A stretch of DNA of 44,382 nucleotides from a virus. The notes under the pieces are model-generated. The model was not told the origin of the DNA, searched no databases, and was given only the letters and a program-made list of their open reading frames with translations. Of the stretch, positions 1 to 44,382 are shown piece by piece (position 1 is the first letter of the stretch; the number at the start of each line of letters is the position of its first letter). The stretch is taken from IMG/VR virus record IMGVR_UViG_3300031993_000157; one strand, written 5' to 3'. A program made the translations under genes and the position numbers.

Positions 1-127
1 TTGCATTCGATAAATAATCAACCCCGGCCCGGGGCAACCCGGGCCATAAATCCCAATAGAAACTAACTAAAAAATCAATCAATATGGCAAACGAAATCAT
101 CAAAGGTTACAAGGGCTTCGACAAAGA
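1..127. repeat. Terminal overlap, copy 1 (identical to 44256-44382); circular contig closure, unique length 44255 bp
   Basis: Both window ends read ttgcattcgataaataatcaaccccggcccggggcaaccc...ggttacaagggcttcgacaaaga; compared base by base. Confidence 0.95.
26..45 (+). other. GC-rich stem-loop GGCCCGGG-gcaa-CCCGGGCC (GNRA tetraloop) 3' of CDS 44089..44268; no U-tract
   Basis: Perfect 8-bp stem read from sequence. A homologous hairpin with a compensatory stem change lies at 41859..41878. The same hairpin recurs at 44281..44300 inside the terminal overlap. Confidence 0.6.
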
Positions 128-905
128 CTTGAAGTGCCGTGGCTATCAGTACGAAATTGGAAAGACGCACGAAATGAATGAAGATGTGGAAATCTGCGAA
201 AGGGGTTTCCACGCCGTCCCGGCGGAAAACACCCCGCTTGACGTGTTCGGCTTCTATGCTCCCGCCGACGATAACGGCATTCCAAACAGGTTCTGCGAGG
301 TGGAAGCATCCGGGACTATCAAGAAATCCAACGACAAGATAGCCGCATCCAAGTTGAAAGTGGTTGCAGAAATCGGCATCGTCGGGATTGTCAAGGCGCA
401 CGTTGAATGGGTGTTGGCCCGCGTCAAGAAAGACGATAAGAAATCAGCCCACAAAGACGAAGATAACACGATTGCGACCAACACGGGCTATCAGTCCGCC
501 GCGACCAACACGGGCGATTGTTCCGCCGCGACCAACACGGGCAATTCTTCCGCCGCGACCAACACGGGCTATCAGTCCGCCGCGACCAACACGGGCGATT
601 GTTCCGCCGCGACCAACACGGGCAATTCTTCCGCCGCGACCAACACGGGCAATTCTTCCGCCGCGACCAACACGGGCAATTCTTCCGCCGCCGAGGTGTC
701 CGGCAAGGAATCCGTTGCTATTGTAACGGGCAAAGAATCGAAAGCGCGTGGCGCACTGGGTTGTTGGCTTGTGCTGACGGAGCGCGGCGAATGGGACGGC
801 GAAACATACCCTATCATAGAGGTTCGGGCCGTCAAGGTGGACGGGGGGTGCGTAAAGCCGAACGTGTGGTATGAGTTGAGCGGCGGAATGGTAGTCGAAG
901 CATAG
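84..905 (+). CDS. Repeat-containing protein of unknown function (273 aa): conserved N-terminal domain, 8 x 9-aa SAATNTGxx repeats, C-terminal domain
   Basis: ORF track. The N-terminus KGYKGFDKDLKCRGYQYE..ERGFHAV..RFCEVE resembles a recurrent phage/prophage domain of unknown function (DUF7666-like, from memory, unverified). Central perfect tandem repeats. Confidence 0.85.
   Translation: MANEIIKGYKGFDKDLKCRGYQYEIGKTHEMNEDVEICERGFHAVPAENTPLDVFGFYAPADDNGIPNRFCEVEASGTIKKSNDKIAASKLKVVAEIGIVGIVKAHVEWVLARVKKDDKKSAHKDEDNTIATNTGYQSAATNTGDCSAATNTGNSSAATNTGYQSAATNTGDCSAATNTGNSSAATNTGNSSAATNTGNSSAAEVSGKESVAIVTGKESKARGALGCWLVLTERGEWDGETYPIIEVRAVKVDGGCVKPNVWYELSGGMVVEA
474..689 (+). repeat. Tandem repeat, 8 x 27 bp: GCGACCAACACGGGC-NNNNNN-TCCGCC, in frame within CDS 84..905
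   Basis: Counted unit by unit. 21/27 positions are invariant in all units. The variable hexamer takes only three states: tatcag, gattgt, aattct. Confidence 0.95.
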
Positions 906-915
906 TTTAACCGGG

Positions 916-934
916 GGCCGGGTAACCGGCCTTT
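916..934 (+). terminator. Stem-loop GGCCGG-gtaa-CCGGCC followed by TTT; weak intrinsic terminator or RNA-stability hairpin after CDS 84..905
   Basis: 6-bp GC stem with GNRA loop and a short T run, read from sequence. Confidence 0.45.
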
Positions 935-949
935 AAAACCGAAAGCGAT

Positions 950-1465
950 ATGAACATTTTGGAAGCAATTAAAAAGGATTTGGACAAACGGCGCAATGAG
1001 TTGGCCGAACAGGAAGCGTTGAACCGCCGGACCGGAAAATTTATTGATGCGGCTATTTGTGCCGCGCGGGAAAGCGAAGCGCGGTTTTCTCTTAACTTGA
1101 TTCGGGATTATCTTGCGTTTGGTAAATCGTTTGGTTTCGAACCGGTCAAAACGTCGGCCGCCGCGTCGAACGGTCCCGTTGAATGGCGGGTTGCGGAAAA
1201 AGAACTAAAAGACGACCTGTTTGTTATTCTTTTGGGAACAACCGCGTTTTTTTGTAACGAGGTTTCCCCGGGCGATAAATACATTAAGTTGCCGGACGGT
1301 GTGCAATCGCCGTTATATTCTGTTGACGCGCCGCGTTGGGAAAAACACGATGGCGAAGAAGCGAACGAACCGGTATTTATTCGGGACGACGATATGTTTG
1401 TTTATTACAAAGGGTTTCGCCTTAATCTTGATAAGGTCTTTGGATTTTTGCCTAAAAGCGAATAA
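950..1465 (+). CDS. Hypothetical protein (171 aa)
   Basis: ORF track. The start context aaaccgaaagcgatATGa is identical to that of CDS 2455. Followed by a strong terminator. Confidence 0.8.
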   Translation: MNILEAIKKDLDKRRNELAEQEALNRRTGKFIDAAICAARESEARFSLNLIRDYLAFGKSFGFEPVKTSAAASNGPVEWRVAEKELKDDLFVILLGTTAFFCNEVSPGDKYIKLPDGVQSPLYSVDAPRWEKHDGEEANEPVFIRDDDMFVYYKGFRLNLDKVFGFLPKSE

Positions 1466-1480
1466 TGGGAAACACGGGAC

Positions 1481-1512
1481 GGCCGGGGAAATACCCGGCC
1501 TTTTCGTTTTTT
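1481..1512 (+). terminator. Rho-independent terminator GGCCGGG-gaaata-CCCGGCC + TTTTCGTTTTTT
   Basis: 7-bp GC stem followed by a T-rich tract, directly after the stop of CDS 950..1465. Confidence 0.8.
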
Positions 1513-1632
1513 AAGGTCCAACCGGGGCGTTAAACGCCGGAAAGGTCCCGACGGTCACAACGGGAATTTGCGGCCAAGAAATCGCCGGTTTTGTTGGGGG
1601 AAACATTTTGTTATACAAATTTTGCAAATTCT

Positions 1633-1723
1633 TTTGGTATTTAAATTTTTTGTTGTATATTTGCATACGGAACGATGAACGTTCCGAACGACCCGGCGGG
1701 TTCCGGGAACAAACAACGATGAT
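1633..1723 (+). promoter_or_regulatory. Early promoter-leader module A: -33 TTTG (1633-1636), -7 TATATTTG (1656-1663), two-hairpin leader (1668-1686, 1692-1707)
   Basis: TTTG-N19-TAnnTTTG matches the Bacteroides-type promoter consensus. Homologous to modules at 9570, 41433 and 44000. Confidence 0.8.
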
Positions 1724-2014
1724 ATGAAAATTAATCTTCACGAACTTAATTACGAACTTTTGGTTTCCCTTGGTTTGCCGAAAGCGTCAATACACACAGA
1801 CGAAACCGACGCATTGCGCCAATTATACAATGATTTCCAAACGGAAAAAGCAAAAAAGGAACTTGCGGAAAAGTACGGCGACGTTGAATTGATTATTGAC
1901 CCGAACGAAGATTGGTTTAACGTAATTCGAATTGACAACGAGAAATGGCGCAACGACCACGACGCATTTTGCAAGGAAAAAGCGGATTGGTGCGCAAGGT
2001 ATGGTTGCGATTAA
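1724..2014 (+). CDS. Hypothetical early protein (96 aa), first gene after promoter module A
   Basis: ORF track; the ATG sits 17 nt after leader hairpin 2; no motif recognised. Confidence 0.75.
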   Translation: MKINLHELNYELLVSLGLPKASIHTDETDALRQLYNDFQTEKAKKELAEKYGDVELIIDPNEDWFNVIRIDNEKWRNDHDAFCKEKADWCARYGCD

Positions 2015-2030
2015 CTTTAACATTCAAAAT

Positions 2031-2261
2031 ATGATTAGGATTGAACAAGCGATTGCCCGAGCAAAGGAACAGGGCAAAACAGTATTGAAAAAGGATTTGG
2101 CCGCGTTGTTGTGGCCAAATTCAAGCGAAGCGGCACAACAGGTTAATATGACGAATTTATGCAACGGCCGCCGGGATGCAGTAAAACCGGAATGGGTTGT
2201 TATCATCTGCGAAACGTGCGGTTGCTCGGCGGATTTCCTGTTTGGACTTTCAAACGAATAG
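2031..2261 (+). CDS. XRE/Cro-like helix-turn-helix transcriptional regulator (76 aa; alternative start 2001)
   Basis: Trimmed from ORF 1932..2261. KKDLAALLWPNSSEAAQQVNMTNLCNGRR ... SADFLFGLS is a typical HTH_3-type pattern. Confidence 0.7.
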   Translation: MIRIEQAIARAKEQGKTVLKKDLAALLWPNSSEAAQQVNMTNLCNGRRDAVKPEWVVIICETCGCSADFLFGLSNE

Positions 2262-2264
2262 GCG

Positions 2265-2438
2265 ATGGATTCATATAAAGCGTTGAATTTGTTTTGGTCC
2301 ATTGTTTGGGCCGCCGTGTTGATTCTTTGCGTTGTCGGGATATTCTTTAAATGGGCCGTTTACGTTGTGGCGATGATTGCCGCAATAATGGTTGTAACAT
2401 TCGTAAAAGATTACGTCCGTTGCGCGAAAATGAAATGA
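2265..2438 (+). CDS. Small membrane protein (57 aa, two hydrophobic helices)
   Basis: Hand translation, below the track cutoff: MDSYKALNLFWSIVWAAVLILCVVGIFFKWAVYVVAMIAAIMVVTFVKDYVRCAKMK. Fills the gap between neighbouring genes. Confidence 0.4.
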   Translation: MDSYKALNLFWSIVWAAVLILCVVGIFFKWAVYVVAMIAAIMVVTFVKDYVRCAKMK

Positions 2439-2454
2439 TTAAACCGAAAGCGAT

Positions 2455-3774
2455 ATGACAAAGGAAATTAAACAGAATCCCGCCGAGTTGGCCGCGTTGA
2501 TGGCCCCGGAACAGGAACCGAAAATTGAAATTGCGCCCGGAATGACTGTTGAAGAAATCCGCGCGATGTTCTTTGATTCGTCCGCGTTGCGCGAACCGGC
2601 GTACCGCGTGTATCAACTCAATTCGGACGGGTACAGATATTATTACCGTTACGACGAAACCGGCGAATTGCGGTTGTTCCCGTCTGTTACCACGTTGTTA
2701 AAACAAGTTATGCCGACGCCGCCGGGCCTGTTGGATTGGATGATTGCGAACGGAAAGGACGGCGCGGTTGAGAAACGCGATATTGCGGCCGCATACGGAA
2801 CGTTTATGCACGGCCAATTCGAAACGCTTATTATCAACCGGCGTTACGATTTCGATAACGTCCCTGCGGTATTGGCGGCGTATATGGAACGCGAGAACGT
2901 GCCGGAATCCCTGTTTTCGCAATGGGTTGTCAAGGTGCGCCGCGACGTGTTGGCGTTTGCTCAATTCGTCAAGGACTACAACGTAAAACCGATGGCCGTT
3001 GAAATCGGTTTGGTGCATCCCGATTATAACTTTGCCGGTTGTATTGACTTGCCGTGTGTAATGACAGACCCGAAAACGGGCGATACGTTCACGGCCATTG
3101 TTGATTTCAAAAGCGGCCGCAAAGGATTTTATGAGGAACACGAATTGCAATTGCATCTGTACCGGTCAATGTGGAACGTGAATTTTCCCGAAATGCCGGT
3201 ATCGCGTGTTTTCAACTTTTCGCCGAAAGATTGGCGGACGAAACCGACGTACAATTTGAAAGACCAAACCGATTCGGTCAATGCAAGGAAATTGCCGCAT
3301 CTGTTGGCGTTGGCGACCATTGAGGACGAAAAGCGCGACAATACGTTGACAATCGTTCGTGGCGTGTTGGATTTGGACCACGGCAAGATTTCGGATAATA
3401 TCTTGACGTTATCGTTGTCCGAACTTATCAAATCGAAAGACGCCGAAAAGGAAACGCCGGAAAAGGCGGCCAACGTGCCGGGCGGCGAACCGGCCGAAAG
3501 AATGGCCAAAAATACGCGTGGCGTTCCCCGAAAAAAGGCGGCCGAACCCACGAAAAACGATGAATCGGAATGTTCGGGAAAAGCGGCCAATGACGATTTC
3601 GTGCAAAATCATCTTCCTTGGGAAAAAGATATGAAAGATGGAACCGGAATCGAAATTACGAAAGACGGAAACAATGTTTCGGTAACGGCAAGGTATTACG
3701 AACCGGCCCCGGCTCCCGAACCGGAAACGCCGGTTGAGACTGAAAGTTTGTTGAATTGTGAAATGGAATTGTAG
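2455..3774 (+). CDS. PD-(D/E)XK RecB-family exonuclease (439 aa)
   Basis: Motifs GTFMH, GCIDLP (D), IVDFKSG (D/ExK) and ELQLHLY (QxxxY) occur in RecB-nuclease order. Confidence 0.8.
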   Translation: MTKEIKQNPAELAALMAPEQEPKIEIAPGMTVEEIRAMFFDSSALREPAYRVYQLNSDGYRYYYRYDETGELRLFPSVTTLLKQVMPTPPGLLDWMIANGKDGAVEKRDIAAAYGTFMHGQFETLIINRRYDFDNVPAVLAAYMERENVPESLFSQWVVKVRRDVLAFAQFVKDYNVKPMAVEIGLVHPDYNFAGCIDLPCVMTDPKTGDTFTAIVDFKSGRKGFYEEHELQLHLYRSMWNVNFPEMPVSRVFNFSPKDWRTKPTYNLKDQTDSVNARKLPHLLALATIEDEKRDNTLTIVRGVLDLDHGKISDNILTLSLSELIKSKDAEKETPEKAANVPGGEPAERMAKNTRGVPRKKAAEPTKNDESECSGKAANDDFVQNHLPWEKDMKDGTGIEITKDGNNVSVTARYYEPAPAPEPETPVETESLLNCEMEL

Positions 3775-3776
3775 AT

Positions 3777-4013
3777 ATGATTGCTATAACGACAAAATAC
3801 GAACCCGGTTCCACGGTTTGGACAATGGTTGATGATAAACCGAGAGAATTGACAGTAAAACGAATATTTATACGCATCGAACCGGGGAAAAATAGAATTG
3901 CTCTTTTCAATATTGAATATGAATTAACGTGCGACCTCGGCCGTGTTAACCGAGAGGAAATGAAATTAGCTGCAACAAAAGAAGAATTGAAAGAAAAAGT
4001 GTTTGGAAAATGA
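3777..4013 (+). CDS. Hypothetical protein (78 aa)
   Basis: ORF track; 4-nt overlap with the next gene; compact operon. Confidence 0.6.
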   Translation: MIAITTKYEPGSTVWTMVDDKPRELTVKRIFIRIEPGKNRIALFNIEYELTCDLGRVNREEMKLAATKEELKEKVFGK

Positions 4014-4735
4014 CCGGAAGAATAGTAAGGCCCGAACAGGGCGCGGCAATATTGGAATTGCCCGAAATTGGCCGGTTGCATATCGGTATGAAACAAGTTG
4101 GCCAAAACGGCCGCGAATATCCAACGTCAATTGATTGGTTCCGGCCGACCGGGAAATACGCCGGGTTGTTTACCCAAGCGTTGGGCGAACGGCCCCAAAC
4201 CATAACAATCATATTCCCGTCCGACGATGCGGCGCAAGTTTGCAACGAACGGTACGAATACCGGGACGATAAGGGCGCGTTGGTCGCCCGGGGGGACGGC
4301 CATACGTTCGAAATTTGGGACGGCAAGAAATACGCCCCGTATTCAGTGGACCAATACCCGGATATTATGCAACAGATAACCGCCCGGAACCCGACGAAAC
4401 GCGGGGCCGACAATTGGGACGTGGCGTTAACGTTGCGGTTTATCGTGCCGGCCGTCCGGGGCGTCGTGGGCGTGTGGCAATTTTCGACCAAGGGCGCGGC
4501 GTCGTCAATCAAGAACATACGTAATTCGTTCGACGGGGTGCAAATGATGCGCGGGACCGTATGCCAAACGGCGTTCGATTTGTCCGTACAGTTTGCCAAA
4601 AGCAACAAACCCGGGTCCAATTCCCGGTATCCTGTTGTTTCGTTGGTTGCCAACGATACACGTATTGAAGAAATCCGCAAGGCAATTGCGCCAACGCAAA
4701 ATTTGTCGTTACTGTTACCCGGAAAAGGACAATAA
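4010..4735 (+). CDS. Hypothetical protein (241 aa); possible DNA-binding/annealing partner of the exonuclease (position only)
   Basis: ORF track; no motif recognised; lies in the same operon just downstream of the RecB-like nuclease. Confidence 0.7.
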   Translation: MTGRIVRPEQGAAILELPEIGRLHIGMKQVGQNGREYPTSIDWFRPTGKYAGLFTQALGERPQTITIIFPSDDAAQVCNERYEYRDDKGALVARGDGHTFEIWDGKKYAPYSVDQYPDIMQQITARNPTKRGADNWDVALTLRFIVPAVRGVVGVWQFSTKGAASSIKNIRNSFDGVQMMRGTVCQTAFDLSVQFAKSNKPGSNSRYPVVSLVANDTRIEEIRKAIAPTQNLSLLLPGKGQ

Positions 4736-4736
4736 T

Positions 4737-4871
4737 ATGGAAATTGTGGATTATTTCTTTGGGAATTTTTGGCATTTCTTGGAACTTGTTTTGGTGTTGG
4801 ATATTGTGTTTTCCGGCGGTCTAATCCGGTTTATCAAAATCAACGCAAACGAAAAAGAAACCGAAAAATAA
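4737..4871 (+). CDS. Small membrane protein (44 aa)
   Basis: Internal ATG of ORF 4593..4871, 1 nt after the stop at 4735. MEIVDYFFGNFWHFLELVLVLDIVFSGGLIRF is hydrophobic. Confidence 0.4.
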   Translation: MEIVDYFFGNFWHFLELVLVLDIVFSGGLIRFIKINANEKETEK

Positions 4872-4881
4872 CGATGGCCAT

Positions 4882-4912
4882 TTTGGATTTGAAATATAAT
4901 TGACTATCTTTG
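4882..4912 (+). promoter_or_regulatory. Bacteroidota-type promoter: TTTG (4882-4885) N19 TATCTTTG (4905-4912)
   Basis: Exact consensus spacing; lies in an intergenic gap upstream of CDS 5016. Confidence 0.6.
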
Positions 4913-5015
4913 TGGCAACAATCGTGTGTGGCCGCGCACGTAACGGAAATTTAATGCCCTGTAAAGTAAGCCAACGGCGGCCACCGTTGACCGAAATACG
5001 GGGCAAACTTTTTTT

Positions 5016-5744
5016 ATGGAAATAAAAGGGATGGCGCATTGCTTATTTGAGCAATCCGGGACGTTCAAGAATGAGTTTATAAAACTTGGAATCCCGGCCG
5101 CCGATTATGACATACAAAACAATTTTGGCGAAACGGACAATGTAATTGATTTGTTCGCCGAAATAGAAACCGCATACGGGGGGGGTATTTCTATATTCGA
5201 CAAAATGACAAAGGACGATTTGATTTTGGCTTTTTTCCCCTGTATTTATTTCGATTGTATGTCGCAAATGTTGATGGGTTGGTACAATTACAATTCGCGG
5301 AAATTAACAACGAAAGAAAAGGCCGATTCTATATTGGAACGTTCAAAAAATCGGGAAAGATTTTGGCGGATTGCGGTAATGATGTTCGCGGTTTGCGATA
5401 TGCGGGGTTTACGGATAATTATGGAAAACCCGTTTAGTATGCAAACATTTTTACGTGGTAATTTTATATTCCAACCGACGATAATTGATAATGACCGAAC
5501 GTTGCGCGGGGACATATACAAGAAACCAACCGGATATTGGTTTTTGAATTGCGAACCAACGTATAACGTAACGATGGAAAAGTTGCATAAAGGAAAACGA
5601 ATTATTGATGAACGCGGGGTTAAGGGCGGCGGAATTTGTAGTGAAACGCGTTCAATGATAACAAAAGAATATGCCCGTAATTTTATTTGCGATTTTATTT
5701 TGGGTAAAGTACAGGTTGGCACACAATTACAAATTTTTGAATAA
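5016..5744 (+). CDS. Divergent DNA (cytosine-5)-methyltransferase-like protein (242 aa)
   Basis: LFEQSGTF (motif I-like), FFPCIYF (motif IV Pro-Cys) and MENP (motif VI ENV-like) occur in the canonical order. No clear target-recognition domain. Confidence 0.5.
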   Translation: MEIKGMAHCLFEQSGTFKNEFIKLGIPAADYDIQNNFGETDNVIDLFAEIETAYGGGISIFDKMTKDDLILAFFPCIYFDCMSQMLMGWYNYNSRKLTTKEKADSILERSKNRERFWRIAVMMFAVCDMRGLRIIMENPFSMQTFLRGNFIFQPTIIDNDRTLRGDIYKKPTGYWFLNCEPTYNVTMEKLHKGKRIIDERGVKGGGICSETRSMITKEYARNFICDFILGKVQVGTQLQIFE

Positions 5745-6520
5745 TGGAAACACGAACATTCAAAATTGACAATTACATAACCGTTCCGGGATTCGCCATT
5801 GTTGAATTGGGATTGTCCGGTAATGAATTGTTGTGTTATTCATTGATATATGGATTTACCCAAGACAAAGAAACCGAATTTCGCGGGTCTTTGAATTACG
5901 TTGCATCGGCGTTGAATGTGACCAAACAGAACGCCAAAAAGATAATTGACCGGTTGATTGACCGGGGATTGGTTGATAAACGGGAAATGTTCTTTTCCGG
6001 CGTTAAATTTTGCCATTATGTTGCAAACAGATACGGCGTTGCTGAAAAAGCAACGGGGCGTTATCAAAACAACAACGGGGGCGTTGCTGAAATAGCAACG
6101 GGGGGCGTTGCTGAAACGGCAACCAATATTGATACAAAGGATAATTCTTTGGGTAATGATAATAATAACGCCGATGGCGGTTTATTCCCGGACGAATCCG
6201 GTTTTGTTCCTGTTACAGTTACCCGGCCCCGCCGGACGGCGGAACCGGCCGCGTGTCTTTTCGAAAATTCCCGGTTCGCCGATTACAACGCGTTTGCCGC
6301 CGAATTTAAGACGCCGGAATTTGCAAACGTTGATATTGTGTACTATTTCCACGCCGTCGCGGATTGGTCCGCGCAAAAGGGAAAGAAAATGAAAGATTGG
6401 ATTGCGACGGCCCGGAACTTTATTCGTGGAGATATTGAAAAGGGCAAGTTGCACAAACTGAACGGCGGCGTGGCGTTGTCCCCGGATGCAATCGAATATT
6501 TATCAAGTATGGCGCAATGA
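5744..6520 (+). CDS. Putative replication initiator / replisome organiser with N-terminal winged-helix domain (258 aa)
   Basis: LSGNELLCYSLIYGF...LNYVASALNVTKQNAKKIIDRLIDRGLV looks wHTH-like. Iterons plus an AT-rich tract lie inside the gene, as in lambda O. Confidence 0.55.
   Translation: METRTFKIDNYITVPGFAIVELGLSGNELLCYSLIYGFTQDKETEFRGSLNYVASALNVTKQNAKKIIDRLIDRGLVDKREMFFSGVKFCHYVANRYGVAEKATGRYQNNNGGVAEIATGGVAETATNIDTKDNSLGNDNNNADGGLFPDESGFVPVTVTRPRRTAEPAACLFENSRFADYNAFAAEFKTPEFANVDIVYYFHAVADWSAQKGKKMKDWIATARNFIRGDIEKGKLHKLNGGVALSPDAIEYLSSMAQ
6036..6124 (+). repeat. Three iterons GCGTTGCTGAAAnnGCAAC, each an inverted repeat GTTGC-N7-GCAAC, at 6036, 6081 and 6105
   Basis: Read from sequence; followed by an AT-rich tract at 6124-6172; located in the linker of the initiator gene. 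Confidence 0.7.
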
Positions 6521-6521
6521 T

Positions 6522-7409
6522 ATGGAAACAGGCGTAACAATTTACAAACCCAAATCGGCGGTTATGGTCCGCCGGGAAATGGTCGCAATTCCGGCCGTAA
6601 TGGATGCGTTGGGGCCGGTTGAAAAGGCGGTGTTTTTGGCGTCCACGGCCAAGACTGTTGCCGAATACGACGGCAACGAATTATTCGCCGAACTTACAAA
6701 GGCGTTACGCTTCATTGCAAAAGATGTTGGATACCGGGATACGGACGAAACCGAACGTGGTTATTTGGTCGCCCGCGTGGCAGAAATCTTGAAACGGTAT
6801 TACGGCAACTTGACCGTTAAGGATTTCAAAATGGCGTTCGAAATGTCTATTACCGGGGAGTTGGATGATTATTTACCCAAGGGCCGGGACGGCCAAGCGG
6901 ACCGGGGGCATTATCAACAATTCAACGCCGAATACGTTTGCAAGATATTGAACGCGTACAAAGGCCGCCGGGCGTGGATATTGAAAAAGGCGAACGACGC
7001 GCGGCCGGTTCCGGAACGGACGATTGATGCGGAAGAAATGCAATGTTACCGGGACGCCACGAAAAAAGATTGCATCGCGGCATTTGAGTTTTTCAAGGAA
7101 AACGGCCGGTTGCCGGAAATGTCGCCAATTGCCGAAATGTTGTATTACAACGAATTGGCGGACGCCGGGTTGGCAACTGAAATTGTGGTAACTGTTGACG
7201 AACAAAAGGCCATATTTGCGCGGGCGATAAACGATTTTTCCCGTCGTGGGATGGTTGGGGACGTTCGCCGGTTAAAACAGGCCGGGCCGGATGCGCCGGA
7301 ACTGCAACCCGGGGCGTTCACGTTGTCGCGCCGAAAGGCGTTGATAGAAACGTTTGCGAAGATGAAAGCAAACGGAATTACATTAACCGATTACATAAAA
7401 TTCGAATAG
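6522..7409 (+). CDS. Hypothetical protein (295 aa), downstream of the initiator (possible loader/organiser, position only)
   Basis: Trimmed from ORF 6486..7409 to the ATG 1 nt after the stop at 6520. Confidence 0.7.
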   Translation: METGVTIYKPKSAVMVRREMVAIPAVMDALGPVEKAVFLASTAKTVAEYDGNELFAELTKALRFIAKDVGYRDTDETERGYLVARVAEILKRYYGNLTVKDFKMAFEMSITGELDDYLPKGRDGQADRGHYQQFNAEYVCKILNAYKGRRAWILKKANDARPVPERTIDAEEMQCYRDATKKDCIAAFEFFKENGRLPEMSPIAEMLYYNELADAGLATEIVVTVDEQKAIFARAINDFSRRGMVGDVRRLKQAGPDAPELQPGAFTLSRRKALIETFAKMKANGITLTDYIKFE

Positions 7410-7411
7410 CG

Positions 7412-7972
7412 ATGGAACAAAGATTTTTGGTAAATTGTGTTATTGGCGTGGACCCCGGGGCAAACGGTGGGTTGTCTGTATTCATTCCCGGCAACAGGAC
7501 CAAGGCGGTAAAAATGCCAAAGGATATTACGGAATTGCGGGATTTCTTCGCGTATTACGCCGAGAACTACAACCCGATTGTGTTTCTTGAAAAATTGTCG
7601 GTGCGTCCGGACGATGTTTCGGCGGATAATTCGCGGGCGAATATGGGTAAATTGTACCGCATTCAAAAGATGATGGCGAATTACGAACAGTTGAAAACCA
7701 TAATTGGAACCGCCGGAATCCCGTACGTAATGGTGCATCCAATGACGTGGCAAACCAAGTTGAAATTGCGCGTACGCGGGGAAAAGGTCGAAAAGGCGGA
7801 ACGCAAACGGCGTTACGCTGAATACGCGGCAAAAATGTACCCGGAAATAAATGTTACGTTGTGGAATGCGGACGCCCTGTTGTTGTTGCATTTCGGCCGT
7901 TGGGCGTTGGTAAATGAACCGAAATGGGTTAAGGAACAGTTGCCGAAACGCGAACACGATAAATTGTTTTAG
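7412..7972 (+). CDS. RuvC-like Holliday junction resolvase (186 aa)
   Basis: IGVDPGANGG, FLEK, HPMTWQ and NADALLL give the catalytic D-E-D-D pattern of the RuvC fold. Confidence 0.75.
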   Translation: MEQRFLVNCVIGVDPGANGGLSVFIPGNRTKAVKMPKDITELRDFFAYYAENYNPIVFLEKLSVRPDDVSADNSRANMGKLYRIQKMMANYEQLKTIIGTAGIPYVMVHPMTWQTKLKLRVRGEKVEKAERKRRYAEYAAKMYPEINVTLWNADALLLLHFGRWALVNEPKWVKEQLPKREHDKLF

Positions 7973-7973
7973 T

Positions 7974-8090
7974 ATGGAACAAGATAATTTAACGCCAATC
8001 AAAAGGGAACGCGAACGAGTGTTTGCGCGGGCAAGAGAATTTGCGCGAGCAATAGAAAACTTTGACGACGTACTTAAAGAGTTGGGATAA
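7974..8090 (+). CDS. Possible small protein (38 aa)
   Basis: Hand translation MEQDNLTPIKRERERVFARAREFARAIENFDDVLKELG; the ATG is 1 nt after the previous stop. Confidence 0.3.
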   Translation: MEQDNLTPIKRERERVFARAREFARAIENFDDVLKELG

Positions 8091-8177
8091 TAGAGAAAGC
8101 GCAAAGAGAGAAAGAAACGCGCGACCGCCGCCAACAACACAAATACGCAGTTAAACATTCAAACCGAAAATAACATT

Positions 8178-8378
8178 ATGCCGACCAAAATTTTTACAAC
8201 CATTGATGGCAAATGCCCGTTCGGTCGGAATTGTGCCATTGATTCGACGGAATGTCGAAAATGCGAATGGTTTTATAGGACCGGAACCGCGATGTTCTTT
8301 TGGTGCCGCCACCCCGTAACGCCGGAAATGGAACGGAAACGGGCCGAAACGGAACGCAAGGCCCCGGAAACGGAATAG
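8178..8378 (+). CDS. Small Cys-rich protein (66 aa), zinc-ribbon-like
   Basis: ORF track; CPFGRNC...CRKC...WC cysteine pattern. Confidence 0.6.
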   Translation: MPTKIFTTIDGKCPFGRNCAIDSTECRKCEWFYRTGTAMFFWCRHPVTPEMERKRAETERKAPETE

Positions 8379-8393
8379 GTAAAGCGGAAACGG
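8323..8393 (+). repeat. Five phased copies of CGGAAA(C/T)GG (8323, 8334, 8344, 8365, 8385) straddling the stop codon at 8376-8378
   Basis: Three exact CGGAAACGG copies plus CGGAAATGG and CCGAAACGG. Spacing is 10-11 or 20-21 bp. The last copy is in non-coding DNA. Confidence 0.7.
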
Positions 8394-8513
8394 GGACGGC
8401 CGCCGGGGAAATCAACGAACCCCGGAATGCCAAAGCGCAAGCGCGGTTCAATCGCCACAAAGGGCAAAGAACGCCAAATTAAGACAATCAAACAATCTGT
8501 CAAGTAAAGTTAT

Positions 8514-8729
8514 ATGGACGAATTAAAAGCCCCGCAAATTGAAAATTTGCAAGAAATAACGCCGGAACAGTCGGCGGAATACGTGCGGTTCGTTGCGTCG
8601 TTGCGAGAGAAACAACGCGAATGGTTCAACGAACACAATTACGATGCGTTGAACGCGGCCCGGAAGATGGAACGGGAATTGGACGCATTGAACGCGCATT
8701 TGTTGGACCCGAACCCAAGGTTGTTTTGA
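8514..8729 (+). CDS. Hypothetical protein (71 aa)
   Basis: ORF track; helical, charged. Confidence 0.65.
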   Translation: MDELKAPQIENLQEITPEQSAEYVRFVASLREKQREWFNEHNYDALNAARKMERELDALNAHLLDPNPRLF

Positions 8730-8730
8730 T

Positions 8731-8940
8731 ATGAGCAAAAAGCGAAACGGCGTCCGGTACAGTCTTAAAAAAGCGAATGAAACAAAGCGAGAATCCGCCG
8801 GGTTGCTTTGGAACCGGGACAAGATGAAGAACCGGCGCGGATATGTAATTAACCCGTTCGCAAACGGATATAAGAATATGTCCGTACAAGAATTTGTAAA
8901 TAAGAACACGTCCGAAAAATACAGGCGGTTAAAAAAATGA
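8731..8940 (+). CDS. Hypothetical basic protein (69 aa)
   Basis: ORF track; starts 1 nt after the previous stop. Confidence 0.6.
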   Translation: MSKKRNGVRYSLKKANETKRESAGLLWNRDKMKNRRGYVINPFANGYKNMSVQEFVNKNTSEKYRRLKK

Positions 8941-8943
8941 ATT

Positions 8944-9129
8944 ATGGTTGAGGAAATAAGATACGAAACCGACCATTCCGGAAAGGTTATGAAAACGCCT
9001 TGCCCGTATGGAAAGATGATTGCATCCGTGCGAATTTATGTTGCTTCGAACGCCTGTCAAGATTGCCGTTGTTTCTTGCGTGACGAACGGCGGCGAAAAA
9101 TTGTTTACTGTAACCACGAAGAAATATGA
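8944..9129 (+). CDS. Small Cys-rich protein (61 aa)
   Basis: ORF track; CPYGK...CQDCRC...YC pattern. Confidence 0.6.
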   Translation: MVEEIRYETDHSGKVMKTPCPYGKMIASVRIYVASNACQDCRCFLRDERRRKIVYCNHEEI

Positions 9130-9353
9130 AAGGCCCGTTAAGAGAAATAAAACCCGGCGAAACATTTTATTTGTTTGGGGAAAAGATACATTACCACGGC
9201 GCGGTTGTAACCGGGGATGAACCCGTACACGTTTATTGGGTTTGGAATCAGTATAAACAACGCCGTGCGTATAGGGCCGTCCCGTATTGGGCGTTCGAAA
9301 TGGATTGGGAATATATGACCAAGACAAAACCGAAACGCAAACTTATTTATTGA
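9126..9353 (+). CDS. Hypothetical protein (75 aa)
   Basis: ORF track; ATGA overlap with the previous gene. Confidence 0.65.
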   Translation: MKGPLREIKPGETFYLFGEKIHYHGAVVTGDEPVHVYWVWNQYKQRRAYRAVPYWAFEMDWEYMTKTKPKRKLIY

Positions 9354-9541
9354 TGGTTGTTGTTGCGCGTATAGTTGGCGTCCCGGGCGGGACGTACCGG
9401 ATATATTGCAAGCGGGCCAAATACAAACATTGGTTCGAATTGGGCCGCCACGCCCCAACGGACGCCGCATTTGAACGCGCGTTTGCGGCCGGAACGGTAT
9501 GTTGGGAACCGAGGATTGAGGACGCCGGAAAACTTTTTTGA
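9353..9541 (+). CDS. Hypothetical protein (62 aa)
   Basis: Internal ATG of ORF 9287..9541 that overlaps the stop of the previous gene (TGATG). Confidence 0.5.
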   Translation: MVVVARIVGVPGGTYRIYCKRAKYKHWFELGRHAPTDAAFERAFAAGTVCWEPRIEDAGKLF

Positions 9542-9569
9542 AAAAAATCGAAAAAATAAAGCAAAAATA

Positions 9570-9664
9570 TTTGGAAATTAAATTTTTTGTTGTACCTTTG
9601 TATCGGGTTAAGGAAATAACCCAACCGACCGGGCGGGTTCCGCGAAGCAAAAAAACAATGAGTT
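9570..9664 (+). promoter_or_regulatory. Early promoter-leader module B: TTTG (9570-9573) N19 TACCTTTG (9593-9600), hairpins 9605-9622 and about 9629-9644
   Basis: Near-identical to modules C and D across aaattttttgttgtacctttgtatcgggtt. Hairpin 1 is GGGTTA-aggaaa-TAACCC. Confidence 0.8.
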
Positions 9665-9826
9665 ATGAAAAAGTACATTGCAAATTACACCGACAAAAAA
9701 TCCGGTTCATCGTGGGATTTGTTTATCAATGCAGACAATAGGAGAGAAGCGGAGAAAGAAGCGCGATGCGCAACGCGCGGGCTGATGGCCGGATGCAAAT
9801 TTGAATCAATCCATTTAGATAGATAA
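9665..9826 (+). CDS. Possible small protein (53 aa) between leader B and tRNA-Gln
   Basis: Hand translation MKKYIANYTDKKSGSSWDLFINADNRREAEKEARCATRGLMAGCKFESIHLDR. An alternative ATG at 9659 gives only 27 aa. Confidence 0.4.
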   Translation: MKKYIANYTDKKSGSSWDLFINADNRREAEKEARCATRGLMAGCKFESIHLDR

Positions 9827-9833
9827 CAACAAT

Positions 9834-9905
9834 TGCCCCGTGGTGCAACGGCTAACACATTGGATTTTGGTTCCGACGATGCACGTTCGATTCGTGCCGG
9901 GGCAA
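9834..9905 (+). tRNA. tRNA-Gln: tRNA-Gln, anticodon UUG
   Basis: Hand-folded cloverleaf. Acceptor TGCCCCG/CGGGGCA (U1-A72). Anticodon stem TTGGA/TCCGA with loop ttTTGgt. T arm GCACG-ttcgatt-CGTGC. Confidence 0.85.
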
Positions 9906-9992
9906 CAAAAGCGGTCATCATCCGCGAATAAATATTGAACGTTTTTTACTTTACGGGGCCGGAACGTTGTGAAACGTGAAAGGCCCAAACAA

Positions 9993-10041
9993 ACCCCCGT
10001 GGCGCAAAAGTGGGCGCGGCGGTTCGATTCCGGGCGGGGGT
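9993..10041 (+). other. tRNA-like minihelix / tRNA remnant (49 nt): acceptor-like ACCCCCG/CGGGGGT, GGTTCGATTCC T-loop, single internal 4-bp arm, no anticodon arm
   Basis: Read from sequence; the T-stem pairs only 3 of 5 bp; abuts the HNH start codon. Confidence 0.35.
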
Positions 10042-10046
10042 TCAAT

Positions 10047-10520
10047 ATGAACAGAAAGCACAAAAATACAGACGCGGAAATTATTGAAGCGGCGAAGCAA
10101 TCAAAAAGCATTGCGGAAATGTTGCGCCGTCTTGGACGTTCGCGGTTTGGCAATTCATATAAGATATTGCGTTGCCATATTGAACGTTTGAATATTGACA
10201 CGTCGCATTTTACCGGAAGCGTGTGGAACAAAGGAAAGCCCGGTAAAAGGATTCCGCGAATTAACGATGAATTGGTTTTTGTGAAAGATTCAAAATATAC
10301 CTGTTCGAACCATCTTCGTAACCGGATTTTGAACAACGGATTGCGTGAAAGGAAATGCGAAATTTGCGGTAATACTGAATGGAACGGTAAACCAATTCCG
10401 TTACAGGTACACCACAAAAACGGGATACACAACGACAATAGATTGGAAAATTTACAGATTCTTTGCCCGAATTGTCACGCGCAAACGGACACATTCGCGG
10501 GAAAGAACACGAACAAATAA
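10047..10520 (+). CDS. HNH homing endonuclease (157 aa)
   Basis: CEICG...LQVHHKNGIHNDNRLENLQILCPNCH is a canonical HNH/zinc motif. ORF 9969..10520 trimmed to its first ATG. Wedged between tRNA genes. Confidence 0.85.
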   Translation: MNRKHKNTDAEIIEAAKQSKSIAEMLRRLGRSRFGNSYKILRCHIERLNIDTSHFTGSVWNKGKPGKRIPRINDELVFVKDSKYTCSNHLRNRILNNGLRERKCEICGNTEWNGKPIPLQVHHKNGIHNDNRLENLQILCPNCHAQTDTFAGKNTNK

Positions 10521-10522
10521 AT

Positions 10523-10606
10523 GGCCATTTGGTGGAAATAGGCAGACACGCAAAACTCAAAATTTTGTACCTTAACGGTGTGCCGGTTCGATTCCGGCAA
10601 TGGCCA
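10523..10606 (+). tRNA. tRNA-Leu: tRNA-Leu, anticodon CAA (type II, long variable arm)
   Basis: Acceptor GGCCATT/AATGGCC with A73. Anticodon stem CAAAA/TTTTG with loop ctCAAaa. Variable arm ACC-ttaa-GGT. T arm GCCGG-ttcgatt-CCGGC. Confidence 0.85.
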
Positions 10607-10634
10607 CAACCGACCGGGCGGATTCCCGGGAAAG
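10607..10634 (+). promoter_or_regulatory. Fifth copy of leader hairpin 2 (CCGGG-cggatt-CCCGG, 10614-10629) directly after tRNA-Leu and upstream of CDS 10659
   Basis: caaccgaccgggcggattcccgggaaag versus module B ccaaccgaccgggcgggttccgcgaag. Confidence 0.6.
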
Positions 10635-10658
10635 TATAACACTTAATTTTTCGATACG

Positions 10659-12014
10659 ATGTTTATTAAAAAGTTAGAGTTACTGAATTTCCAAGTAATC
10701 GAACGGTTTTCCGCCGATTTTACCGGCGCGGTGTATTTCGTTACCGGGGACAACGAATTAGGCAAATCCACGTTGTTAAAGGCCATTGGCGTATTGTTGA
10801 CGGGCAACCGCGACGACGTGTTACGCAACGGCGCATCAAAGGGTTTCGCCAAAATGATTGTTGGCGACGACGGCGAGGAATACGACGTGCAATTGTCTTT
10901 CACGGAAGCGAACCCGCGCGGAACGCTTACAATCAAACAGAAATCAACCGGGATGCAGACCAACAACGTTTCGATGTTGCAACGCATTTTCGGTTATCAA
11001 GATTTCGACGCCGTGGAATTTTCGCGTTGGTCCGAAACGGCCGAGGGACGCCGCAAGCAAATTGCCGTTGTTAAGTCCCTGTTGGCCCCGGCGGTCCGCG
11101 AGCGAATCGAAGCGATTGACGCCGAGGTTTCCGAACTGAAAACGGAACGTACCGGCATTAACCGGGACGTAAAGACGTTTGATGCGTTGGTTGCGTCCAT
11201 TTCCGCGAGGATGGAACCGGGCGATATTGAGAAATACGGCAAGCCCATTGATGTTACCGGGTTGATGGAACAACAGGCCACGAACGCAAAGTTGATTGAA
11301 AAGGCCAAGACGGTGCGCGAAATGTTGGCGCAACGCACGGAACAGTTGGCCGAAATCCCGGCACGGCTTGAAGTGGCGGCGGATTCATTGAAACAGGCCA
11401 AGGAAATTGCCGCGAAAATGATTGCCGACGCGGAAAAGACATACAACGAAACCGTTTCGTTAATCAACGCCGAAAAAGCCGATTTCGAAAACCGCAAGGC
11501 GAACGCCGAACAATGGTTGGCCGATTACGAAAAGAACAACCCCGAGAAAACGAACGTTGCCGAACTGTTGGCAAACGCAGACGCGCACAACAAAAAGTAC
11601 GCAATGGTTGAGCAATACAGGGAAAAGAAACAACAATTTGATTCCGTTACCGCCAAGGCGCAAGAAATGGACGGCAAAATTGACACGTTGGCCAAGGAAC
11701 GCGCGGAACTTATTGCAAACGCCAAATTGCCGATTGGCGGGTTGACGTTTACCGACGACGGTTTGGAATTGAACGGCGTTCCGTTCGTCCCCGGCAAGGT
11801 TTCGGATTCCCAAATTATGGAAATCGCGACCAAACTAATCATTGCGTCGAATCCCACGGTAAAGGTGTTCCGCATCGCGCGTGGCGAATCGTTGGGCGCA
11901 AAGCGTTTGGAAACGATTGTTGAAATTGCCCGCAAAAATGGATTCCAAGGATTCATCGAACAGGTCCAACGCGGACAAACGGAAATGTTGGTTGAAGAAT
12001 ACACCGAGCGATGA
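10659..12014 (+). CDS. Rad50/SbcC-like coiled-coil ATPase (451 aa)
   Basis: N-terminal Walker A FVTGDNELGKST, a coiled coil of about 250 aa, and a C-terminal signature/Walker B-like SDSQIMEIATKL...VKVFRIARGESL. Confidence 0.75.
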   Translation: MFIKKLELLNFQVIERFSADFTGAVYFVTGDNELGKSTLLKAIGVLLTGNRDDVLRNGASKGFAKMIVGDDGEEYDVQLSFTEANPRGTLTIKQKSTGMQTNNVSMLQRIFGYQDFDAVEFSRWSETAEGRRKQIAVVKSLLAPAVRERIEAIDAEVSELKTERTGINRDVKTFDALVASISARMEPGDIEKYGKPIDVTGLMEQQATNAKLIEKAKTVREMLAQRTEQLAEIPARLEVAADSLKQAKEIAAKMIADAEKTYNETVSLINAEKADFENRKANAEQWLADYEKNNPEKTNVAELLANADAHNKKYAMVEQYREKKQQFDSVTAKAQEMDGKIDTLAKERAELIANAKLPIGGLTFTDDGLELNGVPFVPGKVSDSQIMEIATKLIIASNPTVKVFRIARGESLGAKRLETIVEIARKNGFQGFIEQVQRGQTEMLVEEYTER

Positions 12015-12277
12015 AACGTTTGTTTGAAATCTTGCGTATGACGCGACGCGCAATGCGCATTTCGGATTTTGCGCACACGAAATTCGATACGGTGGTATTC
12101 AGTTGCGCGAATTTGTCCCGCGTGAACAATTCGTTGGCCTTTGTGGTCCGCCGTTCCGGGGCCTTTGGCGTCCCTGTTGTAGAATCAATCCCGCGCCCGG
12201 ACGTCGTGGCGTTGAAAGAAACCGACGATTGCGTAATTGTCAAGGACGGGAAAACGTATGAATTGAAAGCGTGGTAA
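12011..12277 (+). CDS. Hypothetical protein (88 aa)
   Basis: ORF track; ATGA overlap with the ATPase gene. Confidence 0.6.
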   Translation: MKRLFEILRMTRRAMRISDFAHTKFDTVVFSCANLSRVNNSLAFVVRRSGAFGVPVVESIPRPDVVALKETDDCVIVKDGKTYELKAW

Positions 12278-12281
12278 AAAG

Positions 12282-12689
12282 ATGAACAAGGAAACACGAA
12301 AAAAGATTGGTTCTTGTAAAGCGTTGGCCGGAAAAACCGTTGAGGACGTTTGCAATATGGACGAGTTTAAAACGAACTTGTCCGCGTATATGGAAGCCCA
12401 ACGGACCGACCGCGAAGCAATCCGCGCGTCTTATCAAGCGATGCGCAAGATGGGCGGCGCAAAGGGTTACAAATTACCCGCGCATCCAATTGACCGCGTA
12501 ATTGGTATGTCTGTTGATGAATTTTCCGACGCGTTCAAAGATGTTATCGCCAAGCGTTCACCGCGTCCCGTTGCCGAACGCGATTATATCGAACAATTGG
12601 GACTGCAAGCGTACAATTTGACCGTTGCAAAATTGGTCACGGCCGAATTTCCCGAATTACACGATTTGTTTTTTCCGAAAGCGAACTAA
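12282..12689 (+). CDS. Hypothetical protein (135 aa)
   Basis: ORF track. Confidence 0.7.
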   Translation: MNKETRKKIGSCKALAGKTVEDVCNMDEFKTNLSAYMEAQRTDREAIRASYQAMRKMGGAKGYKLPAHPIDRVIGMSVDEFSDAFKDVIAKRSPRPVAERDYIEQLGLQAYNLTVAKLVTAEFPELHDLFFPKAN

Positions 12690-12702
12690 AAACCAAATAA
12701 TT

Positions 12703-12975
12703 ATGGCACTCTTTTTCAAACGCGCAAACAAGCGAACCGAATCCGAAACCCGCGAATCCAAGCGGCGGAAAATCATTGTGGCCCTTATGGCCGGGCGTCG
12801 TCTTTCTGTGTACAACGGAAAAGAATTTAAATGTGCGGAAATGCACACGGAATTTTGCAAAATCCGCCGGATGATTGCAGACGGTAAAATTGCCGGTTAT
12901 GTAATGGTTGACGTGTGGCGTACGAACAAAGACGGAATCCGGTACAAAGAATATTGGTTTGAAAATGAAAAATAA
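12703..12975 (+). CDS. Hypothetical basic protein (90 aa)
   Basis: Internal ATG of ORF 12625..12975, downstream of the stop at 12689. Confidence 0.6.
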   Translation: MALFFKRANKRTESETRESKRRKIIVALMAGRRLSVYNGKEFKCAEMHTEFCKIRRMIADGKIAGYVMVDVWRTNKDGIRYKEYWFENEK

Positions 12976-13378
12976 CGTAATTGCAGAATCGGGCATTATC
13001 GGGATTGATGGAAAATTTCGGTTGCCGATGGACCGGTTAAACGCCTATTTCGCCGAGAACAAAGGAAAGCGCGTAATGGTCCGTTTTGAAACCGCCGAAC
13101 CCGGAACGTCCGCCGCCCTGTTGGGTTATTACTACAATTACGTTGTCCCGACAATCCGGACCGCGTTATACGAAACCGGCGAAAGGTTGACCGAGGACCA
13201 AACGGACGCATTCTTGTTGTCGAATTACCCGGGCGATACAGACCGCGCCGACAACAACGGCGGGGCCTTATATGGTCGCCAATTGAACCAACGCCAAATG
13301 TTGGATTTCTTGGATTGGTTGAAGCAATACGCCGCCGAAAACCTGTATGTTTACATTGAGGACCCTAAATCAATTTGA
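12965..13378 (+). CDS. Hypothetical protein (137 aa)
   Basis: Internal ATG (MKNNVIAESG) of ORF 12908..13378; 11-nt overlap with the previous gene. Confidence 0.65.
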   Translation: MKNNVIAESGIIGIDGKFRLPMDRLNAYFAENKGKRVMVRFETAEPGTSAALLGYYYNYVVPTIRTALYETGERLTEDQTDAFLLSNYPGDTDRADNNGGALYGRQLNQRQMLDFLDWLKQYAAENLYVYIEDPKSI

Positions 13379-13379
13379 T

Positions 13380-13547
13380 ATGCGGAAGATTAACGAAGAA
13401 GATTTCATTTCGTACACGATTTCACGCGGTTGGAATTGTACGGTTTACGACCTAAAAACCGCATTACGCGAGTTTAGCAACATTCCGTCCGGAACCCTGT
13501 ATGGCAACAAAGCGGATGGCACGAAAGCGATTATTGACCAAAAGTAA
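13380..13547 (+). CDS. Hypothetical protein (55 aa)
   Basis: Internal ATG (MRKINEEDF) of ORF 13347..13547, 1 nt after the previous stop. Confidence 0.5.
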   Translation: MRKINEEDFISYTISRGWNCTVYDLKTALREFSNIPSGTLYGNKADGTKAIIDQK

Positions 13548-13559
13548 CACGACAAAACA

Positions 13560-14429
13560 ATGAATATTAACGACGTCTTATTTTTCGACACAGAAACAAC
13601 GGGCATTCCGGACCGGAACGCAAGTTGGGAAACGGATTTTGCGGGTTATCCGCATATTGTACAATTGGCGTGGATGCACGGATGCAAGGTTGAATCGCAT
13701 ATTGTCCGCCCGGACGGTTGGGAAATTCCCGCCGATACCGTTGAGGTCCACGGCATAACCACGGAATACGCATTGGAACACGGCGAGCCGTTCGCGGCCA
13801 TTGTTGATATGTTTATTGCGGATTGCTTGAACGCGGGGTTGATTTGTGGCCACAATATCCATTTCGACACGTCCATTGTCAAAGCAAACATTTTGCGCGA
13901 ACTCGGGCGCGAGTATTACGACGCCAACGACGTTGAATCCGCGTTGTATAAGGGCAAGCGAATTGACACGATGCGGCCGACGATGAAATGGGTTGACGCC
14001 CGGATGGCCAACGGCCGGTTGAAATTCCCCAACCTTGGCGAACTGTATTCGCGTTGTTTCCCCGGCGAAACGTTCCCGGCGCACGATGCGTTGGAAGATA
14101 CGAAAGCGGTTGCGCGTTGTTTGCCGGTCCTGTTGGAACACGGATTGGTCGAACTGAAAGTAAAGGAATACCCGGAAGAACAACCGAACAACCCGGTTCC
14201 CGCCTTTGCCAAAATCGCCGACGCGGCAAGCGACGCCGCCAAGATTGCGGCGGATGCGGCAAAGGAATTTGGGGGCGGCCCGAAATGCGGCGGATGCGGT
14301 ATGAATCCGCCGATGAAAGAAGAAAACAACGAACCGCCCGTCAACGGTGTTATTACGGCACCGGAAATCAAAAATTCGACGGAATCAATCGGCCGGGCCG
14401 CCGCATTGTTGGAACAAAACGAATTTTAA
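13560..14429 (+). CDS. DEDDh 3'-5' exonuclease, DnaQ/epsilon-like, with about 90-aa C-terminal extension (289 aa)
   Basis: FFDTETTG (Exo I), GHNIHFD (Exo II), HDALEDT (Exo III, His type). Confidence 0.9.
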   Translation: MNINDVLFFDTETTGIPDRNASWETDFAGYPHIVQLAWMHGCKVESHIVRPDGWEIPADTVEVHGITTEYALEHGEPFAAIVDMFIADCLNAGLICGHNIHFDTSIVKANILRELGREYYDANDVESALYKGKRIDTMRPTMKWVDARMANGRLKFPNLGELYSRCFPGETFPAHDALEDTKAVARCLPVLLEHGLVELKVKEYPEEQPNNPVPAFAKIADAASDAAKIAADAAKEFGGGPKCGGCGMNPPMKEENNEPPVNGVITAPEIKNSTESIGRAAALLEQNEF

Positions 14430-14430
14430 T

Positions 14431-14628
14431 ATGGCAAAACAGAAAACAATTACATTGCACACCGACCCGGATTTTGTTGTGTTGTACACGAAGAAATGGG
14501 CGGTAGAAATCAAAAAGTCCCATTCAAAGGCGGAAGCCGCGATTGCGAAAGACATTTTGACATTGGTTGAACTTGGGCGTACCTGTTTGGTCCCCCAAAA
14601 GGCGGACCCGGCCGAACCGGGAAAATAA
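14431..14628 (+). CDS. Hypothetical protein (65 aa)
   Basis: Internal ATG of ORF 14347..14628, 1 nt after the stop at 14429. Confidence 0.55.
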   Translation: MAKQKTITLHTDPDFVVLYTKKWAVEIKKSHSKAEAAIAKDILTLVELGRTCLVPQKADPAEPGK

Positions 14629-14639
14629 AGTAAAGCGAT

Positions 14640-15116
14640 ATGGAAAAGACCTTTGAATTAAAGACGTTCAAACTTGAAATGTTTGGCGTGGATTGCAAGT
14701 ACAGACTTTGCGAAACCTACGACGACGGAACGACGACCGAAAACGAATACCACGTCAAGGTATCGCGGCCGATTCACCCCGATTTGGAAGCGTTGTTTAC
14801 GCGGGAATTGACCGACATTGTTTGCGACGTTTTCGACAACACGGAATTTTCGGCGCAACGCGAACTTGGGCGTTCGCCCATTACGCCAACCGGCGTAACG
14901 TTTGCCGGGAAAAAAGACAATATCGGCATTTCCATTCTCGGGAATATCGAAACGAAATTTGGTCGCGTAACGTTCAAGACGCCGCGTATCAAGTACAAGA
15001 CGAGCGAAAGCAACGCGGCCGTAAAAATGACCGTGTGGGCCGACAAAATCGTTAACGAAGCGTACGCCTATTTGTTTGAGAACAAGACGGCGGAAATGGA
15101 GGTATTCGGCGAATAA
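14640..15116 (+). CDS. Hypothetical protein (158 aa)
   Basis: ORF track; start context taaagcgatATG is related to the 950/2455 block. Confidence 0.75.
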   Translation: MEKTFELKTFKLEMFGVDCKYRLCETYDDGTTTENEYHVKVSRPIHPDLEALFTRELTDIVCDVFDNTEFSAQRELGRSPITPTGVTFAGKKDNIGISILGNIETKFGRVTFKTPRIKYKTSESNAAVKMTVWADKIVNEAYAYLFENKTAEMEVFGE

Positions 15117-15538
15117 TGGAACCGTTTTTGATTGATACCCGCGAACAATACGACCTTTGCAGGGCGCACGGAATCGAACCATTGATTGACCCGCGTTTTG
15201 TAATGGAAATCCGTTTGCGGGTTTCAATCCAACGGGAGTTGTTCGGAACAGGCCATACCCCGGCGGAAAACGAACGGTTTTACCGGTGGTGTTGGGACCA
15301 TTACCCGCACCAATGCGCGGAAACGATGCGCCCGTTGCACCAATATTCTGCCGTGTATATTTCGCATATATTAACCCGTGGTGCGCACCCGGAAATGGCA
15401 CACGACCCAAGGAATGTTAATATATTGTGTTTTGAAATGCACAATCGTTGGGAAAATGGCGACCGCCGGAATATGCGCATATACCGGTCGAATCTGTTGA
15501 TTATTGAAAAATTAAACGAAGAATACAAACATTTGTAG
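15116..15538 (+). CDS. Putative HNH/beta-beta-alpha-Me-type nuclease (140 aa)
   Basis: ISHILTRGAHPEMAHDPRNVNILCFEMHNRWE resembles the H-N-H spacing of small phage nucleases; weak call. Confidence 0.4.
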   Translation: MEPFLIDTREQYDLCRAHGIEPLIDPRFVMEIRLRVSIQRELFGTGHTPAENERFYRWCWDHYPHQCAETMRPLHQYSAVYISHILTRGAHPEMAHDPRNVNILCFEMHNRWENGDRRNMRIYRSNLLIIEKLNEEYKHL

Positions 15539-15539
15539 C

Positions 15540-15791
15540 GTGGAACCGATTAAATTTGATGGCGTAAACATTGTGTTTGGCGCGAACCAATCCGAATACC
15601 GACCGTTACCGGCGGAATTGCGCGGAAAACTGAAAACCGGCGAGGTGTTGACGTGTTGGCAATTGACGCCGGATGAACTGAAAACGATTGCGGAAACCGG
15701 TCAAATTTGGTTGTCAATGTTGACATTCGGCCAACCCTTACAACCGGTTTTGTTGTCTGCAAACAAACCGTCCGTTTACGACCCGGAATGA
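15540..15791 (+). CDS. Hypothetical protein (83 aa), GTG start
   Basis: ORF track; begins 1 nt after the previous stop. Confidence 0.6.
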   Translation: MEPIKFDGVNIVFGANQSEYRPLPAELRGKLKTGEVLTCWQLTPDELKTIAETGQIWLSMLTFGQPLQPVLLSANKPSVYDPE

Positions 15792-15979
15792 AAGAATACA
15801 ACGATGTTGTCCGGTCTATTCGACGGGACAAGGCGAAAGCAAATTTTGAAAGAAACGGCCGCGCCCCGAAACCGGCCCGGCCGAAAAAGGAAAAACGACA
15901 AGAATATGGAAATTGTGTTGGTCCGGAACGGGATAACCGGGATATGCAAACAACCCGCGATAATGAAAAAGGACGGTAA
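15788..15979 (+). CDS. Possible basic protein (63 aa), overlaps the next gene by 74 nt
   Basis: Internal ATG (ATGA overlap with 15791) of ORF 15707..15979; Lys/Arg-rich; uncertain. Confidence 0.35.
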   Translation: MKEYNDVVRSIRRDKAKANFERNGRAPKPARPKKEKRQEYGNCVGPERDNRDMQTTRDNEKGR

Positions 15980-16097
15980 TACGTTGTCCCCGATTCTGTA
16001 TTTCCAAAAGTCCAAGGGCGCGACACAAAAGGAATACGATTCAGTCGTTAATTTCATAAAGCAACAATTGGAATCAAACTTGAAAAAAGATGAATAA
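15906..16097 (+). CDS. Hypothetical protein (63 aa)
   Basis: Internal ATG (MEIVLVRNG) of ORF 15804..16097; overlaps the ssb start by 8 nt. Confidence 0.5.
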   Translation: MEIVLVRNGITGICKQPAIMKKDGNTLSPILYFQKSKGATQKEYDSVVNFIKQQLESNLKKDE

Positions 16098-16500
16098 AGT
16101 AATTTTGACCGGTAATGTGGGAAAGGACCCCGAAATTACCAATTTCGAAAACGGCGGCAAGGTCGCACAATTCACGTTGGCCACGACCGAACGCGGATAT
16201 AAGACCAAGGACGGAAAAGAAATACCCGATTCCACGGATTGGCACAATATCGTTGTCAGGAAATCCGGATTGGCGGGCGTGTGCGAAGATTTCGTCAAAA
16301 AGGGAACCCGCCTTAATATCGTCGGCAAAATCAAGACCCGTTCATACCAAGACAACGCCGGACAAACTCGGTACGTTACCGAAATCCACGTTGACGAAAT
16401 GGAATTAGCGGGCGGCCCTAAACACGAATCCGCACCGGCCCCGGCACCTGAATATCAACCCGGCGCATATACCGGCCCCGACATTCCCGAAAACATTTGA
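16090..16500 (+). CDS. ssb: Single-stranded DNA-binding protein (136 aa)
   Basis: OB-fold SSB pattern MNKVILTGNVGKDPE..TDWHNIVV..GTRLNIVGKIKTRSYQD..YVTEIHVDEM, with a Pro/Ala-rich tail ending in DIPENI. Confidence 0.92.
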   Translation: MNKVILTGNVGKDPEITNFENGGKVAQFTLATTERGYKTKDGKEIPDSTDWHNIVVRKSGLAGVCEDFVKKGTRLNIVGKIKTRSYQDNAGQTRYVTEIHVDEMELAGGPKHESAPAPAPEYQPGAYTGPDIPENI

Positions 16501-16504
16501 CGGT

Positions 16505-17008
16505 ATGCAGATTGACAGAAAACAATACGACCCGGCACAACACGACGTTTTCAAGGCGTTAACGGTAAAACAACCGTATGCGGATTTGTTAACGCGTGTT
16601 GTCCGTCGGGACGAACGCGGGGAATACCACGCGGAAAAATCAATTGAGGTACGAACCCGAGATACAAAATACCGGGGCGACCTGTTAATTTGTTCGTCGG
16701 CAAAACCGGTTATCCCGTTGAACCCGGCCGGTGTTACTTGCGGTTTTGTCGAACTGTACGGCACCAAGCCCGTTGAAGAATTTACGCCGGAAGATTGGAC
16801 CGCAACGTGCATCCCGGAAAACGAACGCCCGCGCAAGGGTTACGGATGGTTGATGCGCAACCCGCGCCGGGTCGTGGAAATGCCGATAAAGGGCCAATTG
16901 GGTGTGTACAATCTTATTGTCCCGAAAGACGACATTACCGAATATCCCCGCGCAATTGCGTTGGGAGAAGATGGATTTAAAATTATAAAATCAAAAATCA
17001 AACAATGA
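16505..17008 (+). CDS. ASCH/PUA-like domain protein (167 aa)
   Basis: ALTVKQPYADLL...KSIEVRT...GDLLICSS pattern of the ASCH fold. Confidence 0.5.
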   Translation: MQIDRKQYDPAQHDVFKALTVKQPYADLLTRVVRRDERGEYHAEKSIEVRTRDTKYRGDLLICSSAKPVIPLNPAGVTCGFVELYGTKPVEEFTPEDWTATCIPENERPRKGYGWLMRNPRRVVEMPIKGQLGVYNLIVPKDDITEYPRAIALGEDGFKIIKSKIKQ

Positions 17009-17319
17009 GCGCGAAAGAATATTGGAAAACCAAGTTGCGGCCGTTTGATGCGCAATTGTGCCGGATGGTCGAAAGTATGACCGGCCGAGAATGCGAACCA
17101 AAGAACGGCGGGGACCATTACTTTATCGAAGCGGATTATAGCGAACACAACGACCCGCAATATATTTTGGCGTTATGGGATGCAATCGTTGGCCGTGCCG
17201 GTAAACGTTTGATTGAAATTGAGGACCAACCGGACCGCCAAATGCTTTACGTCCGCATCAAGTTTGAAACCGGCGAATGCAAGGACGCCGCGTTTATCCC
17301 AAAATACGAAAAAGAATAA
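17005..17319 (+). CDS. Hypothetical protein (104 aa)
   Basis: ORF track; ATGA overlap. Confidence 0.7.
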   Translation: MSAKEYWKTKLRPFDAQLCRMVESMTGRECEPKNGGDHYFIEADYSEHNDPQYILALWDAIVGRAGKRLIEIEDQPDRQMLYVRIKFETGECKDAAFIPKYEKE

Positions 17320-17477
17320 TGGAACAATTAACGGATTCGAAATGCCGGGATTGTCAACATTGCGTTTTGTCGGGTTGGTGGGACCCGCAACGGGTGTGCG
17401 AAATATCGCAGTTCCCCGTTAACGCAGACGACGGCGCGTGTATTTCATTGTTGCCCAAGAAAAAGCCCGGAAAATGA
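17319..17477 (+). CDS. Small Cys-rich protein (52 aa)
   Basis: Internal ATG (TAATG overlap) of ORF 17277..17477; CRDCQHC...C...C pattern. Confidence 0.5.
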   Translation: MEQLTDSKCRDCQHCVLSGWWDPQRVCEISQFPVNADDGACISLLPKKKPGK

Positions 17478-17884
17478 AATACGAATTTGGAAAAGACGGG
17501 CGGCCGACGCGCAATTTTAAGAACGGCCGATTTATGAAAGGACACGTCCCGCATAATGCCGGGAAAAAATGGGATGAATGGTTGACGGAAGAACAACAGG
17601 CCCGCATCCTTGAAATCGGTAAAAAGAATTTGCGTGTAAATCCCGCCGTAAGAGGTTGGAACAAACGTGCGGTTGTAGCCATAAACGAAAAGGGCGAACA
17701 CGCGTATTGCGAAAGCGCGGCGGAAGCCGCAAGGAAATTGAATCTTTGCCGTCGTAACATTGCGTCCTGTTGTAAGGGCAAACGCCCGAAATGTGGCGGG
17801 TTATATTGGTTTTATTTCGATTCGCCCGAGTGGCCCGCGTTTGCAAAGAAAAAGAGAGAAGCCGCGCAAGCGGAAAAAGTTTAA
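17474..17884 (+). CDS. NUMOD/IENR-like DNA-binding protein related to homing-endonuclease accessory modules (136 aa)
   Basis: GHVPHNAGKKW and ESAAEAARKLNLCRRNIASCCKGKRPKCGGLYWFY resemble endonuclease DNA-binding modules. No HNH or GIY-YIG catalytic motif. Confidence 0.45.
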   Translation: MKYEFGKDGRPTRNFKNGRFMKGHVPHNAGKKWDEWLTEEQQARILEIGKKNLRVNPAVRGWNKRAVVAINEKGEHAYCESAAEAARKLNLCRRNIASCCKGKRPKCGGLYWFYFDSPEWPAFAKKKREAAQAEKV

Positions 17885-17902
17885 CAAATAAATTAAATCG
17901 TT

Positions 17903-18235
17903 ATGGAAATTATCAAAGGAATTTTTAGCGAAAACTTTTGGTACATTGCCCCGCTTTTGATGGCGGCAACCGTATCGTTGGCCGGTATCATCAACGGCGC
18001 GTTCAAAATCATTAACGGAATGTGGCCCCAAATTGTCGCGTGGGTCGTCGGCGCGGTCCTGTCTGTTGTCGCGTGGGCCTTGCAGTTAATCGAATTTGGG
18101 CAACCCGAATGGTTGGGCGTGGTAATGTTGGCAATCGTCGTGGGCCTATCTTCCAACGGCGTGTACGATATTCCGACAATCAAAGAATTTGTTGACAAAT
18201 GGTTTAATCGCGGAATACGCAAACAGGCAAAATAA
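17903..18235 (+). CDS. Membrane protein with three predicted TM helices (110 aa)
   Basis: ORF track; hydrophobic stretches WYIAPLLMAATVSLAGII, IVAWVVGAVLSVVAWAL and GVVMLAIVVGL. Confidence 0.7.
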   Translation: MEIIKGIFSENFWYIAPLLMAATVSLAGIINGAFKIINGMWPQIVAWVVGAVLSVVAWALQLIEFGQPEWLGVVMLAIVVGLSSNGVYDIPTIKEFVDKWFNRGIRKQAK

Positions 18236-18288
18236 TGTTTCGCCCGGGTGGTGTTGACGGCCGTCCGGGCTATTTGTAGAAATTTCAC

Positions 18289-18296
18289 TATCTTTG
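18289..18296 (+). promoter_or_regulatory. -7 box TATCTTTG upstream of the packaging/late operon (no canonical -33 at N19)
   Basis: cacTATCTTTGc is also present at 41284. Preceded by hairpin GCCCGG...CCGGGC at 18242-18270. Confidence 0.4.
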
Positions 18297-18314
18297 CAAA
18301 AAATACATTGAGTT

Positions 18315-18872
18315 ATGGCAAAAGATAAAGGGACAATCGCGGCCGAACCCAAGAAAAAAGGCCGGAAACCCCAATGGACCGATGCAAAGGTTGAAATAAT
18401 GTGTGCGGCCATTGCAAAGGGGCAATCGTATAAAGATGCGTACACGGCCGCGCGTGTTGGTCACGATTCTTTTTACCGGCATTTGCGCGACGATTCGGAT
18501 TTTTCGGAAAAGGTTAAAAAGGCCGAACAGGAATACCAAGATTGGTACGATTCCCAATTGGTCGTTGACTGCAAGCGTTCGTTGGCGGAATTGGTACGCG
18601 GGTTTGAATACGACGAAACAACGACGGAAAAAGTGCCGGGCCGGGACGGCAAGGGAACAATAACGAAAACCAAGGTTGTACACAAACGCGTTTTGCCGAA
18701 TCCAACGGCCATTATCTTTGCGTTGTGCAACCGTGACCCGGAACATTGGCAAAATCGCGTTAATAACGAATTGTCGGGCAAGGTTGAAACCGAAAGCAAA
18801 ACAACTGTTTCGTTAAAGAACGTCCCGGACGATTTGTTGGCGCAAGTTCTTGAAGCCATTAAAACCAAATAA
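18315..18872 (+). CDS. terS: Terminase small subunit (185 aa)
   Basis: Basic N-terminus KKKGRKPQWT with an HTH-like segment. Lies upstream of the large terminase, separated by two small ORFs. Confidence 0.65.
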   Translation: MAKDKGTIAAEPKKKGRKPQWTDAKVEIMCAAIAKGQSYKDAYTAARVGHDSFYRHLRDDSDFSEKVKKAEQEYQDWYDSQLVVDCKRSLAELVRGFEYDETTTEKVPGRDGKGTITKTKVVHKRVLPNPTAIIFALCNRDPEHWQNRVNNELSGKVETESKTTVSLKNVPDDLLAQVLEAIKTK

Positions 18873-18873
18873 A

Positions 18874-18978
18874 ATGTTGGATGGTCTTGCAATGTTGGCG
18901 TGGATTGCCCTTTGTTTCGCGTTGATTGACGCGTTGGCGTGGGCAATCCGCCAATTGTTTGACGGGAAAGAAAAATAA
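18874..18978 (+). CDS. Possible small membrane peptide (34 aa)
   Basis: Hand translation MLDGLAMLAWIALCFALIDALAWAIRQLFDGKEK. Confidence 0.3.
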   Translation: MLDGLAMLAWIALCFALIDALAWAIRQLFDGKEK

Positions 18979-18980
18979 CG

Positions 18981-19148
18981 ATGGCGGGATTTGGAAAAAC
19001 GGACGGGCCGCAAGACCCAAACGAAGATGTTATTATTATACATCTTGGCCATTTGACGGACGCGCAATTTGAAGCGGTGCAAAAATCCGTTATTGCATTT
19101 ATGAACGCAAGATGGCCGAATTTGTCAAAAATCGGGATTGACAGTTAG
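18981..19148 (+). CDS. Possible small protein (55 aa)
   Basis: Hand translation MAGFGKTDGPQDPNEDVIIIHLGHLTDAQFEAVQKSVIAFMNARWPNLSKIGIDS; fills the gap before terL. Confidence 0.4.
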   Translation: MAGFGKTDGPQDPNEDVIIIHLGHLTDAQFEAVQKSVIAFMNARWPNLSKIGIDS

Positions 19149-19150
19149 AA

Positions 19151-20695
19151 ATGGATTTGGACACGATGCAAATAACCCGGATGTTGACCGAACACCCGGA
19201 ATTGTTTTTGCAAGAGGGCGCACGGCGTAACCTTTTGTGGTTCGCCCAATATATGCAACGGTCGTTCCAACCGACGCCGTTTCATAAAGCGTATTACCGC
19301 GTGTTGGATTTGTTTGCCAAACGCAAGATTCAAAAACTAATCATACAGGCCCCGCCGCAACACGGCAAATCCCAAGGGTCAAGCCGGTTTTTGCCGGCGG
19401 ATATGTTGGGGATGTACCCCGATTTGAAAATTTGCATCTGTTCGTATGCGGCCACGATTGCCAAGGATTTCAACCGCGACGTACAACGGTTGATTGATTC
19501 GGACGAATACCGGGCTATTTTCCCGGATACGACGTTGAACGGGTCCAACGTGGTCACTGTTGCCAACAATTACTTGCGCAATTCGGACGTGTTCGAAATC
19601 GTGGGCCACACCGGTTCATTGCGCGTCGTGGGTCGTGGCGGTTCGTTGACGTCCAAGACCGTGGACGTGATGATTTACGATGATTTGTACAAAGATTCGG
19701 CGGAAGCGAATAGCCCGATTATTAGGACGGCCGCGTGGGAGTGGTTCACGAAAGTTGCGCAAACCCGTTTGCATAACGATTCCCAACAATTGGTCGTGTT
19801 CACGCGGTGGAACCCGGATGATATTATTGGCAAAATCATTGATTCGGAAAAGGTCGTTTTTGCTGAACGTTGGTACGACTTTGAAAACATACCGGCCGGC
19901 GCGTGGGTATTGGTCAATTTCGAAGCCATCAAAACCGGCCCGCCGACCGAGATTGACGACCGGGAACCCGGGCAACCTTTGTGGCCGCAACGCCATTCAT
20001 TGGAACGCCTGTTGCAACAAAAGCAATTGGACCCGTTGGGTTTTCAATGCCTATACCAAGGCAATCCGGGGGACGCGACGGCGTATTTGTACCAACCGTT
20101 TAAAACGTGGGTTGAAAAATCCGATTGGGGCCAATATGTGCGGTCCGGGTGTTATGTTGACGTGGCGGACGAGGGCGACGACTTTTTGTTTGCGGCAACG
20201 TACGACATCTATAAATCCGACAATCAAATTTGGAGCGAACACAACAAGCGGTTCGAACCGTTGTTGTTCGCGCTCATTACCGACATCGAATATACCGACG
20301 AATCAACCGAGGTTACAACGGTTACAGTTCCCCGGATGATAAACACGAACCGCACACAAAAGGCGTGGATAGAATCGAACAACGGCGGCGCGCAATTCGA
20401 AAAGGTCGTGAAAAAAAAGATTGGGTGTTTGTCTGTTCCGTTTTACCAAGGCGCAAACAAGGAATCACGCATTATTACGGGCGCGCCGTTGGTAAATCAA
20501 CATATCATATTCCCGTTTGGGTGGGAAACGAAATTTCCGGCATTCCACAAGCATATTACCGGGTTTTTGCGCAATTTCGGTGCGAACGAACACGACGACG
20601 ACGCGGACGGATTGACCGGAATATACGAAAAGGAAATTGCCGACGGCAACACGAAGCCGTACAACCAAGCGAGCCGGGGCGTCCGGGTCCATTAG
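19151..20695 (+). CDS. terL: Terminase large subunit (514 aa)
   Basis: Walker A-like QAPPQHGKSQ, Walker B-like VDVMIYDDLY, and C-terminal acidic nuclease-like motifs DVADEGDDF and HDDDADG. Confidence 0.88.
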   Translation: MDLDTMQITRMLTEHPELFLQEGARRNLLWFAQYMQRSFQPTPFHKAYYRVLDLFAKRKIQKLIIQAPPQHGKSQGSSRFLPADMLGMYPDLKICICSYAATIAKDFNRDVQRLIDSDEYRAIFPDTTLNGSNVVTVANNYLRNSDVFEIVGHTGSLRVVGRGGSLTSKTVDVMIYDDLYKDSAEANSPIIRTAAWEWFTKVAQTRLHNDSQQLVVFTRWNPDDIIGKIIDSEKVVFAERWYDFENIPAGAWVLVNFEAIKTGPPTEIDDREPGQPLWPQRHSLERLLQQKQLDPLGFQCLYQGNPGDATAYLYQPFKTWVEKSDWGQYVRSGCYVDVADEGDDFLFAATYDIYKSDNQIWSEHNKRFEPLLFALITDIEYTDESTEVTTVTVPRMINTNRTQKAWIESNNGGAQFEKVVKKKIGCLSVPFYQGANKESRIITGAPLVNQHIIFPFGWETKFPAFHKHITGFLRNFGANEHDDDADGLTGIYEKEIADGNTKPYNQASRGVRVH

Positions 20696-20794
20696 GGCCA
20701 CAAACGCCCATTTTGGGGCGATAAAAACCCCGGACGATAAATTGTGCCAAATTGAATTTTGCGTTGATTATGCGCGATTTGTTGAAATTTTAAT

Positions 20795-20864
20795 TATTTT
20801 TGCAGTTGAAGCGGCAAAGGGTAAGCCGTTCGAAGCATAACAAACAACTAAAACATTTTGCATT
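20795..20864 (+). promoter_or_regulatory. -7 box TATTTTTG (20795-20802) plus 5'-UTR hairpin with AAAGGGTAA loop (20808-20831)
   Basis: The hairpin/loop motif and the cattATGTCACTTATT start block are shared with the major-capsid 5' region (25023-25087). Confidence 0.55.
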
Positions 20865-21527
20865 ATGTCACTTATTTGTCAATGCCCGGCCGCAACCGCA
20901 ATTACGACGATTCCCGCCGTAACTTGCCCGGAAAATTTCGGCCAAATCCAAAAAGTTGCGTTCCAACGTCTGCGTCAAGCCGACGGAACGCGTAACGCGA
21001 TGGTTGGAAGCGGAACCCCGCTTGCCCCGACTATTACGAAATTGGCAACGTGGACCGCACTGTTGGCCGCCGCCAATGGTACGAAAATCGTTGTTTCGCC
21101 GTATATCAATGCCCCGGCCGATTCCGGCGGCGACGCCCGTTTGACGTCCGGCGGTAACGATGATTTGGGTGGTATTCCGCAAGTCCTCGGCGGCAACCCG
21201 GTTCAATTTGCCGGTGTGTTCCGTGGCGTTCCTCAATCCACCATTAAAATCATCAAGGAATTGATGTGCGAAGCGGCGGCCGGTAACCTCGGCGTTTTCC
21301 TTTTCGACGAGAACGGGAAAATTGAAGCCATCCAAGACCCGACCACGCCGACCACCTATTACCCGATTCCAATTCGCGCCCTGTTCGTGGGTTCGAAGAT
21401 TCACGGCAATTTCGACGCAAAGGATTCCAACGAAATTCAATGGCAGTACCCCGACAACTATTCGGATAACCTTGCAATCGTCAAGCCCGACGATTTCAAC
21501 CCGTTGACCGATTTAAACCCCGCCTAA
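20865..21527 (+). CDS. Putative abundant structural protein (220 aa), possibly tail tube or decoration
   Basis: ORF track; has its own promoter-like box; its first four codons and upstream 5 nt are identical to those of the capsid gene; no motif recognised. Confidence 0.6.
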   Translation: MSLICQCPAATAITTIPAVTCPENFGQIQKVAFQRLRQADGTRNAMVGSGTPLAPTITKLATWTALLAAANGTKIVVSPYINAPADSGGDARLTSGGNDDLGGIPQVLGGNPVQFAGVFRGVPQSTIKIIKELMCEAAAGNLGVFLFDENGKIEAIQDPTTPTTYYPIPIRALFVGSKIHGNFDAKDSNEIQWQYPDNYSDNLAIVKPDDFNPLTDLNPA

Positions 21528-21528
21528 T

Positions 21529-21711
21529 ATGAACGCCAAGACAACCACGGTAACGTTGGTTGCGAACGACGTTACCCGGGAATTTGAATATTCCCACGCG
21601 GAACGACTGTTGCGTATGCCGAACAACGGCGGTTGGCATTTGCCGGATAACTCAAAATTCGAATTTGTGGATTATGCCTTACGACGTAAGCAAAATAAAA
21701 AAGGAAATTGA
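21529..21711 (+). CDS. Hypothetical protein (60 aa)
   Basis: ORF track; 1 nt after the previous stop; overlaps the portal start by 38 nt. Confidence 0.45.
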   Translation: MNAKTTTVTLVANDVTREFEYSHAERLLRMPNNGGWHLPDNSKFEFVDYALRRKQNKKGN

Positions 21712-23419
21712 CGAGCGACGGAACGGGGCCGCATTGGACCGCGCGAAGATGCACCAAGGGCGCATCAAATTTCACACGGTTAAGCGCGTTACCACGTTCA
21801 ACAACCCGTGGATTTCTTTGCCATTGACGCAATGGTTGTCAATGGTTGAAAACATTTTGCCGCACGATAAGTTTGTATTATTCAAAGCATTGTTCCGTTA
21901 TCCCGTTAAAACAAACGAGATAACGGACGTTTGCTTTGACAAATTAAGCCGCATTTTCGACGGGCGCAACCCGGCGTTCAACTATCAATTTGTTAACACA
22001 GAACAACGCGACGATTGGGAAGAATACCGCCAAACCAAGTTGCACGAACCCGAAATATGGTCAACCAAGGGTTGGGAGTTTTTCAAATCCGAAATCAATT
22101 CGGTTTTGATTGTTGATGTTCCCCGCGAACAGAAAACGGACCGTCCCGAGCCGTATTTTTATTGGTTGCCGATTGACGATGTTATTGCGTACAAGGCGGA
22201 CCGGACAACCGGTGTTATGGATTTCATCGTTTTCCGCCGCCGGGACGAAATCGTTGTTTTGGACGATTCCACGTACCGCGTTTGGAAAGACGAAAAGAAA
22301 ACCGGACAAATTGACGGGGAACCGTTGTTGGAAGCCCCGCACGATTTGGGTTATTGCCCGGCCAGGTTTTTTTGGACGGAACCCATTTCGTTGGACGACC
22401 CGGACGTTAAGGCGTCCCCGTTGTCCGGCGTTTTGGAATCATTGGATTGGTTCGAATTTTTCCATATTTCGAAGCGTCAATTGGACCTTATGGGCGCATA
22501 TCCCATATTGTCCGGTTATGAACAAAGTTGCGATTTTTCCAACGCTGAAAACGGGGACACTTGCGACGGCGGATTTTTGAGGGATAAACAAGGCCATTAT
22601 AGGTTGGACCCGGCCGGTTTGTTGATGCGTTGCCCGAAATGCGGCAACAAACGCATTATCGGTGCCGGTTCATTTATCGAAATCCCCGTGCCGAACGCGG
22701 AAGAAAACCAACCGGATTTGCGGAACCCTGTACAGATGTTGACCGTGGACCGCGACGCCCTTGATTACAACGTGGACGAACAAAAGCGTTTGCGCGAAGA
22801 AATCATTACGGCGGTTGTTGGTCAAGACGAAATCATTACCAATCGGGACGCGTTCAACGAACAACAGGTGCGGGCAAACTTTGAAAGCGTTACAACGGTA
22901 TTGAACCGCGTAAAGAAAGGTTTTGAATCCGCGCAACAATGGGCCGATGAAACGGTTTGCCGGTTGAGGTACGGAAAATATTTCATTTCCGCGAAAATCA
23001 ATTACGGGACCGAATTTTACTTGTATTCGCCGGACGAATTACGCGCCCGGTATAAGGCCGCCAAGGAAGCGGGCGCGCCGGAATCCGAATTGGATATGAT
23101 GCAAAACCAAATCTTGGAAACAGAATACAGGAACGACCCGACGCAATTACGCCGAATGTTGGTATTGGCCGAATTGGAACCGTACCGGCATTTGACGCGC
23201 ACGGAAGCAATCGAAATGTTCGACAAAGGATTGATTGCCGAACAAGATTTGCGCATTAAATTAAACTTTTCTAATTTTGTACGTCGGTTTGAGCGCGAGA
23301 ACACCAATGTATTGGATTTCGGAAGCGCGATACCGTTTGCAAAAAAGATTGAAATTATAACGGCGGAATTGGCCCGGTATGAGAACGAGCAACGCCCGGA
23401 ACCGGCCGCCCAAGTTTAA
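21674..23419 (+). CDS. Putative portal protein (581 aa)
   Basis: Trimmed from ORF 21560..23419 to MPYDVSKIKK. Call rests on size and position between terminase and scaffold/capsid. Confidence 0.6.
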   Translation: MPYDVSKIKKEIDERRNGAALDRAKMHQGRIKFHTVKRVTTFNNPWISLPLTQWLSMVENILPHDKFVLFKALFRYPVKTNEITDVCFDKLSRIFDGRNPAFNYQFVNTEQRDDWEEYRQTKLHEPEIWSTKGWEFFKSEINSVLIVDVPREQKTDRPEPYFYWLPIDDVIAYKADRTTGVMDFIVFRRRDEIVVLDDSTYRVWKDEKKTGQIDGEPLLEAPHDLGYCPARFFWTEPISLDDPDVKASPLSGVLESLDWFEFFHISKRQLDLMGAYPILSGYEQSCDFSNAENGDTCDGGFLRDKQGHYRLDPAGLLMRCPKCGNKRIIGAGSFIEIPVPNAEENQPDLRNPVQMLTVDRDALDYNVDEQKRLREEIITAVVGQDEIITNRDAFNEQQVRANFESVTTVLNRVKKGFESAQQWADETVCRLRYGKYFISAKINYGTEFYLYSPDELRARYKAAKEAGAPESELDMMQNQILETEYRNDPTQLRRMLVLAELEPYRHLTRTEAIEMFDKGLIAEQDLRIKLNFSNFVRRFERENTNVLDFGSAIPFAKKIEIITAELARYENEQRPEPAAQV

Positions 23420-23437
23420 CAAAAAACCGAAAGACGT

Positions 23438-23944
23438 ATGATTACAAAAGACGGACGCGACACCGCGATTGAAAATTTGACGTCGGAAAATTACGTTGTC
23501 CCCAAGGGCGAAGAAATGGCGTACCATTGCGTTATTGAGGTCCCCCAATTCGACACGCGAACCGGCAAAAGGATTTCCAAACCGAGGGTCCAAAAATTCG
23601 GGAAAAAGGCGTATGAAACGACGGTGCGGGATTCCCTGTTAAAACAGGGGTTCAACATTACCGTTCTTTACGACCCGAACCCGTACATTGCACAACGGGC
23701 CAATATGGCCAAGGAATCCGCCGCCGCGAAGCAAAAGGCGGAACAAGAACGCATTGACGCGGCCGTTGCCGCCGCGCTCGCAGACCAACAAAAATTGATT
23801 GACGAAGCCGTTGCGGCCGCCCTTGCGGCACAACAGGAAAAAGCCAACGCCGAACCCGCACCGGCCGCCGAGCCGGAACCCGAACCCGCACAGGGACAGG
23901 AACAGGAAACCAAGAAGCCCGGCCGCCCCAAGGGTTCGAAATAA
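23438..23944 (+). CDS. Hypothetical head-module protein (168 aa) with Ala/Gln/Glu-rich repeat tail
   Basis: ORF track; IDAAVAAALADQQKLIDEAVAAALAAQQEK internal duplication; basic C-terminus KKPGRPKGSK. Confidence 0.7.
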   Translation: MITKDGRDTAIENLTSENYVVPKGEEMAYHCVIEVPQFDTRTGKRISKPRVQKFGKKAYETTVRDSLLKQGFNITVLYDPNPYIAQRANMAKESAAAKQKAEQERIDAAVAAALADQQKLIDEAVAAALAAQQEKANAEPAPAAEPEPEPAQGQEQETKKPGRPKGSK

Positions 23945-23997
23945 CACCAATTGCGATACGGTAGATTGATATACCAAAAATTCAAAGGGAAAGAATT

Positions 23998-24960
23998 ATG
24001 GCACTCACAAATGAACTTTTGAACGCCAACGCCGCAACCGCCGCGTTGACAGATGAACAGAAAAACGCTATTGTCGAAATGTCCAAGAACGATGAACAAT
24101 CGGTAATCGGACAAAAGACCGGCGAAATTTACGGCGGTTTGGATGCAGACATTTTGGCCGCGTCCGGTATCGCCAAGAATGGAGCCGAAAAAACGTATGA
24201 TTACGCCAAACGTGTTATTGGCGAAATCAAAGGCCAAGCGGGAAACGCCGCCGAACTGCAAACCAAATTGACCGATTCGGAAAATGAGGTTGCCCGGCTC
24301 AACGGGATTATCGCAAAGGGCGGCGGCGACGCGGAAACCAAACGCCAATTGGACCAAGCCAAGGCCGATTTGGAAAACGTGCGTGGCGAATTTGCCGCGC
24401 TGAAAACCCAATTTGACCAAGCCAAGGACGACCACGAAAAACAAATGTTGGACGTTCGAATGGACGGCGAATTTGCCAAGGCGGGGGCCGGAATCAAATT
24501 CAAGGCCGATTTGCCCGCATCTGTCACATCTGTTTTGATGAACCAAGCAATTGCAAAGGTAAAGGCGATGTCGCCCGAGTTCATCGACGACGGGACCGGA
24601 ACCGGCGCAAAGGTTTTGGCGTTCAAGGATTCGACCGGCGCGATTATGCGTAACCCCGAAACGAACTTGAATCCGTACACGGCCGCCGATTTGGTCAAAA
24701 AGGAATTGCAAACGATGGGTGTTTTGGATTCCGGACGCAAGCAAAACGGCGCGGGTTCGCAGGGCGGCGAGGATTCCCGGGGCGACAACAAAGGTTTGGT
24801 TGATATTTCCGGCGCGAGGACGCAACACGAAGCGTCCGAAATCATCGCCACGGGTCTTATGGCCCAAGGTAAAACCGTCGGTTCGAAAGAATACGACACC
24901 GCGTTTGCGGAAGCGTGGAAAAACAACTACGACGCGATTAAGGCGTTGCCGGTTCGTTAA
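23998..24960 (+). CDS. Putative scaffolding protein (320 aa)
   Basis: Coiled-coil-rich and acidic; immediately upstream of the major capsid gene. Confidence 0.6.
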   Translation: MALTNELLNANAATAALTDEQKNAIVEMSKNDEQSVIGQKTGEIYGGLDADILAASGIAKNGAEKTYDYAKRVIGEIKGQAGNAAELQTKLTDSENEVARLNGIIAKGGGDAETKRQLDQAKADLENVRGEFAALKTQFDQAKDDHEKQMLDVRMDGEFAKAGAGIKFKADLPASVTSVLMNQAIAKVKAMSPEFIDDGTGTGAKVLAFKDSTGAIMRNPETNLNPYTAADLVKKELQTMGVLDSGRKQNGAGSQGGEDSRGDNKGLVDISGARTQHEASEIIATGLMAQGKTVGSKEYDTAFAEAWKNNYDAIKALPVR

Positions 24961-24965
24961 AATAA

Positions 24966-25012
24966 GCCCGCAAGGCGAGCCGAAAGGAAGCATACTTTGC
25001 GGGCGTTTTTTT
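24966..25012 (+). terminator. Terminator GCCCGCAA-(23 nt)-TTGCGGGC + G TTTTTTT
   Basis: 8-bp stem and a 7-T run, read from sequence. Confidence 0.7.
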
Positions 25013-25022
25013 AGAAATTACA

Positions 25023-25075
25023 CCGGGTAAAGGGTCAATCCGGGAAAATGTTTAACAATTAAAAACACAAACATT
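25023..25075 (+). promoter_or_regulatory. Capsid-gene 5'-UTR hairpin CCGG-gtAAAGGGTCAAt-CCGG (25023-25043) and A-rich spacer
   Basis: Homologous to 20808-20864 in loop motif, spacer length of 32-33 nt, and start block. Confidence 0.5.
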
Positions 25076-26188
25076 ATGTCACTTATTGCTACTCGTTTGC
25101 AAAATTGGCGCGTTGAAAACCCGGAATTTGACCGTAATATGGCGCGACCTTTGGAGTATGGCGCGTTGGATTTCTTCATTGCACAAACCGACGCCCCCAA
25201 TTCCATTATCAACAAGAATTTGCGCGACCGTGCGTTTGCGTCAATCGGTAACACCGTGCAAGTTCCCGTTATCAATTACGATGGCGACGTGACCGTGACA
25301 AACGTCCGTTCTTGCGCGATTGCAGACGACGAAAACACGTCCGCGTTGTACACCGTGAATTGGGTAACGCTCGCCGTCGGCTTCACGATGGTTCCGTCGT
25401 TGTATATGAACAACGAAATTTCCTACGAACACGATTTTGCCCGCAAGATGGAAAAGGTTTGCCGCGCCCTTGCAACCGCAATGGACCAACAGGGAATCGC
25501 CGCCCTTGAAGCGAACAAAACGCAGGTGTTCAAGGACACGTTGGTTTACAACGTTGTTTCCAACGCCGTACAGGTTCCGTACATTGCCCGTATGGAATGG
25601 TTGGCCGATATGAACGCGTTGATGAGGGCAAACGCGTACCCGGGTATGTTGCACGTTATCGGCAACACGGGTATTGATTCCCTTATTAACAAGATGGCCG
25701 AACACGGAATTTATAACGACGTCAACAAGCGGTTGGAGTACGAAAACAAGGTGTTCCACTATACCGCCAATATCGTCAACGAAACCGGCGTGTACGCCAC
25801 GGCCTACGTGGTTGAGGACGGCAACGTTGGTGTGTTGACGCGCGTTGACCGCGAAGCATTGCGCCGCGCCGTTGCGAATTTCAACGAATGGGACGTTGTG
25901 CGTTTGCCGTACATTGATTTGCCAGTCGGTTCGCATTACTACACGTCCGTTGGCGACCAATCCGGAATTGCCGGTGCCGCGTCCGCCGATATGACGTGCG
26001 CCGTGAAAGAGTATTTCGCGTTCTCCGTTGACGTCGCGTTTTTGGTCGCGTACAATTCCGCCCCCGCAACCGTCGCCAACCCGATTATCAAAGTCGAAAT
26101 TGCAACCGCCGCCGGTTCCCCGTTCGCTCAACCTGTTGAGGTCGTGAACGGCGAGGATAACCCGGTTAACACAAAAGCCGTGGTTTAG
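25076..26188 (+). CDS. Major capsid protein (370 aa)
   Basis: Position after the scaffold gene; bracketed by the two strongest terminators; size typical of HK97-fold capsid proteins; no motif check possible. Confidence 0.75.
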   Translation: MSLIATRLQNWRVENPEFDRNMARPLEYGALDFFIAQTDAPNSIINKNLRDRAFASIGNTVQVPVINYDGDVTVTNVRSCAIADDENTSALYTVNWVTLAVGFTMVPSLYMNNEISYEHDFARKMEKVCRALATAMDQQGIAALEANKTQVFKDTLVYNVVSNAVQVPYIARMEWLADMNALMRANAYPGMLHVIGNTGIDSLINKMAEHGIYNDVNKRLEYENKVFHYTANIVNETGVYATAYVVEDGNVGVLTRVDREALRRAVANFNEWDVVRLPYIDLPVGSHYYTSVGDQSGIAGAASADMTCAVKEYFAFSVDVAFLVAYNSAPATVANPIIKVEIATAAGSPFAQPVEVVNGEDNPVNTKAVV

Positions 26189-26216
26189 GCACATCCGAAA
26201 CAAAACCTAACTTTCG

Positions 26217-26254
26217 CGGGGACGGGTCAACAACCCCGTCCCCGTTTTTCTTTT
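26217..26254 (+). terminator. Strong terminator CGGGGACGGG-tcaacaac-CCCGTCCCCG + TTTTTCTTTT
   Basis: 10-bp GC stem and a T tract. Confidence 0.85.
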
Positions 26255-26302
26255 AAAGACAAAGGTTTTTTCTTTTTTCTGCCACCTTACAAAAGAAAAG
26301 AA

Positions 26303-27619
26303 ATGGTACGATTGCAAGAAATACAAACCGCCCTTGCGCACGTTGTAGGTTGGGAACAATCATACAACCCCGCAACGGCCATTGATGAATCGTTAACCCA
26401 AAGCGAAAGCGGGTTGACGTTTCAAGGTGCGCACCCGCTTTGCACCCTTGAAAACGTCCGGTCCATTATGCCGGACGATTGGGATTATAAATACCCGAAT
26501 TGGAACAACGCGACGGCATACCCGATTGGCGCAAAGGTAAAACACCAAGGTACGGTTTGGATTGCAAAGGCCGCCAACACCGGTTCCGAACCGGCCGAGA
26601 ATAACGCGGATTGGGCCGTGTACAATATGTTGTCGGATTATCTGCAACATTTGACCAATAACGGAATCAACACGGCAATCCAACAATTCATACAGTTAAA
26701 GCAACTGCAACAGGAAACCAAGAATCTTTTGGAACGGCGCACGTTCTTTGACGGCGCGGCCCGGTTGCAGAACATTTTGACGCCCACTGGAAAGATTGTC
26801 GGTTTCGAAATCGTCCCGGTGCGTTCGATGGGCGTAACGACTAAAATTGAACGAATCGGTTTGCAGATGATAGGCGGGACCGGAAAGGTAACGTTGTATC
26901 TGTTCCATTCTTCACAGGTCGCCCCGATGCGGACAATTGAATTGAATTTTACGAATGAAAGCGGCGGTTTCCAATGGTTCACACCGGAAACGCCGATATA
27001 TTTACCGTACATTCCCGGGATGGACGGCGACGGAAACGACGCGGGCGGCGCGTGGTTCCTTTGCTACAACCAAAACGAATTGCCAAACAATATGCGGGCA
27101 TTGAACGTTACCCGGGATTGGTCAAAAGCCCCGTGCCAAACGTGTATGGGTTACGCGTTGGATTCGTGGAAAGAAATGACCAAATATTTGCAGGTTTCCC
27201 CGTTCTGTGTTAACGCCCCGGCGGATTTCGCCGAATACCCGGAAATGTTCGATATTGACGCATTGTCGTTTACCAACACAATCAATTACGGGTTGAATTG
27301 CGAAATTACCGTTGGATGCGATATTACGGATTTCATTATTTCGCAACGCCAAATCTTTGCGACGGTTATACAAAAACAGGTCGCGGCAAACGTGTTGCGA
27401 ACAATTGCGATGAACCCGGACGTTCGCGTTAACCGCAACCAAGTAAACGTAACGCGGGACGAACTGTTGTATGAGTTGGACGGCACCCCGTCCGGCCGCC
27501 CGTCGGGGTTGGGTTACGAACTGAAACAGGCGTACAAGGCGTTGTCGCTTGACACGCGGGGTTTGGACCGGATATGTTTGCAATGCAACAACCACGGTGT
27601 TAAATACCGCACCGTCTAA
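26303..27619 (+). CDS. Structural protein with CBM5/12-like carbohydrate-binding motif (438 aa)
   Basis: WNNATAYPIGAKVKHQGTVWIAKAANTGSEPAENNADWAV fits the W..Y..G..V...G..W.A.....G..P....W pattern. Confidence 0.6.
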   Translation: MVRLQEIQTALAHVVGWEQSYNPATAIDESLTQSESGLTFQGAHPLCTLENVRSIMPDDWDYKYPNWNNATAYPIGAKVKHQGTVWIAKAANTGSEPAENNADWAVYNMLSDYLQHLTNNGINTAIQQFIQLKQLQQETKNLLERRTFFDGAARLQNILTPTGKIVGFEIVPVRSMGVTTKIERIGLQMIGGTGKVTLYLFHSSQVAPMRTIELNFTNESGGFQWFTPETPIYLPYIPGMDGDGNDAGGAWFLCYNQNELPNNMRALNVTRDWSKAPCQTCMGYALDSWKEMTKYLQVSPFCVNAPADFAEYPEMFDIDALSFTNTINYGLNCEITVGCDITDFIISQRQIFATVIQKQVAANVLRTIAMNPDVRVNRNQVNVTRDELLYELDGTPSGRPSGLGYELKQAYKALSLDTRGLDRICLQCNNHGVKYRTV

Positions 27620-27717
27620 TTTTCAAAGAAAACGGCCTATTTCGGGCGCGAAGCGGAAAAACGATAAATTCCACGTCTTTGCGCCGAACGCCCGAGAAAA
27701 GCCACAAAGCGGCCGAA

Positions 27718-28230
27718 ATGGGAATTTTGAACGACCTATTGAATCGCGTTAAAACCGTCAACGAGGGATTGCAGACCGGCGCATTGGTCCGCAATGCGGT
27801 TGTTACGCACCCGGCCGATATAATGGAATTACAACGCCAACAATTGTTTGCGGGCAAGCGTTCGGACGGCGAGGATATACGCCCGTATTATTCCGAGGAT
27901 TTGAAACCGACCGGGTTTTTCTATTCTGTTGAAACGGCGGGCCGGTATTCCGCGATGAAAGACAATACAATACGTTACCCGTACACGGCAAACAAGAATC
28001 CGGACGCGCCAAACCTGTATTTTAACGGCCGGTTCCACGAAGAATTAGGCGTACAATTCAACGCCGATACCGTTGAGGTCGTCGCCACGACGGAATACGC
28101 CAAAAAGATTATGGATAAATACGGAATCGAAACGTTCGGTTTGATGATGGCCAATTGGATGGTTATATTTGTCGAACGGGGCGCATACGACGAATTGATG
28201 GACCAAATAAAACAACAATTATATGCCTAA
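27718..28230 (+). CDS. Hypothetical virion-module protein (170 aa)
   Basis: Internal ATG (MGILNDLL) of ORF 27679..28230. Confidence 0.65.
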   Translation: MGILNDLLNRVKTVNEGLQTGALVRNAVVTHPADIMELQRQQLFAGKRSDGEDIRPYYSEDLKPTGFFYSVETAGRYSAMKDNTIRYPYTANKNPDAPNLYFNGRFHEELGVQFNADTVEVVATTEYAKKIMDKYGIETFGLMMANWMVIFVERGAYDELMDQIKQQLYA

Positions 28231-28837
28231 TGATAACAACGTGCCGGTAAACAATGCGCCGGTTATCCCCAACGCGGTAATGTTGGACCACGTTTTGGCG
28301 TCAATCCAAAGCGGGTTGGTGCAAAATATATCGTGGTTGGACGTGGCGTTTGGCCGCGCCCAACGTCTTACAAAGAACATAAACGGGAAACGGGTAATTA
28401 CGCCGAACGTGTATTGCGGTAATTGGAACGGACACGGCCCGAACGATTACATTGAGGTTTCCCCGGATTCCAAGATTGGCAATTTTTCGTTCTTTTGGAT
28501 TGACGACCCGCAAACGATTGACCCGGGGCCGTGGGCGCGGACAATCAAAACGCCGTTTTCGCTTATCGTATGGTTCGATTTGCGCCAAGTGTACAACGCG
28601 GCCGCAAACAGGAACACGGAAAAGTTGAAAGCGGACGTTTTGCGCGTATTGGAGGGCCGGGCCGGTTGGCATTTGCCCGACGGCCATATATTGACGACGC
28701 GCATATATGAGCAAAACGAAAACATTTACCGTGGTTTCACGCTTTCGGAAATTGATAACCAATATTTAATGCACCCGTTCGGGGGATTCCGCATTGATGG
28801 AATTTTAGAATACGACGAATTATGTGTGCAGGAATGA
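28223..28837 (+). CDS. Hypothetical virion-module protein (204 aa)
   Basis: ORF track; 8-nt overlap with the previous gene. Confidence 0.7.
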   Translation: MPNDNNVPVNNAPVIPNAVMLDHVLASIQSGLVQNISWLDVAFGRAQRLTKNINGKRVITPNVYCGNWNGHGPNDYIEVSPDSKIGNFSFFWIDDPQTIDPGPWARTIKTPFSLIVWFDLRQVYNAAANRNTEKLKADVLRVLEGRAGWHLPDGHILTTRIYEQNENIYRGFTLSEIDNQYLMHPFGGFRIDGILEYDELCVQE

Positions 28838-29094
28838 TTGATTTTGTTTGTTGGGTCGTGGTCGTCGCGTTGGCGGCCGCGTTCCTGTTGGCGTTGGCGC
28901 AAAAATGGGGATGGATTGAATGGTTACAGGTCCACGCGCCGACGGAATGGTTAAACGAATTGTTTTCGTGTAAATTCTGTTGTTCTTGGTGGGTTTGTGT
29001 GTTGATTTCATTAACTTTGTTGGTGGTAACGGGACAATGGCAATTTGCGTTCGTCCCGGTATGTTCAACAATGATTGCGCGTTTGTTATGGTAA
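28834..29094 (+). CDS. Membrane protein (86 aa, 2-3 TM) with CKFCCSWW motif, DUF1360-like
   Basis: Internal ATG (ATGA overlap) of ORF 28822..29094; hydrophobic VCWVVVVALAAAFLLALA and VCVLISLTLLVV. Confidence 0.55.
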   Translation: MIDFVCWVVVVALAAAFLLALAQKWGWIEWLQVHAPTEWLNELFSCKFCCSWWVCVLISLTLLVVTGQWQFAFVPVCSTMIARLLW

Positions 29095-29861
29095 CGGTAA
29101 AGATTGGAAAACACACGGTCGAAATGTACGATGGGATTGAGGAATTACCCATTGTACGTTTCCATAAATACCAAAAGTTGTTGTTGGTGGATTCCGGCAT
29201 TGGTTCCGATATGGCGGCGTTTGACCAAAGGATTGAGAAAACGCGCCGGTTCTTGATGGCCGGGGACAACAAGAACGCGCAACAGGAATTGGAAAACTTG
29301 CGCCAATGCGTGTTTATGATTCAAAACGAATTTAGCCCGAAATTACGCGCGTTTGCGGTGTTGGTCGCCAAGATTGACGGCCGGGAATGCACGGATATTT
29401 CGGATTGTTCGTTGGATGCAATCGTTACGGAATTAAGCGAATCGCCGTTAAAAGAGTTGACCGCCCGGTTGGATGCGGTCAAAAAAAAAATAGACGATGA
29501 ACTACAATTATATTTCCCGGCCATATTCAACAATTCGGAAATCAAAGAATATTATGATTTGTTGAGAAAGCGGACGTTGGCGTTATTGAATAAGATAATT
29601 GAGGGTTCGCCGGACCCGGGAAGCGAAAAAGACGTTGACAAGATAACAACGCAATTGGTCACGTATTCGCACCCAAAGACGTTTACCGGTTCGGATGGTG
29701 TGGAAATCCAACACGACCGGCAATTTGAAAACCTTTGTTTGGCATTGTCCGAACAATTGCACGTAAAACCCAAGGAATATTCGGTATTGGAGTTTTACAA
29801 CGCATTTGATTTTTTACAGGAACGCGCCAAGGCGGCCGAAAAGACCCGGAAACGTGCCTAA
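29088..29861 (+). CDS. Putative tail assembly chaperone (257 aa)
   Basis: Internal ATG (MVTVKIGKH) of ORF 28980..29861; lies immediately upstream of the tape measure gene; call is by position only. Confidence 0.45.
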   Translation: MVTVKIGKHTVEMYDGIEELPIVRFHKYQKLLLVDSGIGSDMAAFDQRIEKTRRFLMAGDNKNAQQELENLRQCVFMIQNEFSPKLRAFAVLVAKIDGRECTDISDCSLDAIVTELSESPLKELTARLDAVKKKIDDELQLYFPAIFNNSEIKEYYDLLRKRTLALLNKIIEGSPDPGSEKDVDKITTQLVTYSHPKTFTGSDGVEIQHDRQFENLCLALSEQLHVKPKEYSVLEFYNAFDFLQERAKAAEKTRKRA

Positions 29862-29907
29862 TTTGGACGCAATGCGACGAAACATATAATTACCGATTGA
29901 GCAAAAC

Positions 29908-29929
29908 AACGCCGCGATTCGGCGTTTTT
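29908..29929 (+). terminator. Hairpin AACGCCG-cgatt-CGGCGTT + TTT (attenuator/terminator before the tape measure gene)
   Basis: 7-bp stem running into a 5-T run. Confidence 0.55.
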
Positions 29930-29945
29930 AACAAAAGCAACTGTT

Positions 29946-32942
29946 ATGGAGAATCCGAACCCAATTAAATATTCCGATTTGATTTCGCCGGATAATTCGA
30001 TTACGAATTTGATTGCGCAATTGGACGAGTTGATACAGAAATACGACGCGGCGAAATCCAAGATACAGGGCGACGCCGAGGACGTCGCAAAGAGTATGCG
30101 CGACGTTTCCGGTGCAACGGAAGAACAACGAAAGGCGATTTTGCAAAACACGGAAGCAACAAACAAACTTGTTGCGGAATACACCAAATTGGTTGACGAA
30201 GAATTACAGGCGCAAAAGACAAAGGCCGAGTTGAACGCGGCGAATCGGGAAGCCAACCAAATTGCAAAATTGGTTGTTCAATTGAATAATTCCGCCGAGG
30301 GTTCATATAATAAACTCTCGGCGCAATATCGGTTGAATAAAATTGCGCTTAATGAAATGTCGGAAGCCCAACGCAAGGGGACGGAAATGGGTCGCAAGTT
30401 GGAATCCGAAACGAAAGCGATTTACGAAGAAATGAACCGGTTGCAAAAGGCGACCGGCAAAAGCCAATTGCAAGTTGGCCAATACGAACGCGCGTTGGGA
30501 AATTTGGTTGGCGTAAAAACTCAATACATTGAGGTTATAACGGACGCGTCGAAGCGAAGCGAACTTTTCCACGGGGTTTTGAATCTGTTAAAATCCCCGA
30601 TTGCTATTTTGATTGGCGTTGTTGGGGGCCTTACGGCGGCGTTCAAATTGTGGATGGATTCAGCCCACGAAACGCAGACCACGGGTGACGCGTTGGACCG
30701 AGAGGTTGCGGGATGGTCGGCGACGTGGGATTTGTTCAAAAAATCCGTTGCGTCGGTTGATTTCTCATTGTTTATCCGGGGCGCGATTGATGCAATGAAC
30801 GCGGGCCGGGAACTTAAACGCGTGTTGGACGAAACGTTTGAACGCACAAATTCAACGCGGTTGTTGAAAGCAAGTTTGTCAGTTGAAAACGCGGCGTTGG
30901 AAGAAGCCGCGCGGGATACCCGTTTGTCCTACGAAGAAAGATTAGCGGCGGCCGACCAATACTTGGAGAATATGAAGCCGATTTATGAACAGGAAACGGA
31001 AACGGCCAAGCGCACCCGGGACGCGCAATTGGAATATCTGTTTTCTGTGACAAATAAACGGCAATTCGCGTCGGAAGAAGCGCGAAAGGCGGCGGAAGAA
31101 GAATTTGCGGAAAATATCAAGAACTACAATCTAAACGAGGACGTGATAAAACAGGCGATGGCCTACAACCAAGCAATCGCCGACCGCGAGATTATTCGTA
31201 AACAGGAATTGAAAACCACGGGCGCGGCGCGTGACGCATATCGCAAGCAACGCGAGGAAATGGGGGCCGTAATAGATAGCGCAAGCGAAAGCGTAAAGGC
31301 GTTCGCCGGGTTCGCGGAACAATACGGATTGACCAACGACGAACAGGTTAAAGCGTATGTTGACGCGGAAGAAAAATATTTGAACGCGCAAGCGGCCGTT
31401 TACAACGACCAAAAGCGGTTCAAGACAATGCGAAATTCGCTTGAAGCGCAACAGGCCAAGGAAGAAGAAAACAACGCGAGAGCCCGGGCGGCCGCCGCGA
31501 AGAAAGCCGCCGACGATGCGGTTAAAGCCGAACAGGATGCGGCCAAAGAGCGTGAACGACTTGCAAAGGAAGAAGAAGCCCGGGAACAACAGGCAATCGC
31601 CGACGAACGGGCGTATATGCAGGCGCAATTGCAAAGTATCCAATTGGAGATTGCCAACGCAAACGAATGGTCGCAACAAATGCTTGACTTGCGGATTGCG
31701 GCCATTAACAAACAACGCGAAATTGAAATATTCGAAAACAAGCAAAAGGCCGAAAAATTGCGCCAAGACGAAACGGCCATAAACAAAAAGTACGATGCGC
31801 AAGTTATGCGCGAAACGGCCGATTTCAATACCAAGTTGGCGCAACGTGATTTGGAAGCATTGCAGGACCGCCAAAGCGCGGAATTTGACTTGTTGGACAA
31901 GAACGAACGTCAAAAAACGTTGTTCCGATTGGAACAGGAAAAGGCGCGGTTGATTGCCATTTTGAAAATCAACGAAACGGCAACGAACAAAATGACCGCC
32001 GACGAAATTGCGGCAATCAAAGCCATAATTGCGGGTATAGAAAAGGAAGCCAAGGAATTGCCGTATAACAATTTGTATGAATTGTTGGGTATTAGTTTGG
32101 ATTCGGACCAACAGGACGCGCTGCACACCGCCATTGATTCAGTGAAAGATTCCATTGCGTCAATCGTTGATTCTTGGAACGAGGCGGCCGACGCGGCCGT
32201 TAATGCGGCCAACAAACAGGTTGAAAGCGCACAACGCGTTTTGGACGCCGAAATTGAAGCCCGCAACGCGGGTTACGCAAATGACGTGGTGACCGCGCAA
32301 AAGGAATTGGAATTGGCACAAAAGAACCAAGAAAAGGCCCAAAAGGAAAAGGAAAAAGCCCAAAAGGCCCAATTGGCGATGGATTCAATTTCGCAGGCGT
32401 CAAGTTTAGTAACGGCGTCGGCCAACATTTGGTCGTCGTTGTCCGGCATTAAGGTAATTGGCCCGGCGTTGGCAATCGCGGCAATTGCGACAATGTGGGG
32501 TTCCTTTGCCGCCGCCAAGGTAAAGGCCGCGCAAGTTGCGACCGAGCAATACGGCGACGGTACGGTTGAACTGTTGCAAGGCGGAAGCCACGCAAGCGGC
32601 CACGACATTGATTTGGGGACCAAGCGGGACGGCACCCGGCGACGCGCCGAGGGCGGCGAATTTTTCGCCGTAATCAATAAGCGCAATTCCCGGAAATTCC
32701 GCGACGTAATCCCCGACGTAATCAATTCCCTTAACGACGGCACGTTTGCGGCCCGTTACCAACGTGCAAACGCGACGATGGCCGGTTATGCCGTCGGAAT
32801 GATTGGCGGCACAACGGACGTTTCCGGCCTTGAACGGGACGTTGCCGCGATTCGCAAACAGGGCGACGAATCCCGGTACGTTGACGCGCAAGGAAATACG
32901 ATAATTCGATACAAGAATTTAACCCGCAAAATTAAGTCGTAA
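29946..32942 (+). CDS. Tail tape measure protein (998 aa)
   Basis: Longest ORF; extensive coiled coil (AKKAADDAVKAEQDAAKERERLAKEEEAREQQ); hydrophobic segments PIAILIGVVGGLTAAF and GPALAIAAIATMWGSFAAAKV. Confidence 0.85.
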   Translation: MENPNPIKYSDLISPDNSITNLIAQLDELIQKYDAAKSKIQGDAEDVAKSMRDVSGATEEQRKAILQNTEATNKLVAEYTKLVDEELQAQKTKAELNAANREANQIAKLVVQLNNSAEGSYNKLSAQYRLNKIALNEMSEAQRKGTEMGRKLESETKAIYEEMNRLQKATGKSQLQVGQYERALGNLVGVKTQYIEVITDASKRSELFHGVLNLLKSPIAILIGVVGGLTAAFKLWMDSAHETQTTGDALDREVAGWSATWDLFKKSVASVDFSLFIRGAIDAMNAGRELKRVLDETFERTNSTRLLKASLSVENAALEEAARDTRLSYEERLAAADQYLENMKPIYEQETETAKRTRDAQLEYLFSVTNKRQFASEEARKAAEEEFAENIKNYNLNEDVIKQAMAYNQAIADREIIRKQELKTTGAARDAYRKQREEMGAVIDSASESVKAFAGFAEQYGLTNDEQVKAYVDAEEKYLNAQAAVYNDQKRFKTMRNSLEAQQAKEEENNARARAAAAKKAADDAVKAEQDAAKERERLAKEEEAREQQAIADERAYMQAQLQSIQLEIANANEWSQQMLDLRIAAINKQREIEIFENKQKAEKLRQDETAINKKYDAQVMRETADFNTKLAQRDLEALQDRQSAEFDLLDKNERQKTLFRLEQEKARLIAILKINETATNKMTADEIAAIKAIIAGIEKEAKELPYNNLYELLGISLDSDQQDALHTAIDSVKDSIASIVDSWNEAADAAVNAANKQVESAQRVLDAEIEARNAGYANDVVTAQKELELAQKNQEKAQKEKEKAQKAQLAMDSISQASSLVTASANIWSSLSGIKVIGPALAIAAIATMWGSFAAAKVKAAQVATEQYGDGTVELLQGGSHASGHDIDLGTKRDGTRRRAEGGEFFAVINKRNSRKFRDVIPDVINSLNDGTFAARYQRANATMAGYAVGMIGGTTDVSGLERDVAAIRKQGDESRYVDAQGNTIIRYKNLTRKIKS

Positions 32943-35389
32943 TGAATCCAATATATAAGTTTACGTTGGCCGCGAACGGGGGTGCCGAACAACAGGCATT
33001 CCCCGTTTACCGGGACGACCTTTCGAAAGATTTTGAGTTGCAGACGAACCAAGAATTTTACCGGGCGAAATTGTCCGGTAACTTGACGTTCGAACGCGAC
33101 GATTACGATTTTATCGCATCGCAAGCATTTGACACGCAATTTGGCGTCAAGATATACATATCATACGACGCCGGGGCAACGTGGGCCGAATATTGGCACG
33201 GGCAATTTTGGAAAACTAATTGCACGTTCAACGAAAGCGACAAGAACGTTACATTGACGCCGGACGTTGCGGACGTGTACGTTGACGTTTTGGCGGGGTT
33301 GGAAAAGGAATACAATTTAATTGAATTGGCCCCGCAAATCGTCCCCGTGAATTTGGATAAGCGGCCAATGATTCAAGTTTACGTCCCGGGACAAACCGTT
33401 ATCGGTTGTTTCCTTTCGGGTATGTGGTGGGAACAGGCGTGCGAATCCGTAACAGATGAAAACGAATTGGAAAATACGTATTTGTTTGCAAAGAACAAAA
33501 CGGCCCGAATTGTCAATGTGGAACAAAACGCGTCCCCGGAAATCCCGGACGTTTACTTTGGTGCGCCGTGGGAAACCGGCGTTGGAACGCAAGAATACGT
33601 CAACGGCGATTATAAATTTGTTCATCAATACGTGCAATCGTCCGGCGGCAACGCGGAATATTTCGAAATCGTGCGTGTTTCGGACGGGCAAATTATGTGG
33701 TGGAAAGTGTTTGCCAATCAACCGCAACAAACATACCCGTTGCAATTGACGTTGGAACCGTATTCGGGTTCGGGCGCGACCGGAAACGTCGTTGTGTATC
33801 TTCACGATTTATCGGTGTGGTCCCGTTACGTTTGCGACGTTGAATCCGTTGATTCGTTGAATACGTACCCGTTGCCCGCCGACGATTTGGTGCCGAACAA
33901 TCGCAATTATACCCGGGCAATCGGTTATTATTACCCGAACACAATTATTTTTTCGTCGCAGTTGTCAACGACGCCGACACAATGGGGGTTGTATCAACCG
34001 GGCAAATATTATGTAATGTATCAAAATGCGCTTGCGGGTATTAACGAATCGTTCCCCGTTTCCCGTAACGCTTGGGGCCGCATATCAATTTGGTTTGCGT
34101 TCGATACGTTTGATTGGATTTCGGAATCAAAATTTAGAAAGGAATACACGTTGCGGGATGCGTACCCGCTTGCGTCTGTTATTTCGGTCCTGTTGGCGCA
34201 ATTCGCGCCGGGTATAACCCACGCGGAAACAACGGATTATTCCCAATTCCTTTACGGTACGGACCCGTTGTTGGGTATTAATCAACGCATATTCATAACG
34301 CCGAAATCCAATATGATTTCGTTGGGTTACGACGAACCGGCGCAAAAGGCCCCAATAACGTTGAAGCGTGTTTTGGATATGTTGCGCGATTGTTACCGGT
34401 GTTATTGGTTTATTGACGACCAAAACCGGTTCCGGATTGAGCATATAGAATTTTTCCGGCGTGGCGGCACGTACACGGGGACGCCTGTTGTCGGTCGGGA
34501 TTTGACGGTTGAGAGGGTCCCGCGCACCGGCAAGGCGTTGGCCGACGGAACGTCGCAATTCAAATTCAACAAACCGGAAATGGCGGCCCGGTATCAATTC
34601 GCTTGGATGGACGACGTTACGCAATTGTTTGAGGGCAACCCGATTGATATTGTTTCCAAGTATGTCAACCCGGACAATATCGAACAAATTGACGTGGCGC
34701 AATTCGCGTCCGACGTTGATTATATCTTGTTGAATCCGTCCGAAATTTCGCAAGATGGTTTCGTGTTGTTGTGTGGTGTAGGGGTATTGTTGGAAAATAC
34801 AGTTGAAACAACGCCGGGTTCAGTATATAGGAATTATATTTATTCAGACTTTTTTTCCGGCGAAAAAGTAAAAGTGTCGGCAACAAATATGGATGCGTTT
34901 GCAAGTGGCGGCGCAACGATTTACGATGATACCGGCGCGAGTCTTGGCTATCTTCAAAGTGAAACACTTGAAATAACGTTGCCAAGAAATACGCAATACC
35001 TTTATTTGGGAAAAGGCGGCGGGAATGTCCTATCCGTAAAGGAGGTAAAATTATCAATCTTGCGCAGCGCAAAATATAAATTGCCGTACGTTAATTTCGT
35101 TTTGAATGGTTCGGACCATATCTTACAAAACGCATACGCGGCGTTTATATGGTTGCAACAATATTATTTTTACGATATGCCCGCCCGATATTTCAAATAT
35201 AACGGCATACAGGAACAGGCGTTGGGAATAAAGAAATTAAAGACGCAAACGTTAAAATTCCCAGCGTTTAACGACCCGAATACGTTGCAGTTAATTAAAA
35301 CGCATATCGGGAATGGTACAATTCAAAAAATGTCCGTAAATTTGTCAAGTCGGAACGCCCAAACAACGTTGATATATGACACCGAATAA
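32942..35389 (+). CDS. Tail tip / baseplate-like structural protein (815 aa)
   Basis: ORF track; TAATG overlap with the tape measure gene; call is by position. Confidence 0.65.
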   Translation: MNPIYKFTLAANGGAEQQAFPVYRDDLSKDFELQTNQEFYRAKLSGNLTFERDDYDFIASQAFDTQFGVKIYISYDAGATWAEYWHGQFWKTNCTFNESDKNVTLTPDVADVYVDVLAGLEKEYNLIELAPQIVPVNLDKRPMIQVYVPGQTVIGCFLSGMWWEQACESVTDENELENTYLFAKNKTARIVNVEQNASPEIPDVYFGAPWETGVGTQEYVNGDYKFVHQYVQSSGGNAEYFEIVRVSDGQIMWWKVFANQPQQTYPLQLTLEPYSGSGATGNVVVYLHDLSVWSRYVCDVESVDSLNTYPLPADDLVPNNRNYTRAIGYYYPNTIIFSSQLSTTPTQWGLYQPGKYYVMYQNALAGINESFPVSRNAWGRISIWFAFDTFDWISESKFRKEYTLRDAYPLASVISVLLAQFAPGITHAETTDYSQFLYGTDPLLGINQRIFITPKSNMISLGYDEPAQKAPITLKRVLDMLRDCYRCYWFIDDQNRFRIEHIEFFRRGGTYTGTPVVGRDLTVERVPRTGKALADGTSQFKFNKPEMAARYQFAWMDDVTQLFEGNPIDIVSKYVNPDNIEQIDVAQFASDVDYILLNPSEISQDGFVLLCGVGVLLENTVETTPGSVYRNYIYSDFFSGEKVKVSATNMDAFASGGATIYDDTGASLGYLQSETLEITLPRNTQYLYLGKGGGNVLSVKEVKLSILRSAKYKLPYVNFVLNGSDHILQNAYAAFIWLQQYYFYDMPARYFKYNGIQEQALGIKKLKTQTLKFPAFNDPNTLQLIKTHIGNGTIQKMSVNLSSRNAQTTLIYDTE

Positions 35390-36245
35390 CAATTTAAGCG
35401 TGTTGCCGTGGTACACGTCAATAGACCAACAAAACGCCCGCAAATGGTGGGTGTATAACCGGGTTTATCCTTTGTTTACACCGGCCGGGTTTATCTTGCC
35501 GTTCCAAATGTTAATCCCGCACCAACAATCCGTAACGTTTGGGAATATCTACATTCACGACGCCAACACGGGCGAGCAAATCGAAAATTGCAAGCAAAAA
35601 TTGCTTGATTCCGGGTTGACGTATAAACAATTTGCCACGCTTGGTTATGACGTTATCGTTTATCCCGGGAATTTCCCGGCGTTTACGCAAATGGAAAACG
35701 GGCGTTATTACTTGCGGCTTATCGTCAATTCGACCACGTATTATTCCGAGGTGTTCACGGTCGTAAACGATATTTCCGGCTATCTTAAAATTGAGTGGTG
35801 GGATATTGAGGATGCGACGATGGACGCCGGGACCATTGTTTACACGAACCCCGCGTTTAAGAACGTGTTGTACTTGGACGCCGATATTGCAAAACCGCAA
35901 TATCAATTTGAAGAAGAGGGCGAGAAACGGGACGGTTACTTTTACCCGATTAAACAGATTTCGGAAAAGGTTTACCGATTTTCGTTCCTTGCGTCCGAAT
36001 ATCTGTTGGACGTTATGCGGTTTATACGGATGGCCGATTACGCGGAAATTACCAAGAATGGCCAAACGTATAGTCTTGACACGTTCTTAATTACCCCGGA
36101 ATGGGAAGATAACGGCGACGTTGCAAGCGTTGACGCCGAGTTTGAAACCGCGACCGTTGCAAAGAAGATTGGTTTGGGCTACATTAAGGCGCAACGCGGC
36201 GATTTCAACGCAGATTTCAACAACGATTTCAACAACCAACAATAA
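35376..36245 (+). CDS. Tail structural protein (289 aa)
   Basis: ORF track; 14-nt overlap; C-terminal DFNADFNNDFNNQQ micro-repeat. Confidence 0.65.
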   Translation: MTPNNNLSVLPWYTSIDQQNARKWWVYNRVYPLFTPAGFILPFQMLIPHQQSVTFGNIYIHDANTGEQIENCKQKLLDSGLTYKQFATLGYDVIVYPGNFPAFTQMENGRYYLRLIVNSTTYYSEVFTVVNDISGYLKIEWWDIEDATMDAGTIVYTNPAFKNVLYLDADIAKPQYQFEEEGEKRDGYFYPIKQISEKVYRFSFLASEYLLDVMRFIRMADYAEITKNGQTYSLDTFLITPEWEDNGDVASVDAEFETATVAKKIGLGYIKAQRGDFNADFNNDFNNQQ

Positions 36246-36252
36246 CAATATT

Positions 36253-38226
36253 ATGGCAGGGAATTATTCAGTATTAAAGGCCGCGATTGAAGATGTTATT
36301 AAGGCCAACGGCAATAACGAAATTACGGGCGATATTTTGCAATCCGCGTTGTTGGCAATGATTAATTCGCTCGGCGCGGGGTTCCAATTCATTGGTGTTG
36401 CAACCCCCGCAACGAACCCCGGAACGCCGGACCAAAACGTGTTTTATATTGCGAGTACGCCCGGAACGTATAGTAATTTCAACGGGTTGTTGGTTCTTGA
36501 CGGGGAAATTGCCATATTCAAATGGAACGGGTCTTGGGAAAAGGAAAACACCGGAGCCGCGCCCGCAAATAAAGTTGCAGAACAAGAAATTGCAATTTCG
36601 AAGCGCGACAATGTTGTTTTCGATATTGCAAAAAGCACGTTTGACGTGTCACAATTCGGGTTTATTGAAGATATAATTATTATAAATGGCGACCCGAAAC
36701 AACAATATTCCCTGTACCAAGTTTCAGCAACCCGCGCGTCAATCAAGAAAAACGGCGTAATCATCGCGGACGACGCCGCATTGATTGATACGCCGGATAA
36801 TTGGCATTTTTTAAAGGGGCAATCGGGGGGCGTGGAAATTATTTATATTAAATATAATCCGGCGAATGTTTCAAGTTTGATTAACACGGGCGCGAATGTT
36901 GCGGTTATTCGAAGCGATAAGGTGGTTTCGGCTACACCAATGAATCCGGAGAGGGCGAGAGAGAACGCGGCAAACGTGTTTTCCGATTTAGTTAATTTTA
37001 GTGCGGGAAAAAACGCGTTGTCGCTTTTGATTGACGAAATATTCATTTACGGATATGCGGTTTCGGATAATTTGCAAATACGAACGGCCAAATATGAAAA
37101 TGGACGGTTTGATTTTCGGATTCAACAAGGGGCGGACAAAATATTCGAAATTGATACGGACGCCCCGAAAGCCGCATATTTGCTTTTTAATGGGGATAAA
37201 TATTGTTTTGTTCGTTTCAATACGGCAATTATCCAATCGTTAAATGTTTCATTAAGTGCGAACGCGACATATTATTTTTCCGATAATGTGTTTAACCGGG
37301 ACGCGCACCCGTTCGCTTTTTCGATGGTCTGCAACCACAGGAAAGCATACAAGGTGTTCTATTCCGGGGACATTTTGCTATCATATCCATTTTCTTCGCT
37401 GAAATTGTTGGATAAGGACGCGCCGGTTCATATTGAAACGGAGGAAAACGGCGGCGTTGGTAGAATCGTTTTCGATTCCGTACTTGGGAAATACATCTAC
37501 GAACATCGTAAATACGCATCAAAATACAATCCGTCACTAAACTTAAAAATAAGTACGGCATTGCGTGAAAACTTTTCCGGCGCGGACTTAATTCGGTTCA
37601 GCGGAAAAGTGTATGTAAGTAAGGGGGATTCTCCATATTCCGGTTCTACAATTCCGCTTACGTTCTATTGGATGAAAGAGGGTAAATACCCGACGGCGGC
37701 GGACGTAGAACAATTTCACGTTTACAATCCAATTCAAAATGAAACGTGGACGGATTTCTCCGTTAGCGGACAAATTGGGGATATTGGCGCGTGGCCGTAT
37801 AATTCTTTTCGCGCTGCGATAACAATATCATCGCAAGACCAATACGCAAATAGCCAAGTTGACAAGGTTGTTGCGGTTTCGGACTTGCGGATAGAAATTA
37901 TAAATGCGGAATTTAACGCGACGTATAATGCGATTGAAATAGTTGATAATTCGGTTGTAAATCCATTACCGAATTTTGAAACGAATGTTGGTAAAATTGA
38001 CGATGCAAGCATTGGGCAACTTGCCGTTTCTGCATTTCGTTCGGTGTGCCGAATGGCCCGTGTTTATTTTAGTAAAATTAAATCATTGGTCGCAGAAACT
38101 GAAATACTTTATTTGAACGAGAATTTCCGCACACCGACAAAGGGAAAGAGCGCGTTATTTGTGGAAGATGGAGTTTTGTATTTCTATGACAAGAACGGCA
38201 ACAAGAAAACGATAAATATGGAATAA
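36253..38226 (+). CDS. Putative tail fibre / receptor-binding protein (657 aa)
   Basis: Internal ATG (MAGNYSVLKAAIEDV) of ORF 36121..38226; call rests on size and position. Confidence 0.6.
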   Translation: MAGNYSVLKAAIEDVIKANGNNEITGDILQSALLAMINSLGAGFQFIGVATPATNPGTPDQNVFYIASTPGTYSNFNGLLVLDGEIAIFKWNGSWEKENTGAAPANKVAEQEIAISKRDNVVFDIAKSTFDVSQFGFIEDIIIINGDPKQQYSLYQVSATRASIKKNGVIIADDAALIDTPDNWHFLKGQSGGVEIIYIKYNPANVSSLINTGANVAVIRSDKVVSATPMNPERARENAANVFSDLVNFSAGKNALSLLIDEIFIYGYAVSDNLQIRTAKYENGRFDFRIQQGADKIFEIDTDAPKAAYLLFNGDKYCFVRFNTAIIQSLNVSLSANATYYFSDNVFNRDAHPFAFSMVCNHRKAYKVFYSGDILLSYPFSSLKLLDKDAPVHIETEENGGVGRIVFDSVLGKYIYEHRKYASKYNPSLNLKISTALRENFSGADLIRFSGKVYVSKGDSPYSGSTIPLTFYWMKEGKYPTAADVEQFHVYNPIQNETWTDFSVSGQIGDIGAWPYNSFRAAITISSQDQYANSQVDKVVAVSDLRIEIINAEFNATYNAIEIVDNSVVNPLPNFETNVGKIDDASIGQLAVSAFRSVCRMARVYFSKIKSLVAETEILYLNENFRTPTKGKSALFVEDGVLYFYDKNGNKKTINME

Positions 38227-38227
38227 T

Positions 38228-39232
38228 ATGGCACGAATTGACAAATTGCAAAGCAAATATTGGTATGCCAACCAAATAAACCAAACCGCGCTTGTTGAAT
38301 TGCCAAACACGGGCGGCGTTCCGGATGGAATAAAAGATATTGTGCATCCAAGTTTCGCATACATTCCCGGCGGATTTGGCGGACATAATTTTTGGATGGC
38401 CGCTTCGCCCTATCCGCAGTCGCTCCAAGGCGGTGGGGAACCATACGAAAATCCGTGTATCTTTTTTGCGGACGTTGCAGACGGGGTGTTCCCGACAACC
38501 GGATTTACTGCGATTGCAAACAACCCGATTGACCCGACACCGACGGGTGGATATAATTCCGACCCGGAACTTGTTTATTACAATGGATATTTATATTGTT
38601 TTTGGCGCACAAGGGCATCGTCGCAAACGGGTTATCGTACCGCAATTTATGTGTCAAAATCATCCGACGGGTTGAATTGGTCTGCAAAGCAAATGATATA
38701 TGGGTCAAACGATTCCGGCGACGACCTTTGCCCAATGTATCTTTTCGTAAACAATAAACATCGAATTTACCTTGTTGAAGCGGGCGGATATGCGGAAACC
38801 TACAATCTAAAAATCATTGAGAGCGCAACTATTGACGGGGAATATTCGGAAATAGGACACGCGTCTATTGAGGGCCTTGCAAATATATGGCACGGCGGGT
38901 TGTTCGAATATAACGGTGACGTGTATCTAATTGCGGGCGGGACAAGCAATGGGATAAACGCATCTATGGAATTATTTATTGCAAAGAAAGATTTCGGCGT
39001 TGAAAATTTTGTGTTCTTTGAATACCCGCTTTTCAGTGCAAGTTATCGCCCGTTTGCGAAAGTTATAGACGGGAAACTTGTAATATACAATTCTTGCAAG
39101 GGGAGTACGGGATATTCCGGACTTGTTCGTAATGGGGCCGATTATCCGGCCGGTAATTTCGTATGCCTTTCCATAATTGATATGGAAAAAGTGTTGGGAA
39201 TTATGGATGAAATGTCAATTGTTAGCATATAA
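38228..39232 (+). CDS. Beta-propeller glycoside-hydrolase-like protein with Asp-box (334 aa); candidate tail-associated depolymerase
   Basis: Asp-box SKSSDGLNWS; ENPCIFF and SDPELVYYNGYLY strands recall GH43/GH32/sialidase-type propellers; adjacent to the fibre gene. Confidence 0.45.
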   Translation: MARIDKLQSKYWYANQINQTALVELPNTGGVPDGIKDIVHPSFAYIPGGFGGHNFWMAASPYPQSLQGGGEPYENPCIFFADVADGVFPTTGFTAIANNPIDPTPTGGYNSDPELVYYNGYLYCFWRTRASSQTGYRTAIYVSKSSDGLNWSAKQMIYGSNDSGDDLCPMYLFVNNKHRIYLVEAGGYAETYNLKIIESATIDGEYSEIGHASIEGLANIWHGGLFEYNGDVYLIAGGTSNGINASMELFIAKKDFGVENFVFFEYPLFSASYRPFAKVIDGKLVIYNSCKGSTGYSGLVRNGADYPAGNFVCLSIIDMEKVLGIMDEMSIVSI

Positions 39233-39243
39233 ACGAATACGCT

Positions 39244-39717
39244 ATGTGTAACTATTTTAACTTTTATCCAAACAAAATGTTTGCCGGTGTATTTGCAAGT
39301 TTAGCCGCCTTGATTTGCGACAACTTGTTTCCTTTGTTCGTAACTGTTGTTTTGTTCGAAACAATGGATTTCGTGACCGGCGTTATAAAATCCGCCGTCC
39401 TTGCAAAAAGGGCGGGGCGGCGGTTCGCTTTTGAATCGGTCAAGGCGTGGCGCACAATCTATAAGGTTGTGTTTATCTTGATTGGTATTGTACTTGCCGA
39501 AATGTTGGACCAAACGATTGCGGAAGAAACCCGATTGCGGTTTGCAAATTGGTTCACGGCGTTTTGTTGCGGGGTGGAATTTTGGTCGTTTCTCGAAAAC
39601 GCCGCCGTTATTTCGGACCATCCATTGTTCCGTTGGTTGCGCAAGTTTATGCGATTGAAAGTTGAGGACCAATTGGGAATGACGTTTGAGGATGCAAAAA
39701 AAGAGGACGCACAATGA
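39244..39717 (+). CDS. Holin (157 aa), phage_holin_4/TcdE-like
   Basis: Several TM segments; DFVTGVIKS and FWSFLENAAVIS motifs; ATGA overlap with the amidase gene. Confidence 0.7.
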   Translation: MCNYFNFYPNKMFAGVFASLAALICDNLFPLFVTVVLFETMDFVTGVIKSAVLAKRAGRRFAFESVKAWRTIYKVVFILIGIVLAEMLDQTIAEETRLRFANWFTAFCCGVEFWSFLENAAVISDHPLFRWLRKFMRLKVEDQLGMTFEDAKKEDAQ

Positions 39718-40265
39718 AAAAAGAAGATATTGACGCAATCGTAATCCATTGTTCCGCGACGCCCGAGGGAAAGGATATAAAGGCCGCCGATATTGAGAGG
39801 GAACACAAAAAGCGTGGATTTAAATGTATCGGTTACAATTACGTAATTGATTTGGACGGTACGGTTGAGGTCGGCCGCCCGTTGACGATGGACGGTGCGC
39901 ATTGCAACACGGCCGGAACGTCCGGGAAATCGTACAACAAACATTCCATTGGCATTTGTTACGTCGGCGGCCTTGAAGCAACGACGAACAGTAAAGGCGA
40001 AATCGTGGCCAAGACGGACAAACGGGGCAACCCGATTGCCAAGGACACGCGGACGGATGCGCAAAAGTTGGCAATGGCCGCGTTGATATATGACGAACTG
40101 TTGTCGGAATACCCGGGTATCGTTGACATTTTGGGACACCGGGACGCGTCGCCGGATAAGAACGGGGACGGCGAAATAACGAAAACCGAGTGGATAAAGG
40201 AATGCCCGTGTTTCAATGCCCGTTCGGAATTTCCGATTGCCGTTTGTACGGCGACAAAAAAATAA
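39714..40265 (+). CDS. N-acetylmuramoyl-L-alanine amidase (endolysin, Amidase_2/PGRP type, 183 aa)
   Basis: IVIHCSATPEG, GYNYVIDLDG, HSIGICYVGG and GHRD...ECPCF motifs. Confidence 0.9.
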   Translation: MKKEDIDAIVIHCSATPEGKDIKAADIEREHKKRGFKCIGYNYVIDLDGTVEVGRPLTMDGAHCNTAGTSGKSYNKHSIGICYVGGLEATTNSKGEIVAKTDKRGNPIAKDTRTDAQKLAMAALIYDELLSEYPGIVDILGHRDASPDKNGDGEITKTEWIKECPCFNARSEFPIAVCTATKK

Positions 40266-40303
40266 TAACTTTGTAACCATAACCCATTAACATTATTTGC
40301 CTT

Positions 40304-40669
40304 ATGAAACAGGAATTGCAAGCGTTGATTGACGGCAAGATTGCCGGTCAAGGAAACCAAATTGATTTGGGCGGTGCATTGGCCGCCGTGTTGTCCGAAC
40401 TTGTGGCCGCCGCCGCGCCGGTTGAGGTTACCGACATTACCGAAATTCCGGGCGACGTGTTGGACGCGTTGCCGATTGGCGGCAAGGTCGCCAAGAAAAC
40501 CGGAACCGCACACCATTTGTACGTCGTTACGTACAAGGACGCCGAGAACGGCGGAATTTGTTTGACGTACACCGACGCGTCAACGGTCGAAACCGTTTCG
40601 TACGACCATACTGCAAGCGGGTGGGCCTGCAATTCGACGGATAAGGGTTCTATTCCCCCGGCCGAGTAA
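40304..40669 (+). CDS. Hypothetical protein (121 aa) inside the lysis cassette
   Basis: ORF track. Confidence 0.65.
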   Translation: MKQELQALIDGKIAGQGNQIDLGGALAAVLSELVAAAAPVEVTDITEIPGDVLDALPIGGKVAKKTGTAHHLYVVTYKDAENGGICLTYTDASTVETVSYDHTASGWACNSTDKGSIPPAE

Positions 40670-41280
40670 TGGCAACGAAAATCGAAATTGGGATTGCGGC
40701 CGCCGTGGTCGCAATCCTTTGTCTTTTTGGAATCCAACAAAGACATTTGGACCGGTTGCGCGATGAACGGGACCGGTACAGGAAAAACGCGGAAACGTTG
40801 ATGGGCGACGTGGAGAAATACCGCGTCCGCGATTCATTGAGCGCGGCCCGGGTGCAATCGCTTGAATTGTCCGCAAAGGAGTTTGAACGGTTCCGGGCGG
40901 AAGATGCGAAATTGATTCGGGAATTGAAAGGAAAGAACCGGGATTTGGCGGCCGTGAACAAGACACAGGCGCAAACCATTATCGAATTGCGTTCGGCTCC
41001 GAAAGACACGACGGTAATTCGGGATTCTGTGTTGGTCCCGGCGGTCGCGGTTCATTGCGGGGACGCGTGGTTTGATTTCGACGGAATCTTGACGCCGGAC
41101 GAATTTACGGGAACGTTGACCAATCGGGATTCGTTGGTTGTTGCGGAATCTGTCAAGTACAAACGTTTCCTTGGGTTCCTTTGGAAAACGAAGAATGTAA
41201 AGGACCGGCGCGTTGACGTTGTAAGCAAAAACCCGCACACCGAAATACAAAGCGTCGAACACGTCGTAATTGAAAAATAA
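40669..41280 (+). CDS. Membrane-anchored coiled-coil protein (203 aa), spanin-like lysis accessory candidate
   Basis: N-terminal TM IGIAAAVVAILCLFGI followed by a coiled coil; last late gene before the terminator. Confidence 0.45.
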   Translation: MATKIEIGIAAAVVAILCLFGIQQRHLDRLRDERDRYRKNAETLMGDVEKYRVRDSLSAARVQSLELSAKEFERFRAEDAKLIRELKGKNRDLAAVNKTQAQTIIELRSAPKDTTVIRDSVLVPAVAVHCGDAWFDFDGILTPDEFTGTLTNRDSLVVAESVKYKRFLGFLWKTKNVKDRRVDVVSKNPHTEIQSVEHVVIEK

Positions 41281-41335
41281 ACACTATCTTTGCTATTGAA
41301 GATAAGAACACAGGTTTAGATTGAAAATGTTTCGG

Positions 41336-41373
41336 GACGGCTTCGCAGGGATGCGCGGCCGTCTTTCTTTTTT
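41336..41373 (+). terminator. Terminator GACGGC-(internal CGC/GCG)-GCCGTC + TTTCTTTTTT, end of the late operon
   Basis: Stem and a long T tract, read from sequence. Confidence 0.75.
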
Positions 41374-41432
41374 GGCGGAAACGGGGCCCGGAATGAAAAA
41401 TTAACTTTTTTGTGCAAATTTTTACAAAAAGT

Positions 41433-41521
41433 TTTGGAGATTAAAATTTTTGTTGTACCTTTGTATCGGGTTCAAGAAAGAACACCACGGCACGGGCCGG
41501 TTCCCGGTAAAGAATAAAGCA
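41433..41521 (+). promoter_or_regulatory. Early promoter-leader module C: TTTG (41433-41436) N19 TACCTTTG (41456-41463), hairpins 41468-41486 and 41493-41506
   Basis: Consensus promoter plus a two-hairpin leader; homologous to A, B and D. Confidence 0.8.
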
Positions 41522-41848
41522 ATGGCAAATTACTTTCAAGATTTCAACATTTCCGAGATGGCAAACGCAATCGGAATGGTCCCCGGCGAAAAAAGAGAAT
41601 ACGAAATTAACGTTATCGGTTCCAATTATTCCGCACACAACGATTCGTACGTTGAATTTCACGTTGAGAAAATCCGCATAACGGAAGCCGAAAACGGACA
41701 TACCACATTAAAGGTTTGGGGACGTTGGTTTTATACTGATATGGCCGAACACGTGAACGAATGGTACAGAAAAAACACCGTTCAAACCCAATGGTGGGGA
41801 TTGCGCCCGGACACGTTACGCAAGATTCAATCTTTAATTTCCAAGTAA
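41522..41848 (+). CDS. Hypothetical early protein (108 aa)
   Basis: Internal ATG (MANYFQDF) of ORF 41450..41848, 15 nt after leader hairpin 2. Confidence 0.7.
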   Translation: MANYFQDFNISEMANAIGMVPGEKREYEINVIGSNYSAHNDSYVEFHVEKIRITEAENGHTTLKVWGRWFYTDMAEHVNEWYRKNTVQTQWWGLRPDTLRKIQSLISK

Positions 41849-41858
41849 GTAAAAACCC

Positions 41859-41878
41859 GGCCCCGGGCAACCGGGGCC
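41859..41878 (+). other. GC-rich stem-loop GGCCCCGG-gcaa-CCGGGGCC (GNRA tetraloop); no U-tract
   Basis: Homolog of 26..45 with a compensatory paired change and the same flanks (..aaaatccca..). Confidence 0.6.
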
Positions 41879-41893
41879 AAAAATCCCAAAGAT

Positions 41894-42079
41894 ATGGAAA
41901 TTGCAATTGTATTATTGGCCTTTTCATTGGTCGGTTTCGTGGCCCTGTTTATGGGATACGTATTTGCCGCGATTCTTGCGGACAACCCGAAAAAGCCGTT
42001 TTCGGAATCGTTCGATTACACGTACAACCCGGAATTGATGGAGGACGGGACCGCGTATGAGAATACGCGCGGGTGGTAG
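41894..42079 (+). CDS. Small membrane protein (61 aa, one TM)
   Basis: ORF track; IAIVLLAFSLVGFVALFMGYVFAAIL. Confidence 0.6.
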   Translation: MEIAIVLLAFSLVGFVALFMGYVFAAILADNPKKPFSESFDYTYNPELMEDGTAYENTRGW

Positions 42080-42111
42080 ATTTGTCAAACTAATATTAAC
42101 ACGATACAGAA

Positions 42112-42348
42112 ATGGGAAGATTAAACGGTGTTACGTTGGCGTTGCTTACTGCAATGGCAATGGCGGAAAACGAACAATTTATGCGTGGCGGGCGACGGGT
42201 TGTCGTTGTTCCGGAAAGCGAGAACGAAAGGGAAAGAAAACGCCGCATTGAAGCGGAAACAATCGCAAAAGCGAAAGCAAAGCGGGCGAGGAAAGCGGAA
42301 AAATACCGGGCGACACACCCGGAAGATGCAAAAAACAAAAACAATTAG
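42112..42348 (+). CDS. Hypothetical highly charged protein (78 aa)
   Basis: ORF track; hydrophobic N-terminus followed by a Lys/Arg/Glu-rich helix. Confidence 0.55.
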   Translation: MGRLNGVTLALLTAMAMAENEQFMRGGRRVVVVPESENERERKRRIEAETIAKAKAKRARKAEKYRATHPEDAKNKNN

Positions 42349-42350
42349 GT

Positions 42351-42584
42351 ATGAATGCTATTTTTGTTGAACGCGCAATGACTATTGCGCTGGTTGCCGT
42401 GGCAATCGAACTTTTGGTATTGGGGTATCGTTTCGTTTGTTTCAGGCGAGAGAAATACCCGTATTCGTTCGCTGAATACGCGTCAATTCACGCGTCCCGC
42501 GTTGACGGCGCGTTGATTGGCGTTGCGCTTGTTATTGTAATTTCCGTTCTTTTTGTTTGGGTGTTCTCTCAATTAGATGCGTAA
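42351..42584 (+). CDS. Small membrane protein (77 aa, two TM)
   Basis: ORF track; MTIALVAVAIELLVLGY and LIGVALVIVISVLFVWVF. Confidence 0.6.
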   Translation: MNAIFVERAMTIALVAVAIELLVLGYRFVCFRREKYPYSFAEYASIHASRVDGALIGVALVIVISVLFVWVFSQLDA

Positions 42585-42586
42585 TT

Positions 42587-42802
42587 ATGAAACAGATTAA
42601 CACGATTGAACGCGTAATTTGCCGTTATGGCCGATATTATGCGACATTGCCGGAAGAAACGTGGAAGATGTTTGCCGATGGCGAACAGGTCCAAGTGATA
42701 GTCAAGAAATTGCCGACGGCCCGCCAACGGCAAATTTGCCGGGACGTGTTAATGGCAATATTGGGCCTATTGACGGCGTTGTTGGTCGCAATACTCTGGT
42801 AA
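42587..42802 (+). CDS. Small protein with C-terminal TM anchor (71 aa)
   Basis: Internal ATG (MKQINTIERV) of ORF 42557..42802; VLMAILGLLTALLVAILW. Confidence 0.55.
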   Translation: MKQINTIERVICRYGRYYATLPEETWKMFADGEQVQVIVKKLPTARQRQICRDVLMAILGLLTALLVAILW

Positions 42803-42803
42803 T

Positions 42804-43034
42804 ATGGGAATGCCGGAAAGATTATTTATTGCCGAATTTATGGTTTCCCCGGGTATGTTGGAACCGGCTGATTTCCCGCCGCAAAATCCGGAAACGGAAT
42901 ATATTAACGTAAATTGTGTTATGGATTTCGTTAATACCGTGCGCCGGTATGTCAACCCCAAAAAGGGCGACGCGTTTTGCTCGCGTTCCGAACTGTTGGG
43001 GAAACTGAATGAACTAACAAAATTGATTGAGTAA
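42804..43034 (+). CDS. Hypothetical protein (76 aa)
   Basis: ORF track. Confidence 0.6.
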   Translation: MGMPERLFIAEFMVSPGMLEPADFPPQNPETEYINVNCVMDFVNTVRRYVNPKKGDAFCSRSELLGKLNELTKLIE

Positions 43035-43252
43035 TGGCACGGGAAATCGCAAAAAGAAAACCCGACGGAACGTATAGGCTTTGCCCGTACCGGTATAAAA
43101 GGGTGGGTCCGTTTGTGAACGGCGTTCCGCTTGTTGGTAGTGACCCTTGTATGACTTGCCCGTATAATACGGGGCGTTACGCAAGTTACAATCCAATTGT
43201 AATTCAATGCGAATACGAAGAAAAGCATAAAAACGATGGCAAAGAAAAGTAA
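43034..43252 (+). CDS. Small Cys-rich protein (72 aa)
   Basis: ORF track; CPYRY...CMTCPYN...C pattern. Confidence 0.6.
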   Translation: MAREIAKRKPDGTYRLCPYRYKRVGPFVNGVPLVGSDPCMTCPYNTGRYASYNPIVIQCEYEEKHKNDGKEK

Positions 43253-43535
43253 TGTTCGAACCCGGCGTATGCAATACGATGATTTTTTGCATACGGCGCA
43301 CCAAACGAACTGCAACGCCCTTGCGTTCGTTGGAATGGAGTTTTGCAAGCGTGAACGGCAACACCAATTCCATTACGCGTTGTTGGCCCACGCGCAAGAT
43401 AAATACCTGTTTTACGATGGGATGGAAACCCGGGCAATCGTGGCGTGTAAAAAGGAACACGCGGACGAAATACGGAGTATTGCAAATGGATTAGATGGGC
43501 GCGAAATCCCGGTTCATCTTGACGAAAAAATTTGA
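43236..43535 (+). CDS. Hypothetical protein (99 aa)
   Basis: ORF track; 17-nt overlap with the previous gene. Confidence 0.6.
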   Translation: MAKKSNVRTRRMQYDDFLHTAHQTNCNALAFVGMEFCKRERQHQFHYALLAHAQDKYLFYDGMETRAIVACKKEHADEIRSIANGLDGREIPVHLDEKI

Positions 43536-43539
43536 CAAC

Positions 43540-43647
43540 TCCCGGCGTGGTGTAATTGGTTACAACGTTCGGCCCGTTTTAACAAAATTCAGTGGTTGCA
43601 AGTGAAACGCGGGCGCGAAAGATGCGGTCCGAATCCGCCGCCGGGAA
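43540..43647 (+). ncRNA. tRNA-like element (about 108 nt) with oversized anticodon-position arm
   Basis: Acceptor TCCCGGC/GCCGGGA (extendable to 8 bp). D arm with loop taattGGtta. T arm GCGG-tccgaat-CCGC. The central arm TTCG-GCCCG...CGGGC-g-CGAA encloses 33 nt. Confidence 0.35.
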
Positions 43648-43649
43648 CG

Positions 43650-43682
43650 AAAAACCGCGCCCCGGACGAATCCCGGGCGCGG
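43650..43682 (-). terminator. Terminator for the minus-strand gene: CCGCGCCCGGG-attcgt-CCGGGGCGCGG + TTTTT (minus-strand reading)
   Basis: Stem of 10 bp with one mismatch at 43655-43682. The T run lies only on the minus strand (plus-strand aaaaa at 43650-43654). Confidence 0.7.
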
Positions 43683-43758
43683 CGGTCCAATACCGAAAGC
43701 GATACGAGGTAAACGGACGCAACAAAGATAGGGATTTTTCCAAGAAAATGGAAATTCC

Positions 43759-43944
43759 CTATTTCTTTTTGGGTTGCGCGGTCTTTTCCCTGTAACCGGA
43801 TGCGTAAATTTCGCGGCCTTGCGCTTCCGCTTGGGCCTTTGTCGGGTAAACTTTGCCGGATTGGCCCCATTGGTAGCCGCCCGGGACTTTGTGAACAGGC
43901 ATAAGCAATAAATTTTTGGGTTTACAACCGCGAATATACGGCAT
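43759..43944 (-). CDS. Small conserved-looking protein (61 aa), the only minus-strand gene
   Basis: ORF track. PGGYQWGQSGKVYPTKAQAEAQGREIYASGY resembles a motif I recall from small phage proteins (unverified). Has its own terminator; divergent from promoter D. Confidence 0.55.
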   Translation of the reverse strand: MPYIRGCKPKNLLLMPVHKVPGGYQWGQSGKVYPTKAQAEAQGREIYASGYREKTAQPKKK

Positions 43945-43999
43945 TGTGGCGGGGATTTCGAAAAAAGATGCAAAATTTTCGAAAAATTATACAAAAAGT

Positions 44000-44088
44000 T
44001 TTGGTTTTTATGAAAATTGTTGTACCTTTGTATCGGGTTCAATAAGGAAACCAACGCACCGGGGCGGTTCCCGGTAAAGAAACAGACA
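44000..44088 (+). promoter_or_regulatory. Early promoter-leader module D: TTTG (44000-44003) N19 TACCTTTG (44023-44030), hairpins 44036-44052 and 44059-44074
   Basis: Consensus promoter plus a two-hairpin leader; closest to module C, including upstream tacaaaaagttttgg. Confidence 0.8.
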
Positions 44089-44268
44089 ATGAAACAGAAC
44101 ATCACAAAAAAAGGACTTGACGCCAACCTTAACGAAATCGCCGTTATTGTTAAATATGATTCTATGGGCGTTAATCAAGGAACATTCTACAAAGATATTG
44201 AGGGCGAACACGAAATGTCCGAAAGAATGGCCAATTTGCTTTTCGAAGAAAATGTTTGCATTCGATAA
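44089..44268 (+). CDS. Hypothetical early protein (59 aa); its last 13 nt are also bases 1-13 of the window
   Basis: Internal ATG (MKQNITKK) of ORF 44017..44268, 14 nt after leader hairpin 2. Confidence 0.6.
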   Translation: MKQNITKKGLDANLNEIAVIVKYDSMGVNQGTFYKDIEGEHEMSERMANLLFEENVCIR

Positions 44269-44382
44269 ATAATCAACCCCGGCCCGGGGCAACCCGGGCC
44301 ATAAATCCCAATAGAAACTAACTAAAAAATCAATCAATATGGCAAACGAAATCATCAAAGGTTACAAGGGCTTCGACAAAGA
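44256..44382. repeat. Terminal overlap, copy 2 (identical to 1-127); contains a duplicate of the hairpin at 26..45 and the first 44 nt of gene 84..905 (ATG at 44339)
   Basis: Base-by-base identity with the window start. Confidence 0.95.

Follow-up and report, generated by a model that had tools for sequence, protein, structure and literature searches.

The put RNAs of phage HK022 are elements of ~65-70 nt with two adjacent stem-loops, each of them needed, and no pseudoknot, present in one copy per operon ahead of terminators, and they make RNA polymerase termination-resistant in cis without protein factors. Lambda boxB is a 5-bp stem with a GNRA-like pentaloop that is free for N binding; a nut site also has a conserved boxA upstream, and the small arginine-rich N protein is encoded close by. 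In T4, the gene 32 mRNA has a 5' pseudoknot followed by an unstructured A/U-rich leader; it is larger, serves a single gene, and nucleates its own product. RegA and RegB of the same phage use a short signal shared near many early starts, and their sites are unstructured sequence motifs. The PeSLs of T4-type phages join a terminator stem-loop to a promoter and owe their conservation to recombination at the DNA level, and preQ1-I is the smallest H-type pseudoknot riboswitch, in which the 3' tail pairs with the loop. The T4 gene 32 translational operator and the RegA/RegB early-mRNA regulons have been reviewed (PMC3014915). In E. coli, the tisB +42 mRNA has a 5' pseudoknot beside a single-stranded stretch, required for S1/30S binding and translation, and this standby site serves one toxin mRNA, whose ribosome-binding site is sequestered and lies ~100 nt further downstream (PMC7708055).

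We analysed a 44,382-nt stretch of viral DNA (IMG/VR record IMGVR_UViG_3300031993_000157), hereafter the window. The original prediction described four promoter-plus-leader modules, each with two hairpins, and a fifth copy of hairpin 2, and all of them are present. The proposed two-hairpin unit was not retained: the conserved core is instead a pseudoknot that hairpin 2 forms with its 5' spacer. This unit –hairpin 2 plus the 5 nt preceding it– is constant in ~85 related phage loci. Its structure, conservation, strand, genomic distribution, and spacing to the ATG were read from the window and these relatives. The five copies already described stand, and there is a sixth one at 14603-14621. The features of the window are the following:

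Promoter A, 1633..1663, + strand: -33 TTTG, 19-nt spacer, -7 box TATATTTG; Bacteroidota sigma-A type, exact pattern.
Hairpin 1, copy A, 1668..1686, + strand: CGGAACG-ATGAA-CGTTCCG; accessory 5'-terminal stem-loop that begins at the predicted +1.
Pseudoknot A, 1688..1707, + strand: spacer ACG, L1 A, S2 CCCGG/CCGGG, loop CGGGTT; knot pairs 2/3 (A opposite G); covariance model R2 37.7 bits; ATG 1724 lies 16 nt downstream.
Promoter B, 9570..9600, + strand: matches the exact pattern.
Hairpin 1, copy B, 9605..9622, + strand: GGGTTA-AGGAAA-TAACCC; begins at the predicted +1.
Pseudoknot B, 9625..9644, + strand: knot CCG:CGG intact, S2 degenerate CCGGG/CCGCG; R2 17.3 bits, the lowest score among the six; ATG 9665 lies 20 nt downstream.
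Pseudoknot E, 10610..10629, + strand: CCG-A-CCGGG-CGG-ATT-CCCGG; R2 38.8 bits; passed the strict knot descriptor; no promoter and no hairpin 1; starts 3 nt past tRNA-Leu (10523-10607); ATG 10659 of an SMC/RecN-like ATPase gene lies 29 nt downstream.
Pseudoknot F, 14603..14621, + strand: CGG-A-CCCGG-CCG-AA-CCGGG, 5-nt loop; R2 20.7 bits; overlaps the final codons of the small ORF 14431-14628; ATG 14640 lies 18 nt downstream.
Promoter C, 41433..41463, + strand: matches the exact pattern.
Hairpin 1, copy C, 41468..41486, + strand: GGGTTC-AAGAAA-GAAC(A)CC.
Pseudoknot C, 41488..41507, + strand: CGG-CA-CGGG-CCG-GTT-CCCG; S2 of 4 bp, or 5 with a basal A/G mismatch; R2 23.5 bits; ATG 41522 lies 14 nt downstream.
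Promoter D, 44000..44030, + strand: matches the exact pattern.
Hairpin 1, copy D, 44036..44052, + strand: weak, GGTT..AACC with internal mismatches.
Pseudoknot D, 44055..44074, + strand: CGC-A-CCGGG-GCG-GTT-CCCGG; R2 32.3 bits; passed the strict descriptor; ATG 44089 lies 14 nt downstream.

The copies at 9625, 10610, and 14603 belong to one transcription unit, with no promoter motif between them. Three of the four promoter-proximal copies in the window are slightly imperfect (A, B, and C), and copy B shows the deviant hairpin 2 that had been pointed out, with a broken stem. In relatives, copies located ~3-4 kb downstream of the ATPase start resemble F in placement and are only loosely syntenic with it; they covary independently, both in the knot (CCG:CGG, CCT:AGG) and in S2 (GCCGG/CCGGC, TCCGG/CCGGA). 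Copy E flanks an inserted tRNA-HNH-tRNA block. The 451-aa anchor gene was considered as a terminase and rejected, as it corresponds to the SMC/RecN-like ATPase.

Regarding the promoters, exact TTGTTGTANNTTTG occurs four times in the window, all on the + strand (1650, 9587, 41450, and 44017), and a pattern search of the window confirmed the exact TTTG-N19-TAnnTTTG spacing at 1633, 9570, 41433, and 44000. This looser pattern is not enriched overall in the window, and 4882 and 40243 match too; the sigma-A-type promoters at 4882, 18290, and 40243 have no knot. The Bacteroidota -7 box covers positions -12 to -5 (PMC9723704), and this placement gives 1668 as the predicted +1 of promoter A. The AT-rich near-palindrome reported over the -33 box, a suggested operator, turned out to be just an A-tract with TTTTGG after it, variable among relatives.

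Hairpin 1 was found as described in the four modules. In relatives it is 90.6% paired, with changes on both sides at all six pairs. It is missing from all the promoter-less copies and also from some promoter-proximal ones, such as PDS1 1912, and in PDS1-type promoters it is the knot that comes first among the structures of the transcript. Hairpin 1 begins at the predicted +1 and is an optional, dispensable stem-loop.

In the conserved core, the spacer triplet pairs with the first three loop bases of hairpin 2 and gives a 20-22 nt H-type pseudoknot. From 5' to 3', it consists of an A, S1 (3 nt), L1 (usually A), the S2 5' arm, S1', L3, and the S2 3' arm. S1 has 3 bp and S2 has 5 bp with G/C arms; L3 is GUU, AUU, UUU, or AA, and the hairpin-2 loop has 6 nt, but 5 nt in class III. 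Upstream of hairpin 2, the only conserved sequence is A-C-S-S-N. The architecture is more strongly conserved than the loop sequence. Two helices with covariation in both, as expected for an H-type pseudoknot, were found from sequence and energies.

An alignment that had not been fitted to the knot shows S1 98.5% paired, with one of its pairs splitting CG:44 / GC:23 and no mismatches at that pair. Among 85 distinct sequences, a set that overlaps partly with knot-selected seeds, S1 is 99.2% paired (CG:62/AU:22, CG:62/GC:22, and GC:81/CG:3). Compensatory changes affect all three S1 pairs and four of the five S2 pairs, and S2 is 98-99% paired. The values observed for hairpin 1 and hairpin 2 were reached in none of 500 shuffles. 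Moreover, we performed a register test on 206 GC hairpins that precede an A-rich tail and an ATG, picked blind to the spacer: full 3/3 complementarity at L1 = 1 was seen in 105 of the 206, compared with 0-7 at L1 = 0 or 2-7.

S1 is under selection, yet a hairpin formed by S1 only (-0.7 to -3.4 kcal/mol) is outcompeted by S2 (-8.5 to -9.5 kcal/mol), which points to both helices forming together. The S1 helix is thermodynamically marginal, and with 3 bp it may need Mg2+ or a bound factor. Single-sequence folding was unexceptional (z = -1.9, -0.1, -1.05, -0.84, and +0.17). These weak folding energies mean that the window by itself is no proof of structure, and it is the homologous loci that supply it. 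A functional, strand-specific RNA leader with covarying pairs that recurs in related phages, as first proposed, is supported. A protein site or palindrome at the DNA level was rejected as the primary explanation: the stem arm between the triplets is non-palindromic, some of the pairs are G-U, and the element is found on the sense strand only.

The covariance-model search retrieved 214 matches at E <= 0.05 in 89 sources. All matches are on the gene strand with a single exception (L027, 1559-1600, + strand, E 0.029). This match overlaps a real copy on the opposite strand. The window contains six copies, and AS73P1, PDS1, and TCUEAP2 contain 4-7 each. All the copies of the window are in early/DNA-metabolism regions and none in the packaging/structural module; in PDS1 and TCUEAP2, they are located outside the annotated structural modules. 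The knot is absent from the related phages B40-8 and P2559S, and class I matches in IMG/VR are all on contigs of <= 48.8 kb. Many copies, located after stop codons or tRNAs, have neither promoter nor hairpin 1. The knot is 3-12 nt past a tRNA 3' end in at least four independent contexts (copy E of the window, L045:9958, L046:6533/L047:9363, and L037:1595).

When genome contigs were scanned with the class I pattern, high-GC chance matches predominated; among the matches listed, 11 of 15 low-GC loci carried the element, in phage-like contexts. The low-GC genome contigs that were checked are ~45 kb long and are binned into MAGs. A blastn search of one leader against cultured phages was swamped by chance matches to Salmonella phages. 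Among phages, the element is confined to one Bacteroidota phage clade. Rfam 15 at the gathering score returned only two tRNAs for the whole window, and searching class I and class II copies at E <= 10 gave unrelated sub-threshold matches, none overlapping the element. We found no earlier description of the motif in the literature. The pseudoknot is previously uncatalogued and lies outside Rfam 15.

Measured from hairpin 2, the ATG is at 16 nt in A, 20 nt in B, 14 nt in C and D, and 29 nt in E; copy B has an earlier out-of-frame ATG 14 nt from hairpin 2. Across 133 distinct contexts, 127 have the ATG of a long ORF within 60 nt of the knot. The knot-to-ATG distance has a median of 18 (IQR 15-21), alike for promoter and non-promoter copies, and the distance from the preceding stop codon varies from 1 to 137. 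The spacing is thus constant relative to the next ATG and not relative to a promoter or terminator. Since a tightly packed genome puts any intergenic element 5' of the next start, this constant spacing is suggestive rather than decisive.

The knot-to-ATG spacer, typically of 14-22 nt, is 57% A and 8% G and contains no Shine-Dalgarno sequence. Published work on Bacteroidia describes 5' UTRs with a modal length of 23 nt, no use of Shine-Dalgarno sequences, and a preference for A at positions -3, -6, and -11 to -15 (PMC7366714; PMC6847099, PMC9976891). The single-stranded leader of 14-22 nt is similar to the usual minimal Bacteroides 5' UTR (PMC7366714). Complementarity to the 16S rRNA 3' region was discarded, as it would reach at most 5-6 nt and be inconsistent across classes. 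Highly expressed late genes –capsid and portal– are knot-free; as these genes, other promoters, and the phages B40-8 and P2559S do without it, the knot is not required for translation in these hosts.

The location of the knot suggests control of translation or mRNA fate rather than anti-termination. The best explanation, with a probability of roughly 0.4, is that the element works in cis as an RNA cassette marking where early and middle genes start translation independently, best read as a translation-initiation or standby cassette for host ribosomes that are blind to Shine-Dalgarno sequences. The alternative raised by the original prediction –a translational control element or factor binding site– fits the data better than anti-termination. 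The activities that we infer for the knot are binding of the ribosome or of S1, a stimulation of initiation, and protection against decay. It would fold independently and insulate the A-rich initiation region from upstream sequence, and it could help the host 30S subunit to load, as a standby or docking structure. The likeliest contact would be protein S1, a binder of pseudoknots beside single-stranded RNA, and such docking would count in hosts whose ribosomes ignore Shine-Dalgarno sequences. A stable knot might also shield the 5' edge of each cistron following tRNA excision or other processing, and hairpin 1 at the predicted +1 could be an extra 5'-terminal stabiliser in the primary transcripts of this sub-clade. 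A bolder version, which we hold as tentative and somewhat doubtful, is that the knot is a structure-based ribosome-recruitment signal, a functional Shine-Dalgarno surrogate that drives de novo initiation on early mRNAs and internal cistrons.

Alternatively, the knot could be the operator of a trans-acting phage RNA-binding protein or nuclease that shuts off or activates early/middle mRNAs through translation or decay, a shared recognition site with a logic like that of T4 RegA/RegB or of the gene 32 pseudoknot operator. Its limitation to early/DNA-metabolism genes of one phage clade (with class I IMG/VR contigs <= 48.8 kb, and B40-8 and P2559S lacking it) and its absence from the structural module would fit this role, and position -15 to -36 could sterically block the 30S subunit, like upstream operators of some bacterial translational repressors. 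Besides, inside each class hairpin 1 is less conserved than S2 and L3, whose conservation exceeds a purely structural need and could reflect a specific protein partner. However, L3 depends on the class (GUU, UUU, AA), and a single sequence-specific binder is less plausible for this reason. When the proteins of the window were compared among knot-bearing phages (window phage, AS73P1, PDS1, TCUEAP2) and knot-less ones (B40-8, P2559S), none was present in all the former and missing from both the latter, except a MazG N-terminal piece. Among the early proteins that were scanned against Pfam and PHROG, none showed an RNA-binding domain. The candidate g14640, which follows copy F, has a homologue in knot-less B40-8; its 158-aa product has a confident predicted fold (pLDDT 89) with neither a sequence nor a fold match in the PDB. 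Overall, we consider an operator unlikely.

Also improbable, in our opinion, is a 5'-boundary barrier or processing landmark, in which the knot blocks 5'-end-dependent decay by a 5'-3' exonuclease or a 5'-monophosphate-stimulated endonuclease, so that cistrons freed by tRNA excision or endonucleolytic cleavage keep their initiation region intact. The copies just past tRNA 3' ends, the first position of the knot in PDS1-type transcripts, and an architecture conserved above loop sequence are consistent with it, as is a remaining leader close to the minimal Bacteroides 5' UTR. However, the primary transcripts of the sub-clade already have the 5'-terminal hairpin 1, which would make the knot redundant there, and there is no sign of cleavage upstream of the internal copies. 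Late polycistronic mRNAs do without the knot, and a structure of 5+3 bp is small for a mechanical block.

Processive anti-termination of the put/nut type, in which the nascent RNA, alone or with a factor, modifies RNA polymerase for terminator read-through, was the main proposal for the two-hairpin leader, and we now regard it as very unlikely. The element is a small structured sense-strand RNA in a phage, transcribed right downstream of all four consensus early promoters, and in units C and D the first genes are followed by GC-rich hairpins (26-45, 916-931, and 41859-41878). Of the four terminator-like hairpins proposed, only 1481-1500 was retained (+ strand, with a T-run); 26-45 and 41859-41878 have T-runs on the - strand only, and 916-931 was uncalled. 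Even 1481-1500 ends unit D just upstream of promoter A. The strong + strand terminators detected near knot-led units are only 1481-1500 and 18242-18270, at their 3' ends and just upstream of the next promoter, and + strand hairpins inside these units are weak. Several copies per operon with scarce internal terminators argue against a put-like mechanism, and so do the copies after tRNAs and stop codons, the distance kept constant to the ATG and not to the promoter, and a hairpin 1 that is dispensable. Inspection by eye showed no conserved block resembling boxA, and an arginine-rich protein of the N type did not come to light, one small basic ORF giving no family match when scanned against Pfam. 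Small basic ORFs exist in the window, for instance 8731-8940 (pI 10.7). The knot is not a terminator itself: it lacks the U-tract that follows the GC-rich hairpin of an intrinsic terminator, the + strand scan called none of the six copies, and the tail after the hairpin is A-rich (57% A).

Finally, a mini-riboswitch whose 3-bp helix forms on binding of a small molecule or ion, tuning early-gene translation to host state, would fit the resemblance in size and topology to the smallest pseudoknot riboswitches, the marginal S1, and the A-rich tail adjoining the start codon, but it is highly improbable, as there is no Rfam riboswitch match even at E <= 10, the knot precedes many unrelated genes, and its class-variable loop sequence fits a conserved ligand pocket poorly.

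Ribosome recruitment by mRNAs of Bacteroidota and their phages is only partly understood, and these ribosomes ignore Shine-Dalgarno sequences. Here, a very small, strongly covarying knot occurs near many phage starts, with more than 200 natural variants to guide mutagenesis and with cultured phage-host systems at hand (Parabacteroides PDS1, Alistipes AS73P1, and Elizabethkingia TCUEAP2). For phage annotation, it would be a new RNA family. If it acts as an initiation enhancer, an early-regulon operator, or a decay barrier, it would provide a compact part for expression engineering in gut Bacteroidales. If the knot is indeed a recruitment signal, it would be a portable 20-nt 'mini-IRES/standby' part and an experimental handle on how bacterial ribosomes that are blind to Shine-Dalgarno sequences, with the anti-SD sequestered, choose their start sites.

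Compared to known systems, the element is, like preQ1-I, a small pseudoknot (<=34 nt) whose stem has 5 bp and whose A-rich 3' tail directly precedes the start codon. However, here it is the 5' flank that pairs with the loop, there is no Rfam match or link to queuosine genes, and multiple copies precede unrelated genes. As in PeSLs, near-identical promoter-plus-stem-loop modules are repeated between early cassettes, and they could promote cassette shuffling, as the block flanked by copy E might indicate. In contrast to PeSLs, selection here acts on the structure of the RNA, as compensatory changes in two helices show, and promoters are missing from many copies.

HK022 putL/putR are also structured RNAs just past phage early promoters, with more than one copy per genome, and they act in cis on the sense transcript, as the knot would. 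The differences are a 20-22 nt pseudoknot core with an optional second stem-loop, copies that recur within operons and after tRNAs or stop codons, tied to an ATG, and strong + strand terminators only at the 3' ends of knot-led units. Lambda nut also has a 5-bp hairpin with a conserved loop in early transcripts, both promoter-proximal and after an upstream gene. Unlike boxB, the hairpin here carries a 6-nt loop (5 nt in class III) whose first three bases are paired to the 5' flank; unlike nut, there are 4-7 copies per genome, tied to start codons, with no boxA-like block apparent by eye.

Like T4 gene 32, this is a phage leader with an H-type pseudoknot and unstructured sequence up to the AUG, but the SSB gene of the window (16090-16500) has no upstream knot, and the knots precede unrelated genes. 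It resembles RegA/RegB in having a shared signal near many early starts, as for a global post-transcriptional control. The tisB-type standby architecture is also present, with a knot and then an A-rich, G-poor stretch of 14-22 nt to the ATG; here, the single-stranded stretch is the initiation region itself, with no Shine-Dalgarno sequence, and the module is repeated before many phage genes.

At the structural level, the core of the leader is predicted from aligned relatives to have a compact H-type pseudoknot geometry. Single-copy folding energies were ordinary (z from -1.9 to +0.17), so the evidence for structure comes from comparing related loci. Of 35 matches to the pattern in IMG/VR, six were true homologues, and the SMC/RecN-like ATPase gene at 10659, used as an anchor, added 80 related loci. 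The first covariance model, built from ten leaders and with no knowledge of the second helix (S1), gave 111 matches in these loci, 111/111 on the gene strand. The second model, restricted to the core, gave 214 matches at E <= 0.05 from 89 sources. A single match (related locus L027, 1559-1600, + strand, E 0.029) was not on the gene strand, and it overlaps a real copy lying opposite.

In the alignment of the first-model matches, hairpin 1 is variable and often missing, and the constant block reads A-C-S-S-N, CCGGG, SSGGTT, CCCGG. In every case the three spacer bases can pair with loop bases 1-3, of which they are the reverse complement (CGG/CCG, CCG/CGG, CGC/GCG). These bases make up S1 (3 bp), interlaced with the hairpin 2 stem, S2 (5 bp), with loops of one nucleotide, mostly A (L1), and three nucleotides (L3). 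In this S1-blind alignment, S1 was 98.5% paired (one pair being CG in 44 and GC in 23 sequences, with zero mismatch), S2 98.2% (4/5 pairs compensatory) and hairpin 1 90.6% (6/6 compensatory). None of 500 shuffles matched the observed pairing and slid registers dropped to 19-56% paired, with the caveat that many sequences in the pairing tests are related and the shuffle control ignores kinship. Among 206 GC hairpins with an A-rich tail and ATG, picked blind to the spacer, 105 presented 3/3 spacer-loop complementarity at L1 = 1, and other offsets 0-7 each. For 85 distinct core-model sequences, S1 was 99.2% paired (CG:62/AU:22, CG:62/GC:22, GC:81/CG:3), but this set partly overlaps seeds picked for knot pairing; thus, the S1-blind alignment and the register test are the independent tests. 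Rival folds reached -0.7 to -3.4 kcal/mol for an S1-only hairpin and -8.5 to -9.5 kcal/mol for the S2 hairpin, a gap that makes selection on S1 sensible only if both helices form together.

Three sequence classes share one architecture:

Class I: loop SSG + GUU or AUU
Class II: spacer ACG, loop CGU + UUU, where an A-U pair substitutes for a C-G pair constant elsewhere; present in AS73P1, PDS1 and TCUEAP2
Class III: 5-nt loop, SSG + AA

The six window copies score 38.8, 37.7, 32.3, 23.5, 20.7 and 17.3 bits, and the next match 13.6 bits. The sixth (14603-14621, + strand), missed by the original prediction, is class III. Its counterparts in relatives lie about 3-4 kb 3' of the ATPase start, syntenic only loosely, and covary independently (S1 CCG:CGG, CCT:AGG; S2 GCCGG/CCGGC, TCCGG/CCGGA). 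Three copies are imperfect: A (1688-1707) forms 2/3 knot pairs, B (9625-9644) has a damaged S2, and C (41488-41507) a 4-bp S2.

The plausible window genes are all on the + strand, and an exact 127-nt direct repeat at the ends (1-127 = 44256-44382) indicates that the 44,255-bp genome is circularly closed or has terminal redundancy. Unit D, the unit behind the 44000 promoter, opens with a gene (44089-44268) that ends within this repeat. Ranked by ATPase, the nearest cultured relatives are Alistipes phage AS73P1, Elizabethkingia phage TCUEAP2, and Parabacteroides phages PD491P1 and PDS1. The main regions are:

DNA-metabolism region, + strand: exonuclease (2455), Holliday-junction resolvase region, SMC/RecN-like ATPase (10659), polymerase-exonuclease (13560), SSB (16090)
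Packaging/structural/lysis module, + strand: terS (18315), terL (19151), portal (21560), capsid (25076), tape measure (29946)
Two small-gene blocks, + strand, function unassigned: 41522-43535; 44089 across the record end to 1465

Within the small-gene regions, a 273-aa protein (84-905) with an N-terminal DUF7666 domain carries about nine tandem 8-residue units ATNTG-x-x-S, x-x being YQ, DC or NS (…ATNTGYQSAATNTGDCSAATNTGNSS…). A tRNA-like stretch at 43539-43650 has an 8-bp acceptor-like stem (TCCCGGCG...CGCCGGGA), a T-arm-like GCGG-TCCGAAT-CCGC and about 40 extra nt in its middle, and is followed by a strong hairpin (43654-43682). ARAGORN and Rfam made no call there and the fold z-score is no better than -1.7; the stretch may be a tRNA that is degenerate or interrupted, or else a small RNA.

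The promoter observations of the original prediction held: the window has four exact copies of the 14-mer TTGTTGTANNTTTG, always on the + strand, with exact TTTG-N19-TAnnTTTG spacing at 1633, 9570, 41433 and 44000. Both hairpins were found as described, as was the fifth hairpin 2 copy after tRNA-Leu. Further sigma-A-type motifs (TAtcTTTG, TAacTTTG) at 4882-5015, 18290-18314, 40243-40303 and 41285 have leaders without the pseudoknot; that of 4882, about 100 nt and structured-looking by eye, precedes gene 5016, which is homologous to the B40-8 DNA methyltransferase. The -7 box recognised by sigma-A, TAnnTTTG, covers -12 to -5 (PMC9723704). In each of the four window modules, hairpin 1 thus begins at the predicted +1. 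Transcript 5' ends are the classic place for a stabilising stem-loop, which would explain why only promoter-proximal copies have hairpin 1.

Many copies have neither promoter nor hairpin 1 and follow an upstream stop codon or lie 3-12 nt past a tRNA (window copy E at 10610-10629; L045, L046, L047 and L037 among related loci). A long-ORF ATG lies within 60 nt of the knot in 127/133 distinct contexts, at a median of 18 nt (IQR 15-21), alike for promoter and promoter-less copies, and the stretch between is 57% A and 8% G. Upstream stop codons lie 1 to 137 nt from the knot. Beside copy E, an HNH homing-endonuclease gene (9969-10520) sits between tRNA-Gln and tRNA-Leu; this block (9834-10607) lies between promoter module B and the ATPase gene, has copy E at its 3' edge, and looks like a cassette insertion beside a conserved knot sequence.

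The knot is present 4-7 times per complete genome, on the gene strand. The covariance-model search found none in the window structural module, and knot positions in PDS1 and TCUEAP2 lie outside the annotated structural modules. The element is clade-specific: class I matches in IMG/VR are all on contigs <=48.8 kb, low-GC matches in the genome collection are, among the matches listed, phage-like contigs binned into MAGs, and no knot copies were found in the relatives B40-8 and Croceibacter P2559S.

Bacteroidia lack Shine-Dalgarno pairing and depend on A-rich leaders free of structure, the modal 5' UTR being 23 nt long (PMC7366714; PMC6847099, PMC9976891). A pseudoknot beside single-stranded RNA is known to act as a standby determinant for S1/30S (PMC7708055). 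Here, the knot marks off an A-rich leader of about modal-UTR length ahead of every early gene that is initiated independently. We therefore favour, with a probability of roughly 40%, a modular cassette for initiation, in which the knot would shield the initiation region, help 30S loading and, as a side benefit, protect the 5' boundary.

An operator for a phage protein controlling the early regulon seems unlikely, a non-exhaustive search having found no partner protein, and we likewise doubt that the knot is purely a barrier to decay. Put/nut anti-termination, proposed originally for a two-stem element, is very improbable because hairpin 1, half of that element, is dispensable, terminators inside the units are scarce, and persistent polymerase modification would make the copies at 9625, 10610 and 14603 redundant, since they share a unit and no promoter motif separates them. 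Among the hairpins called terminator-like, only 1481-1500, which closes unit D immediately 5' of promoter A, has a T-run on the + strand; those at 26-45 and 41859-41878 have theirs on the other strand only.

Besides, strong + strand intrinsic terminators lie at 18242-18270, where the DNA-metabolism region ends and the terS promoter follows closely, and at 26216-26245, just past the major capsid gene. A second repeat family comprises GC-rich GNRA-tetraloop hairpins at 26-45 (= 44281-44300), 916-931 and 41859-41878 (GGCCCGGG-GCAA-CCCGGGCC, GGCCGG-GTAA-CCGGCC, GGCCCCGG-GCAA-CCGGGGCC), about 10 nt 3' of stop codons of genes of unit D and of unit C, behind the 41433 promoter. Without a + strand T-run they are not canonical terminators, and may serve to stabilise 3' ends or as sites of processing; the stretch 910-931, which has an ATG 18 nt further downstream, fits a loose pseudoknot descriptor as well.

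The pseudoknot element has no match among Rfam 15 families, and we found no description of the motif in the literature. Pseudoknots in leaders close to start sites are already known as a kind of element; what is new is the family, its minimal size, its multi-copy, start-codon-locked deployment and its SD-blind host setting.
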